Part shown: positions 1-64,000 of the stretch, piece by piece
Numbering within the stretch: position 1 is the stretch's first letter
How the letters are laid out: every line of letters starts with the position of its first letter
From: Scyliorhinus canicula
Lineage: Eukaryota
NCBI RefSeq assembly: GCF_902713615.1
Contig: NC_052153.1
Span: 142,181,772-142,245,771 of the forward strand
Reading direction: 5' to 3'
DNA: 64,000 nucleotides
Notes under the pieces: model-generated
The model's input: the letters and a program-made list of their open reading frames with translations, nothing else
Database searches by the model: none
What the model was told of the DNA's origin: nothing
Position numbers and translations under genes: made by a program

Positions 1-67
1 GGGTAGGACTCAAACCCCGGGCTTCTGGATCAGAGGCAGGGTCGCTACCTACAGCGCCACAAGACCT
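1..67 (-). mobile_element. tRNA-derived SINE head fragment (same family as 27166-27492)
   Basis: Reverse complement AGGTCTTGTGGCGCTGTAGGTAGCG...GGTTTGAGTCCTACCC resembles the head of the copy at 27166 and contains a B-box-like motif. Confidence 0.55.
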
Positions 68-851
68 TCTCATCTGATCCGGGTGTCAGTTAAATTCTTT
101 ACTTTACGCTTCTAGTCACGTGTTCGAATCTTAAATATGTCTTCAGCCCAGCCATTTAATTTGTTTTAATCCAAGCAAATGCAATCACCTTCCTTCACAG
201 TGGTCATTTGCAGATCACAAATTTGCTAATATTCCTTCACCATATTACTTATGAAGTAAATACATAAACAGAAATCAAGAACAAATGCCCACACTGAGAG
301 AGGCTCATTCAGGTTCATATTTTGCTTTCTCAGTCAGACCTCTTTCCAGCCCAGTTCATCATCACTAATTCCAGACGATTAATTTTTTTTAAACTCTGGG
401 GTACCAAGCTTTATTAAATGCTTGTGAAACCTCCACATAAATGATCAATGCAGCAAAAAATGAATTGTTGTCCAAGGTGTCTCTTTTTTTCACTTCCGTT
501 TTCAATATAGCACCGCAAGAAATATCATGCTCAAAATGAAGGCTGCACATTCACTAAGTTGTTTGTTGTTTGCTTGGGGCTGAGAACTGTGGATGAGAAG
601 GGATCAGCATACATTGCCAGACTAATTTAATAATTAAAAGGGGTTGCAGGAAAAAGCCTGCTAGAATTTGAACAGAATAAAGCAATTAAATTAAAGGAAT
701 TTTGAAAAAGGTGTGAATAGAATGCATAAAACATCTATTGGGGAATGAAATTATGGCAACTTGCCAAATCAAATCATGTATATCATAACAAAATACTGTG
801 AATGCTGGAAATCTGAAATAAAAATAGGAAATACTGGAAACATTCAGCACC

Positions 852-1686
852 GACAGAATCTTGCCACATCCAGGCATGAAAGGTGGTGGACAATTAAACA
901 ACCAGAAGCTTGGGTTGGGTTGGGGGAGTAGGGGGGGAGAGAGGGCAGGGGGCGGCACAGGCAGAGGTGGGCCAACATGCCGGAAATGCCGGGACTCTGA
1001 GATTGAGGTGCCCTTGGTTAAATTAAAGGCCCCCTCCATTCTCCCATGGACATTGGGACCCCCCCCCCCCTACCACCTAGACCTTCCCCCCCCCTCCGGC
1101 GGGCAAGTGAAGTACCCCTAATCCTCGCATGGAGAAAGGCAACCACCTTAATAATCAAGGATCTGGGCAAACCACCCCCTCCCCGCCATACTGCGCAAAC
1201 ATCAGTGTGACCCAACGCCACGTGCTGCATCCACTCACTGCCTCATCAGTAGCAGGCCACCTCAGTGCATGCATGATCCGCCCTCCCTCCCACATCAACC
1301 TTCGGGATCCTCCCTCAATGGAGATTCCCTGAGAGTCTTCCCTTGCCAATGCCAGGGTGCCATGGGGTTGAACCAGTACTGCCTGGCTCCATCCCTCACC
1401 ACCCGAGGGCTATACTCCACCTCCACCCCCAGCATGGGCATCATTACTTTTTTTTGTTGTCGCTAGCCTGTAGTGATTCACGCCAATGTGAGGATTGAAT
1501 GTGGCAGGATGCTAAAGCGTAAAGCCATTTAATTATATGAAAAATGTATTTAAAATCATGTAAATCAGGTTCACGCCCTTTCTGGGTTTGAACGTGATCA
1601 TGTCACCAATGTGGGCCAGTGAAGATCACATTTTGAAATCTCGCCAGCGCAAATCCCGTTATGGCCGTCTTGCAAGATTTGCAACC
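852..1686. mobile_element. Degenerate Harbinger-type non-autonomous DNA element
   Basis: Ends resemble the decayed GGGCRGRATT TIRs of other elements here (cagaatcttgc ... gcaagatttgcaacc), around a GC-rich interior. Confidence 0.35.
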
Positions 1687-1749
1687 ATAACGGGGTTTGT
1701 GCATGCGGCAAAAGAGCTCACTAAATTCCACCGATGATGTCAATAAACA

Positions 1750-2290
1750 TCTGTCGGAAATGAATACAGCAATGGCTATGAACCCTGACAACACCGCTGC
1801 TATGGTACAGAACACCTCTGTTCCAGAAATAGCTGTGCTGCTAGCCAAGCTAACTCTATACAGTCCCTATCCAAATCCCATATACTGTTGCAATCACTTC
1901 CCCATTTGTGTCCATTGTCCCTGGGATCGTTCCATTGCTATGTTAACTATCCTGGAGATTGCCTCATTAGTATGCGGAATGTTCGTTTCAGTGCTGTCTG
2001 CTCTCTTAGCAGACAGAATACACATTGGCTTGGTGCAGCCTGCTTGTGCTGCAAACATTGTCCATTTTAACCTGCAAGCTTTGCGTTCCTCCATTTTGTA
2101 TTGAGGGAATGGCCAACTTCGGTGGCTACAGTGCCAAGCAATGATCATCTCCAAAAGGAGAGAATCTAACCATCACCTGTTGTGGCCTTATCACTGCTGA
2201 ATCCCCTACTATCAACATCTTGGGTGTTACCATTGATCAGAAATAAACTGGATTATCCATATAAATGCAATATCTACAGGAGCAGGTCAC
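1750..2290 (+). mobile_element. Old CR1/L2-group LINE RT fragments
   Basis: Peptide AMAMNPDNTAAMVQNTSVPEIAVLLAKL resembles the LINE K-AxGPDxIPxxVLKxCAPELAxPLxKL motif. 2110-2290 matches the LINE family also present at 44.1-46.9 kb. Confidence 0.5.
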
Positions 2291-3157
2291 AGAATCTCAG
2301 AATGGTTACGGTGCAGAAGGAGGCCATTTCGCTCATCATATCTGCACCATGTCAAAGGCTATGGGTGGGATTCTCCAATCCGTCAGCTGCGTTTTCCTGC
2401 GCAGCGCGCCACCGCTGGCATCAGGATTCTCCATTCCCACAGCCGGACAATAATGCTCACACCCCAGGAACAAATAAAAACATGCAAAATAATTGCTCTA
2501 TTTCTTTTCATTTGTAAAATGTCCTGGTACTTTGTTAATATTAGGTACCATGTGAGTACAAGTTGTTATTATTTTTCCACCAATGACCGGCAGAAATAAA
2601 TTAGCCTCTTTAAATCGCATTTGTGGCCATTGTGGCCACAATGTGTGCTGTTTTCTGCTTCCCTCAATGACAGCAGGTTCATGCACACAGTTTTAAGCCA
2701 ATCTGGGAGCATACTGTGAATAGCTTATGAGACCAACCTCAGGAAATGCCATGAAACTGGACATGTCTGAGAGGGTAATTGCTGATCCAGTACTGTAAAA
2801 CAGTCACATTTCCACTATTATATAGCTGTCATTGGCGTTCAGGCTCTGTAATTTGTTGCAAATCCATTCACGCTAACTAACTGAACAAAATCAGCCATCA
2901 GTCTTTTCTTCACCCTTTCTTTTATGTGTTTACCCTTTTCTTTCTGTTTGTTTTTGAGCTATCTCTGTCCGCCTATTCACCTTTTCCTTCTGGAATTGTT
3001 TATTTTCATGAGTAATGACAGGTCTTAGTAAAGCAAAATTATACCTGTATTTATAAAAGAATGATTTGAGATGTGACTGCACACTTTGTGCGCAATTGTC
3101 AGGCAACATGAGTTAAGGGCATGTCCAAGGTTTTTACTTTAGAAATGAAAACCAACC

Positions 3158-3640
3158 CAGAGGAGGTTCAACAGGATGCTGCCTGGTATGGAGGGTGCTA
3201 GCTGTGAAGAAAGGTTGAGTAGATTAGGATTGTTTTCGTTGGAAAGACGGAGGTTGAGGGGGGACCTGATTGAGGTCTACAAAATTATGAGAGGTATGGG
3301 CAGGGTGGATAGCAACAAGCTTTTTCCAAGAGTGGGGGTGTCAATTACACGGGGTCACAATTTCAAGGTGAGAGGGGGAAAGTTTAAGGGAGATGTGCGT
3401 GGGAAATTTTTTACGCAGAGGGTGGTGGGTGCCTGGAATGCTTTGCCAGCAGAGGTGGTAGAGGCGGGCACGATAGCATCATTTAAGATGCATCTAGACA
3501 GATATATGAACAGGCGGGGAACAGAGGGAAGTAGATCCTTGGAAAATAGGCGACAGGTTTAGATAAAGGATCCAGATCGGCGCAGGATGGGAGGGCCGAA
3601 GGGCCTGTTCCTGTGCTGTAATTTTCTTTGTTCTTTGTTC
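3158..3640 (+). mobile_element. CR1 LINE 3' end (HER1-like)
   Basis: ORF 3176-3562 (RLGLFSLERRRLRGDLIEVYKIMRG...FFTQRVVGAWNALP) is the CR1 ORF2 C-terminus, followed by a 3' UTR and (TTCTTTG)n tail. Confidence 0.92.
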
Positions 3641-4049
3641 AAAGGAAAAATACAATTTGGACCAGTATCCTTATTTCCGCAGTTTACTGGTGTACCATTT
3701 TCAAGTATACAAGACCAGTCCTGACCAGTATTCTTATTTTCCCATTTTACTGTTTTTTCCTTCTGGGAAGTAGGAAGCAAACCTATTTTGTTAAAATGCT
3801 GGGACTTGTTATGACATAAAACACTAGATTTGACGCCATCAAATTAAGTTTATCAGATAAAATCATACACCTGTCAACCACACCAAAACGTCAGCCGAAA
3901 ACCAGCTAAAACCCTGAAGCAATGGTTTCATTTCTCCAGGGTTTGTGCCGATCTTCAAAGTTCCGCCTTCCCGTAATGGCAGGGGGCAAAGTACCTTTCC
4001 ATCATTGTCATGAAGGTAGATATGCTAGTGGCACGAAGTAACACAAGCA

Positions 4050-4252
4050 ATGAAATGAAATGAAAATCGCTTATTGTCACAAGTAGGCTTCAGTGAAGTT
4101 ACTGTGAAAGCCCCTCGTCGCCACATTCCGGCACCTGTTCGGGGAGGCTGGTACAGGAATTGAACCGTGCTGCTGGCCTGCTTGGTCTGCTTTAAAAGCC
4201 AGCGATTTAGCCCAGTGTGCTAAACCAGCCCTTCGTGTGCTAAACCAGCCCC
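4050..4252 (-). mobile_element. ~180-bp tRNA-headed SINE, with its first 17 bp duplicated
   Basis: Near-identical to 26872-27057 and 60257-60435. (TTTCA)n tail. GTGTGCTAAACCAGCCC occurs twice. Confidence 0.85.
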
Positions 4253-4523
4253 ATAAGTAGCACTTTAAGTGGCAAATAATTTATTTCAGCTATCCCTTGG
4301 AGGACCCATTGTAATTCTTTGAAGCTGCCAGCGCTTCACTCACCACATGCTGAACTTGTGTAGTGATATGTGGTGTTAACCAGCAGGAAGGCCTCAAGCT
4401 TATTTGAATATGGAGCTGCGTGGAGCAAAGTTTCCTTTCATAAGCCCACACGGAAGGAATATGGATTGCTTCCTCACCTCATGCTACCCGCCAGCTAATG
4501 AATGCTCCTGCCCAATGTCTGAT

Positions 4524-4774
4524 GGGCGGCACGGTAGCACGTGGTTCGCACTGTTGCTTCACAGCGCCAGGGTCCCAGGTTTGATTCCCAGCTTGGGTCA
4601 ATGTTTGTGTGGAATCTGCATGTTTTCCTTGTGTCTGCATGGGTTTTCTCCGGGTGCTCCAGTTTCCTCCCACAAGTCCCGAAAGACAGGCTTGTTAGGT
4701 GAATTGGACATTCTAAATTCTCTCTCTGTGTACCCGAACAGGCTACTTGTGACAATAAAGATTATTATTATTAT
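4524..4774 (+). mobile_element. V-SINE (HE1-type head) with alternative tail
   Basis: GGGCGGCACGGTAGCAC head, central V-domain and CTTGTGACAATAAAGATTATTA tail. Confidence 0.85.
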
Positions 4775-4823
4775 CACCCACCCTTGCTCACTTAGCTTAG
4801 AGCTGCTGTGAAATTCATTAATT

Positions 4824-5462
4824 GCTGGGATTTAACGTTCCCGTTCAAGTCGGGCAGATTCGGTGACAAGAGCTCAAAATATCGCAAGGCCAAAAGCACA
4901 TTTCACTTCAATGTAAAGCAGGAAGCGATCAACCCTATCAGTGGCAGGCCACATTTCCCATCATTCAAAGCCGGGTACCTCGTTGTAATAAATTAGCATC
5001 TCATTATCAGGTCTATACGCCAGAATCATACTCAGACGTTAAATGACACGTCCAAGTGGCGTGATGTGAAAATGCCGCAAAGCATGACTGGTCTCAGAAG
5101 GCGTGGACTTGGTGAGCAATACGCCAAGGGGTGCTCAGAGGTGTATGAATTGCTCGGTGGGAGAGGGTCATGCTGGGGAATGCCAGGGAGTGTTGGGGGT
5201 TCACCAGGGTGAAGATTGTTTCCTGGTATGTTCAGTTTGTGCTGAGACAACTTTACAAAATCCCAGATCATTGATTCGCTGATTTTTGGGGTGGGCGAAT
5301 CAGAGGCTCCCCACCAGCGATACAACGTGGAACCCCTTCCTGCCTTTTTATCTTCAAAGCCCCGCACTATATGGTGGAAAAAGCCGCCATAGCTGTCAAC
5401 GAATTAAAGCCACTTTTCCCGCCTGACATCAGTCTTTGCCGATATCAGACAAAATCTCACCC
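4824..5462. mobile_element. Degenerate Harbinger-type non-autonomous element
   Basis: Decayed TIR-like ends (gctgggattt ... aaaatctcaccc). Confidence 0.35.
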
Positions 5463-6159
5463 AATGTTTTCTTAGCATCCCTGGGAAGCTTGCCAGCACT
5501 ATTGAGTTGTGACCCAAGACCCACTATCAGGAATATCTCAACCCCAGTTATTCACCAGACACAGGGATAGCACCTTATGCCGTCAGATACGCAAAGCCCA
5601 TGGGTGCAGCTAAATCTTTAGGCCAAAGTTCTTGATGAATTGCAGGGACTTATTTTTTTCCTTTTGAACAAGCAGCCTGATGCATGCCTTGAAAAAATTG
5701 TTCCACATTTCATGCCACAACACTCTCATCCTCTTGTGAAAAGCAAATGTCTGAGAATTCTTTAATAATACATTTTAAAAAGGGCCATAAATAAATCGTT
5801 GTACTCTTGGCCAATTGGGAGCTAAGGTTTGATATGTGAGAGGGTACTTTATTTTTTAATAGAGGTTTTGCAAACCAGCTCACATATCCTACTAATTAAC
5901 AGCCATGGGACTGCGCCAACAGTCTCATTCTCTCAGCAATGATGTATTCTAACTGTATCACTAAATTAAATTGATATAAAAAAGACCACGGGTCAAGTTT
6001 CCATTTTGGAATGAATCTGGTCCAATTTGCACCTAAAATTGCACCCGTTTTGAAATGTGCACCCTCCTCCCATCCCCACCCCCGATTTTCTATTTAAGCT
6101 CATTTGGCCATCGCTGAATGCAAAGTCTGCCATCAGCCAATGTAATTGGGCACTGTTTT

Positions 6160-6563
6160 GGGCAGAATTCTCCACTCTCCACGTGGCGTGGGAGAATCGT
6201 GGGAGGGCCTCCCGACATTTTTTACGCCCCCCTGGCGACCCCAGCGATTCCCCCCCCCCCCCCCCCCGTTTTTTACGGCGAGCGGCGTTTCCCCGAGCCC
6301 GATGGGCCGAGCGGCTGGCCCTTCATGCCCGTTTCAACACGGCAGCAACCACACCTGGTCGCTGCATTCGTGAAATGGGCGCCAGATGCCCGTTTGGGGC
6401 ATCTAGGGGCCCGATTGGCACGGGAGCACCACGACTGTGCTCGGGAGGGACCAGCGTCCAAAACAGACGCACTCTTACCCCTCCGCCGCCCGGCAAGATC
6501 AAGAACCTCGGCTGATTTCACGACGGTCATCCAGATTTTTATCGGGAGCGGAGAATACCGCCC
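6160..6563. mobile_element. GC-rich Harbinger-type MITE
   Basis: TIRs GGGCAGAATTCTCC and GGAGAATACCGCCC. CpG-rich interior shared with other copies in the window. Confidence 0.8.
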
Positions 6564-6602
6564 AATTTCTTTTCTGAGATCAATTACATTTCAAAAAAAT
6601 TA

Positions 6603-6821
6603 TTTTTTTGAAATAAACTTAGAGTACCCAATTAATGTTTTCCCAATTAAGGAGCAATTTAGCGTGCCTAATGCACATCCATTTGGGTTGTGGGAGTAGA
6701 CCCACGCAGACACAAGGAGAATCTGCAAACTCCACAGGAACAGTGACCCGGGTTCTGGGTTGAATCCGGGTCCTTGGCGCTGTGAGGCAGTAGTGCAAAC
6801 AATTGCGCCACCATGCCGCTC
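6603..6821 (-). mobile_element. V-SINE, short-tail variant
   Basis: HE1-like head and V-domain, ending AATTGGGTACTCTAAG. Confidence 0.8.
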
Positions 6822-7144
6822 CTTCAAAAATAATCCTTGACATGTCTAAGAGTGGTAACTTAAGCTTTGATTAATATAGTCGCAAATGGTTTTGTCACAA
6901 AGAATATGCAGAACTACCTTCTCATCAGAGTGGAGAAAAGTAACCAGTTCTATTCTAATTTTTAAAAGACTTTTCAAAGCCTTTTAAATTGTATCAATAA
7001 GTGTCCTGGCACACAAAAGCTTCAGTTGAATTCTTGGGGCCTTTTTGAAGACCTGCCAAATAGCTGAAACTCCCAATTGTGATTCATTAACCTGGGAATG
7101 TATCTGGTTTTGTCGACAGGGCCTGCTGCTGTCAGAATATTTTT

Positions 7145-7484
7145 GGTGGTACGGTAACACAGTGGTTAGCACTGTTGCTTCACAGCGCCAGGGACACGGG
7201 TTCGATTCCCGGCTTGGGTCACTGTCTGTGTGGAGTCTGCACGTTCTCTCCGTGTCTGCGTGGGTTTCCTCCAGCTGCTCCGGTTTCCTCTCACGGTCCA
7301 AAGATGTGCAGGTTAGGTGGATTGGCCATGCTAATTTGCCCCCCAGTGTCCAAATGTTAGGTGGGGTTGCTGGGTTATGGGGATAGGGTGGAGGTGTGGG
7401 CTTAGGTAGGGTGCTCTTTCAAGGGGCAGTGTAGACTCGATGGGCTGAATGGCCTTCTTCTGTACTGTGAATTCTATGATTCTA
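7145..7484 (+). mobile_element. HE1 V-SINE, full length
   Basis: A/B-box tRNA head, V-domain and CR1-like tail GGCTGAATGGCCTTCTTCTGTACTGTGAATTCTATGA. Confidence 0.92.
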
Positions 7485-7673
7485 AGACTAGTGCAAAAAA
7501 TCATGGAAAGTCGAGCTGGATGCTAAAACTTTGCGATCTCCCGTGCTTCAAATTTTGATATTTTTACGTCAATCACACCGACATTAGGGAAAATGTGCAA
7601 AAACAGAGCAATCAGGCGTAAACTCAAGGTCAACGATGATAATAATTTATCACTGCGTGATGAAGATGACCAG

Positions 7674-9082
7674 GGGCGAAATTCTCCCATCGGGAGACTA
7701 AGGGCGCAATTCTCCGCACTCACGACGGTGCGGAGAATAGCGGGGTTCGTAAATTTTTACGGCCACGCTAGTCTGACGCCCTCCCACTATCCCCCCCCCC
7801 CCCCCCCCACGCCCGACTCCCGACACGAATCGCTGCCGCCGTTTTTTTACGGCCAGCAGCGATTCTCAGCTGGCCGATGGGCCGAAGTCCAAGCTCTTTA
7901 CGGCTGTTTTTCCGAACGGCAAACACACATGGTCTGGCCATTCGTAAAAACGGCCGTAAAGTCCCGATTTTGAAAACCATGGCACCGATTGGCACGGCAG
8001 TACCACGGCCGTGCCAAGGGTGCCATGGGCCCGCGATCGGTGGGCACCGATCGCGGGCAGCGGGTCCGATTCCCGCGCACTCTTTGTCCTTCCACCGCCC
8101 TGCTGTATCACTTCGCGGGGCGGCTGAGGGGCATCCCGGCCCGCGCATGCGCGGGTTTCGCACAAATGCGCGATGACGTCATCCGCACAAATGCGCGGCT
8201 GACGTCATGTGACGCGTCAGCCGGCGCAAACTCTGGCAACCGGGCTTAACGAATTTCGTTAAGCCCGCGATGCCGGAATTCACGGCCGCGGCATACTAGC
8301 CCCGACCGGGGACCAGAATCGGTTCCCGGTCGGGGAGGGGGTGGCTGGCGTCAAACCCGCCCGGTTTTGACGCCAGCCTTACGATTTCTCCCTGTCTGGG
8401 AGAATCGCGCCCAAAGTGCCGACGCCGGACTGAAAATCGGAGTGTTTCACTCCGGCGTCCGAGGCCGCTCCTCGCCCCCAATTCTCCCACCCTCAGGGGG
8501 CTAGGAGCGGCGCCGCGTCAATTACGCACGCCGGGTCTTGGCGCCGCGTCAAAGTGGCGCCGCATAAATCACGCAACCGGCGGCGCGTAAATGACGTCAC
8601 CCGCGCATGTGCAGGTTGGCCGGCGCCAACCCGCACATGCGCGGTTGCCGTCCTCCCCGCAGGTGCTCCGCAAAACATGGAGCATTGATCTTGCGGGGAG
8701 GCGGAGGAAAGGAGTGCGTCCTTTAGAGACGCCGGCCCGCCGATCGGTGGGCACCGATCGCGGGCCAGACCCCTACTGAGCCCCTCCCACAGGCCGCACA
8801 TGCAGCCTTCCCGCGCTGTTCACGCCGGCAGCGACCGGGTTTGGTTGGCGCCGGCGTGAACCTATCGGATTGGGCAGGCCGCTTGGCCCATCCAGGTCAG
8901 AGAATCGCCGCTCGACCATTAGAAACGGCGAGCGGCGATTCTCCGAGCGGCCTGTCGTGAAACGCGGCACGCCGTTTTGGGGGGATGGGAGAATCGAATG
9001 CAGGTGCCAGGATGGCGTGGCGGGAATTGCCCGGCACTCCCGCGTTTCTCCCATCCGGCGTGGGGGTCGGAGAATTGCACCC
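7674..9082. mobile_element. Harbinger-type MITE (outer element, interrupted at 7701/8413)
   Basis: TIRs GGGCGAAATTCTCC and GGAGAATTGCACCC with a CAG TSD. It is an inverted copy of the family at 17641-18361. Confidence 0.88.
7702..8412. mobile_element. Harbinger-type MITE nested in another MITE
   Basis: TIRs GGGCGCAATTCTCC and GGAGAATCGCGCCC, flanked by TAA/AAA. It is an inverted relative of 27496-28209. Confidence 0.88.
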
Positions 9083-9654
9083 CAGTTGTTTCACCAGTCA
9101 ATAGGAAATTTATGATCTTAGTTCCCATGGATATTTTCCATTTTCTTTTTCTCCAGTCTGGCTATAACTTCTAAGTGGCATGTTCCATTTATTCTTCAAG
9201 ATGATGAAATAACGTGACTCCTCAAGCATGTAAGAACATATAAATAAGCATCTATCCCCAGTAACAACAAAATGGTATTGTTTTCTTACTCCTGAATTTT
9301 TAAGCAGATTCAGTTGTTGGTTAATCCAAGAGCTATTTGCCACAAAAGCTCATTTCAAAAATTGCCATCATAGCTATACATTTCTGTTGCAGAATATGCT
9401 ATATCTTCTGCAATATAATTATGCAACCAGGCAGATCAGTGATGTTTTCTGAACAGTAGAGTTATTTTGAAGGTAGAAATTAGTAAATCCAGAGATTAAA
9501 TGATATGCCAAGCAACTAAGAGCTGTATAAAAAGACCTGAGATGCAAAGACTCCAATATAGATGGGAACTGCTAAATGATGTGGAAAGCGGTTCTCCAAA
9601 GTAATGCAAAATCTTTCCTAGTTAATAAAAGTTAAAGTTATTTTTACATTTTCA

Positions 9655-10270
9655 CAGGATGTGGAGATCCTGGACGGACCAGCATTTGTTGTCCATCCTA
9701 ATCACCCTTGAGAAGGTGGTGACGAGCTTCTTTCAGTCCTTGTGGTGCGGGTACACCCACATGCCGATCGAGGTGGTGTCCCAGGAGTTTGATCCAGTGA
9801 CAGGGAAGGGACTGAGATATATTTCTTCGTCAGGATGGTGTGTGACTTGGAGGGGAAATTACATGTTTACATGTGCCCTCAGTCCTGGTCCTCCCAGTTG
9901 GTTCAGAAGGCGCTGTTGAAGAAACATTAGCAATTTGCTTCAGTGCATCTTTGAGACGACACACACTGCAGCCACAGGTGGGTGTCAATAAGGGGAGCTG
10001 TTTTGTCCTGGATGGTGCCAAACTTCTTGAATATTGTTGGAGCTGCAATAACCAAGTGAGTATATTCCATCATGCTCTTGATCTGTGTTTTGAGGTTAGT
10101 ATAAAGACATTGGAGAATGAAGAGGTGAATTTCCACAAAATAGTCATCCTCTGACTTTGTCTTGTGCTGCATAATTTATGTGACTGGTCCAGTTAACTTT
10201 ATCATTAAGGGTGACTACTGTGAAGTTTATAGTGGGGAATTTGGCAATGGTCAACCTTTTGAATGTTGGG
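9655..10270 (-). mobile_element. Old CR1/L2-group LINE 3' fragment
   Basis: Colinear with 44150-45060. Reverse-strand peptide remnants such as IKSMMEYTHL...TIFKKFGTIQDKTAPLI. Confidence 0.65.
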
Positions 10271-10316
10271 TCCCTGCCCCTCCTCCCATCGCTGTTAAAC
10301 CTGGAAGTGGATGGGT

Positions 10317-10653
10317 TCATAGAATTTACAGTGCTTAAGGAGACCATGCGGCCCAACGAGTTTCCACCAGCCCTTAAAAGAGCACCCTACCCAAGCCCAG
10401 ATCTCCACCCTATCCCCATAACCCAGCAACCCCACCCAACCTTTACTTGGACACAAAGGACAATTTCGCATGGCCAATCCACCTAACCAGCTCACTTTGG
10501 ACTGTGGGAGCAAACCGGAGCACCCGGAAGAAATCCACACAGACACGGGAGAATGTGCAGACTCCGCGCAGACAGTGACCCAAGCTGGGAATCGAACCTG
10601 TGATCCTGGCGCTGTGAAGCAACTATGTTAACCACTGTGCTACTGTGCTGCCC
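10317..10653 (-). mobile_element. HE1 V-SINE
   Basis: Reverse complement of the HE1 head, V-domain and tail seen in other copies. Confidence 0.9.
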
Positions 10654-10687
10654 ATAGAGAAGTAGCAATGAAAATACCAACCAGCCC

Positions 10688-10758
10688 TGCATTGGTCGGG
10701 AATCGAACCCGGGCCTCCTGCGTGGCAGGTGAGAATTCTACCATTGAACCATCAATGC
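10688..10758 (-). pseudogene. tRNA-Gly(GCC) pseudogene
   Basis: 71 nt GCATTGATGGTTCAATGGTAGAATTCTCACCTGCCACGCAGGAGGCCCGGGTTCGATTCCCGACCAATGCA. It differs from the conserved vertebrate tRNA-Gly-GCC (recalled) at 5 positions, which mispair the acceptor, anticodon (twice) and T stems. No encoded CCA; a TTTT run lies 13 nt downstream. Confidence 0.88.
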
Positions 10759-11059
10759 TGTCCCTGTTGCAGGAGGGTTGGGGTGAATTTGAGATTTTAA
10801 CATCATATCCAACTCCAATCCACACATTTCTGTGGGCTAAGAATCACCCCAGTATCTCCCTGTGCAGCTTAATGTCAAATATTGCATGATACCTGCACAA
10901 CAAAACATCGTGTGGCGACTAGGGGATTTTCACAGTAACTTCATGGCAGTGTTAATGTAAGCCTACTTGTGACACTAATAAAGATTATTATTAAGTATTG
11001 TTGGGCTTCTTCTTGGTGTGGTTCATCTATTTTATGGACTTGTTTGGGGTCCTCTGCAT

Positions 11060-11590
11060 GTCTCGAGGTTTTGGACTTGCACACCTTTCCACAATGTCGC
11101 AGGCAGTTGCAATAAAAGCACTGGACTGTGATTGCTGGACACTTTTCGCACCTGAGGGGTTTTGTGGTGCCACAATGATGACATGGTCTGCCACCATCTT
11201 GTGATTAGCTTACGTATTGTTTTCCTTGTCCTGGAGTCTCATTGCCCTTTGGGCTGTTGGGGTTTCTAAGTACAATAGTTTAACGGTACCATGCAAAAAT
11301 GGATCGATTTTGCTGGTGGAGCTCCGATTGTCTGACAATTTGGACAGCTTTTTCCACAGTCAACTTCTTTAGATTGGAGTACATCCAAAAGTATATCATT
11401 GGCCACACGCACTATTATTCGGTCCCTTTTCAGTTCCGATTTAAGGTCAACATAGTCATCGTCTTCAGCCAATCTGCAGAACTGATTTATGATAGAGTCT
11501 ATGAGTTCCCTATGTTTTTGGACTCTCTTGTTACATTTTGTTCCTCCAAAATGTTGTTGCTTTTTAGGTCAAAGTAGGTTTCAAAGGATT
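11060..11590 (-). mobile_element. Decayed Gypsy gag fragment
   Basis: LKRDRIIVRVANDILLDVLQSK gag-like motif, and Cys/His knuckle remnants (CHHCG...KCPAITVQCFYCNCLRHCGKVC) near 11080-11190. Confidence 0.65.
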
Positions 11591-11597
11591 TCATGAT

Positions 11598-11965
11598 GGG
11601 TGGCACGGTAGCACAATGGTTATCACAGTTGCTTCACAGCTCCAGGATCCCGGGTACGATTCCCGTTGCCAGGTTGTTTCACAGCTCCAGGGTCCCAGGT
11701 TCAATTCTCGGCTTGGGTCACTTGTCTGTGCAGAGTCTGCATGTTCTCCCCGTGTCTGCGTGGGTTTTCTCCGGATCCTCCGGTTTCCTCCCACTGTCCA
11801 AGATGTGCAGGTTAGGTGGATTGGCCATGATAAATTGCCCTTAGTTTTCAAAACGGTTGGTGAGGTTACTGGGTTACGGGGATAGGGTGGAGGCGTGGGC
11901 TTAAGTAGGGTGCTCTTTCCAAGAGCTGGTGCAGACTTGATGGGCCAAATGGCCTCCTTCTGCAC
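11598..11965 (+). mobile_element. HE1 V-SINE with a duplicated head segment
   Basis: TTCACAGCTCCAGG...GGT.C.ATTC occurs twice, followed by the V-domain and CR1-like tail. Confidence 0.9.
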
Positions 11966-13149
11966 GATGACCTCTTCAAAGTTGTCTGAAGATTAATTTA
12001 TTCCTTCTCTGGTATTACGCCATTAGCCACAGAACCTATTGAATTTAATAGTGTATTCATTTGTTCAGTCTCTGTTTTCTTGTTCAAGCCTGATGCTATC
12101 ATATATTTTGAAACTCCTTTTCTTCATAACGCCCAATTTTGTACCAGGCCTGGTCCTTCCATGGGCCTTTATCAGCCTGGAAGTGTTGATTTACCATCCA
12201 GGGCTGTTTTCAGCACAGGGGAGTCAAGATTTGTTTTTAAAATAGTGCTACAGTGATCATTTTTTCTTTTTTCCACTGCTAGTATCAGGATTTGGCAGGC
12301 TCCCATTGGAGTTCTGGAGAAATTTTCAACTTCAGCAATTTAATGGAAAATATTTTGAATTAATCATTTTGGACAGCAAGTTGCTTTCCTCAGCTTGGAG
12401 AATCAAATTGAAGCTGATCTTTTGACCGACTTCTCTTTCATTTTTTCGTTGTTCGCACATGGTCACTGATCTGGATCTGGACTACAACATCCTCCAAGCA
12501 GCTCTCATTAAAACAGTCACTCTGCCAGTGCTGCCTGATTATTGCATCAAATTTAAAAGCTTATTTCAGCATGTTTTTTGCAGGTTGCTCATGTTTTTGC
12601 AATCTGGCTAGGTCCTTTGCCTACTATCGATCAGGTCTTTCAACAAACCTCCATGCTTTCTTGTGGAGTCCATTTATGCTGTAAAGTGGACCTTTCTTCT
12701 ACCCTTGAGCCTCCATGCCTTTAATGGAGCTCCTTAGGCGATCTTCAGCTGTGAATTTGAGGTCTTCACATTGGGCTCATTTCTCTCATGTCTGACTGCA
12801 GTTTCTTTACTTCTTCATTCTTAGAGATTTTCGGTCCATCACCAGCTACCACAATGTTGTAAGTTGCTTCAGGCAGAGGGTTAGCGGTTTGTATGGGTGA
12901 ACAATGAGTACTTTTAACACATAACTACATACATTTTTAAAAAATACAGTGCTGACTAGGTGCTATCTTCATGCCAAATTCTTTTAGACTCATTACTATC
13001 GTCCATTATTCCCATGTAACTCTCTACATTTTAATGTGGATAATACTGTTTCCCCAATCCCACACTAGTCCTTAGAGACCTAGACACCCTAACATTACAA
13101 CGACCTGTTCCCAGGCCTTTTCTTCCATTCCCCGAGCTACAGATAGTGC

Positions 13150-15280
13150 CCCCCACCCTGCCTCATGCCCACTCAGTCATGAGTGAGCTCCAGATGCCTC
13201 TGTGTCATCTGGCTCTGCCAGTTCTGGCGGCTGACCATTTTCTGTGCCATGGTGTTGACGCCCTCAGCGATGCTCCTCAGTGACAGGAACATGCACTGGA
13301 GAAACTTGACAATGTCCACCTGCATCAGGGTCATGTCCCTGATTGACTGGGACATGATGTAGAGGCCCTCAGCCATGGTGGTCACAGATTGAGCCATTCC
13401 TTGGGCACCAACATTCAAGATGCTGATATTGTGCTCCACTGTGGTTGCCACCTAGCAATGTTGGCCTTGGTGTCATGTATTGTCGGCATCATCTCTTGGC
13501 CTTTGGGAGTCCTGCAAACGGCTATCCACTCGCTGGAATATTGTTGACGTCTCCCGCTGAAACTGACGGCTATCATCTACATCAGCTCTGGGACAACCTT
13601 GTCCAGTGGCTCGGCATCTGACTGGGACTCAGCAGAGTCCTGGGATCCAGCAGACCTCCGTCTGCTGACTACTTCAACTGTTGCTGTATCCACTTGATGT
13701 GCATTATCAACTGTGCGGTGCTCACCAGATTGTGCCCTAGAAGCCTGTCCAATAATGTCGCCCACGGAGGTGCGTGTCTCTGTGCTGGTGGAAGATGGAT
13801 ATGATAGCCATGACACGTCGATGGTGGTCTCCTCTGAACTGTCCTCTGATATGGTCTCTTGGTTGATGGGGGCAGCGGGGTGTGGGGGAGTGGTACAACT
13901 TTGAATGGCCCGGCCCCATCAGAAGGCGATCTTGCGAGATAATGGACATGTGGTCAGTGAGAGGGAAGGATAATTTCATCTGACATGAACAACATATTTG
14001 AGATACGTCACCTGTGTGAAGGGGCAGGGAACCCCCACCTTTGCAGCACAGACTAACATTGCTGTCTGCTCTCTCCTTGGTCAACCCCGCGGTTTCCAGG
14101 GCACTTCCCTCAGAGGCAGTGTGGACTTGAATCTCTTGTACTCCACCCCCATGCCCCATCTTGGTCCTTTCCCGCTTATTATGGGCTATTCTCACCTGCA
14201 GGGTCAAAGAAAGAGAGGGAATATGAGCTGTGCATGCTTGATGGATCGGGGGGTGATAGTAGGTGCATGTGTGGGCACTGCGCCTGGACGTGAAGGGCTT
14301 TTCAGGTGCATACGAAGGGGTTCTGAGGAACAAGCACGAAGATTGGATGTGGGAAGGATGCGAGGTGTCACCCAGTGATTTTGGGGGAGAAGGGGGGTGA
14401 GGGTTGGGAATTTGAGGGGTGACAGGCGGATCTCATGCCATGAGAGAGATGGTAACTTACCCTTGTAACTCAGTGGAGGTCATTGATCTTCTTCCTACAT
14501 TGGCCGGCGGTCCTGCTTCTCCTGCTGCCCGAACTGACAGGCACTGCCAGTGCCTCCCAGGTATTGTTGGTGACTCTCCTGCTGGTCTTCCGATACACTT
14601 GGGGGAACAGTATGCCCCATCTCGCATCTCGCATCAAGAAGTCTGGCCAGGTCGGCTTCCCCAAAGCGAGGAGCAGGTCTGTGCACTGCCATGCCTGTGT
14701 GTTGACTGGTATGAGTATTGAGGGAGCGCTTAAAAGCAGCTCCCCCTTGTTAGCAGCGAGATGCTGAGGTCCAAATTTGGTGAATCAAATGACAAGACAA
14801 CCAGTAATGGTGAAAAATTTGTTGGGGGCTCATTTCTGGCACTAAGTGTCTTTAAATGCGGGCCATGATCTCGCCAACGTTACCATTGTAGCATTGTGGA
14901 TAGTACAATCGCTTCACAGCTCCAGGGTCCCAGGTTCGATTCCGGCTTGGGTCACTGTCTGTGCGGAGTCTGCACATCCTCCCCGTGTGTGCGTGGGTTT
15001 CCTCCGGGTGCTCCGGTTTCCTCCCACAGTCCAAAGATGTGCAAGTTAGATTGGATTGGACATGATAAATTGCCCTTAGTGTCCAAAATTGCCCTTAGAG
15101 TTGGGTGGGGTTACTGGGTTATGGGGATAGGGTGGAGGTGTTAACCTTGGGTTGGGTGCTCTTTCCAGGAGCCGGTGCAGACTCGATAGGCCGAATGGCC
15201 TCCTTCTGCACTGTAAATTCTATGATCTATGAATCGCGCCCAAAATGACACTTAGAAATGTTTCCATTAAATCGCATCCA
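13150..15280 (-). mobile_element. PIF/Harbinger remnant carrying a pseudogenised, spliced Myb/SANT-like gene
   Basis: Exon 1 (14692-14461): RPAPRFGEADLARLLDA...WEALAVPVSS...RTAGQCRKKINDL, then a GTAAGT donor. Exon 2 (about 14195-14040): IAHNKRERTKMGHGGG. Frameshifted throughout. TIR-like end near 15280. Confidence 0.75.
14890..15231 (+). mobile_element. HE1 V-SINE inserted in the Harbinger terminus
   Basis: HE1 body and tail GGCCGAATGGCCTCCTTCTGCACTGTAAATTCTATGA. Confidence 0.9.
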
Positions 15281-15576
15281 AGAGTTGTGTTGTGACAGGG
15301 CCAGTGCTTCTTGCATCCTTTCCGCTGAAGAATCGCTTAGCCTTGACATGGTGACTTGCCAAAATCAGTGCAGCTGAGATCATGGACTATATGAAATGGA
15401 ACTTTCAATCTGAGTTCAACTATACTATGCCATGGCACAGAACTGGTTAATAAGTAGTGCTTCAGACTGATCAATTTGTGAGAAGTTACATACAAATTGT
15501 AAAGCACTTAAAAATGCGAAGGATCTGAAATGAACAGACAATTAATTATTTTACTATCAGAACTATAAGTGTACCC

Positions 15577-15772
15577 GGGCAGCACGGTGGCACAAGTGGT
15601 TAGTACGGTTGCCTCATGGCACCGGGGTCCCAGGTTTGATCCCGGCTCTGTGTCATGTGTGGAATTTGCACATTTTCCTGTGTTTGCGTGGGTTTCGCCC
15701 CGACAACCCAAAAGATGTGCGACACTTAATTGGAAAATAATGAATTGGATACTCTAAATTTATTTTTAAAAA
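15577..15772 (+). mobile_element. V-SINE, short-tail variant
   Basis: GGGCAGCACGGTGGC head and AATTGGATACTCTAAATTT tail. Confidence 0.8.
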
Positions 15773-15868
15773 CTAGAACTGCAATACCAAAGAAATGTCT
15801 CTACCTGACAAACTACAAGCAAAATATGCTGTCAATAAAGAAATGTGCATTTTATTAACTCACAGCAG

Positions 15869-16485
15869 GGGCGGTATTCTCTCCCCCCCCCCCCCCCCCC
15901 CCCCCCCCCGCCGCCGTTGGGAGAATCGCTGGGGCGCTGCCTGAATCGTGCCACGCCACCCCGACACCCGCACATGTTTCTCCCCCCCCCCCCCCCCCCC
16001 CCCATGAAACAAGCGTCGCGAAAATCACACTGGGCCGCTCGGAGAATCGCCGCAAACAACGAGTTGCAATTCTCCAACCCGGAAGGGCCGAGCGGCCGGT
16101 CCGACACAACATGTTCCCGCCGGCATCGTCTACCCCTGGTCGCTGCCGGCGGGAACTGTGCGGGAACGCTGGGGGGCCATCCTGGGGGGGAGGAGGGGGG
16201 CTCCTTCGCCGGGGGGGGCCTCCGATGGAGTCTGGCCCGCTATCGGGGCCCACACCTCTCCCCCCTCCCCTCCCGGGCCTACCTCCTTCCGCGGCCGGCC
16301 CCAGAACACCGGTCCCATTTTGGTGAGGGGCCGGCGCGCGTAAGAAGTTCCCCACGCATGCGCAGGATGGCGCGGCCCAACTGCGGCCCCTGTGGGGGCC
16401 AGAATAGGTCGTGTCTGGGCCTGTTTGCGCCATCGTGAAACGCAACAACGTGAGCACTTAGTCCCGGGAGCGGAGAATACCGCCC
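15869..16485. mobile_element. Harbinger-type MITE
   Basis: TIRs GGGCGGTATTCT and AGAATACCGCCC with a CAG TSD. Confidence 0.88.
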
Positions 16486-16965
16486 CAGTAGTTGTCTATT
16501 TTGTCTGATGCACAAAAGAAATTTAAACTGCTGTTGAAAATTGCAACCAAAAGATAATAAACTCGGAGAGGAGAAATCATTTTATTTTTGACAGCACCTG
16601 CTACTGGCTGAAGACTCAGGTCAATTGCTGAGCGCAGGCACACATTTGTTTAGATGACATTATGTGTAGCTGTGCCAAGCACCACTAAGTGCACTAACAG
16701 AGATGGAACAACAATCTAAAGTGATCTCCCCTCTGAGAAGAAATCATGTCAGTCTCATGTTCTTACAGGAATGTGACTGGAATGACTCAAGAGACTGAAG
16801 CCTGCAGCACCAACATCTTTAGCTCCAGTTGTTCTGCCACTTTCATGTCAATGTGAAGCATTCCAGTGCACACACTGACAGCGAAAGTGGAAGTGTTGTT
16901 GTGCCGTCAGATCTGATTCTGGAAGATACTAAAGCCAAGTCGTGTGACATCTCTTCCAGGAGGCC

Positions 16966-17160
16966 GGGAGGCACAGTGGCTAGCACTGCTGTCTCACGGC
17001 GCCGAGGACCAGGGTTCGATCCCAGCCCCAGGTCACTGTCCGTGTGGAGTTTGCATATTCTCTCTGTGTCTCTGTGCGTCTCACTCCCACAACCCAAAGA
17101 AGTGCAGGGTAGGTGGATTAGCCACGCTAAATTGTCCCTTAATTGGAATTTTATAAAAAA
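16966..17160 (+). mobile_element. V-SINE, short-tail variant
   Basis: HE1-like head and V-domain. Confidence 0.78.
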
Positions 17161-17640
17161 TCTCTTCCACATACTTGGGATTCACACAATCAAAGTTCAA
17201 TGATCAAGTTGGTCCACTGAATCTATGGTCCAGTTTTAAACTCAGCCCCACACTTCACCAAAATTGTTCTCCACATCAGTTCAAATCATACCAAATGGCC
17301 TCCTTGAAATCTTTCTCGGTGTTAGAAAAAAAACGAGTTCTTTTTGCGCACATAGAAGTAAGTATACAGGGGACTCACTCCTAGCAGGCAGAATATGTTT
17401 TTCAGTCAAGGGTAGCGACAATACACTTAATATACTGCTGGCACATTTCACACTCCACAGCGATTGATCTTGGAACGATTGTGCTTTAACTGCCGCTTTT
17501 GATGAGCTGCTATCTTCTTTAGCAGCTGAGCAATTCTGGGAGTTTCTCGGGAATTATTTCCTTTTGATCACCAAAACAACTCTCAACCGTTTAGGAGCAT
17601 TTTAGCTGTCGGCAACTTCCTAAGTATTTCCAAACACAGA

Positions 17641-18361
17641 GGGCGCGATTCTCCGACCCCATGCCGGGTGGGAGAATTGCGGGAGTGTCGGGCAAATCAT
17701 GCCACGCCGCCCTGGCACCCGCACGCGATTCTCCCATCCCCCCAAAACGGCATGTCGCGATTTACGACAGGCCGCTTGGAGAATCACCGCTCTGTCGAGC
17801 GGCGATTCTCCGGCCCGGATGGGCCGAGCGGCCTGCCAAATACGACCAGTTCATGCCGGCGCCAACCACACCTGGTCGCTGACGGCGTGAACAGTGCGCG
17901 ACCGCTGCGTGTGGGGCCTGTGGGCGGCGGAGGGAGAATCGAGCACCAGAGGGGTGCTCAGGAGCGGTCAGGCCCGCGATCGGTGCCCACCGTTGGTCGG
18001 GCCGGCGTCTCTGAAAGACGCACTTTTCCCTCCACTGCCCCGCAAAATCAATCCTCCATGTCTTGCGGGGCAGCGGAGGGGAAGACAGCAACCGTACATG
18101 CGCGGGTTGGCGCTGGCCAAACTGCGCATGCGCGGGTGACGTCAGTTAGGCACCGCCGGCCGCGTCATTCATGCTGCGCCGCTTTGACGCAAGTGTCAAG
18201 GCTTGGCGCCCGAGATTGACGCACCACCGCTCCTAGCCCCCCGGGGGAAGGGGGGGGGGGCGGAGAATAGGGGTCGAGGAGCGGCCTCCAAAGCCGGAGA
18301 GAAACACTCTGGTTTTCACTCCGGCGTTGGCACTTTGTCTACCTTTGGGAGAATCGCGGCC
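17641..18361. mobile_element. Harbinger-type MITE
   Basis: TIRs GGGCGCGATTCTCC and GGAGAATCGCGGCC with an AGA TSD. Confidence 0.9.
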
Positions 18362-20742
18362 AGAGTTTTGGTCAGCATTTGGATTTAGTCTGTCCAACAC
18401 CTGCGCTCATGTGCTCTGATGAAAGAAGTTTACTTTGTCACTAAGGAATTACTCATGCATATTTGCCGTAAGCAAAAGATGCCTGATTTACTAATTCCAA
18501 TTATTTTTGTCTTTCCTTTAGACCAAATGCAGCAGAAATATACATTTGTAATTTACTTTAATTGACAGACAATCTTGTGAGATAGAATGAACTTTTCAAA
18601 ATAAACAGTGAGGCAGAATAAACTTTTCAAAATAAATAGTCAATGAAAATATCATTCAGTCGAAGAGTTCACAGTAACCACAATAACCTTATTAATGTTT
18701 TGGCTTTAACTCACACCAGAAATTGTCTATTTTGTTTGATACATAAAATAAATTTAAACTGCTGCTGAAAATTGCAACCAAAAGACAATAAAATGATAAT
18801 AGCTAAAGAATAAGTTTTTGTCAAAATGCCGTACACTACAATATCTGATTAGCTAGCTCTGCTTGTGTTGAAGTGTTTTTTTGCAGCCGAGTACGAGACT
18901 TACCCTCGTATTTTGTTCTCCATATTCTGTTTCTGTCCTTGGAGTGACCTAGTACACAATCCCCAGGACTTCAACTCAGAAGTCAGAGCTAATCTGTCAC
19001 AGGAGATGATTCTTAATCTTCTTAAATCAAACCACACACTACTCTTTCTCTGATTTATCCGTATAGAACTAAGTTTACATACATTAACCTTTGAAGTAGT
19101 GTAGCAGCATGTGCCTTTGAATCTATCTTATGGACCCTCTGCACCATTTAGGAAACAATGCTATAAATATGCGGATGCTCTTGCAGGTATTTTTAGCATG
19201 ACTGCTGTGGTTTGCAAAAAATGTAAATATTTATTAAAATATTTATCCTGGATATGAATGGCAGTTTACAAGTTGTTTGTTTAGCACTACTGAGCTTGAA
19301 GTAATATGTTTTATGTTCTCTTGATTTAATTGCTTTTTCATTCGCTCATAAGTAAAGAAGACACATGTCAAATATTTGTGGGAAAGCAATTCAATAGATA
19401 GAAATGTTATGCAAATTTCTCATTACTGAAACTTTTGCTCTGACTAATTGATAGGACCAAGCGTGTGTCAGCTTACTATTCAGTGCTACAACTCCTTTCC
19501 AATGTTCTTCCACACTTGTTAGAGTAAGTATCGCATAGATTTTCCAGTTTGGAGAATTAATTATTTACATTCTGGGGATTCTCTTCAGCAAGAATTGAAT
19601 GCAGCTGGAGCAAGAAAGATCGTTCAAATGTTCAAGCCACATTCATCACGCAATATGTATAACTTTGCTCTGTGAAGCCAGGCAAGAATTGATCCGAAAT
19701 GCACCAGGAAGATAAAACTCTATAAAATTTCACCATGACCACTCAGAATAATCCAATAAAACTGTAGAATATTAATAAACTTTTACAAACTGTAGTTACA
19801 GCTCTGAATAATTGCAATCTGTAAGAGCAGTATATATATTGCCAGGGTTGCAAAAATCATGGATGGGAGGGGTGGTGTTTCCTCATTAACCCCAGTGGAT
19901 TTAGCTTGCTAGAATGGTGTTGGAGCGATTTCCATTGACAAAACTTGAGTACAGACATTTTTTGCTATTTATGCATTTTTAAAGCGATTTTTCTAAGTTT
20001 CCTCAATGTTCATTCCTCCTTCCTATGATTTTCCCACTGAGCACCCACAGAGCTCATTTACATAGCAATGAATGTCAAACTGCAGCCCTGAAGACTCAAG
20101 TTCCTGGTTTTCACAACCCTATTCTACAAATGTACATGTAGATAAAGAAGCCACAGCTGCTTCCTCATCGCCTGATCCACATGAAAGTGAGGAACTGGTC
20201 AGCCTTTGTAGAGTTCTTCAACTTGGCTTGTTGAAAATCCTTTTACATCCTATTTTAATTCCTAAACCCTGTATTTATTTTTGCCTGGGTACTACTGTGA
20301 TGAGGGAACTGATGAAGTGCAGTGCTTTGATGACTTCTAGCTTATAACTGCAGCTATCCAGCATGATCACCTAAAAGAGGCATGAGCCATTGGGAATGGT
20401 GGTCATCGCTACTGGTAAATCTTTCTTCAGATGAGTCGCCCCGTTGCTGCGGTGAATCTGCAGGAAAAGATGACAGAAAACAAAAATGAACTTTCCCCCC
20501 CCCCGCCTCCCTGCTACCAGGATTAGGGAGACTTTAAAAGGATGGAGTGTCTATGATGCTGAAGAGAGCTGTCAGGGAGACAATATCGGGGAGGGCTCAG
20601 TTACGAAGTTGATGTCAGCAAGATGCCATAAAACCCAACCAGATAGGGTTGGGGAAAAAAGTGGTTAAATCCTCAGCACCATGTTAACTCTCCCTCCCAA
20701 CACTGCCTGATGTCTGCCTGACAGGGGTGGTGGGGGGAGTAA

Positions 20743-23315
20743 GAATTTGGATTTGGATTAGGGTTTATTGTCACATGTAGCGAGATACAGTGACAAGTAT
20801 TGTTCTGCATACAGTCCAGACAGACAGAAAAGCATAGGATATACGATAAATACACAATGTAAATACATAGACATCGGGTGAAGCATACGGAGTGTAGTGT
20901 TACATAGTAGAGAAGATGTGTGGAGAGATCAGTGAAGTCCATAAGAGGGACATTCTGGAGTCTGGTATCAGCTGGGAAGAAGCTGTTTTTGAATCTGTTG
21001 GTGCGCATTCTCAGACTTTTGTATCTCCTGCCCGATGGAAAAGGTTCGGAAAATAACCTGGGTGGAAGGGGTCTGATTCTGCTGCCTGCTTTCCCAAGGC
21101 AGCGGGAGGTGTAGACAGAGTCAATGGATGCGAGGCAGGTTTGTGTGATGGACTGGGCTGTGTTCACGACTCTCTGTAGTTTCTTATGGTTTTGGGCCAA
21201 GCAGTTGCCATACCAAGCTGTGATACAGCCAGATAGGATTCTTTCTATGGTGCATCTGTAAAAATGGTCAGAGTCAATGTGGACAGCCTGAATTTCCTTA
21301 GTTTCCTGAGGAAGTATAGGGATGTTGTGCTTTCCTGCTTGTAGCGCAACGTGGGTGGACCAGGACAAATTGTTGGTGATGTGCACACCTCGGATCTTGA
21401 AGCTATCAACCATCTCCACCTCGGCACCATTGATACAGACAGGGGTGAACGACACTTCGCTTCCTGACATCAATGACCAGCTCCTTAGTTTTGCTGACGT
21501 AGAGGGAGAGATTGTTGTCGTTACACCACGCCATTAGGTTCTCTATCTGCCTCCTGTACTCTGACTCATCATTGTTCGAGATCCGACCAACTATGGCCAT
21601 TTCATCAGCAAACTTGTAGATGAAGTTGGAGCCAAATTTTGCCACACAGTCATGCAAATATAATGAGTATAGTAGGGAGCGAAGTACGCAGCCTTGCCAG
21701 GCCTCAGTATTGAGAACTATTGTGGAGGAGGTGTTCTGTCTATCCTTTCTGATTGTGGTCTATGGGTCAGGATGTCCAGGATCCAGTTACAGAAGGAGGA
21801 GCCAAGTCCTAGGTTTTGGAACTTTGATGTGAGCTTGGCTGGGATTACGGTGTTAAAAATGGAGCTGTAGCCAATGTATAGGAATCTGATGTAGGAGACC
21901 TTGTTGTCGAGATGCTCCAAGGATGAGTGTAGGGGCAGGGAGATAGAGTCTGCTGTGAACGGTATGCAAATTGCATGGATCAAGGCATTCTGGGAGTATG
22001 GAGTTAATGTGTCTCATGGCCAACCTCTCAAAGCACTTAATAATGCTAGATGTGAAGGCCACTGGACGGTAGTCATTGAAGCAAATTGTATGATGTTGGT
22101 CTTCTTTAAGCAAATGGGAACCTCAGAATGGAGTAGAAGAGGTTGAAGATGTCTGTGAACACACCCGCCAGTTGGTTCGCGCAGGATCTGAGTGCACGAC
22201 CAGGGACTCCATCAGGACCCATTGCTTTCCGTGGCTTCACTTTCAAGAAGGCCGATCTGACTTCAGAGGCTGTGAAGGTAGGTATGGGTGTGTCTGAGGC
22301 TGCTGGGGCAGATGACAATGGTTTATGGTTTCCCGCTCGAAACAAGCATAGAATGCATTGCGTTCATTGGGGAGGTGTGCGCTGTTGCCGGAGATTCTAC
22401 TCTGGTTTAAGGTCTGTGCAGCAAAGTTTAGAGGAGATGTGAAAGGCAGGGTTTTTATGCAGAGGGTGGTGGATGCTTGGAACGTGTTGCCGGAGGGGTT
22501 GTGGAAGCAGATACATCAATGGTGTTCAAAAGGCATCTTGACAAACACATGGATAGGATGGATATAGAGGGATACGGCACAAGGAAGTGCTGAGGTTTTT
22601 GACAAAGGTTGGTACCATGACTGGTACAGGCTTGGGGGGGCCGAAGAGCCTGTTCCTGCGCTGTATTGTTCTTTGTTATTTGCTCTGTAGCCCGTTAGGT
22701 TGCTTAAGCCTTTCCACAATCAACAAGAGTCCGTGTCATTAGTCTGTGACCCTAGCTTAGTCTGATATTTTCTCTTGCCATCCCTGATGGCTTTGCGGCA
22801 GTCGTACCTAGATTTCCTGTACAGGTTAGGGTTGCCTGACTTGAACAGCTCAGGCCTGCCTTCAGTAGGGAGTGAATCTCCTGGTTAAACCCATGGTTTC
22901 CGTTTGGGGAATGCACAAACTAATTTCTTTGGCAAGCAATCTTCCACACAATTACTGATGAAGTCTGTTATGGTGGTAGCATACTCGTTTAAGTTGGCCA
23001 CTGAGTTCTTGAATATGGACCAGTCCACTGACTCCATGCAGTCATGCAGGAGCTCTTCCATTGTCTCCGACCAGCATTGCATGACCTTTTTAACCAGATT
23101 CTCCCGCTTAGGTTTCTGCTTGAATGCCAAGAGAAGGAACACTGTCCTACTGTCTGATTTTCCGAAGTGCGGTCCACCACAGAAGTGCTGGAATGGCTTT
23201 ACCAACTTATTGGGATGAAGGCTACAATAGCTCATAACGTTTTTGTCAAAGGGCCATTCCAAATGGCAGCCAACAGCTTCGGCCAGGTCAATCATAAGGT
23301 TTGCAGAAGGCAAGT
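20743..23315 (-). mobile_element. Rex1/Babar-type non-LTR retrotransposon, 5'-truncated and frameshifted
   Basis: Motifs [47 protein letters not shown] (RT core) and FYRCTIERILSGCITAWYGNC. (AATCCA)n-like tail at 20743-20765. Confidence 0.88.
22404..22681 (+). mobile_element. CR1 LINE 3' end inserted into the Rex1 element
   Basis: FMQRVVDAWNVLP followed by the CR1 3' UTR and tail. Confidence 0.85.
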
Positions 23316-23605
23316 ATAGATCGAGTGGTCACGTGATGAAACAGCTACTTAAAGGATCATGAGTTGGGAGCATGAGAGTCCTCCACAGAATGCATGGGGG
23401 TTACAGCATGTGAGAGCTCTTTGGAATACTTAATAAACTACTGCTGGTGTAAGTCCTTGGTCACCAATCCTTGCAACCTCGCACTTATACAGCAAGTATG
23501 TTTTGCTAAAGACAACACAGTGCTTTATATTATGATAAAAGCAAATATGCTTTTTCATAAAAGTAAATGATAAAAGCATCTCTTTATACTTGTTGCAGGA
23601 ACTGT

Positions 23606-23820
23606 CGGCACGCATGTGCAGTAGTTCACACCGCTGCCTCACGGTGACTAGAACCCGGGTTTGATCCTGGCGCCAGGTCACTGTCCATGTGGAGTTTGCA
23701 CATTCTCCCCGTGTCTGCATGGATCTCATCCCCACAATCCAAAGATGTGCAGTGTAGGTGGATTGGCCACGTTAAATTGCCCCTTAATTGGAAACATTTA
23801 AAAAAAGATTTTAAAAAAAT
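23606..23820 (+). mobile_element. V-SINE, short-tail variant
   Basis: V-domain GTGGAGTTTGCACATTCTCCCCGTGTCTGC. Confidence 0.75.
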
Positions 23821-24057
23821 TTGTTGCAGGAACAGGCTAGCTGAAGAGGCCATTAATTTTTATTGTGTCACAATGTTTCCACAAATGCTTAAAAACAATA
23901 TTTTGTACTTGTGACTAACCTTGCAGGTCAATGGCCAGGGGGATAACATGAATGAATCATCCTTTAGTATTCCTGTATTCCTGCATTCGGCTTCTCCAGT
24001 ACATTGGGCTCTGTCCCACGCCCATGAGAGAACAGGTGCGAATCACTCTGGACTATC

Positions 24058-24628
24058 TTGGAGAAAGTCCAGAGCGAATCTCCGATTTACAGGGGGCTAG
24101 CAGGGCCCCGGAGCGCTCTGCGCAGCTTCGCCTGCAGATACGGAGCCCTGCACTTCTGGCTGCGGATCTGCGCATGTGCACGGCGGCCGCCTGCGCCGGT
24201 GGCCCCACGCGACATGGTGGACGCACACAGTGGGCCGGCCCTTTAAATATAGGCCCCCGCCAGATTACGTACGCCCGCTGATCGGTGACCATCGATCGTA
24301 AGCCTGGCAGTTCTGGATCCCCCCCCCCACCCCCCCCCCCCCCTCCCCCCCCCCAGGTGACGGATCCGCTCGCCTCCCAACAGGGCGGCCGCCAACTGGG
24401 TCCGGAACCGCCATTCCGAGCTCCCAACGGGTGTAACCATGGGTGAACCAAATCGGCGGAACCCGGCCAGTTGTCGGCGGACAATCGCCACGGGGGCCTC
24501 TTTCAATGGCCCCTGACCGTCGCCTTGTCGACTGCGCACGCGTGACTGGCGAATCGCGGGTCTGACGATCCATTCTCCGCCCCCACACCGAATGCGAATT
24601 TGGCGCAGAGGCTCAGAGAACCCCGCCC
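24058..24628. mobile_element. Harbinger-type MITE, left TIR lost
   Basis: Right TIR GAGAACCCCGCCC. Interior related to 59375-59932. Confidence 0.7.
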
Positions 24629-25609
24629 ATCGACTCTGAACACTGTTGCGATAGATCAGCAATGGACAAAAGACAAGAGACTTATTTCTATGCTCATCAC
24701 TGAACAGCAATAAGAAGTCTGAAGAGAAAAATCAGTTGCTTAAGGAAGCCAGGGCTTTCTCTTTGGCAGTCTCCCAGAATTATGCTGTGAATTATGCTGA
24801 CCTGCTGTCTTTTAAACAATTTCACTTTTCAAAAAAGCCTTGAAATTGCAATTGCTGAGGCAAATGGAGTCCAAATCTGGAGCCCTTGAAGCTGACGAAC
24901 ATAACATAAAAAGCTACTGCTTCAGAATCAGCTTCAGCATTCAAGGAGAGCAGACTGAGACAGACATATCCAGGGTCCTTGTAGTAAAGTGTAATCCAAT
25001 TATTGCAATTTTATTTCTGCAATAACCAGATAGCTGTGGTAAATTGCAACCTTCGAACCCTCAAGTTTCAATAAACATGATTAAAAGCAAAAGTCACATG
25101 AAGGTCTTAAGCACATAAACATTTTCTGTTTGCAGTGCCAGTTTGTATAACTTTCAGAGCAAGCACCGACATCATCAATGCCACTCAAACTCTAACAATA
25201 CCATATGGTCTGAAACTTTATAATGGAATATTCACCAAGATTTATTACAATGTCTATACCTTGTGACAATTTAACTTTTACAATTGGTCTGGCCCCGGTG
25301 TTGTCAACAGGACTTCCCATTGAAAGCAGCCCTCGCCACCAACGGGACCAGAAGATCCCGTCAGTGGGAATTACCAGAATGTTTCAGTCATTGTGCACAA
25401 TTGGGAGGAAACAATTGAAAGACAAACTATTTTAAAATCCCATAACGCCCTTCATCCAGCCTCGAAATGTTAGCTCCGTTCTCTCGCCACAGATGCTGTC
25501 CGACCTGCTGAGATTGGCCAGTAGTTTCAGTCTTTTTTTCAGATTTCAGCATCTGCAGTAAGTTGTTTTTATTAATCTAACAACTTGTTCACTCAAGGCT
25601 GCATACTGT

Positions 25610-25948
25610 GGGCAGCACGCTAGCATAGTGGTTAGCACAATTGCTTCACAGCTCCAGGGTCCCAGGTTCGATTCCCGGCTTGGGTCACTGTCTGTGCGGA
25701 GTCTGCACGTTCTCCACGTGTCTGCGTGGGTTTCCTCCGGGTGCTTCAGTTCCTCCCACAGTCCAAAGATGTGCAGGTTCGGTTGATTGGCCATGATAAA
25801 TTGACCTTAGAGTCCAAAATTGCCTTGGGTGGAGTTACTGGAATATGGGGATAGGGTGGAGGTGTGGGGTTGGGTAGGTTGCTCTTGTCAAGAGCCGGTG
25901 CAGACTCGATGGGCCGAATGGACTCTTTCTGCACTGGAAATTCTATGA
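25610..25948 (+). mobile_element. HE1 V-SINE
   Basis: Full head, V-domain and tail. Confidence 0.92.
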
Positions 25949-25990
25949 AATAAACAGCAGCTTCCATATCCACGGCTGCTACCGTCTAGA

Positions 25991-26130
25991 AGTGATGTGG
26001 AGATGCCGGCGTTGGACTGGGGTGAGCACAGTAAGCAGTCTTACAACACCAGGTTAAAGTCCAACAGGTTTGTTTCAAACACAAGCTTTCGGTGCACAGC
26101 TCCTTCCTCAGGTGAATGGAGAGGTATCTA
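25991..26130 (-). mobile_element. Penelope-like terminal repeat with a hammerhead motif (26080-26114)
   Basis: Same sequence as the terminus of the GIY-YIG element at 42026. Minus strand reads CAC-CTGAGGA-A-GGAGC-TGT-GCACC-GAAA-GC-TT-GTG. Confidence 0.75.
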
Positions 26131-26169
26131 GAAGGGCAAGGGCAGCAGATATAAGAGAACACCACCACC

Positions 26170-26340
26170 TGGATATTAGCGTATCCAATCCACCTAACCT
26201 GCACATCTTTGGACTATGGGAGGAAGCCGGAGCATCCAGAAGAAACCCACACAGACAGGGAAAGAAAGTGCAAACTCCACACAGAGACACCCAAGGCGCT
26301 GTGTGGTAGCAATGCTAACCACTGTGTCACTGTGCTGCTG
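26170..26340 (-). mobile_element. V-SINE fragment
   Basis: Reverse complement of the V-domain. Confidence 0.75.
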
Positions 26341-26871
26341 CGTGTTAACTTTTTTCTCCACAGATGCTGCCAGACCTGATGCATTTTTCGGGAACATTTT
26401 GTTTTTATGTCTGATTTCCAACATCAGCAGTATTTTGCTTTTCATTGGGGAAGAGGAAATTGTTCAAGGTAAAAATGCTGATTATGTTTCCTGGAATTTA
26501 ATGTGCAGGCTGTGGATATGAAGATAGGTTCCTGTCCTTGATTTTCTGTTCATTTTCTCTGATGCTTTTTTCAGTTCTGTGTCGTCACATGGGATGCATC
26601 CATCAGCTTCTCTTGGCAGAGCTGAAATATTGATCAGCCTGAGATGGCGAATGACAATATGGTCTGTCTCCTCTTTCCCAATCAATGAAGAAGAAAAAGT
26701 CACCAATTCCTAAAGTGATAGGATGGAGGAATTCATCATTTTCATCATTGATTGACTATTGTTGGCACTCATGTCACTCTCCACTTTAATGCAAGGAGTT
26801 AAACTCTGGTGTGGTGTTTCAGACTGTGTACGATTGCTCTTTTGTTGACTAGTTATATACTGCATTGCATC

Positions 26872-27057
26872 ATGAAATTGAAATTGAAAATCGCTTATTG
26901 TCACAAGTAGGCTTCAATGAAGTTACTGTGAAAAGCCCCTAGTCGCCACATTCCGGCGCCTGCCCGGGGAGGCTGGTACGGGAATCGAACCGTGCTGCTG
27001 GCCTGCTTGGTCTGCTTTAAAAGCCAGCGATTTAGCCTGGTGAGCTAAACCAGCCCC
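26872..27057 (-). mobile_element. ~180-bp tRNA-headed SINE
   Basis: Near-identical to 4050-4252 and 60257-60435. Confidence 0.88.
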
Positions 27058-27165
27058 ATAGCTTGTAGGTAGCAGATGCTATTGACCAATTGAAGGATTA
27101 GCTCATTCAGCTTTTACTGGTATTTCCTCCATCAAGAATCTCAACACTGCCTCTTCCTTTTCAAT

Positions 27166-27492
27166 GGAGGTCTTGTGGCACAATCGGTGGCATTGCCTTT
27201 GAGCCAGAAGTTCCGGATTTGAGTCCCACCCTCGGACATGATGACCAAGGAATGTATATTTATAACGTTGCCACAAGTTGAGTATTAACCTGCAAACACA
27301 TGCGGCATTGGCAGGCGCTAAGAGTTGGAGAGACTCCTGGTCAGCCATTCTTGATACCGAGTGACGTCCTCAAGCTATAAGTCTTCGGCAACAGGGCAGG
27401 AAACTATTCCAGGAAAAAGCAGCTAAGGAATCAGATGAAAGTCCGCCTTATGCACCACTAGGTATGGGAAGAGAGAAAAAAACAACAAAAAC
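27166..27492 (+). mobile_element. tRNA-derived SINE (third family) with an A-rich tail
   Basis: A/B-box-like head shared with 1-67; ends in AAAAAAACAACAAAAAC. Confidence 0.55.
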
Positions 27493-27495
27493 GTT

Positions 27496-28209
27496 GGGCG
27501 CGATTCTCCGCAAATGCGGCGAGTCGTAAAGGCTGCCGTGAAACTGGTCGTGTTTCACGGCAGCCTCCGCACCCCCTACCGGGACCCGATTCTCCCCCCC
27601 GGGCGGGGCTAGCAGCGGGGCCCCGTGAAGCACGGCATCGCGGGCTTAGTGACCGTCGCTAAGTCCGCGCGCTAAGCGTCACGCCGGCTGACACGCATGA
27701 TGACGTCAGCCGCACATGCGTGGGTTGGACAGCTCCAACCCGCGCATGCGCGGATGACGTCATCACGCAGACGCATCAAACCCGTGCATGCGTGGGCCGT
27801 CATGCCCCTCAGCTGCCCCGCGGACTGATCCTGCGGGGCGGCGGAAGAACAAATAGTGCGCGGGTATCAGACCCGCAGCCCGCGATCGGTGCCCACCGAT
27901 CGCAGGCCCATGCCACCCTTGGCATGGCCGTGGTGCGGCCGTGCCAATCGGTGCCATGGTTGTCCGGGACGGGCACTTTGCGGCCATTTTCACGAACGCT
28001 GAAAGCAAGTGTGATCGCGGCCGTGAAAACAGCCGTAAACTCGGCCCATCGGCCTGCAGAGAATCGCTGTTCGCCGTAAAAAACGGCGAGCAGCGATTCG
28101 TGTCGGGGGGCGGCCGGAGGTGGGGGAGAATAGCGGGAGGCCGTGAAAAATGTCGGGAAGGCCCTCCCGCTATTCTCCGACCCGTCGTGGGCAGCGGAGA
28201 ATCGCGCCT
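27496..28209. mobile_element. Harbinger-type MITE
   Basis: TIRs GGGCGCGATTCTCC and GGAGAATCGCGCCT with a GTT TSD. Confidence 0.9.
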
Positions 28210-28802
28210 GTTGCCTTTGCTTAGAAAGAGAATCCCACACCCACTCCCAGGTGTTTATCTGAGTGAAACCACCATTACTTTCTATAATTAGCCAGGTAAC
28301 ATAATTAGCCCCCAGCTCCAGGTGTATTTGCTGACCATCATCATCTTGTGTTTGTTGAGCCTTATTTTGTGTAAACTAACTGCTGTGTACCCTGACTCCA
28401 TTTAATTGGCTGTCAGGATATTCTGAAATTATGAGAGAAGCTACATAAAATCTAGCCTTTATTTTATATCTATATTGGTAATTAAATGTTTAGTTTTATT
28501 AGGTTGTATTCAGAATAAACATGGTGCGCAACCAGTGACCACGTTATGCCCAGTGCAGATCTGTATGAGATGGGTGAATAGCAGGGAACGCAAAATCAAG
28601 ATTTGAGCCGGGCACAAACCATTTTGCGATTCACCCGAACCGTCCCCATTGGCGAGTTCCGGACCTTGCCCAAAAATAGTGAGAAAAATCATTAACACTC
28701 ATTTGCATTCATTTCAATCTCATTAATGAGATTGAAGTCAAATGCGCGGCCTTCCTGGAATTACCTGACTCTCAAGCAGGAAGTCACGTGGTCAGCGTTT
28801 AG

Positions 28803-28965
28803 TACAAAGAATAAAGAACAATACAGCACAGGGACAGGCCTTTCAGCCCTCCAAGCCTGTACCGGTCCTGGTAGCACATTTGGCCAAAATCCTCTGCGCT
28901 TCCTAGTGCCTTATCCCTCTACGCCCATTCTATCCATGTGTTTGTCAAGATACCTTTTGAATACA
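28803..28965 (-). mobile_element. CR1 3' tail fragment
   Basis: Reverse complement of the CR1 3' UTR seen at 22520-22681. Confidence 0.75.
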
Positions 28966-30164
28966 GTTAGTATTCCTTTTCAAAAATGGGAACCTGGCAC
29001 AATGGCTACTGAGAGGGAGTGAGCAGGTGATTAGTAATTTACATTTTCTGGCATGCAGCTCAAAGGCGTTGGAGCTGCTGTCCCAGTCATGGGGAGTGGC
29101 GAGGGTGGGGGGAGGGAGTTGGGACACCGGGGGGACTTCAGGGGGGTTGGGCTTGGTCAAGTGGCTGAAGCGTTCCAAGTCGGGGGGCACCCTTGGGTCA
29201 GGATGAGGGTCTTTGTGTCTGTGAGGTCTTCAAACCATCTTTAAATATTGTGGAGACCCAGAACAGGGGCAACCACAGCTGCAACTTGTCCATCCTACCA
29301 AACACTTCCAAGACAGACCCTGCTGCGGCTTCTATCCTGAAATTCACTTTCACTCCCTTTGACTATGACCAGCTTCGAGCTTCACCTTTGAAGGCTAATT
29401 CAAATGAAGAATTAGCCTTGTTAGTTGTGAGAGCACTTCACGCTCCTCAACTCTCAAGTGCCTCCTCAAGAGCACACGTGCCATGTCCCAGAGAATGATT
29501 AGTACACTGCATGTCCAGCAAACTTTGATGCCTGAACAGTGTGCCTGAGCTGTAGGAGTGTCAGCACCACAGAGGCAGCTGCCAACAATCAAACACTGAA
29601 TAGGACTTCACCACTTCTCAGAACCAAAGGGTAAGTGTGAGAATAAGGGGTGGGCAGCTGAGCATGGTCTCGCTAATGTTCCCGGCAGAGGTCTGGGGTA
29701 TAGAGGCTCCAGATGTGGCCAGGGATGAGTGTACAGAGCAAGGTTTGCTGACACAATTGGCTCGCTGGATGGCATTCTGAGAGAAAGCCGGACAGGTAAA
29801 GGTGGAGGAGGCTTGGAGAATTTGAGAGTCCTGGGGTGGAAGCCCTAACTCCTTGTCAGTCTCTCTCCTTCTCTAATTCCTTACAGATGCAATGTTGTTT
29901 GCTGGGATTGATCACGCAAAGGCTGCTCTTGCATTATGTGGCAGCCGAGGTGGGCATACCCTGGAGACGGCAGCAACGCCAACACTGGCTGGACGCAGCA
30001 CCACATGAGCTGGCGGTTGCTGCACATCATGAAGACCCGGCTACCCATTAGGTTGAGGAGGGACTCAGAAGGGGAGGCCAGGGACAGCCCGAGGTCTAGA
30101 GACGTTGTTACTTATTCAATGAACTGATGGACACCATGTTCTGCAGAAGACTGCGTGTCAGCAG

Positions 30165-30409
30165 TGTGGCGCTAACAATTATACTCAAAGCCGAGAGACT
30201 AGTACAATAGAGGCTTTATTGCTGTACGATGTTGTCCCTCCATCCGCAACTGTAGACTGAGGGTCTGAGCAGCTCTCATACATATTTATACACAAGCTCC
30301 CTGTGGGCGGAGCTAGCCGGCAGGGGCTGACCGGAGGAACCTGTATTACAGGTACAGGCATACATCCCCCTACTGCAGTACACATAACTACAGTGGTTAT
30401 CTCACCACA
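30165..30409 (-). repeat. 3' LTR of Gypsy element A
   Basis: Direct repeat of 34520-34764, preceded on the minus strand by a short purine-rich tract (TTTTTACAGTGGGTGAA). Confidence 0.97.
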
Positions 30410-30521
30410 TTCACCCACTGTAAAAATGAGTCCGGCGGGGGTGACATGTAACTCTAATACAAAGGATGCTATTTACAAGAGGGTCCAACAAGGAAATTCA
30501 AGAGTCCATCCGGTTAGCAGG

Positions 30522-33182
30522 TTACAGGTTGAGCCGAATCGGTGGTCGGACGTTCCGCTGTGAGCGGCGTAGCTGTGGTGGTGACGTCGGCACAGGCGGT
30601 GATGGCCCCGATGGTGCAGGTGCTGGCTGCTGGCGGGATGACTCAGAGAGCAAGCCGAAATCTTCCATGTCCTCCAGGGTGGGCAGGGGGATGAGGGATG
30701 GACCTGATGGGGACGAATAGGGGGGCGCTGGGGTTGGCGCAGGAAGGGGTGTGGGCATGGGATCGGCACCTGAGGGAGCCAGGTCCCGGAGCGAGACTGT
30801 GTCCTGGCGGCCGTCGGGGAACTCCACGTAGGCATACTGAGGGTTGGCGTGGAGAAGGCGTACTTTGTCCACCAGGGGTTCCGCCTTGTGGTGCCGTACA
30901 TGCCTACGGAGAAGGACTGGGCCCGGAGTCGTGAGCCAAGTCGGGAGCGACACTCCGGATGTGGACTTCCTAGGGAAGGCAAAAACGCGTTCATGGGGTG
31001 TACTGTTAGTTGCGGTGCACAGTAGCGACCGAATGGAATGGAGCGCGTCAGGGAGGACCTGCTGCCAGCGAGCGGCTGGGAGGTTCCTGGACCGTAGGGC
31101 CAGCTGGACGGCCCTCCATACCGTCCCGTTCTCCCTCTCTACCTGCCCGTTTCCCCGGGGGTTGTAGCTGGTCGTCCTGCTGGAGGCGATACCCCTGCTG
31201 AGCAGGAACTGACGCAGCTCATCGCTCATGAATGAAGATCCCCTGTCACTGTGGATATAGTCGGGGAAACCGAACAGGGCGAAAATGGAATCCAGGGCCT
31301 TGATGACGGTGGCAGACGTCATATCTGGGCATGGGATGGCAAAGGGGAACCTAGAAAATTCATCGACCACACTAAGGATGTAGGTGTTGCGGTCGGTAGA
31401 GGGAAGGGGCCCTTTGAAGTCCACGCTGAGGCGTTCAAAGGGGCGGGATGCTTTCACCAGGTGCGCGCGATCTGGCCGGTAGAAGTGCGGCTTGCACTCC
31501 GCACAGATCTGGCAGTCTCTGGTGACTGTCCGTACTTCCTCGATGGAGTAGGGCAGATTGCGGGCTTTGATCAGATGGTACAAGCGAGTGACCCCCGGAT
31601 GGCAAAGACTGTCGTGCAAGGCACGGAGCTGGTTCACTTGTGCACTGGCACATGTACCTCGGGAGAGGGCATCTGGGGGCTCGTTGAGCTTGCCGGGGCG
31701 ATACAAGATCTCGTAGTTAAAGGTGGAGAGCTCGATTCTCCACCGCAAGATTTTGTCATTCTTGATCTTGCCCCGCTGCGTGTTGTGGAACATGAAGGCT
31801 ACCGACCGTTGGTCAGTGAGGAGAGTGAATCTCCTGCCGGCCAGGTAATGCCTCCAGTGCCGCACCGCTTCAACGATTGCCTGGGCTTCCTTTTCGACAG
31901 AGGAATGCCGAATTTCGGAGGCGTGGAGGGTGCGTGAAAAGAATGCCACGGGTCTGCCGGCCTGATTCAGCGTGGCGGCAAGGGCGACATCTGAAGCGTC
32001 GCTCTCTACTTGGAAAGGCAGAGTCTCGTCTACGGCGTGCATCCCCGCCCTGGCTATGTCAGATCGAATGCAGGCGAAGGCCTGTTGTGCCTCGGCCGAG
32101 AGGGGAAAATGTGTGGACTGGATAAGTGGCCGGGCCTTGTCTGCGTATTGCGGGACCCACTGGGCGTAATAGGAGAAGAACCCAAGGCAGCGTTTGAGGG
32201 CCTTGGGGCAGTGGGGAATTGGGAGCTCCATGAGGGGGCGCATGCGGTCGGGATCGGGCCCCAGTAGTCCATTTTGGACTACGTAGCCAAGGATGGCTAA
32301 GCGGTCTGTGCGGAACACGCATTTCTCCTTGTTGTACGTGAGATTAAGGAGAGATGCGGTGTGGAGGAATTTATAAAGGTTGGCATCGTGGTCCTGCTGG
32401 TCATGGCCGCAGATGGTGACATTGTCGAGGTACGGGAAGGTGGCCTGCAATTCGTACCGGTCAACCATTCGGTCCATTTCTCGCTGAAAGACCGAGACCC
32501 CATTCGTGACGCCGAAGGGAACCCTCAGAAATTGGTACAGACGACCGTCCGCCTCAAAGGCAGTGTAGGGACGGTCCGATTTACGGATGGGGAGCTGGTG
32601 GTAGGCGGATTTCAGGTCAATAGTAGAGAAGACCCGGTACTGTGCAATCTGATTGACCATATCAGAAATGCGGGGGAGGGGGTACTTGTCGAGCTGCGTG
32701 TACCGGTTGATGGTCTGGCTGTAGTCCACGACCATCCTGTGCTTCTCCCCGGTCTTAACCACTACCACCTGGGCTCTCCAAGGGCTGTTGCTGGCCTCGA
32801 TGATACCCTCCCGAAGCAGCCGCTGGACTTCGGACCTGATGAAGGCCTTGTCCTGGGTGCTGTACCGTCTGCTCCTGGTGGCGACGGGCTTGCAATCCAC
32901 AGTCAGATTGGCAAAGAGGGAGGGGGGCTCAACCTTGAGGGTCGCGAGGCCGCAAACGGTGAGGGGAGGTAGGGGTCCACCGAATTTGAGGGTGAGGCTC
33001 TGGAGATTGCACTGGAAATCCAGGCCTAGTAGGAGTGAAGTGCAGAGGTCGGGGAGAATGTACAGACAGAAACGGACGAATTCCACACCCTGTACAGTGA
33101 GTTTAACCAGGCAGAAACCCCGGATCGGGACAGTGAGAACCGGAGGCAAGGGAGATCTGCCGGTCGGCGGGATGGATCGCAA
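30522..33182 (-). CDS. pol: Gypsy pol, open from the protease C-terminal half through RT, RNase H and integrase
   Basis: RT: SPWRAQVVVV, VVDY, IDLKSAYHQ, PFG, YLDN. RNase H: ESDAS, EKEAQA, TDQ, DALSR. Integrase: HDSLCH..CQIC zinc finger, DFKGP, SDRG, NGQVER. The ORF-track N-terminus is spurious; the real frame is entered near 33135. Confidence 0.93.
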   Translation of the reverse strand: MRSIPPTGRSPLPPVLTVPIRGFCLVKLTVQGVEFVRFCLYILPDLCTSLLLGLDFQCNLQSLTLKFGGPLPPLTVCGLATLKVEPPSLFANLTVDCKPVATRSRRYSTQDKAFIRSEVQRLLREGIIEASNSPWRAQVVVVKTGEKHRMVVDYSQTINRYTQLDKYPLPRISDMVNQIAQYRVFSTIDLKSAYHQLPIRKSDRPYTAFEADGRLYQFLRVPFGVTNGVSVFQREMDRMVDRYELQATFPYLDNVTICGHDQQDHDANLYKFLHTASLLNLTYNKEKCVFRTDRLAILGYVVQNGLLGPDPDRMRPLMELPIPHCPKALKRCLGFFSYYAQWVPQYADKARPLIQSTHFPLSAEAQQAFACIRSDIARAGMHAVDETLPFQVESDASDVALAATLNQAGRPVAFFSRTLHASEIRHSSVEKEAQAIVEAVRHWRHYLAGRRFTLLTDQRSVAFMFHNTQRGKIKNDKILRWRIELSTFNYEILYRPGKLNEPPDALSRGTCASAQVNQLRALHDSLCHPGVTRLYHLIKARNLPYSIEEVRTVTRDCQICAECKPHFYRPDRAHLVKASRPFERLSVDFKGPLPSTDRNTYILSVVDEFSRFPFAIPCPDMTSATVIKALDSIFALFGFPDYIHSDRGSSFMSDELRQFLLSRGIASSRTTSYNPRGNGQVERENGTVWRAVQLALRSRNLPAARWQQVLPDALHSIRSLLCTATNSTPHERVFAFPRKSTSGVSLPTWLTTPGPVLLRRHVRHHKAEPLVDKVRLLHANPQYAYVEFPDGRQDTVSLRDLAPSGADPMPTPLPAPTPAPPYSSPSGPSLIPLPTLEDMEDFGLLSESSRQQPAPAPSGPSPPVPTSPPQLRRSQRNVRPPIRLNL

Positions 33183-34490
33183 GGGAATAGCGCCTTACCG
33201 TGTCCGGGTGGACGAAGCTCTCGGTGCTCCCGGAGTCGATGAGGCAGGAGGTCACATGGCCGTTGACCAGCACCGATGTGGAAGAGGGTGCCAGGTTGCG
33301 AGGACGGGACTGGTCGAGCGTAACGGAGGCGAGCAGTAGTTGGTCGGCGGTTGAGTCAGATGAGTCCGACGAGGAGCGGTAGCGACCCGTGTCCCGTGAT
33401 GGCGGCCCCTGGAGACGAGATGGCGGCATCCGCAGTACCTGTGGGTAAAATGGCGGCGTCCATGGAGCGCACGTTATGGGGTCGGAACAAAATGGCGGCG
33501 CCCATGGAACGCACGTGGCTGTGGTGGATGAAGATGGCGGCGCCCATGGGGCGCACGTGGCGGGGGCGGCAAAAGATGGCGGCGCCCACTGATTGCACGT
33601 GGGGTCGGGGGAAGCGGACGGCGGGGCCCATTGAGGGAGCGGCTGAGGCGTGGGGACCGGCGGCGCGATAGCGGCGACCGTCCGGGACTGACACACCGCT
33701 GCAAAGTGGCCTTTCTTTCCACAAGCTTTGCAGGTCGCTGTGCGGGCCGGGCAGCGTTGGCGAGGGTGCTTCTGTTGGCCGCAGAAGTAACAGTGGGGAC
33801 CCCCAGGGGGTGCGGTGCGGCGGGCAGCGCAGGCATAGTGCGCGGGGGCGGCTGCTGGGGGGGCCGTTTGCGGGGTCCACGAGGGGTGGGACGGATGGGC
33901 CTGGGGAGCCGTTTGCGGGGTCCACGAGGGGTAGGACGGGTGGGCTGAGTGGCTAGCGGAGTAAGTGTGCGCACTACGGGAGGCGGCCGTCATGGAGAGC
34001 GCCAGGGCCTTTGCGGCCGCGAGGTCGGGGCGACCCCTTCCAGCAGTCGTTGCCGGATGGGGTCCGATGCAATGCCTGTAACGAAGGCATCGCGCATGAG
34101 TAAATCCGAATGTTCCGCGGCTGTGAGGGCCTGGCAGTCGCAGTCTCGTACCAGAGGTATAAGGGCCCTCCAGAAGTCCTCAATCGACTCACCCGGCTGC
34201 TGGACGCGAGTAGAAAGTTGATGCCTCGCAAACAGGGTGTTCGTCGATGGTGCATAATTCTCCTTGAGCAGTTCCATAGCTGCGGTGCAGTCGGTCGCAT
34301 CTCGAATGAGCGGAAAGACGCTGGAGCTAAGTCTGGAGTACAGGAGTTGCTTTTTCTGAGCCTCCGTCGGGGGAGGGTGTGCTGAAGAGATGTAGGCCTC
34401 GAAGACTGCGAGCCAGTGATCAAAGTCTTTTCTGGCGTGAGGCGAATGTGGATCCAGCTGCAGACGGTCAGGCTTGACTCTGATGTCCAT
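33103..34490 (-). pseudogene. gag: Gypsy gag and protease N-terminal half, broken by two small deletions
   Basis: ATG at 34490 in a GTCACCATGG context. Motifs RVQQPGESIEDF, MRDAFVTG, knuckles CYFCGQQKHPRQRC and CKACGKKGHFAAVC, protease LIDSGS. Frameshifts near 34028 (-1) and 33132 (-2). Confidence 0.9.
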
Positions 34491-34502
34491 GGTGACTGGG
34501 AA

Positions 34503-34518
34503 ATCGTACAGCAATAAA
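34503..34518 (-). other. Primer-binding-site position, complementary to the element's own LTR (putative self-priming PBS)
   Basis: Minus strand TTTATTGCTGTACGAT, 1 nt after the LTR, is the exact reverse complement of the minus-strand LTR segment at 34570-34585 (and 30215-30230). Confidence 0.8.
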
Positions 34519-34519
34519 T

Positions 34520-34764
34520 TGTGGCGCTAACAATTATACTCGAAGCCGAGAGACTAGTACAATAGAGGCTTTATTGCTGTACGATGTTGTCCCTCCATCC
34601 GCAACTGTAGACTGAGGGTCTGAGCAGCTCTCATACATATTTATACACAAGCTCCCTGTGGGCGGAGCTAGCCGGCAGGGGCTGACCGGAGGAACCTGTA
34701 TTACAGGTAGAGGCATACATCCCCCGACTGCAGTACACATAACTACAGTGGTTATCTCACCACA
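34520..34764 (-). repeat. 5' LTR of Gypsy element A (promoter)
   Basis: Minus strand shows a GC box (CTCCGCCC), TATAAAT, an Inr-like TCAGTC about 30 nt downstream, and AATAAA. Confidence 0.97.
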
Positions 34765-34957
34765 AGCAGGCAAACAGTGCAGCACCTGTGCTACATTCTT
34801 GGGAACTTGGCACCCTGTGGAGGAGCTGGACACCGACTCCCAGTGGCCGTGAAGGTCATTGCAACCTTGAACCTTTATGCCACTAGGTCATTCCAGGGCT
34901 CGAGTAGAAACCTGTGTGGCATATCACCGTCTTCCCCTACTTTCATCCAGGAGGTGA

Positions 34958-37474
34958 TGGATGCGTACCCTCTTCCCAGGATTGCAGACATGGTGAATCA
35001 GATCACCCAGTACCGCATTTTCTCCACGGTGGATCTGAAGTCTGCATACCACCAGCTCCCAATCCGCCCGGAGGACCGCCACTACACAGCGTTCGAGGCA
35101 GATGGCCGCCTCTTCCATTTCCTCCGGGTTCACTTTGGCGTCACGAATGGGGTCTTGGTGTTCCAACGAGCAATGGACCGAATGGTGAACCAGTACGGGC
35201 TGCGGGCCACGTTTCCGTACTTGGATAACGTCACCATCTGCGGCCATGATCAGCAGGACCACGACGCTAACCTCCATCGATTTCTCCAAACTGCCCAGAA
35301 ACTTAACCTCACGTATAACACGACCAGGCTAGCCATCCTCGGCAATGTCGTGGAAAATGGAGTCCTGGGCCCCGACCCGGACCGTATGCATCCCCTCTTA
35401 CAAATCCCTCTCCCTCATTGTCCCAGGGCCCTCAAAAGGTGCCTGGGATTCTTCTCGTATTATGCCCAGTGGGTCCCTCAGTATGCGGACAAAGCCCGCC
35501 CACTATTTAAGGCCACACTCTTTCCTCTGTCAGATGAGGCTCGCCAGGCCTTCGACTGCATCAATGAGGACATCACCAAAGCCACCATGCGGGTGGTGGA
35601 TGAATCCGTCCCTTTCCAGGTGGAGAGCGACGCCTCAGAGGTCGCTCTCGCAGCCACTCTAAATCAGGCAGGGAGTCCAGTCGCCTTTTTCTCCCGAACC
35701 CTCTCCGCTTCGGAACTTCGACACTCCTCAGTCGAAAAGGAAGCACAAGCCATTGTGGAAGCTATGCGACACTGGAGGCACTACCTCGCAGGTAGGAGGT
35801 TCACCCTCATCACTGACCAAAGATCGGTTGCCTTCATGTTTGACAACTCACAAAGGGGCAAAATAAAAAATGATAGAATCCTGCGGTGGAGGATCAAACT
35901 CTCCACCTACAAGTACGATATTATGTATCGACCGGGGAAGCTCAACGAGCCCCCAGATGCCCTGTCCCGCGGCACGTGCGCCAGCGTGCAAGACGACAGC
36001 CTGAAAGCTATCCACAATGACCTCTGCCACCCGGGGGTCACCCGGCTCGCCCATTACATCAAATCCCGAAATCTGCCTTTCTCCACCGAGGAGGTAAAAG
36101 CCATCACCAGGGATTGCCCGATCTGCGCGGAGTGCAAACCGCACTTCTATAGACCAGACAGGGCCCACCTGGTAAAGGCATTCGGGCCCTTTGAACGCCT
36201 GAGCATCGATTTCAAAGGGCCACTCAGAATGTGTACTTCCTGAACGTCATCGCCGAGTTCTCCCGCTTCCCCTTTGCTATCCCGTGCCCCGATATGACCT
36301 CCCACACAGTCATCAGAGCTCTGCACAGTTCTTCACCCTGTTTGGTTTCCCCAGCTACGTACACAGCGACAGGCATTCGTCCTTTATGAGCGACGAGCTG
36401 CGTTAGTACCTGCTCGACAAGGGCATCGCCTCGAGCAGGACTACCAGCTACAACCCCAGGGGGAACGAGCAGGTGGAGAGGGAGAACGCGACGGTCTGGA
36501 AGACCGTCCTACTGACCCCACGGTCCAGGAATCTCCCGACCTCCCATTGGCAGGAGGTCCTCGCCGCCGCGCTCCATGCTATTAGGTCCCTCCTATGCAC
36601 AGCCACCAACCAGACCCCTCACGAACGGCTATTTGTTTTTTCTAGGGGCACTACCACTGGGGTTTCGCTCCCAGCATGGTTGAAGACACCAGGCCCGGTT
36701 CTCCTCCGGAAGCACGTACGGGCACACAAAACTGACCCACTCGTAGAAAGAGTGCTCCTACTCCACTCCAACCCACAATACGCTTTCATTGAATATCCTG
36801 ATGGCTGTCAGGACACTGTTTCCCTCCGGGACCTGGCGCCTGTAGGATTCAACTCCACCACCACAGCCGCCGAGGTACCCCTCACACTACACCCCACACA
36901 ACCCTCCACGCCCTGTGCTCCCGCACCTACAGGTTCACGGCCCGTGCTCCGCGCCCCCGCGCCTATAGGTTTCCTGCGCTCCTCGCCGTCAAACCAGTCG
37001 GGTACGAAGCTCGGACCGAATCCCCCTCGGAGTCCACTATCGTACCCTCACCGACCGTCACCACCCAGCCACCCGAAGAGGCTGCAACCCCGGTGCTTCG
37101 CCGATCCCAAAGGACGACTCGGCCACCGAACCGGCTCAATTTGTAGACCCATCACCCCCGCCGGACTTGATTTTTTTACAGGGAGTGAATGTGGTGAATT
37201 ATAAACCTAGTAATTCACACTGTGTTCTTGTGGACTCTGTATACGAGCCGTTGCGCAGCTGTGCCCATAGGGGGAGATGAGGAGTTTGTACTGGGCTCCA
37301 CCCTTGGCTCCGCCCATGGCTCCGCCCATGGGTCCTCCCACTAACCGGAAGTATAAAGCTCTGCAGTCATGAGCCTTCTGCCAGTTCATCTCATCGCAGG
37401 CAGGCTCTGTTGTAAGATTGTTAAAATCACTGTTCACTTCCAACCACGTGTTTTGTGAATTGATGGTCTCATCA
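34958..37474 (+). mobile_element. pol: 5'-deleted Gypsy element B (RT-RH-IN and 3' LTR), same lineage as element A
   Basis: Begins at DAYPLPRIADMVNQI and carries YLDN. A 7-aa deletion lies at the end of RT; the integrase has frameshifts and a stop. Purine tract TTTTTTTACAGGGAGTGAA precedes the LTR. Confidence 0.93.
37190..37474 (+). repeat. 3' LTR of Gypsy element B (~285 bp)
   Basis: TGTGGTGAA...AATTGATGGTCTCATCA parallels the termini of LTR A. Tandem GGCTCCGCCC boxes and TATAAA are present. Confidence 0.8.
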
Positions 37475-38378
37475 CTTATAAATCAATGAAATTAATCTCA
37501 CAGAACTATTCAACTTCAGAAAGTTCGAACATTAATAGCAAGGAGTTTCACTCTCTTAATGTTCAGATTGTGTGCAACTACTGATTCTGAATAATGCACG
37601 TCTGTGCCCATTTCCCTGGGAGTGTGCACGACTGTTACATCCTGGGACACTCAGAGATCCCTGGTGCCATTGAGGATCATCCCAAGATGACGGGTTGGTT
37701 CATTGGGACAAGCGGTTATGACTGGGGTTATGACTGATGACGCTGGTGCGAAGGCCTGAGACCGAGGCAGAGACTCGATACAATGAGGTCCATGTTGCCA
37801 CCCGTGCTGTCCTTGAGTGGTGCATCAGGTTGCTGAAAATGCAGTTCCAATGCTTTGATCGCTCTGGCAGTGCCTTGCAGTACACCCCCCAGAGAGTCCC
37901 TGCTTTGTGGTGATCTGTTTTGCCTTTCACATTCTGGCACAGCAGCAGGATGACATGCTGGATGAAGAGGAGGAGCACGCGCACGTGGAGGGACATGCGG
38001 CCTCATCTGAGCAGGAGGAGGTGGTCCAAGAAGGACTGGAGGATGAGACAAGGAGGAGCCAGTGGATGGAGGACAGGTGGAGGACAGGTGGAGGCAAGAA
38101 TCTGATATGTGAGGGAGGCCCTCATCATGTCTAGATTCTGCTAGGAGGCTGTGTCCATCAGCTCAATGCACCCCCCCTCCCATTTTCCTCCCTACAATAT
38201 CCCCATTTCAATGCCTGCTTTCCCCCAGTCTCCCTCACCCCATTTTCCTCACTCCCCCATTCCTCCTCTTTGCCCTCTTCCCCCATTCCCTGCACTCTGC
38301 CCCATTCAGTTCCACCCCAATCACCCCCGTCCTCCCCCTTTTCCCTCTCTCCCCCCGTTCCCTCTTCCCCATGGTTAC

Positions 38379-38643
38379 ATTAACACTGCAATGAAGTTAC
38401 TGTGAAAATCCCCTAGTCACCCACACTCCAGTGCCTGTTCGGTTACACCGAGGGAGAATTCAGAATGTCCAATTCACCTAACAAGCATGTCTCTCAGGAC
38501 TTGTGGGAGGAAACTGGAGCATCCGGAGGAAACCCACACAGTCACGGGGAGAGCGTGTAGACTCCGCACAGACAATGACCCAAGCCGAAAATCGAACCCT
38601 GATGCTGTGAAGCAACAGTACTAACCACTGTGCTACCATGCCC
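38379..38643 (-). mobile_element. V-SINE with alternative tail
   Basis: HE1 head plus TTTTCACAGTAACTTCATTGCAGTGTTAATGTAA tail. Confidence 0.85.
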
Positions 38644-39050
38644 AAATTATGCAATCTCTCCTCATAAGTCAATCCTTTCATCCCCGGAAACAATCTTGTG
38701 AACCTCCTCTGAACTGCCTCCAATGTCACCACATCCTTCCTCAAATAAGGAGACCAAAACTGGACCCGATACTCCAGATGTGAGTAGATGTCACCTACAC
38801 CCTATACAATTGCAACAACACTTCTCAACTTTTATATTCCAGTCCTTTTGTAATAAATGCTGAAATTCCATTTGCCTTTTTTATTACATGTGGTACTTGC
38901 ATAACGACTTTCTGCGATACATGAACAAAGACACCCAAATCGTTCTACCCAGACGCATTTTGAGTCTGCTTTCCAGTTCGATAATCATTTGCCTATTTTT
39001 TTGGCCAAAATGGACAACCTCACACTTATCCACATTAAACTCCATTAACC
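38644..39050 (-). mobile_element. CR1 LINE fragment
   Basis: RKDVVTLEAVQRRFTRLFPGMKGLTYEERL. Confidence 0.85.
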
Positions 39051-40703
39051 TATGGTCATGAGAAGATAAGATGGTAATTTCATTTACTGGGTCTGGACCC
39101 AGTAAAGCAAGCTGGATGAGTGGGCAGGCTATCCAAATCTACTGTGTTGAATTCTGGCTGATATATTTTGGGGATCATGTCATTGAAATAATTAATTAAA
39201 ACTCCATTCAAGGTACTCATCTAATCAGTGAGGTGAGGGTGGAAATTCAGCGAACATACAATATTTAAAAGGGATGTAATCAATCATGGATAGCTGCTAC
39301 AGGAAAGGCAATAGTTCCAGGGGTCCTGACAAAGCCAAGAACAAATGTATTTAGAAGATTTTTACAAGGTTAATGGGAAGGGGAAGGAAGGAAGGAACAA
39401 AAACAAAATGAGACAACCTCAGTCTCAAGGCACAAAATGGAACTTGGGGAAAATGAATACGTTTCGGAAAAGAGCAAAGAGCATATATTCTAGTCAAATG
39501 TTTGTACCTCGGGCGAATCTTGCACACACCAAGGATCTGGGATCAGCAAGAACCCTCCAGCAAGGCCTTGGTTGTTTACATCAGCGCAGACAGTCTCTAG
39601 CGAGGAGGAAATAACAATCCTGCTTTTGGGTGAAAGGTTTAATAATTCAAGACTGGCATTTAAACAATGTTCTGTGTACTGATTAAACAGTGTGCATTTG
39701 TGATTTAGAAGAGAGAGAGCTTCAGTAGAGTTCTCTCCCCGTGAGAGCTGTATTCGAGCCGAGGGGTGTATGAGAGGAGATTTCTGCTTCAGAAGTTTCT
39801 CTGGGGTACTGCCCTCCATGTTTGAATCATGAATAAATTCTTATAACCTGTCCCTGAGTCACAAGTGGTTAGTTTGAATAAGTCCACCGCAACAGTGACA
39901 AGAATGGTACAGCACTTGACTTCCTATTTGGTGCTGGTGAGGTTTGCTGCTGAAGGGGAGAAGAACACAATGGGTTGTTCTGTTTGTCATTTTAGAGGCT
40001 CTGAAGATAGCAGTCCACCATGTCGAGCAGGAGAGGATTGCAGGCACAATATCATCCACTCTGCAGCCTGGCAACACAGCAAGTGAAAGCAACAGACTAA
40101 AGAATCTGACAAGGTAAAATTACCCAACAGGACCATGTACTATTCTAGGTTTATTGTCCAAGTATTTAGCTGCTAGACTGGTCTACAATAACTGGTCAAC
40201 TGTGTTAAGTTGACAGACCAATCCGCATCAGTCCATCTCTCATGAAAGCCTATAGTTTATCGAGGCACGTGTTCAAACTATTGAAAGTCTTGTCACACTC
40301 AAGTCTTATAACTGTTTGTTCTAAAATCATGGCCAATTATTGACATACAGGATGCAATGCAGTTTGCAAATGCGTATGTTCTTGTTCAAATTATATCTCA
40401 AGAGCACTTCACTGTTTACACAAGGTGGCACATAAAAGAAGGAAACAGACACAACTGACTCAGAAAGAACCTCCCTTATTATTAGTAATCAAAGATGCGA
40501 TCAAAGTGATGCAAACTCCCACTGGTCCATGCACGCCTTGTGACCTACCACTGACCCTGGATAGTCTCACCTCATTGGAAGGTAGCAGCTGACTCAAACT
40601 GAGTGCAAGTGCACTTCTTGCTTTCCAACAAAAATGAACTTTTCCCATTTGCTAGATGCGGGAAACTTTTGTAGATCCAATGGTACTCCAGCTGAGATAG
40701 ATT

Positions 40704-40926
40704 TTTTTTTTAAATTTAGAGTACCCAATTATTTTTTCCCATTAAGGGGCAATTTAGCGTGGCCAATCCACCTTGCCTGCACATTTTTGGGTTGTGGGGG
40801 CGAGACCCACGCAGACACGGGGAGAAAGTGCAAACTCCACACGGACAGTGACCCAGAGCCGGGATCGAACCTGGGACCTCAGCGCCATGAGGCAGCTGTG
40901 CTAACCACTAGGCCACCATGCTGCCC
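40704..40926 (-). mobile_element. V-SINE, short-tail variant with a 15-bp TSD
   Basis: CAGCTGAGATAGATT at 40689-40703 and 40927-40941. Confidence 0.92.
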
Positions 40927-41385
40927 CAGCTGAGATAGATTGACTGCACGAACTAGAGAGTAACTGTGGGACCCTTGTGCACTGCAGATTTCAGGAATGC
41001 TTTCCAACTCATTTCAGAATGATTTTGACACAGGAAAGACAGATGTACAATGATTATGCTTCCAAGGTTAAATTATTCCAGCAAATAATAATACAGCTTT
41101 GATTCACAATACAAACACAACAAATTACTTCATCCTCAATCTAAATATGAATTTACCCATCAGCTTTACAATAAATGAATGTGAATATAGCCCTCAGGAG
41201 GAAACCTTTTAATTTCTTCACACCTGTTCTACATAATTGCTCCCCCTTTTCTTCTTTATTTACTAACATATACTCACAATGAAAATTCAAATTTATGGCC
41301 CAGCTTTGGAGTAAACAGGTCACCTTGAAGCCCAGCAATTTTATTTGGATGGCGTGGCTGCCTTCAGCACTGTACCAACATATTG

Positions 41386-41705
41386 ATAGAATCATAGAAT
41401 TTTGACAGTGCAGAAGGAGGCCATTCAGCCCATTGAGTCTGGACTGACCCTCTGAAAGCTCCATCTACTCCTCCTATCCACGTAACCCCACCAAACCTAT
41501 ACATCTCTGGATGCTAAGGAGCAATTTTATCATGGCCAATCTACCTAACCCGCACATCTTTGGACTGTGGAGGAAACCAGAACACCCAGAGGAAACCCAC
41601 ACGGACACGGGGAGAAAGTGCAAACTCCACACAGACAGTCACCCAAGCCGATATTGAACCAGGGTCCCTGCCACTGTGAGGCAGCAGTGCTAACCACTAT
41701 TACTA
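41386..41705 (-). mobile_element. HE1 V-SINE
   Basis: Reverse-complement HE1 body and tail. Confidence 0.88.
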
Positions 41706-42025
41706 TCAGCAGTTACAGTTAGGTGCTGGCCGACTTCTCCTGTAGACTCCTAATCGAAGCTCGAGCTTCAGGGCATGATTTAAAATCAGAAATAACCCAG
41801 CAGGTTAATCGCAAAATCCTGGATTTTAACTTCTGGGGGTATTGGCATTACTGGACATCTAGTTATAGAAAATATTGCATAACGCTAAACAATATACCAC
41901 ATGCTAAATAGATGGCCAAGATCCAGAAGGAGCTGCACTTTGGGAATAAGACCCCAAAATTACATTTAATGAAAATGGAAAGCAGTGCCTATGGTGTTGA
42001 CTCACATATCAATCACCTTTTTTTA

Positions 42026-44145
42026 TTCACAGAAAGAAGTCTTGTAACACCAGGTTAAAGTCCAACAGGTTTGTTTCAAACACTAGCTTTCAGAACACTG
42101 CTCCTTCCTCAGGTGAATGAAGACGTAGGTTCCAGAAAAATATATATAGACAAAGTCAAAGATGCAAGACGATATTTTGAATGCGAGCATTTGCAGGTAT
42201 TTAAGTATTTACAAATCCAGACAGAGGGGTAATCCCAGGTTAAAGAGGTGTGAAGTGCAGGATTTAAATCGTTTGAAGACAAATGTGAGGTAATACATTT
42301 TGGAAGGTCTAATACAGGTAGGGATTATACAGTGACTGGTAGAACCCTCAAGAGTATTGACAGTCAGAGAGATCTTGATGTACAAGTCCACAGGTCACTG
42401 AAAGGGGCAACACAGGTGGAGGAGATAGTCAAGAAGGCTTATGGCATGCTTGCATTCATTGGCCGGGGCATTGAGTATAAAAATTGGCAAACCATGTTGC
42501 AGCTGTATAGAACCTTAGTTATGCCAAACTTGGCGTATCGTGTTCAATTCTGGTCGCCACACTACCAGAAGGATGTGGAGGCTTTAGAGAGGGTGCAGAA
42601 GAGATTTACCAGGATGTTGCCTGGTATAGAGGACATTAGCTATGAGGAGAGGTTGAATAAACATGATTTGTTCTCACTGGAACGAAGGAGGGTGAGGGGC
42701 GACCTGATAGAGGTCTACAAAATTATGAGGGGCATAGACAGAGGGGATAGTCAGAGGCTTTTTCCCAAGGTAGAGGGGTCAATTACTAGGGGCACAGGTT
42801 TAAGGTGCGAGGGGCAAGGTTTCGAGGAGATGTACGAGGTACGTTTTTTTACACAGAGGGTAGTGGGTGCCTGGAACTCGCTGCCGGAGGAGGTGGTGGA
42901 AGCAGGGACGATAGTGACGTTGAAGGGGCATCTTGACAAATACATTAATAGGATGGGAATAGAGGAATACAGACCCCGCAAGTGCATAAGATTTTAGTTT
43001 AGACGGACAGCATGGTCGGCGCTGGCTTGGAGGGCCGAAGGACCTGTTCCTGTGCTGTACTTTTCTGTGTTCTTTGTTCTTGTTCTTTGTTGTCTCAAGA
43101 CAGAACAGTTGGTCGGATCTCGCAAGCCCAGGGTAGATGGTGATGGATGAATGTAATGCAAGATGAATCCAAGCTCCCGGTTGAGGCCGTACACGTGTGT
43201 GCGGAACTTGGCTATAAGTTTTTGCTCAGCGATTCTGCGTTGTTGCGCGTCCTGAAGGCCGCCTTGGAGAATGCTTACCCGAAGATCAGAGGGTGAATGC
43301 CCTTGACTGCTGAAGTGTTCCCCGACTGGAAGGGAACATTCTTGCCTGGCGATTGTCGTACGATGTCCGTTCATCCGTTGTCACAGGGTCTGCATGTTCT
43401 CGCCAATGTACCACGCTTCGGGACATCATTTCCTGCAGCGTATGAGGGCGACAACATTGGCCGAGTCACACGAGTATGTACCGCACACCTGGTGGGTGGT
43501 GTTCTCACGTGTAATGGGTGGTACCCAGGTCGATGATCTGGCATGTCTTGCAGAGATTGCCATGGTAGGATTGTGTGGTGTCGTGGTCGCTGTTCTGAAG
43601 GCTGGGTAGTTTGCTGCAAACAATCGTTTGTTTGAGATTGTGCTGTTGTTTTAAGGCAAGTAGTGGGGGGGTGTGGGAATGACCGTGGCAATATGTTCGT
43701 CTTCATCGAAGACGTGTTGAAGGCTGCGAAGAAGATGTCGTAGTTTCTCTGCTCCGGGGGAGTATTGGATGACGAAGGGTACTCTGTCGGTTGTGTCCCG
43801 TGTTTGTCTTCTGAGGAGGTCGGTGTGGTTTTTTGCTGTGGCGTGTTGGAACTGTTGATCCCGTTCGTACATAGATGTCTATTACGCTCCTCCTCGTCTG
43901 AGCAGATGCTGTGTATATGGAGAGCTTGTTCATAGGGGATGGCTTCTTTAATGTGATTAGGGTGGAAGCTGGAGAAGTTGAGCATCGTGAGGTTATCCGT
44001 GGGCTTGCGGTAAAGCGAAGTGCTGAGGTGACCATCCTTGATTGAGATGAGTGTGTCCAAGGATGCAACCGATTTTGGAGAGTAGTCCATGGTGAGTCTG
44101 ATGGTGGGCTGGAACCTATTGATGTCATCGTGTCATCGTTTCAGT
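42026..44145 (-). mobile_element. Penelope-like retroelement, 5'-truncated (RT C-terminus, GIY-YIG endonuclease, terminal repeat), interrupted by CR1
   Basis: LDTLISIKDGHLSTSLYRKPTD...FSSFHP (RT C-terminus); CDSANVVALIRC...WYIGE...RMNGH...PVGEHFSSQGH...EQKLIAKFRT..GLN (GIY-YIG). Hammerhead motif at 42081-42115. Confidence 0.9.
42256..43090 (+). mobile_element. CR1 LINE 3' portion inserted into the Penelope element
   Basis: 221-aa ORF at 42332-42997 (QRDLDVQVH...LERVQKRFTRMLPG...FFTQRVVGAWNSLP) and TTCTTTG tail. Confidence 0.93.
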
Positions 44146-45092
44146 GACTTTTTATTAATTAGCAGGATGTGGGCACCACTGGCTCGTTCAGCATTTATTA
44201 TCCAGCCCTAACTGCCCTTGAGAAGGTGGTGGCAAGCTGCCTTCTTGATCCACTGCAGTACCTGATGGGTAGGTACACCACAGTGCTGTCAGGGAGAGAA
44301 CTCCTGGATTTTGACTCAGTAACATTGAAGGAATGGTCCAGGGTCATTGTCTCTGTGGAGTTCGCACATTCTCCCTGTTTCTCCGTGGGTCTCAACCCCA
44401 CAACACAAAAAGATGTGCAGGGAAGGTGGATCGGCCATGGTAAATTGCTCCTAAATTAACATTTCTTTTTAAAAATGGATGGTGAGTGACTTGGAGGGGA
44501 ACCTCCAGGTGTTCGTGTTCCCAGGTATCCGCTGTTCTTTTCTTTCTGCATGGTAGTTGTCACGGGTTTGGAAGGTGCCCCCTAAGGAACATTAGTGAGT
44601 TCCTGCAGAGCATCTTGTAGATGATACATTCTGCTGCAACTGTGTGTTGGTGGTGGAGGGATTGAATGTTTGTAGAAGAGGTAGCGATCAAGTGGGCTGC
44701 TTTGTCTGGGTGGTGTCACACTTCTTGAGTGTTGTTGGAGCTGCATTCATTCAGGCAAGTGACGAGTATTACTTTACAGTCCTGACTTGTGCCTTTTAGG
44801 TGGTAGACAGGTTTTTTTTGTGGTGCGGAATGGAGATCGTCAAATGGTCAGTTACTTGCCACAGGATGCCTAACCTTTGACCTGCTCTGGTCGCCAAAGT
44901 ATAAAGAGGCCAGTCCAGCTCAGTTTCTGGTCAATGGTCACCCCCAAAATGTTGATAATGGGGGATTCAGCAATGGTAATGGCATTGGATGACAAGCGAC
45001 AATGGTTAGATCCCTCTTGTTGGAGATGGTTATTGACTGACATTTACATGGCGTGAATGTTATTTGTCATTTATCAGCCCAAAGCTGGATAT

Positions 45093-45357
45093 GGGCGACA
45101 CGGTAGCACAGTGGTTAGCATTGTTGCTTCACAGCGCCAAGATGCCAGGTTCGATTCCCACTTGGGTCACTCCGGGCGCTCCAGTTTACTCCCACAATTC
45201 TTGAAAGACGTGCTTGTTATGTTTATTGGACATTGTGAATTCTCCCTCCGTGTACCTGAACAGGCGCCACAGTGTGGTGACTGGTGGACTTTCACAGTAA
45301 CTTCATTGCAGTGTTAATGTAAGCCTACTTGTAACAATAATAAAGATGATTATTATT
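45093..45357 (+). mobile_element. V-SINE with alternative tail, internally deleted
   Basis: HE1 head and CACAGTAACTTCATTGCAGTGTTAATGTAAGCCTACTTG tail. Confidence 0.85.
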
Positions 45358-46364
45358 GTCCAGTTCATGCTGCATTTGAACATGAACAGCTTCAGTATCT
45401 GAGGAGTCGCGAACGGTGCTGAACATTGTGCAATCATCTGCGAACATCCACACTTCTCACCTTTTGATGGAAGGAAGGTCATTGATGAAGCAGCTGAAGA
45501 TGGTTGGGCTGAGGATACTACTCCGAGGAACTCTTACAGTGATGTTCTGGAGCTGAGATGATTGACCTCCAACCACCATAACCTTAGTTCTTTGTACCAG
45601 TTATGACTCCGATCAGTGGAGAGTTTTCCTGCTGATTCTCATTGACTCCAGTTTGGCTCGGTCTCCTTGATGCTATACTCGGTCAAATGCTGACTTGATG
45701 TCAAGGGCAGTTACCTCACCGCTGGCATTCAGCGCTTTTGTCCATGTTTGAACTAAGGCTACAATGGGGTCAGGAGCTTAGTGACTGAATGTCAGTGAGC
45801 AGATTATTGCTGAGTAAGTGCCATTTGATAACACTATTGATGACCCCTTTCATGACTTTGCTAATGGTTGAGAGTCAACTGATGGAACAATAATTGTACA
45901 GGTTAGATTGGTCACATTTCTTGCGTACAGGACATATCTGGGCAATTTTACACATTGCCAGAAAGATGCCAGTGTTGCAGCTGTACTGGAAAGCTAGGCT
46001 GGAGGCATGGCAAGTTCTGGAACGCAAGTCTTCATGATTATTCCGTGATATTGTCAGTATCCAGTGCCTTCAGCCATTTCATGATATCACGTGGAGTGAC
46101 TCGAATTGCCTGAAGACTGACATCTGTGATGCAGAGAAGGAGAGATGGATCATCCATTTGGCACTTCTGGCTGAAGATTGTTGTGAATGCCTTAACTTTT
46201 GCACAGATATTCTGGGCTCCTCCATCATTGAGGATGCGGATATTTGTGGAGACTTCTCCAGTGAGTTGTTTAATTGTCCACCACCATTCACAGCTGGATG
46301 GGGCAGGACTGCAGAGTTTAGATCTGTTCCATTGTTTTTGGAGTTTCCTGTGCTGTTCCTTTAC

Positions 46365-46555
46365 CATGATGTGGAGATGTCAGTGTTAGACTGGGGTGAG
46401 CACAGTAAGAAGTCTTACAATCCCAGGTTAAAGTCAACAAGTTTGTTTTGAATCACTAGCTTTCGGAGCGCAGCTCCTTCATCAGGTGAGATTCGAAAGC
46501 TAGAGATTCAAAACTACCCTGTTGGACTTTAACCTGGGGTTGTAAGACTTCTTAC
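46365..46555 (-). mobile_element. Penelope terminal repeat plus an inverted partial copy
   Basis: 46405-46465 and 46494-46555 are inverted repeats. Same family as 25991 and 42026. Confidence 0.8.
46453..46489 (-). ncRNA. Minimal type I hammerhead ribozyme motif
   Basis: UCAC-CUGAUGA-A-GGAGC-UGC-GCUCC-GAAA-GC-UA-GUGA: intact core, stem I (4 bp), stem II (5 bp) and palindromic AGCU in place of stem III. Confidence 0.8.
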
Positions 46556-47318
46556 GTTTCTTCACCAGGTTGACACATCATTTTCAGTATGCCAGTGTTG
46601 CTCCTGGAATGCTTTGCTGCACGCTTCATTGAACCAGGGTTGACCCCCTGGCTTGGTGGTGATGGCCATGTAGTGGAGCACAATTCTGCTGCTGATGGTC
46701 CACCCTACCGATACTATCGTGGACAGATGCATTAGCAGCAGGCAGATTGGTGAGGATGAGATCAAGTATGTTTTTCCCTCTTGTCTCGCTACCTGCTGCA
46801 GTCCCAGCCTAGTAGCTGTGTCCTTTAGGATTCAGCCAGCTTGGTCAGTAGTGGTGCTACCAAGTCATTGTTGGTGATGGACATTGAAATCCCTCATGCA
46901 GAACACCTTCTTGCCATTGGTCTGGCTGTCAGTAAATGACCAGGTCTGTGTTTTAATATTTTTTTATGTGAAGCCTATGGGAGATATGAATATGGGTAAT
47001 GCCTGGTGCAGAAAATCAGTATCAATGCAGGTGTTCTCCCGATGACCTGACATAACTTTAACAGAAGATCCACAGAACCCCTCGTGAAGTGGACTAAATT
47101 GATGTAATTCTGGTGAACAATCAGATGAACCTCCACTGAACCTCTTGTCACCTCGTTTAATCCTGTAGGATTTGCCCCAAGAGAGCACTTTTTACCTTGG
47201 AAATGCTTTTGGATTGATAGCAAGAGCAATTCCATGGTTGAAGCCCCCAAGTTACCGTAAGATTATATTTTTGCAAAAATTTACAAGTTTGTAGTTTTCT
47301 TTTGTTCATTCTAACTTC

Positions 47319-47912
47319 GGGCGAAATTCTCCAACCCTGCTCGCCTGGGGGCGCCTAAAATCCGCCCGCAGAGATTCTCCGCCACCCGGGAAGTGACAGG
47401 GGCAGGAATCTCGCCACTCCGATCGGAGAGGCCCCTGCGGCGATTCTCCGGCCCGGATGGGCCGAAGTCCCGCCGCTGGGAGGCCTCACCCGCCGCCGAG
47501 GTTTAAACCACCTCTGGAACGGCGGGCTCAGCGGCGCAAGCGGGCCCCCGGGGTACTTGTCAGAGTCCGGAAAAGTGCCCTGGCTGCTCTATTTTCTTCC
47601 GCGGCCGCCATGGCAGAGGCCATGGTAGAAGTGGAAGAGTACCCCACATCGCGCATGCGCCGGCAGTGACGTCAGCGGCCGCTGACGTCACTGCCGGTGC
47701 ATGCGCGGACCGGCGAAAGCCTTTCTGCCAGCCCTGCTGCCGGGGGCGCCGGTTTTTTGCGCTGGTCTTCTGGTGGCAACCGCTCCGGCGCGGGCTGGCC
47801 CCCAAAGGTGGGGAGAATTCCCCACCTTTGGGGAGGCGCGCCCCCTGAGTTGTTGGCGCCACTCCCCTACTCCGGGACCCTCCGTCACGCCGGGTAGGGG
47901 AGAATGCCGCTC
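47319..47912. mobile_element. Harbinger-type MITE with a central 56-bp palindrome
   Basis: TIRs GGGCGAAATTCTCC and GGAGAATGCCGCTC, flanked by TTC/CTC. Confidence 0.85.
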
Positions 47913-48019
47913 CTCATTGCTAATGTAAACCTGTAAATAATAACGAATGGCAGAGCAGGCTCGAAGAGCCGAATGGCCTGCTTCTAATTTCTGGGTTTCT
48001 ATGTCCTCCTTACTAACAT

Positions 48020-48350
48020 CTGAGAGCTATCGCACAGGCTAATCAAGCAACAGCCTGACATAGTCTTCTTCATGGAATCATGCCTTACAGATATGTTCAC
48101 CATCACTTGTTCTGAGCATGATGAACCCAGCAGAGGTGGTGGCACAGTGGTATACAGTCGGGCGGGAGTTACCCTGGAAGTCCTCAACATCGACTTTGGA
48201 CTCCATGAATTCTCATGGCACCAGGTCAAACAGGGGCAAGGAAACCATCTGCTCATTACCACGTACCGTTCCCTCCACCCCCGTCAGCTGATGAATCAGT
48301 ACTCCTCCATGTTGAACACCCATTAGAGGAAGTACCGAAGATGGTCCTGG
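48020..48350 (+). mobile_element. LINE AP-endonuclease fragment
   Basis: PDIVFFMESCL...SRGGGTVVY...HLLITTYR. Confidence 0.7.
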
Positions 48351-50916
48351 AGACAAATGAGTGAAAAGTGATGGGAAATCTGTGCTGACTCTTAGCGGGA
48401 AGGCCTGCCCATCAAGGACAGTGGTGGACCTCTCACCCAACTGAGGACCCCAGGATTTGACATCCTACCCGTCTAGAGCTGCCAACCAATCAGAGGCCAG
48501 AGTTCTTCCAGGAGGCAGAGCCATGGCTCCTGCTGCAAAAACACCTCCTGGGATCCAGAATCACAGAGCGACCCAGGAAAAAGGTACGTTTTTCAGGGTG
48601 GGTGTGTGGGTGGGTGTGTGGGTGGGTAAGTGTGTGGGTGGGTGGGCCCGCAGGAAAGGGTGAGCCATGATGGTTGGCAGAAAAGGAAGGGCAGGGGTGT
48701 GGCTGTCAATGACCACCCCCTGCCCCATGTCAATGTCTTCAATCATGCACATCAATGCAGATGGAGGGACTGCCCACCCTCTCCCTCTCGTTGACATGCA
48801 AACTGACAATACTGATGAACACACAGGGCATCTGTTTAATCTGATACTTAATTTTTCAATGCTAGATGGAAATTAATCATTGCACTAACATTGAGGCCCG
48901 TGGTACATGTTCACCACAGGCAGCACGCTGCCCACGATGCCAACAGCAAACTGTGCTCCAGTGATCAGAAGAAGGTGAGCCAGAACACAGTGATCATTGC
49001 CAGGCATTGTGTGACAAGGTCTAGAGAAATGGCGCCTGGATGTGAATCTCCCTGGCAAGCTTCTTTCATCTTATACCAGATCCACTATGGATCGTTGTTT
49101 CAAAGGCATTTTAAAAGCAAACCTACCTTCAGGAATTAAAGAAAATGCTTCCTTTTTTCAAAAAATAAAGCTGAAGAAAGTTGTTTGAAACCTTGAAAAT
49201 AATGTGGCATTAAAAGGTACTCCTAATATTGCAACACTCAATGATTTATTCATCCATTCAAATTCACCCACGCTGATCCAGAAAAAGAAATAAAGCCAGC
49301 ACAAATACTGTATAATTGAACTATTTTTGCATCAAATCTGAGATCTTAAAATGGACTCAGGCACTGCAGCACACAAACAAAATGTAGAAATGCACTGAAT
49401 TGCAGTCAGAAAGATGTGAGAGCAGGGTCTGCTCTCCAAATGCTCTCCCTGCATTGCTTGCACCCCTGTTCTCCCGGTGCATTGCCAAACAGTTCATGTA
49501 AAAACAACTCGAGTGGCAGATGCTGTTATTAACATATGTGCACTGTACTTTGAGAGACTTCAGAATAAACAGAGGTCTTCAAGTAGCCACATCCATAACA
49601 ATAATTGGCTTAATCTGTGCTTAATTTATGCTTTGTTCATGGATGACCCAGCTCTGCAGGTAAGTAACTGTGTCAAAATCTCAAAGAATTATGTCATGGT
49701 AGGGTGGAGCTCAACCACGTCACCCGAGGTTCTGAACTTTCATCCTCGAGTCAAATGCGCAGAGTTGAGAGAATTTATGATTCCATGAACCTGACTTTTA
49801 AAAATGGATGGCTTAATATCAAAGGGATTTGGGCTTGATTAAAGTCAGAGCAGGTGACCCCAAAAGAATGAGGGGCATGCCGGGTGAGGAGGCGGCTGGG
49901 CGGAAACCTTGCCTTAGGGCCCGTACAAAGTCTAAAACATTAAACATCCCTCCAGCTCTCCCCACCCTCTCCCATCCCACCACACACCCTGTGCCCAATC
50001 CGTGTCAACACATTCTATATCATTCCCTGTAGCCAACCCCATAACCATTCATCCTCTCCATGGCAAAAATATTTGGTCCCCCATATTCTGCATGCCAACC
50101 TATGCCTCTACACCAACTCCTCCAAGGACCCTCATACTCTCCATGTCAACTGTATAGCTTTTATAGCCCCTATGCTAACTTAGTGCCAACCCATATTAAC
50201 CCTGGTTTCCCTACTCACCATTCTTTGCCCTTTCACCTACCAAACCAACTTATCTATTATCCACTGTGCGCTGACCTCTAGACCCATGCAGAAATGAGAC
50301 AAAATAAAGTTCCCGTCTACTACAGAATTGGAAATTCCTGCCCAAAGTCAACGGACCTTTGTCTTGTCCATCATATTTTCCGTCCCACTCGCAAAAATTC
50401 CTACCACGGGCGAGTTAGGAAAATTTCAGCCTCAACCTCTATTCCAGATGTCATTACAATGAAACCAAAACACTTTATTGATTAAAAAAACAGATTTGCT
50501 ACATTTAAATTCCTTCAACTACAACAATAAATTATTGTATTATGTTCCTTACAACAATAAATATTTAATTTAAGTGCACAATCCGTGATAACAGCAAGCA
50601 ATGGAATTCATAGTGTCACTCCAAAGAGTCTATAACCACTTGTAACTGTCAATCAAACTGTGAAATGCTGGCACCCTTGTGTAACAATGGATGGTGGTGA
50701 AATAAGTCAGCAGCACTAATCTATTAATGGCTTATGTCAACAGACAGTGAAATAGCAAACAATGTTTTCTTTTCAAACACTCTAGATATTTATTTCAAAG
50801 ATTTAAAGGGCAGGACTTTTCATTGTTTTGAAAGTTTTAAAGCTCTCTTTGACAAGTGATTTTGACAGGTCATCTTGAAACTTCTTGTAGGCCCGCTTGA
50901 AAGGTCTTTGTGATTG

Positions 50917-51254
50917 AACATAGAACAGTACAGCACAGAACAGGCCCTTCGGCCCTCAATGTTGTGCCGAGCCATGATCACCCTACTCAAACTCACGTAT
51001 CCACCCTATACCCGTAACCCAACAACCCCCCCTTAACCTTACTTTTATTAGGACACTACGGGCAATTTAGCATGGCCAATCCACCTAACCCGCACATCTT
51101 TGGACTGTGGGAGGAAACCGGAGCACCCGGAGGAAACCCACGCACACAGGGGGAGGACGTGCAGACTCCACACAGACAGTGACCCAGCTGGGAATCGAAC
51201 CTGGGACCCTGGAGCTGTGAAGCATTTATGTTAACCACCATGCTACCCTGCTGC
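50917..51254 (-). mobile_element. HE1 V-SINE
   Basis: Head, V-domain and CR1-like tail (TTCTGTGCTGTACTGTTCTATGTTC). Confidence 0.92.
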
Positions 51255-51259
51255 ATTAT

Positions 51260-51995
51260 CACAAAAGTTAATATACAGGTACTGCAAGGGACGAGGAAGG
51301 CAAATTGAATGTTTTGTTTATTGCAAGGGGAATGGATATAAAGGTAGAAAGGTTTTGTTGCAGTTTACAGCATGTTGGTAAGACCACATCTGGAGTACTG
51401 CATAAAGTGTTGGCCTCTTATTTAGGAAAGAATATAAATGTGTTCAGAGAATGTTCACATTGCTGAAATGTGGGATGGGGGTGAGGGTGTAATATCTTAT
51501 GAGGAAAGGTTGGACAGGCTGGGCTTATTTCGGCTGCTGATTTATTTCCCAACCATCCATTATCACAGAAGGGTGCCAGCCATTTCACAGTTTGATTGAC
51601 AGATACAAGTGGCTGGAGACTCTTTGGAGTTGAGAAGATTGAAAGGTGACCTTATTGAAAGAGAGAAGCTCCTGAGAGGCTTGACAGGATGGATGCTGAA
51701 AAGATGTTTTCACTTATGGGAGAGACTAGAACTGAGGAGATGAGAAGAAACTTTTTCTCTCACGGGGTTGTGATCTTTAGAACTCTCTTCCCCGGAAAGC
51801 GATGCAGGCAGGATTATTTACGATTTTTAAGGCAGAGGTATATAAATTCTTGACGGACAATGGAGTCAAAGTTTATCGGGGATTGGTGGAATGTGGATTT
51901 GAGGCCCAAATCAGATCAGCCACAATCGTATTGAAATGACGGAACGGGATCAATAGGGTGAATGGGCCTACTTCTGCTCCTTATTCATATGTGTA
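51260..51995 (+). mobile_element. Old CR1 3' fragment
   Basis: Decayed LVRPHLEYC, YEERLDRLGL and LKGDLIE motifs plus 3' UTR. Confidence 0.78.
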
Positions 51996-52458
51996 CTTAC
52001 GTGCATGTTCATATGTAACTCTGCAATGATTTCAAATGCCCCTGCTGAGTTTGGGCTTCTCTCATGTGCGAATAACCTGCGCCCCTATTCTCCTACCACC
52101 AAGAATGGGACCTGTTGGAAATGAGCAAGGGACTTCCAGATCTAGGTCACACCCACCATTTTTAAAGATCCGCTTTCTCCACGATTTGAAAAAATCTAAG
52201 CCTTAACGTCTGAGCGGATAATGGTGGCAAAAATCCTCATCACATTTACAAAATACTTGGATCTGCATTTGAAGTGCCATAGCCTACAGAGCTATGGACC
52301 AGTAGTTGGGAAAGTGAGATGAAGATAGATAACTTATTTTGCTAGCACACCCATGGTGGGCCAAATGGCTTCCTTCTGTCTCATAAAATTTCAATGTATG
52401 TTCTAATCCTAAATTAATTTCCCCGATGATCTCAACTCCAATTTTAAAAAAAATTCAA

Positions 52459-55400
52459 AGGCGGGATTCTCCATTGGCTGACCCCGGAATTGGGAAACGT
52501 GATTGGGCGGAGAATCGGTTCCGACGTCAAATCGCGGCGGGTGCTGATTTGACTCCAAATCACAATTCCCCGTCACCTCGGCAGCGACGTCAATGTGTTC
52601 CGGAACACATGTACAGTAAACACTATTTTCATTAGCGGGCCTGACCCGATATTCTCCGCAGCCTCCGTGAAACATACATACTGCACTACGTGCGGGCCCT
52701 GGGTTGTCAATAACACCGGGTGAGGTGCATGGGATGGAGGATCATGGCAACCCGCGCTGCGAAGAGCTCTGATGCTCCATTTTCCACCATCCACCTAGGT
52801 GATCCCTCCATGTGAGCTGACCACTCCATCACACGGCCCCATTGAATCCCTGGCGTAGCGGTGGTGGGGACAGTCAGGGGGAGGGCTGAGGGGCGCAGGC
52901 CAGCCACAATGTCCGCCCATTCCCCCCTTGCCCTCCACCCCTTTATGCCAGCCCAGACCAGCTCACCCCTCACAGCCATCTGACAGAACACCGAGACAAG
53001 TTAGAATCAGGGACTCACTGAATCATAGAAGTTACAGTGCAGAAGGAGGCCATTCGGCCCATCGAGTCTGCATCGGTGCTTGGAAAGAGCACCCCACTTA
53101 AGCCCACCTTATACTTGTAACCCAGTAACCCCACCCAACCTAAGGGCAATTTAGCATGGCCAATTCACGTAACCTGCACACCTTTGGGCTGTGGGAGGAA
53201 ACCGGAGCACCCGGAGGAAACCCACGCAGACACGGGGAGAACGTGCAGACACCACACAGACAGTCACCTAAGCCAGGAATGGAACCTGAGACCCTGGAGC
53301 TGTGAAGAAACTGTGATAAGCACTGTGCTACTGTGCCGTCCTTTACAAAAGCCAGTAGGTTGTAACAGTGCGAACAAGTGTTTAATTTGACAATGTGACA
53401 ATATATATACAGATTTGTGCCCTAGCCCCTGTAACTAAACTGTGCCCTGAAACCCCTACCAACTAAACTGGTGTCTAACATTCTGGCCTTACAGGCCCTA
53501 ACGTTACGTCCAGGTGGATCCCCTGATGGTACATCAGGTGTGGATTCCCGCCCTACGACCTGGGTCCTCGTTGGCGGCTATCTTCTGGGACAACCGATTC
53601 TGGATGGGCTTGGCTGCTGCTCGGGTGTCCCAGGTGGTGTAGTGCAGTCCTGTTCTGCCTGCTGCCCACCAGATGCACCAGGGACTGGGGTGGGGGTGGG
53701 GGGTGGGGCAGTCCAAGTTGCTGCGGTGTTCCGGAACCTACCCTGCGGGAGTCACCGACATGGGCCCCATCACCTTCTCCTCCCTCAAGATGCTGGATGG
53801 CCTTTGGGCACTCCATGGGATGGGGGTGCGAGCAGAGCTATCCACTGAGGCTCTACTGGCGCTACTAATCCTGGAGGCCCGTTCTGGTCACGACCAGCTT
53901 CCGCATGCTTGTGGCCAGGGAGCACAGGGAGTGGACTATCTCCATCTGGGACTGCACCACATCACCCATTGACTGTGCCACCACCTTTTGGGTATGTGTC
54001 ACATCAACCAGTGACTATGCCATCTCCGTCTCTGGGACTAGGCCACCTCCCTCTGTGTCTGCACCATGTCGGCCAACGCCTGGGCAATGAGCCGACGTTC
54101 CCAGCCATGGTCTGCTTTAACTGCGCTCTGCCCAGAAGCGCTGCTGCAATGACCAAGTGGCTCTGGCACATGGCTGCCTGTGAGGTCCTGAGTCTTGGCC
54201 TCAGCCAGCGCCTGCACAGAATGCCCCAGGCCTTGGACATGCTGATCCATAGACCTGGGCATGCTGATCCATTGCCCCCAATGCCTCCACCGTGGACGCC
54301 ACCCATAGGGTGTTGGCCTGGGTGGCACGCATGATCGGCAGTACCTCCTGCTGCTGGATGTGGTTGGACTCCTCCAACTTCACCTGCAGGTACTGGATGC
54401 TCACCGACAATCCCTCATGTAACCCCTGGCTCTGCGACTGCATCTCCACAATCGATGGGACCGTCCATTCCAGAATCCCCAAACCCTCAGGACAGCAGCT
54501 AGTACCTGGGGTCAGCCTGTCCTCCATCAGCCCATCCCCTCGGGAGCTCCTACATCCACCTGCTGTACCGGATCAACTGTGTGGTGCACACCAGAGGGTG
54601 TACCAGGAGCCTCTTCACTAAAATGCCCAACCGTGATGATGGTGGAAGGTGTTGGCGACAGCTGTGACGGGAAATCTGTGACATCCTCAGACTCGAGCTC
54701 CAGGGTGAACTGCGTCTCGGGTCGAGGGCTGCCGTCCGAGGTGCTCTCCTACTCATTGCTCAGCTCATGCGGAGGCTCTGGCTATGGCACTGGCTGGGTG
54801 CAGGGGACACCGGATGGACCCACCCCGTCACCTGCAGGACAAGACAATACGCATGATTAGACAGAGGGCTGTGGGTGGGGGAAGTGGGGGGGGGGGTGGG
54901 AGGGGGGAGGGGGCGAGGGTGGTGTGGGGATGAGGGGGGGGGGTGGGTGGTGTTACGGGTGAGGATGAGGCCAGTCTGGGGGTGGGGTTGGTGAGCGTGT
55001 TGGCACACGTGTCATGGGGTTGTATGGGACATGGGTTACTGCCAGGGGCACGTGTTGCCTACTCATCTTGGCTGCCCTGAGGAGTACGTGTAGTTTACTC
55101 AGGCACTGCTGTCTGGTCCTGGCGGTGTTGCTCATGTCGCTGAATGCCTCTGCCACCTGTGCCCAGGCACGCTGAACAGCGGCGGCTTGCAGCATCCTTC
55201 CTGGGCCCGGGTACCGGGTCAATCGCCTCTCCTTCACTGCGTTCAGGAGTGTCTCCAGCTGGGTGTCCATGAACCTTGGCGCCTCTTTGCTTGCTGCCAT
55301 CTCCATGCTGGGATGGTGTGCGTGGGGAGTGAAATGTGTATCTGTAGCTGCAGCTTGTCAATCCTGGACCCGGCGAATCCCGCATCGTTTCTCATTGGAA

Positions 55401-55530
55401 TCGATTGTGTTCCACATGGTGCCGGTGCTAGCCCGGTCAGTCCCGGTCCAACACCACTGTTGCTGTCTTTGAACTCCACGAATCCTGTGTCGGTGTCAAC
55501 ACTTAGTCTCAGGAACGGAGAATCCCCCTG
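52459..55530 (-). mobile_element. Internally deleted PIF/Harbinger element retaining the Myb/SANT-like gene
   Basis: TIRs AGGCGGGATTCTCC and GGAGAATCCCCCTG with a CAA TSD. 55306-55067 encodes APRFMDTQLETLLNAV...AWAQVAEAFS...RTRQQCLSKLHVL; acceptor TTGTCCTGCAG at about 54831. No transposase ORF. Confidence 0.82.
53019..53342 (-). mobile_element. HE1 V-SINE
   Basis: Reverse-complement HE1. Confidence 0.9.
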
Positions 55531-56271
55531 CAAGTATGTTGAATTACTGTTACTAAACTGAACTGCTGTTACATCTGTTTGTAATTTTATCAGTTACCTT
55601 AATCTCTTAATACTTGTTCTGTCAATGTTTGTGTTAAGTGCTGGTAACTTTGATTCTAATATTAATAAATCATTCTTCAGAACATTGACATCTGACAGCT
55701 TTAATAATTAGCAAGCAAAGATTAATTTATTCACTCAATTGCTCGTGTGAACCTTGATGAGATTGGTCGCGTAAATGGTAATAGAATTTCAACAACCTAA
55801 TGTCAAACATATTGGCAAACTGAATTTAGATATCATTAACTCCAAGGTATCAATGAGGTGGAGAACTAGACAGCTTTTTCACAATGAATTAAGTTGAAGG
55901 GTTAAGGATTTGTCTGGTGCCTGAGATGGATGTTCTTGTCCGGGTCTTAAACTCAAATGTTTTTTTATTTGTGCCTGGGGTCATGGCAAGGATTTGAATT
56001 TCCCACGATTTATGGATATTAACCTTTTTAGCTCTCTCTCTCACTCCTCTTTGAAGACACTGCTTAGAATGTGCTTCTATGGTTAACCTGATTGAATATC
56101 TTGGTGTCAAATTTAACCTGATTACACTTCTATAATTGGGACATTTACTTCATCCCTCTATCTTAGCTCATCTGCTGCTGAAACTCTCATTCATGCCTTT
56201 ACCACTTTAGACCTGATTATCCCATTGCACTCAAGGCCACTTTCCCACATTCTATTCTTTGCTAATTTAAG

Positions 56272-57980
56272 GGGCGGGATTCTCCGTCAGCTGACGTCGG
56301 ATTTGGGAGAAACGGTTGGGCGGAGAATCAGTCCTGATGCCAAAATCGCGGCAGGCGCCGATTTGATGCCAAATCGCAATTCACCGTTGCCTTGACAGCG
56401 GCGCCAATGCGGCTCACAACACACGTCCGTAAACAATGTTTGCATATCATTAGTGGACCTGACCCAGTATTCTTTGGGACCGCAGCGAATTTCCGCTTCC
56501 GATGGACTGAGTTCCTGATGGCGCAGTCTACCTTTTGTTTTAAAAAATTGGGCAATCGGTATCGTGGTTGATGAGGGAGACAGAGAGGAGGTAGGACCCA
56601 GAAAAGCGCAACGGTGGGCTGTCAGGCTGGACGCTGGCCCGACTGGCTGGGGTGGGAGGGGCACGGCAGGGTTGGCTTGGGGAGTGACAGGGGTACAGGT
56701 CGAGTGGCCGGGGTGCCCCCTCCATGGGACTAGGGCGGTGTCCACGCACGGTCCGGCATTGCCACGGCCTGCAAGCCAGCCATCTTGCGCGCAACTCACT
56801 GACTGCCTACCTTGACCCGAGGTTCTACAGAGTGACACCGGCTGAATAGGTGCTCCACCCCCACCTCCTCCCCGCCATACCACCCCCACACAGTCACCAC
56901 CTGCCAGTGGGGCATCAGGCTGCCCACTGAAGGGTAATGCCGACTGTAGCCTTTAATGCGACGCTGGCCAGGGGCCACAGAGTGCACTGCTGGCAAGGGG
57001 AGAGCCAACGACAGTACCCCTAGCATCAGGAACTGGTGTGAGGGCCACAGGCCCCCAGGGTGCTGGGCAATGATGGGGCCATGGGTGCGGAGATGGGGGA
57101 GGCATGTGGAGGCAGAGCCCGAACAGCCAACCTGGGCCACCATGCAGCCCGGTAGACCTGGTTGGGCACGGGGGCATGAACCATGCTAACATTTTCACCC
57201 CCTGCAGATACTGGATATTGGAATTCAATTAGCAATGGTGCCCTTGCCTTTAGTTGCCGCAGCCTTGGGGATGCCTTGCGACTGTGCAAGCTGACGCTGC
57301 TCAAGGTGGAGGGAGCTGCAGCAGCAGAGCATGCACCAGTGGTTTTTGGAGTGTGATTCAACATGGGGGGGGTAGATTCTCCATTGCGGGATGCCCGAAG
57401 TGCGTTTCCCTCATTAGATAGGGTCTCCGCCTCAGTCTCCAGCCTCCACACTGGCGTAATCAGCCATGTCCTCAGCGGGTACTCCTTATCCTCAAGAGCT
57501 AACCCACCATCCTGGGGGGTCCTCGAAGACACCGGGAATCTCCGCGTCTCCCAGGATGTAGCTGTCAGGCACTCCCTGGAAAACGTGCACACACGTGCAC
57601 GATCCTGAGATGGTGGTTGCACATGAGTTGAACATTCAGGCAGTGGAACCCCTTCCTGTTAATTAAGGGCACTCCTGATTGCCCCGGAGAGTGGAAGGCA
57701 ACATGCATGCCATCTATTACCCACTGGACCTCAGGCATCCTAGTGATGGCGGCGAATCCTGCTGCCCAGACATCTTGATGGGCTTGATACAGCACAAAGT
57801 TTATATAGTCAGCAGCCCTGTCATCCTGACCTCACGGATGTACTTGTCGGCTGTAGCTTCTGTTATGCCACTCGAGCCCTGGAACAATCAGGTGGTATAA
57901 AGGGTCAGGGCTGCGGCGACCTTCATGTTCACCAGGAGTGGGTGTTTTCCTCCTCCAAGGGATGCCAAGTCTGCAAGAAC
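56272..57980. mobile_element. Rearranged Harbinger remnant with a transposase fragment on the minus strand (57400-57975)
   Basis: TIR GGGCGGGATTCTCC at 56272. Peptide GFAAITRMPEVQWVIDGMHV...NRKGFHCLNVQLMCNH...VCARFPGS. Confidence 0.8.
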
Positions 57981-57984
57981 CCCT

Positions 57985-58297
57985 GCAGTGCTGAAGGAGG
58001 CCATTTGGCCCATCGAGTCTGAACTGACCCTCTAAAAGAGCACACTACCTAGGCCCAAGCCCCCATCCTAACCCCATAACCCCACCTAACCTGCACATTA
58101 AGGGGCAATTTTAGTTTGGCAATCCACCTAACCTGCACATCTTTGAACTGTGGGAGGAAACTGGAGCACCCGGAGGCAACCCACGCAGACACTGGGAGAA
58201 CCGTGCAAACTCCACACAGGCAGGCACCCGAGGTCGGAATTGAACCCGGATTCCTGGCACTGTGAGGCAGTAGCGCTAATGTTCCACAATGTCGTCC
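57985..58297 (-). mobile_element. HE1 V-SINE
   Basis: Reverse-complement HE1. Confidence 0.88.
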
Positions 58298-59374
58298 TTG
58301 ATAAAAGATGAAAGAGAGAAAGGAAAAGAAACAGATAAATTTAATTCAAAGAGATTGACAGAATTACAGCAAGGTGGATTTATGAAATGACTTACTTGGA
58401 ATAGGAACCTCAGTGTGTTCCTGGATGTTGTTATGTAAAAGATCACATATTAATGAAAAATGGTGTCCCACGCATACTAGTGCAAATGACAAATGGGCAG
58501 AAATGCATCAAATTGTATCATTCTTGAGTATAGGAAAGAAATTCAAAGGATAGATCATGAAATTACATTAGTAGGACATCTGGGAATAAAGAAAAAACAA
58601 GCAAAGGTATTGAAACAGTTTTACTAGCCGGTACTACATAAAGATGTACATTTTGTCAAACATATCACACATTTCAAGTCACAGGGAAACCACCAGCTGC
58701 AATAAAGGAAGCACCTTTGATCCTTATTCCAGCTTTCAAAGAACCTTTTACAAGATTTCTAGTCGACTGCGTTGGCCATTTTTGAAAAAGCAAAGCAAAA
58801 ATCTATACTTGTTAACTATTATGGATATATCTATTAGATTCCTGAAGAAACATTCCATTAAAAAACATTACAGCCAAGAGAGCGGGAGAAGAATGAAGTA
58901 AATTCTTTGACAAAGGGATCCGTTTTTATTATTTGCTATTCAGATGCACCAAATTATTCTACAAGATTTAGTCGTTTTGAATTGGTTTATGGACTTGATG
59001 TGAGAGGATCACTGAAATTAATCCAAGAAAAGTTATTAAGTAAGAAATAATATACTTTTGTACTATGCACTGAATTTCAAAGAAAGACTGAATGATGCTT
59101 ATGAGGTGACAAGGAAGTATTTAAAGGGAGTGAAAGCAATGGCTGATATGAGAGCATAAATTTGTAGTTTTGTAGTAGGGGAGAAAGTGCTCATGTTATT
59201 ATCAATATTGGATGCCCCATTGAAAGCTCAATTTTGTGCACCATAACAAATTGAGAAAAAACTGAGTGCAGTAAATCATTTTGTTCCTCCACCAGATTGA
59301 TGTAAATCTTAGAATATGTCATATTAACATGCTTTAGAGATTTCTTGATAGAGGAGATGAGGACAAATATAAGT

Positions 59375-59932
59375 GGCTGGATTCTACGACCCTCCGCACC
59401 AGAATCGCGCCAGGCATGGGGGCGGAGAATAGCCGTTCACGGCGGAAATCCAGCACGACGGCACTTCCGTGATTCTCCGCGGACCCGCCAGTCAACACGG
59501 CGCCGGTCGGGGACCGCTGAAAGAGGCCCCCGCGTCACTTTTCCGCAAATGACCGGCCAAACTCCCACCGGCATGGTTTACATCTGGTACCATCCGGTGC
59601 GAGCTCGGACCCGCGGCCGCGGTGGCGGTCCTTGTGGGGGTTGGGGGAAATCTGACTCTGGGCGGGACCTCAGCGGTGGCCAGGCCCGCAATCAGGTGCC
59701 ACCGATCGATGGGCCATCGTGATCTCGGGGGAAAACCTACCTTACTCCGAAGTGGGCCACCATGCGCATGCTGCCACGCGGTCTGGACAGCAGCCAGAGC
59801 TGCAGGATGCACACCGGGGCCCCACTAGCCCCCTGGAAAATGGAGAATCATTTTGAGGAAACAGCCTGGAGTGATTCACGCCCATTTTCCGGCGGGCTTG
59901 GGAACTTAGTCCCCAAAAGAGAGAATCCCAAC
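59375..59932. mobile_element. Harbinger-type MITE
   Basis: Decayed TIRs GGCTGGATTCT and GAGAATCCCAAC around a GC-rich interior. Confidence 0.75.
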
Positions 59933-60256
59933 TGAGGTTTTGATAGTAATGAAGCAGGGAGAAGAGGAAGGATTAAGCGTTGAGAGTGACTGTCCTCTAA
60001 TTCATTTGGGTAATGAGGAACTACTGAGAAATTTAAACAACTGGTTAAATTACCTTCCAGATAAGAGCTGAGATGAACTGGAAGTGTTATTGCAGTCTTA
60101 TAAATGTATTTGTGGGAATACATTAGGCAGTGCAGAGGTAGCAATGCATGATGTAGATGAGGGGGAAACAGTTTCAATAAAGGAACATCCATTTGGGTTA
60201 AATGCAGCAAAGTTATCATATGTACAGATGGAAATTGAATAGATGCACCAAAATGA

Positions 60257-60435
60257 GGGGCTGGTTTAGCTCACTGGGCTAAATCGCTGGCTTTTAAAGC
60301 AGACCAAGCAGGCCAGCAGCACGGTTCGATTCCCGTACCAGCCTCCCCGGACAGGCGCCGGAATGTGGCGACTAGGGGCTTTTCACAGTAACTTCATTGA
60401 AGCCTACTCGTGACAATAAGCGACTTTCATTTTCA
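60257..60435 (+). mobile_element. ~180-bp tRNA-headed SINE
   Basis: GGGGCTGGTTTAGCTCACTGGG...GGTTCGATTCCC...GACAATAAGCGACTTTCATTTTC; third copy in the window. Confidence 0.88.
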
Positions 60436-62789
60436 AATTACATTATTGATTTGAGTTCTAATGATTGGAGTTGACCTATTGTAATAGTATCAGAGCAGAT
60501 AATACGTCCACTTTTATCCTTTTGTTTAAGAACTGTTTAACTGTTAGTTGTCAAGCTATTTAATTGATGTTCATGTGGTTAATTCTGTGTTTAAATTAAG
60601 TTTGTTTTGACATAAAAGATACCTACTGGTCAGAGTCATCTCTCCTGGCTGAAATATCATTTCTTACAGTTTTACAAATTAAAAAATTGTTTGGGGTTCT
60701 AATCCAGTATCTGAACAAAAGTTGGGATCTGGTCCAGTATCCTAACAGAACCTGTGTATAAATACTTTGGAGTATATTTTATATTAATGCATGCTTTAAA
60801 TCTTCAGAATGTTAAATAAGGTAGAAATGATAAGAAATGGTTGAAAATCGAAATCACCTTTCAGATTATGATGTTTGATTTGAAAAATAGGGTGACGGAG
60901 TTAAAAATTGAGGAAAATCAAGATTATGAAATGAAATTGGGATAAGATAAAGTGGAGAAATGGGCTAAAAAGGGGCTAATACGTACAGCTGTCTGAAGGG
61001 GTGTTTTTGATATGCGAATTACGGTGGCAGTAGGAAAACAAGTGTTTACCTAAGTGACTGAGGAAAAGCAATGGTGTATAGAGGAGGTGGCTTCCCAGTG
61101 GAGAGATGAGGGAATAATGTGCTGTAATTCTATAGTTCCCTATTACTTATCTTCTGAATGATTCCTCTTACTGTGTCTAATTTTAGCTGCCCCAAAAAGA
61201 GAGGACAACTAGCTTGATACCTTGCTTAAGCTTAATGAGTAAGAGGATAAGCTTGGAGAGTTAATGCTTTTTCTCTTCAAAATGCACAGCCTTGAGGGAG
61301 ATTTGGTTCAATGGTAAAGTATTTCAAAGAGTGAAAGACTTTCAGTACATTGGGCATTTGAGCTTGATAGGTTTGGTCCAGGGGATGGAAGTATAAGTTA
61401 TATAAGCACTGAAGTTACATCATTTCAGAATGGAACTCTTTAATTGGATAGTTGCTTCCTGTACCTTTTTATATGTTTGTATCTTTTTCCTCCAAATAAC
61501 AGCAATATAAGCCAGTTTTCGTGGCAATGGATGTTCACTTCCACGTACTGACAACAATCAACGTACAGTATCAGTAAATTCAATTGACTAATCAGTTAGG
61601 GTCATGTCAGACTGACTCTTGTTAGAATTATAATTTAGTACTGATGCAATCTTCCACTTTTAGCTTTTCTGATTGTAATAGTGTAGTGACAGATTGCATT
61701 GACCCCATTTTTTAATCATTCCAAAGCAACATCTTTGGCTTGACCTAATCAATAGATTCTTCAGATACTTTCAAGTATTTGTTAACCACATATTAGATTT
61801 AATTGGGTGGGTTAATGTACCCTATCAGTTACTCTCTTAGTGCAACTTCTTTTGTTTTACAAATAGCAACACAACTTTGAGAAGTAACACAGTGCATACT
61901 ATGGGAGAAGGTGGTGAAGTGGTATTGTCACTGGACAAGTGACTCAGGGTAATGCTCTTGGGATCCCACCAGTGGTAATCCCACCACTGCATATAAATAT
62001 ATATTTGTGATTCTCCTTCAAAATAATCCTTTCAGATACACAGTTGTCTCTGGAGGTTGTTTCACCTTTTGAAAATAGTATAAAATAAGCAACGTCAGAT
62101 CGATTGACTGTTTTTCAGATTATCCGATTATCCATTTCACTGGCTTCAACAGAAAGGAAAGTCGAACAGTGTGTTTAACAGCCGTATGATCCAATGGCAT
62201 CCATTTTACACCATCATCTTCTAAATCCTCAATCTCTTTCTAATTTACCTCGCTCGCTATGCTAGATCGTTAGGTGTGATTGTTTATTTATTGAGCTCAG
62301 CGAGATATCTGGAATGAATGATTTGCATTTGTAAGATTGCTTCACTACATATGCCCTGTCATAAAATGCCCGTGTCAGAATAATTAGCAGTGATATCACA
62401 TAACTTTAAATTATCATTCTTTGGTGGACAATATATATCTGCTCATGTCAGCTATAGAGTGGCATCTGCCTGTAGTGGTGATCCAAGAGACAGGGAATTA
62501 TTCCTAATCCTGCGTAGGAAAACCCATACTTAAAAATCACAAACTTAATGATGACTGTAACTGGGTTGCAGAGAGGCTGCCCATGCTACAGTATCTTTAT
62601 GGATGTTGTTAATCCACTTACACTTTGGTGACAATATAAAATACAAAAACTGAAACAGGTGAATCTTTAAGTTCCTACCCCAAGTTTTGTCAACTCTCCA
62701 TTTTGTGGACTGCTGTCTGCTATGATACTCACAAAAAGCTCTAGTATCTGCATATAGTCAGGGTAAGCTTCACATTGCAGTTTTTTTCA

Positions 62790-63790
62790 CAATTTAGTGA
62801 GTTTTGTGTGAGCCATAATGACGGTGCAATCCACAGTAAGGTCTTGGATTGCAAGAGCCTTTCTTGTAAAGGAATAAATTCTGGAAAATGGGGGGAGGAA
62901 TGGTAGTTGTTGATCGGCCGGCAGTGGCCAAAGAGACAGCAGTGGGTGGGATTGGTAAAATGGGAAACAGGTTAATACGATTAGCCATTAGCAGGCACAC
63001 TAGCAGGAAGGTAAACGAGAGGGAATTGAAGCAGTTGAGGTTATTCCTGAGAAGGAGGTAGCAATAGATAACATAGTAAAACCTATGGAGATTGCTGAGA
63101 GAGGCAGAGTGTAGCTGTGAGCTTATCGATTCCATCAAGCCTGGGGCAGAAGCAAGTTAATAGGAAGGCAGAGGAGTTTGGGATGGAGATTGTGGAAGAA
63201 AAAGGAGTTGAGAGAGAAGAATGTAGGGTGACATTATTGTGTTACACGATGTAGAGGACGAAAGGGCTTGAGATGGACCAAAGAAAGGAGATAGAAATAT
63301 TAGACATGGATCCGGAGCATAAAATAACATGATCAAATACAGATGGAAATAATTCATGTTAAATAAGAGTGGCAGAGATTAAGATACCTTCTTCATACAC
63401 AATGGGTTGGGAGGAGAGATAATCCAATATTGAAGTCAGAGTTCCTATGGTGAGAGGAAGTTGGCCGGTAGGCAGATTAAAACTGCTCGAGAGGCAGGGT
63501 ATCAATACACTACAGTATGTTTTAAAGTAGAAGGTGAGGTGAGGTGAAGCAAGTCATCTTCCAGCCAGCATACATTGACCCAGGTGTTCGGTAAGGAACA
63601 TAATGGCTTTGGTGTTAACACCCTGCAGCAACAGGCTCAAAATATCATCAGAGGATTGAAGAGCATGGGTAGTGGCACCAACAGTGAAGTCCAGGGAGTC
63701 AGCTGAGGGTGAAATCAAAACCACAGGATAAGTTCAGACAGAGCTGTTCATTCAATAAAGTAATGCTCTTTGCAACTTTCTCAAAACCCT
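62790..63790 (-). mobile_element. Very decayed Penelope-like RT fragment
   Basis: Faint remnants of LDYxSSHP-like and FHP-like motifs, with a purine-rich plus strand. Confidence 0.35.
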
Positions 63791-63825
63791 TTCAGCTGTG
63801 TGTTAAAACAACACATCAAATGTTT

Positions 63826-64000
63826 TGTGAGGGCCACGTACTCCCATAGGATTGTGGGATTGTCATTAGTCCCCAGCCAATGGTAAGCAGGCAGGTTATA
63901 ACATCCCTCCCCCCCAAAGTCCAAGGAATCCACCAAAGACCCTGGTGAGGAGGGCATTGGACTCGTTTTGCCGCAGGCCGGGCCCCATTTGCATGAGGCA
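63826..64000 (-). mobile_element. 3' end of an LTR retrotransposon (PPT and short LTR remnant), continuing beyond the window
   Basis: Minus strand GGGGGGGAGGGA polypurine tract (63904-63915) immediately followed by TGTTATAACC...CTCACA. Confidence 0.6.

What the first reader, a model, noticed from the sequence alone, without database searches (positions are those of the whole stretch)
32421..35229. Non-canonical RT active site YLDN conserved in two divergent Gypsy families
Seen: element A encodes FPYLDNVTICG as TAC CTC GAC AAT (32432-32421), and element B encodes it as TAC TTG GAT AAC (35218-35229). Three of the four codons differ synonymously while Asn is kept, and the LTR interiors are dissimilar, so YLDN is a selected lineage trait rather than decay. 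Element A transposed recently (LTRs 242/245 identical). Established: YxDD is nearly invariant in RTs. Changing the second Asp to Asn cripples HIV-1 RT, and in Ty1 it leaves polymerisation but blocks transposition. Inference: this lineage has compensating changes, possibly linked to its unusual priming.
Basis: partly seen in the sequence, partly recalled or inferred. Interest (0 to 1): 0.75.

Follow-up and report, generated by a model that had tools for sequence, protein, structure and literature searches.

The report
Gypsy retrotransposons with YLDN reverse transcriptase
Two retrotransposon copies in this cartilaginous-fish window have asparagine where reverse transcriptases normally keep their second catalytic aspartate; this is the inherited state of a large animal-wide Gypsy clade that has switched between Asp and Asn many times, so the enzyme evidently does not need that carboxylate.

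Summary
Element A reads TAC CTC GAC AAT (32432-32421, minus strand) and element B reads TAC TTG GAT AAC (35218-35229). Both give YLDN, aligned on YLDD of Ty3 RT. A's LTRs match at 242 of 245 positions.

- **Not decay:** A and B differ at 26% of nucleotides, yet dN/dS is 0.07.
- **Shared trait:** all 15 shark and ray relatives and 7 of 7 named cnidarian relatives read YxDN. High-copy coral and ray families are uniformly N and include full-length ORFs.
- **Not a single compensated switch:** among 223 relatives there are 108 N and 115 D, with at least 13 D/N changes. An AU test rejects a single origin (p = 2e-5). Named arthropod members are all D.
- **Both states recently mobile:** D and N elements both have identical or near-identical LTRs.
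- **No compensating residue found:** no other RT-RNase H column tracks D/N.
- **No link to priming:** the self-complementary primer-binding site is present in 7 of 7 D and 4 of 4 N elements.

A and B are themselves damaged copies.

Precedents are the natural YVDN of nematode BEL/Pao elements, and Ty3 D214N and Ty1 D211N, which polymerise in vitro but do not transpose.

The scan had already found this on other DNA of the same genome (s1-240131, same conclusion).

The parts
34520..34764 (-). Element A 5' LTR (245 bp, TG..CA ends, TATA-like box and AATAAA)
30165..30409 (-). Element A 3' LTR; 242 of 245 positions identical to the 5' LTR (mismatches at 30187, 30355, 30371)
34765..34769 (.). 5-bp target-site duplication of A (AGCAG on the + strand); the other copy is at 30160-30164
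30160..30164 (.). Second copy of A's target-site duplication
34503..34518 (-). Primer-binding-site position of A. It is a 16-nt exact complement of LTR segment 34570-34585, which ends in AATAAA
   Evidence: 0 of 2000 shuffles reach 16 nt
33993..34490 (-). A gag, N-terminal part (frame -3), with a weak Retrotrans_gag match. The frame is lost near 33993-34023
33106..33993 (-). A gag C-terminal part with two CCHC knuckles, plus the N-terminal half of the protease (D-S-G, about 33136-33276), in frame -2. The frame changes again near 33134-33142, inside the protease
30522..33182 (-). A pol ORF (886 aa): protease C-terminal half, RT, RNase H and integrase. Integrase D, D, E residues are present
32280..32756 (-). 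A reverse transcriptase domain (Pfam RVT_1, residues 143-301)
32421..32432 (-). A RT motif C: TAC CTC GAC AAT = YLDN
31719..32027 (-). A RNase H domain
31158..31448 (-). A integrase core
34957..36225 (+). Element B: 5'-truncated RT (starting at the equivalent of A pol residue 164), RNase H and integrase zinc domain, frame 1. It lacks 7 residues at the primer-grip motif
35218..35229 (+). B RT motif C: TAC TTG GAT AAC = YLDN
36225..37143 (+). B integrase remainder, broken (frames 3 then 2, with a stop)
37190..37475 (+). B 3' LTR. The start is well defined (TGTGGTGAAT after a polypurine tract). The end is approximate and lies before an unrelated repeat that begins at 37531

Best explanation
A and B are two slightly to heavily decayed copies of Ty3/Gypsy-type LTR retrotransposons. 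They belong to a compact, single-ORF clade spread across animals, whose members NCBI labels 'K02A2.6-like'. In this clade the second residue of the catalytic D-D pair in RT motif C can be either Asp or Asn. The motif A Asp and the first motif C Asp are invariant and presumably hold the two metal ions (inferred from Ty3 mutagenesis). The second position tolerates only D or N, which suggests a polar supporting role that does not need a charge (inferred). Both forms transpose. N is the fixed state in the shark/ray and cnidarian branches. D is the state in the named arthropod members. The state has switched repeatedly in both directions. YLDN in this window is therefore inherited from active parents. 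It was not acquired by decay and it is not tied to the clade's self-complementary primer-binding site.
For: **Sequence and homology.** The codons are as stated. The domain order is PR-RT-RH-IN. Ty3 RT is the closest solved relative by sequence. The AlphaFold model (pLDDT 86) puts YLDN on the hairpin between two strands, and its best full-length PDB superposition is Ty3 RT at TM 0.64 (Foldseek E-value about equal to cauliflower mosaic virus RT, 8r0s_A).

**Selection.** dN/dS between A and B is 0.071 over 423 codons with saturated dS. One D/N sister pair gives dN/dS 0.097; the other is saturated at synonymous sites (pN/pS about 0.14). In a 64-sequence alignment the motif A Asp, Tyr152 and Asp154 are invariant while position 155 varies.

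**Distribution.** The first search gave 96 N and 25 D. The second, from an insect member, gave about 90 D and 12 N. Sharks and rays are 12 of 12 N, cnidarians 7 of 7 N, arthropods 20 of 20 D.

**Repeated switching.** At least 10 changes on 122 rows, 7 of them forced by starred branches. At least 13 changes on 225 rows. Reversals N to D are needed at every rooting. Holding the D rows together costs 865 lnL, p-AU 2.5e-5. The site has 11 parsimony changes against a column median of 12, but shows only D and N, apart from one K in a copy that reads YLNK.

**Both states active.** Six families at 90% identity are uniform at this site. Eighteen N and 8 D copies are at least 1100 aa long. LTRs are 100% identical in D elements L004, L006, L007, L009 and L011, and 98.7-100% in N elements L002, L005, L010 and A.

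**Biochemical plausibility.** Ty3 D214N and D214E keep polymerase activity, whereas D151N and D213N do not (PMC5371799). Ty1 D211N polymerises (PMC2148107). Nematode BEL/Pao elements carry YVDN naturally (PMC554778, PMC9094657).
Against: - No enzyme was assayed, so activity of a YLDN RT is inferred from selection and from young copies.
- In Ty3 and Ty1 the same substitution abolishes transposition. Something in this clade must therefore differ, and it was not identified.
- The trees are quick IQ-TREE and FastTree runs without an outgroup, so the ancestral state and the direction of changes rest on parsimony.
- Most rows come from metagenome or run assemblies with unknown hosts, and single rows may be dead copies.
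- The N:D ratios are biased by the choice of query.
- The AU test was run on a 52-row subset under LG+G4.
- A and B themselves are defective.
Confidence: 0.8

Rival explanations
1. Asn is specifically adaptive in this lineage. It is made workable by compensating substitutions and is functionally coupled to self-priming.
For: N is fixed across all 15 shark/ray rows and within the coral families. Ty1 D211N is partly rescued by RNase H suppressors (PMC2148107). The whole D/N-tolerant clade carries the unusual PBS, so a clade-level link, which would be a single evolutionary event, cannot be excluded.
Against: There are at least 13 D/N switches, including reversals to D. Sister D and N elements share the same motif context. 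No column co-varies with the state; the best candidate is A pol residue 319, median p 0.25. The PBS is identical in kind in 7 D and 4 N elements from both halves of the tree.
Confidence: 0.12
2. YLDN enzymes are dead, and the elements are copied in trans by YxDD relatives.
For: D-to-N mutants of Ty3 and Ty1 do not transpose (PMC5371799, PMC2148107). A and B are themselves defective copies.
Against: The RT domain is under strong purifying selection (dN/dS 0.074). All other catalytic residues are invariant. No D-state member was found among the shark and ray hits. N families hold many full-length ORFs.
Confidence: 0.05
3. Asn arose in these two copies after insertion, for example by CpG deamination of GAC-GAY.
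For: D-to-N is a single G-to-A transition. In A it follows GAC, so the ancestral site could have been a CpG.
Against: B has GAT-AAC. The closest relatives in other species all have N. CpG observed/expected does not separate N from D elements; A has 0.85.
Confidence: 0.02

Closest known systems
Ty3 of Saccharomyces cerevisiae (Metaviridae), RT structure 4OL8
   Same: It is the closest solved relative by sequence (E=3.4e-46), and its chain 4ol8_B gives the best full-length superposition (TM 0.64), with a Foldseek E-value about equal to cauliflower mosaic virus RT (8r0s_A). It shares the PR-RT-RH-IN order, and its motif C aligns residue for residue. Engineered D214N keeps polymerase activity with lower processivity (PMC5371799).
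   Different: Ty3 is YLDD, and D214N is lethal for its transposition. Here N is the natural state of multiplying families. Ty3 uses a tRNA primer (established knowledge). These elements have a PBS complementary to their own LTR.
Nematode BEL/Pao elements Cer7-Cer13 and Atlas virus (Belpaoviridae) with YVDN
   Same: They carry the same natural D-to-N replacement at the second Asp of motif C in an LTR retroelement lineage (PMC554778 citing Bowen and McDonald 1999; PMC9094657).
   Different: They belong to a different superfamily. The window elements match Gypsy-type Pfam domains, and Ty3 is their nearest solved structure. This is therefore an independent occurrence. Repeated D/N switching has not been described for BEL/Pao in the papers read.
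Ty1 D211N mutant (Pseudoviridae)
   Same: The second Asp of YXDD is replaced by Asn. The enzyme still polymerises, with kpol down 223-fold and a preference for Mn2+ (PMC2148107).
   Different: It is a laboratory mutant that cannot transpose unless RNase H suppressors arise. No matching co-variation was seen here.
Tf1/sushi self-priming retrotransposons
   Same: The PBS is complementary to the element's own upstream RNA rather than to a tRNA (established knowledge; not checked in a paper here).
   Different: No chromodomain was detected in A's integrase. The complementary segment lies 24-60 nt before the LTR end, mostly at an AATAAA-like signal. Whether it is the 5' end of the transcript is unknown. 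These elements are YxDD.
Mononegavirales L polymerase GDNQ motif
   Same: It is a natural Asp-Asn pair at the motif C turn of a palm-domain polymerase (from my own knowledge, not tested).
   Different: It is an RNA-dependent RNA polymerase and is only a distant structural analogue.

Membership tests
Ty3/Gypsy (Metaviridae) LTR retrotransposon | Direct LTRs with TG..CA ends and a short target-site duplication | tested here: met
   A has 245-bp LTRs with TGTGG...CCACA ends and a 5-bp duplication.
Ty3/Gypsy (Metaviridae) LTR retrotransposon | pol domain order protease - RT - RNase H - integrase | tested here: met
   Pfam domains in order: Asp_protease_2, RVT_1, RT_RNaseH, Integrase_H2C2, rve.
Ty3/Gypsy (Metaviridae) LTR retrotransposon | RT closest to Ty3-type RTs | tested here: met
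   4ol8_A at E=3.4e-46. Foldseek match to 4ol8_B at TM 0.64.
Ty3/Gypsy (Metaviridae) LTR retrotransposon | Gag with CCHC zinc knuckle | tested here: met
   Two C-X2-C-X4-H-X4-C motifs can be read in the frame -2 segment. The Pfam zf-CCHC match is weak.
Ty3/Gypsy (Metaviridae) LTR retrotransposon | Canonical YxDD in RT motif C (typical of the family, not definitional) | tested here: not met
   YLDN in both A and B.
BEL/Pao (Belpaoviridae) YVDN elements | BEL/Pao-type protease and RT | tested here: not met
   Only Gypsy-type Pfam families matched, and Ty3 is the nearest solved structure.
Tf1/sushi self-priming chromoviruses | Integrase C-terminal chromodomain | tested here: not met
   No Chromo family among the Pfam matches of A pol at E<=0.01.
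Tf1/sushi self-priming chromoviruses | PBS complementary to the first bases of the element's own transcript | tested here: inconclusive
   11-16 nt of exact complementarity to an LTR segment in 11 elements. The transcription start is unknown.
Mag lineage of Ty3/Gypsy (Mag, SURL, Jule) | RT groups with the reference Mag, SURL and Jule sequences | not tested
The resemblance (about 4-4.6 kb, short LTRs, single gag-pol ORF, wide spread in animals) is from memory only.

The most novel reading that the evidence does not exclude
This is a Metaviridae clade in which the second catalytic carboxylate of RT is dispensable for transposition in vivo, and the D/N choice is a tunable setting. Asn is fixed in cnidarian and elasmobranch hosts and Asp in arthropod hosts. 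The setting may trade metal-ion preference, speed or processivity against host conditions. It may be possible only because the clade primes on its own RNA.
Probability: 0.25. Interest if true: 0.7.

Novelty: new variant of a known kind. Interest (0 to 1): 0.55.

Why it matters
YxDD is taught as near-invariant in reverse transcriptases. In the two best-studied LTR retrotransposons (Ty1 and Ty3) the D-to-N change leaves polymerisation but abolishes transposition. This clade provides many natural, closely related pairs of multiplying elements that differ at exactly this residue. They allow a direct test of what the second aspartate does (metal choice, pyrophosphate release, processivity) without engineering. 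There is also a practical point. Annotation pipelines and TE classifiers that require YxDD would wrongly call these abundant elements inactive. No paper in the searchable library mentions YLDN or YxDN for Gypsy elements.

Tried and rejected
**CpG-deamination pressure as the driver of N.** CpG observed/expected overlaps fully between N elements (0.47-0.85) and D elements (0.52-0.95).

**Compensating residues.** Twelve column/residue combinations differ by at least 0.45 in frequency between N and D rows. None tracks the state in phylogenetically independent pairs. Only 7 pairs were available, so power is low.

**Outgroups.** No other Gypsy-type RT is present in the window or in the fetched loci. 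A scan of viral contigs found no relative. The trees are therefore unrooted.

**Naming the clade.**
- Bowen and McDonald 1999 could not be opened.
- Supplements of two LTR-retrotransposon surveys hold no such motif strings.
- A literature search on the Mag family did not help.
- Whether this is the Mag lineage stays open.

**AU test on all 121 rows.** It did not finish in four runs. It was replaced by a 52-row subset under LG+G4.

**Large representative-protein search.** It was not run. The operators flagged its cost. The clade is so populous at about 60% identity that its best 150 hits would probably not have reached outgroups.

**P0009 (Trichuris).** It looks like a gene model built from two element copies and was left out of the AU subset.
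Full report
**1. Observation**

The codons are exactly as reported.
- On the minus strand, 32432-32421 reads TAC CTC GAC AAT.
- On the plus strand, 35218-35229 reads TAC TTG GAT AAC.
- Both lie in the peptide FPYLDNVTICGHDQQDHDA.
- The Leu, Asp and Asn codons differ synonymously.

phmmer against solved structures aligns YLDN on YLDD of Ty3 reverse transcriptase (4ol8_A, E=3.4e-46). An AlphaFold model of the RT-RNase H region (pLDDT 86) places the four residues on the hairpin between two strands, as expected for motif C. Its best full-length PDB superposition is Ty3 RT at TM 0.64 (Foldseek E-value about equal to cauliflower mosaic virus RT, 8r0s_A).

**2. Anatomy of element A (30165-34764, minus strand)**

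- It has 245-bp LTRs with TG..CA ends that differ at 3 positions.
- It has a 5-bp target duplication.
- One base after the 5' LTR lies a 16-nt stretch that is the exact complement of an LTR segment ending in AATAAA.
- The coding region holds gag with two CCHC knuckles, a D-S-G protease, RT, RNase H and integrase.
- Relatives encode all of this in one ORF of about 1100-1450 aa. A runs in frame -3, then -2, then -3. The frame is lost near 33993-34023 and again near 33134-33142, inside the protease.
- A is therefore a young but already damaged copy.

**3. Anatomy of element B**

- It starts within RT at 34957 and changes frame twice.
- It has a stop in the integrase part.
- It lacks 7 residues at the K-C-x-F primer-grip motif.
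- It ends in a 3' LTR that starts at 37190.

**4. Relation between A and B**

A and B are 73.9% identical in DNA and 79% in protein. In the tree they are neighbours inside one shark/ray subclade. They are related families, not distant ones.

**5. Decay or selection?**

- dN/dS between A and B (Nei-Gojobori method) is 0.071 over 423 codons. It is 0.074 for the RT part. Synonymous sites are saturated.
- The two lineages therefore diverged while RT function was under strong selection.
- The word search returned 120 homologues at 58-85% identity over RT-RNase H. They come from sharks and rays (Scyliorhinus, Hypanus, Narcine, Mobula), cnidarians, an insect, a nematode and many metagenome assemblies.
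- Of these, 96 read YxDN and 25 read YxDD.
- In six families clustered at 90% identity the state is uniform:
  - N in Acropora/Montipora (6 of 6), Pocillopora (12 of 12), Porites (10 of 10) and Hypanus (9 of 9).
  - D in two other families (9 of 9 and 10 of 10).
- Full-length copies of at least 1100 aa exist in both states.
- YLDN was therefore inherited from active parents.

**6. Is N a single compensated innovation?**

No. The evidence is as follows.
- On a 122-row tree built without the motif column, the state changes at least 10 times. Seven of these changes are forced by well-supported branches.
- A second search from the insect member P0111 added 103 mostly arthropod sequences, about 90 D and 12 N.
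- The combined 225-row tree has two well-supported halves. One is arthropod-rich and mostly D. The other is a cnidarian/elasmobranch half that is mostly N with scattered D. It needs at least 13 changes.
- With an Asp root, as in all other RTs, reversals from N to D are needed at every possible rooting. At least 6 are needed at the most parsimonious rootings.
- If reversals were forbidden, 19 separate gains of N would be needed on the first tree.
- Holding the D rows together is rejected: delta lnL 865, p-AU 2.5e-5, on a 52-row subset.
- The site changes about as often as a median column (11 against 12 parsimony steps) but uses only D and N. The neighbouring Tyr and Gly never change, and the first Asp changes only in one decayed copy.
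- Named hosts split cleanly: sharks and rays 12 of 12 N, cnidarians 7 of 7 N, arthropods 20 of 20 D.

**7. Do both forms move?**

- D-state elements L004, L006, L007, L009 and L011 have 100% identical LTRs.
- N-state elements L002, L005, L010 and A have 98.7-100% identical LTRs.
- D/N sister pairs are 81-83% identical in protein. One pair gives dN/dS 0.097; the other is saturated at synonymous sites (pN/pS about 0.14).

**8. Compensation and priming**

- No RT-RNase H column follows the D/N state in phylogenetically independent pairs. The best candidate is A pol residue 319, median p 0.25, from 7 pairs. Power is low.
- The self-complementary PBS is present in 7 of 7 D and 4 of 4 N elements from both halves of the tree. 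It is 11-16 nt long, begins just after the LTR end (within 0-2 nt wherever the exact end could be fixed), and is complementary to a segment 24-60 nt upstream that mostly ends in an AATAAA-like signal. At most 1 of 2000 shuffles matches each.
- The PBS is therefore a trait of the whole clade and does not co-vary with YLDN.
- A clade-level link (tolerance of N only where self-priming exists) would be a single event. It cannot be tested with these data.

**9. Mechanism**

- Shown: the motif A Asp and the first motif C Asp are invariant, while the second position is D or N only.
- From the literature on Ty3: D151N and D213N abolish polymerase activity. D214N and D214E retain it with reduced processivity. 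D214 was proposed to stabilise the activated complex rather than bind the metal. All of these mutants were lethal for transposition (PMC5371799).
- From the literature on Ty1: D211N polymerises with kpol down 223-fold and prefers Mn2+. It transposes only with RNase H suppressors (PMC2148107).
- Inferred: in this clade the second position needs a hydrogen-bonding side chain of that size, not a charge. Some clade-wide feature makes the loss of charge compatible with full replication. That feature was not identified.

**10. Comparison and novelty**

- Natural YVDN is documented for nematode BEL/Pao elements, another superfamily (PMC554778, PMC9094657).
- I found no paper in the searchable library that reports YxDN in Gypsy elements.
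- The elements meet the Ty3/Gypsy criteria. They do not meet those of BEL/Pao or of the Tf1/sushi chromoviruses.
- Whether they are the Mag lineage was not tested.
- The scan had noted YLDN Gypsy copies in several other windows of this genome. One follow-up (s1-240131) reached the same conclusion, which I reproduced independently here.

**11. Limits**

- No enzyme data were obtained.
- The trees are quick or FastTree runs without an outgroup.
- Many rows come from unknown hosts.
- The N:D proportions depend on the queries used.

Noticed in passing
window 34503-34518 and 34570-34585; L001, L002 and L004-L011 upstream of gag: Every element of the clade that was examined (11, in both D and N states, with hosts from damselfly and butterfly to this cartilaginous fish) has a PBS-position sequence exactly complementary (11-16 nt) to a segment of its own LTR. 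In all but one (L006) that segment ends in an AATAAA, ATTAAA, GATAAAA or AGTAAA-type signal. This looks like a clade-wide self-priming design. It is the subject of another note (s1-233954).
   Followed up: partly
window 26027-26126 and 42028-42127: Two copies of a 100-nt repeat, 89% identical and 16,001 bp apart, on the same strand. It is probably an interspersed SINE-like repeat.
   Followed up: no
window 33990-33993 (minus strand): At A's first frame break the stop of the upstream gag ORF and the ATG of the next ORF overlap as ATGA. Relatives read straight through in one frame, so this is most likely an accident of an indel.
   Followed up: partly
L003:1-7628: The contig carrying P0002, A's close relative, holds two copies of the element head to tail with a 3757-nt period (98.5% identical). 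This is a tandem arrangement rather than two separate insertions.
   Followed up: no
P0011, P0033; bioRxiv 10.1101/2025.02.19.638963: Members of this retrotransposon clade are deposited as bacterial proteins ('Rhizobiales bacterium', 'DDE-type integrase') in metagenome bins. A Greenland shark genome preprint treats 'K02A2.6-like' genes as a host gene family linked to olfaction. Both look like retrotransposon pol genes misread as cellular genes.
   Followed up: no
window 37531-37788 and 57409-57663: Just after B's LTR an unrelated repeat begins. It recurs inverted at 57409-57663 (71% identity over 258 nt).
   Followed up: no
P0009 (Trichuris suis): The RT-RNase H query matches this 1551-aa protein twice (residues 367-626 and 855-1174). 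The gene model probably fuses two element copies.
   Followed up: no
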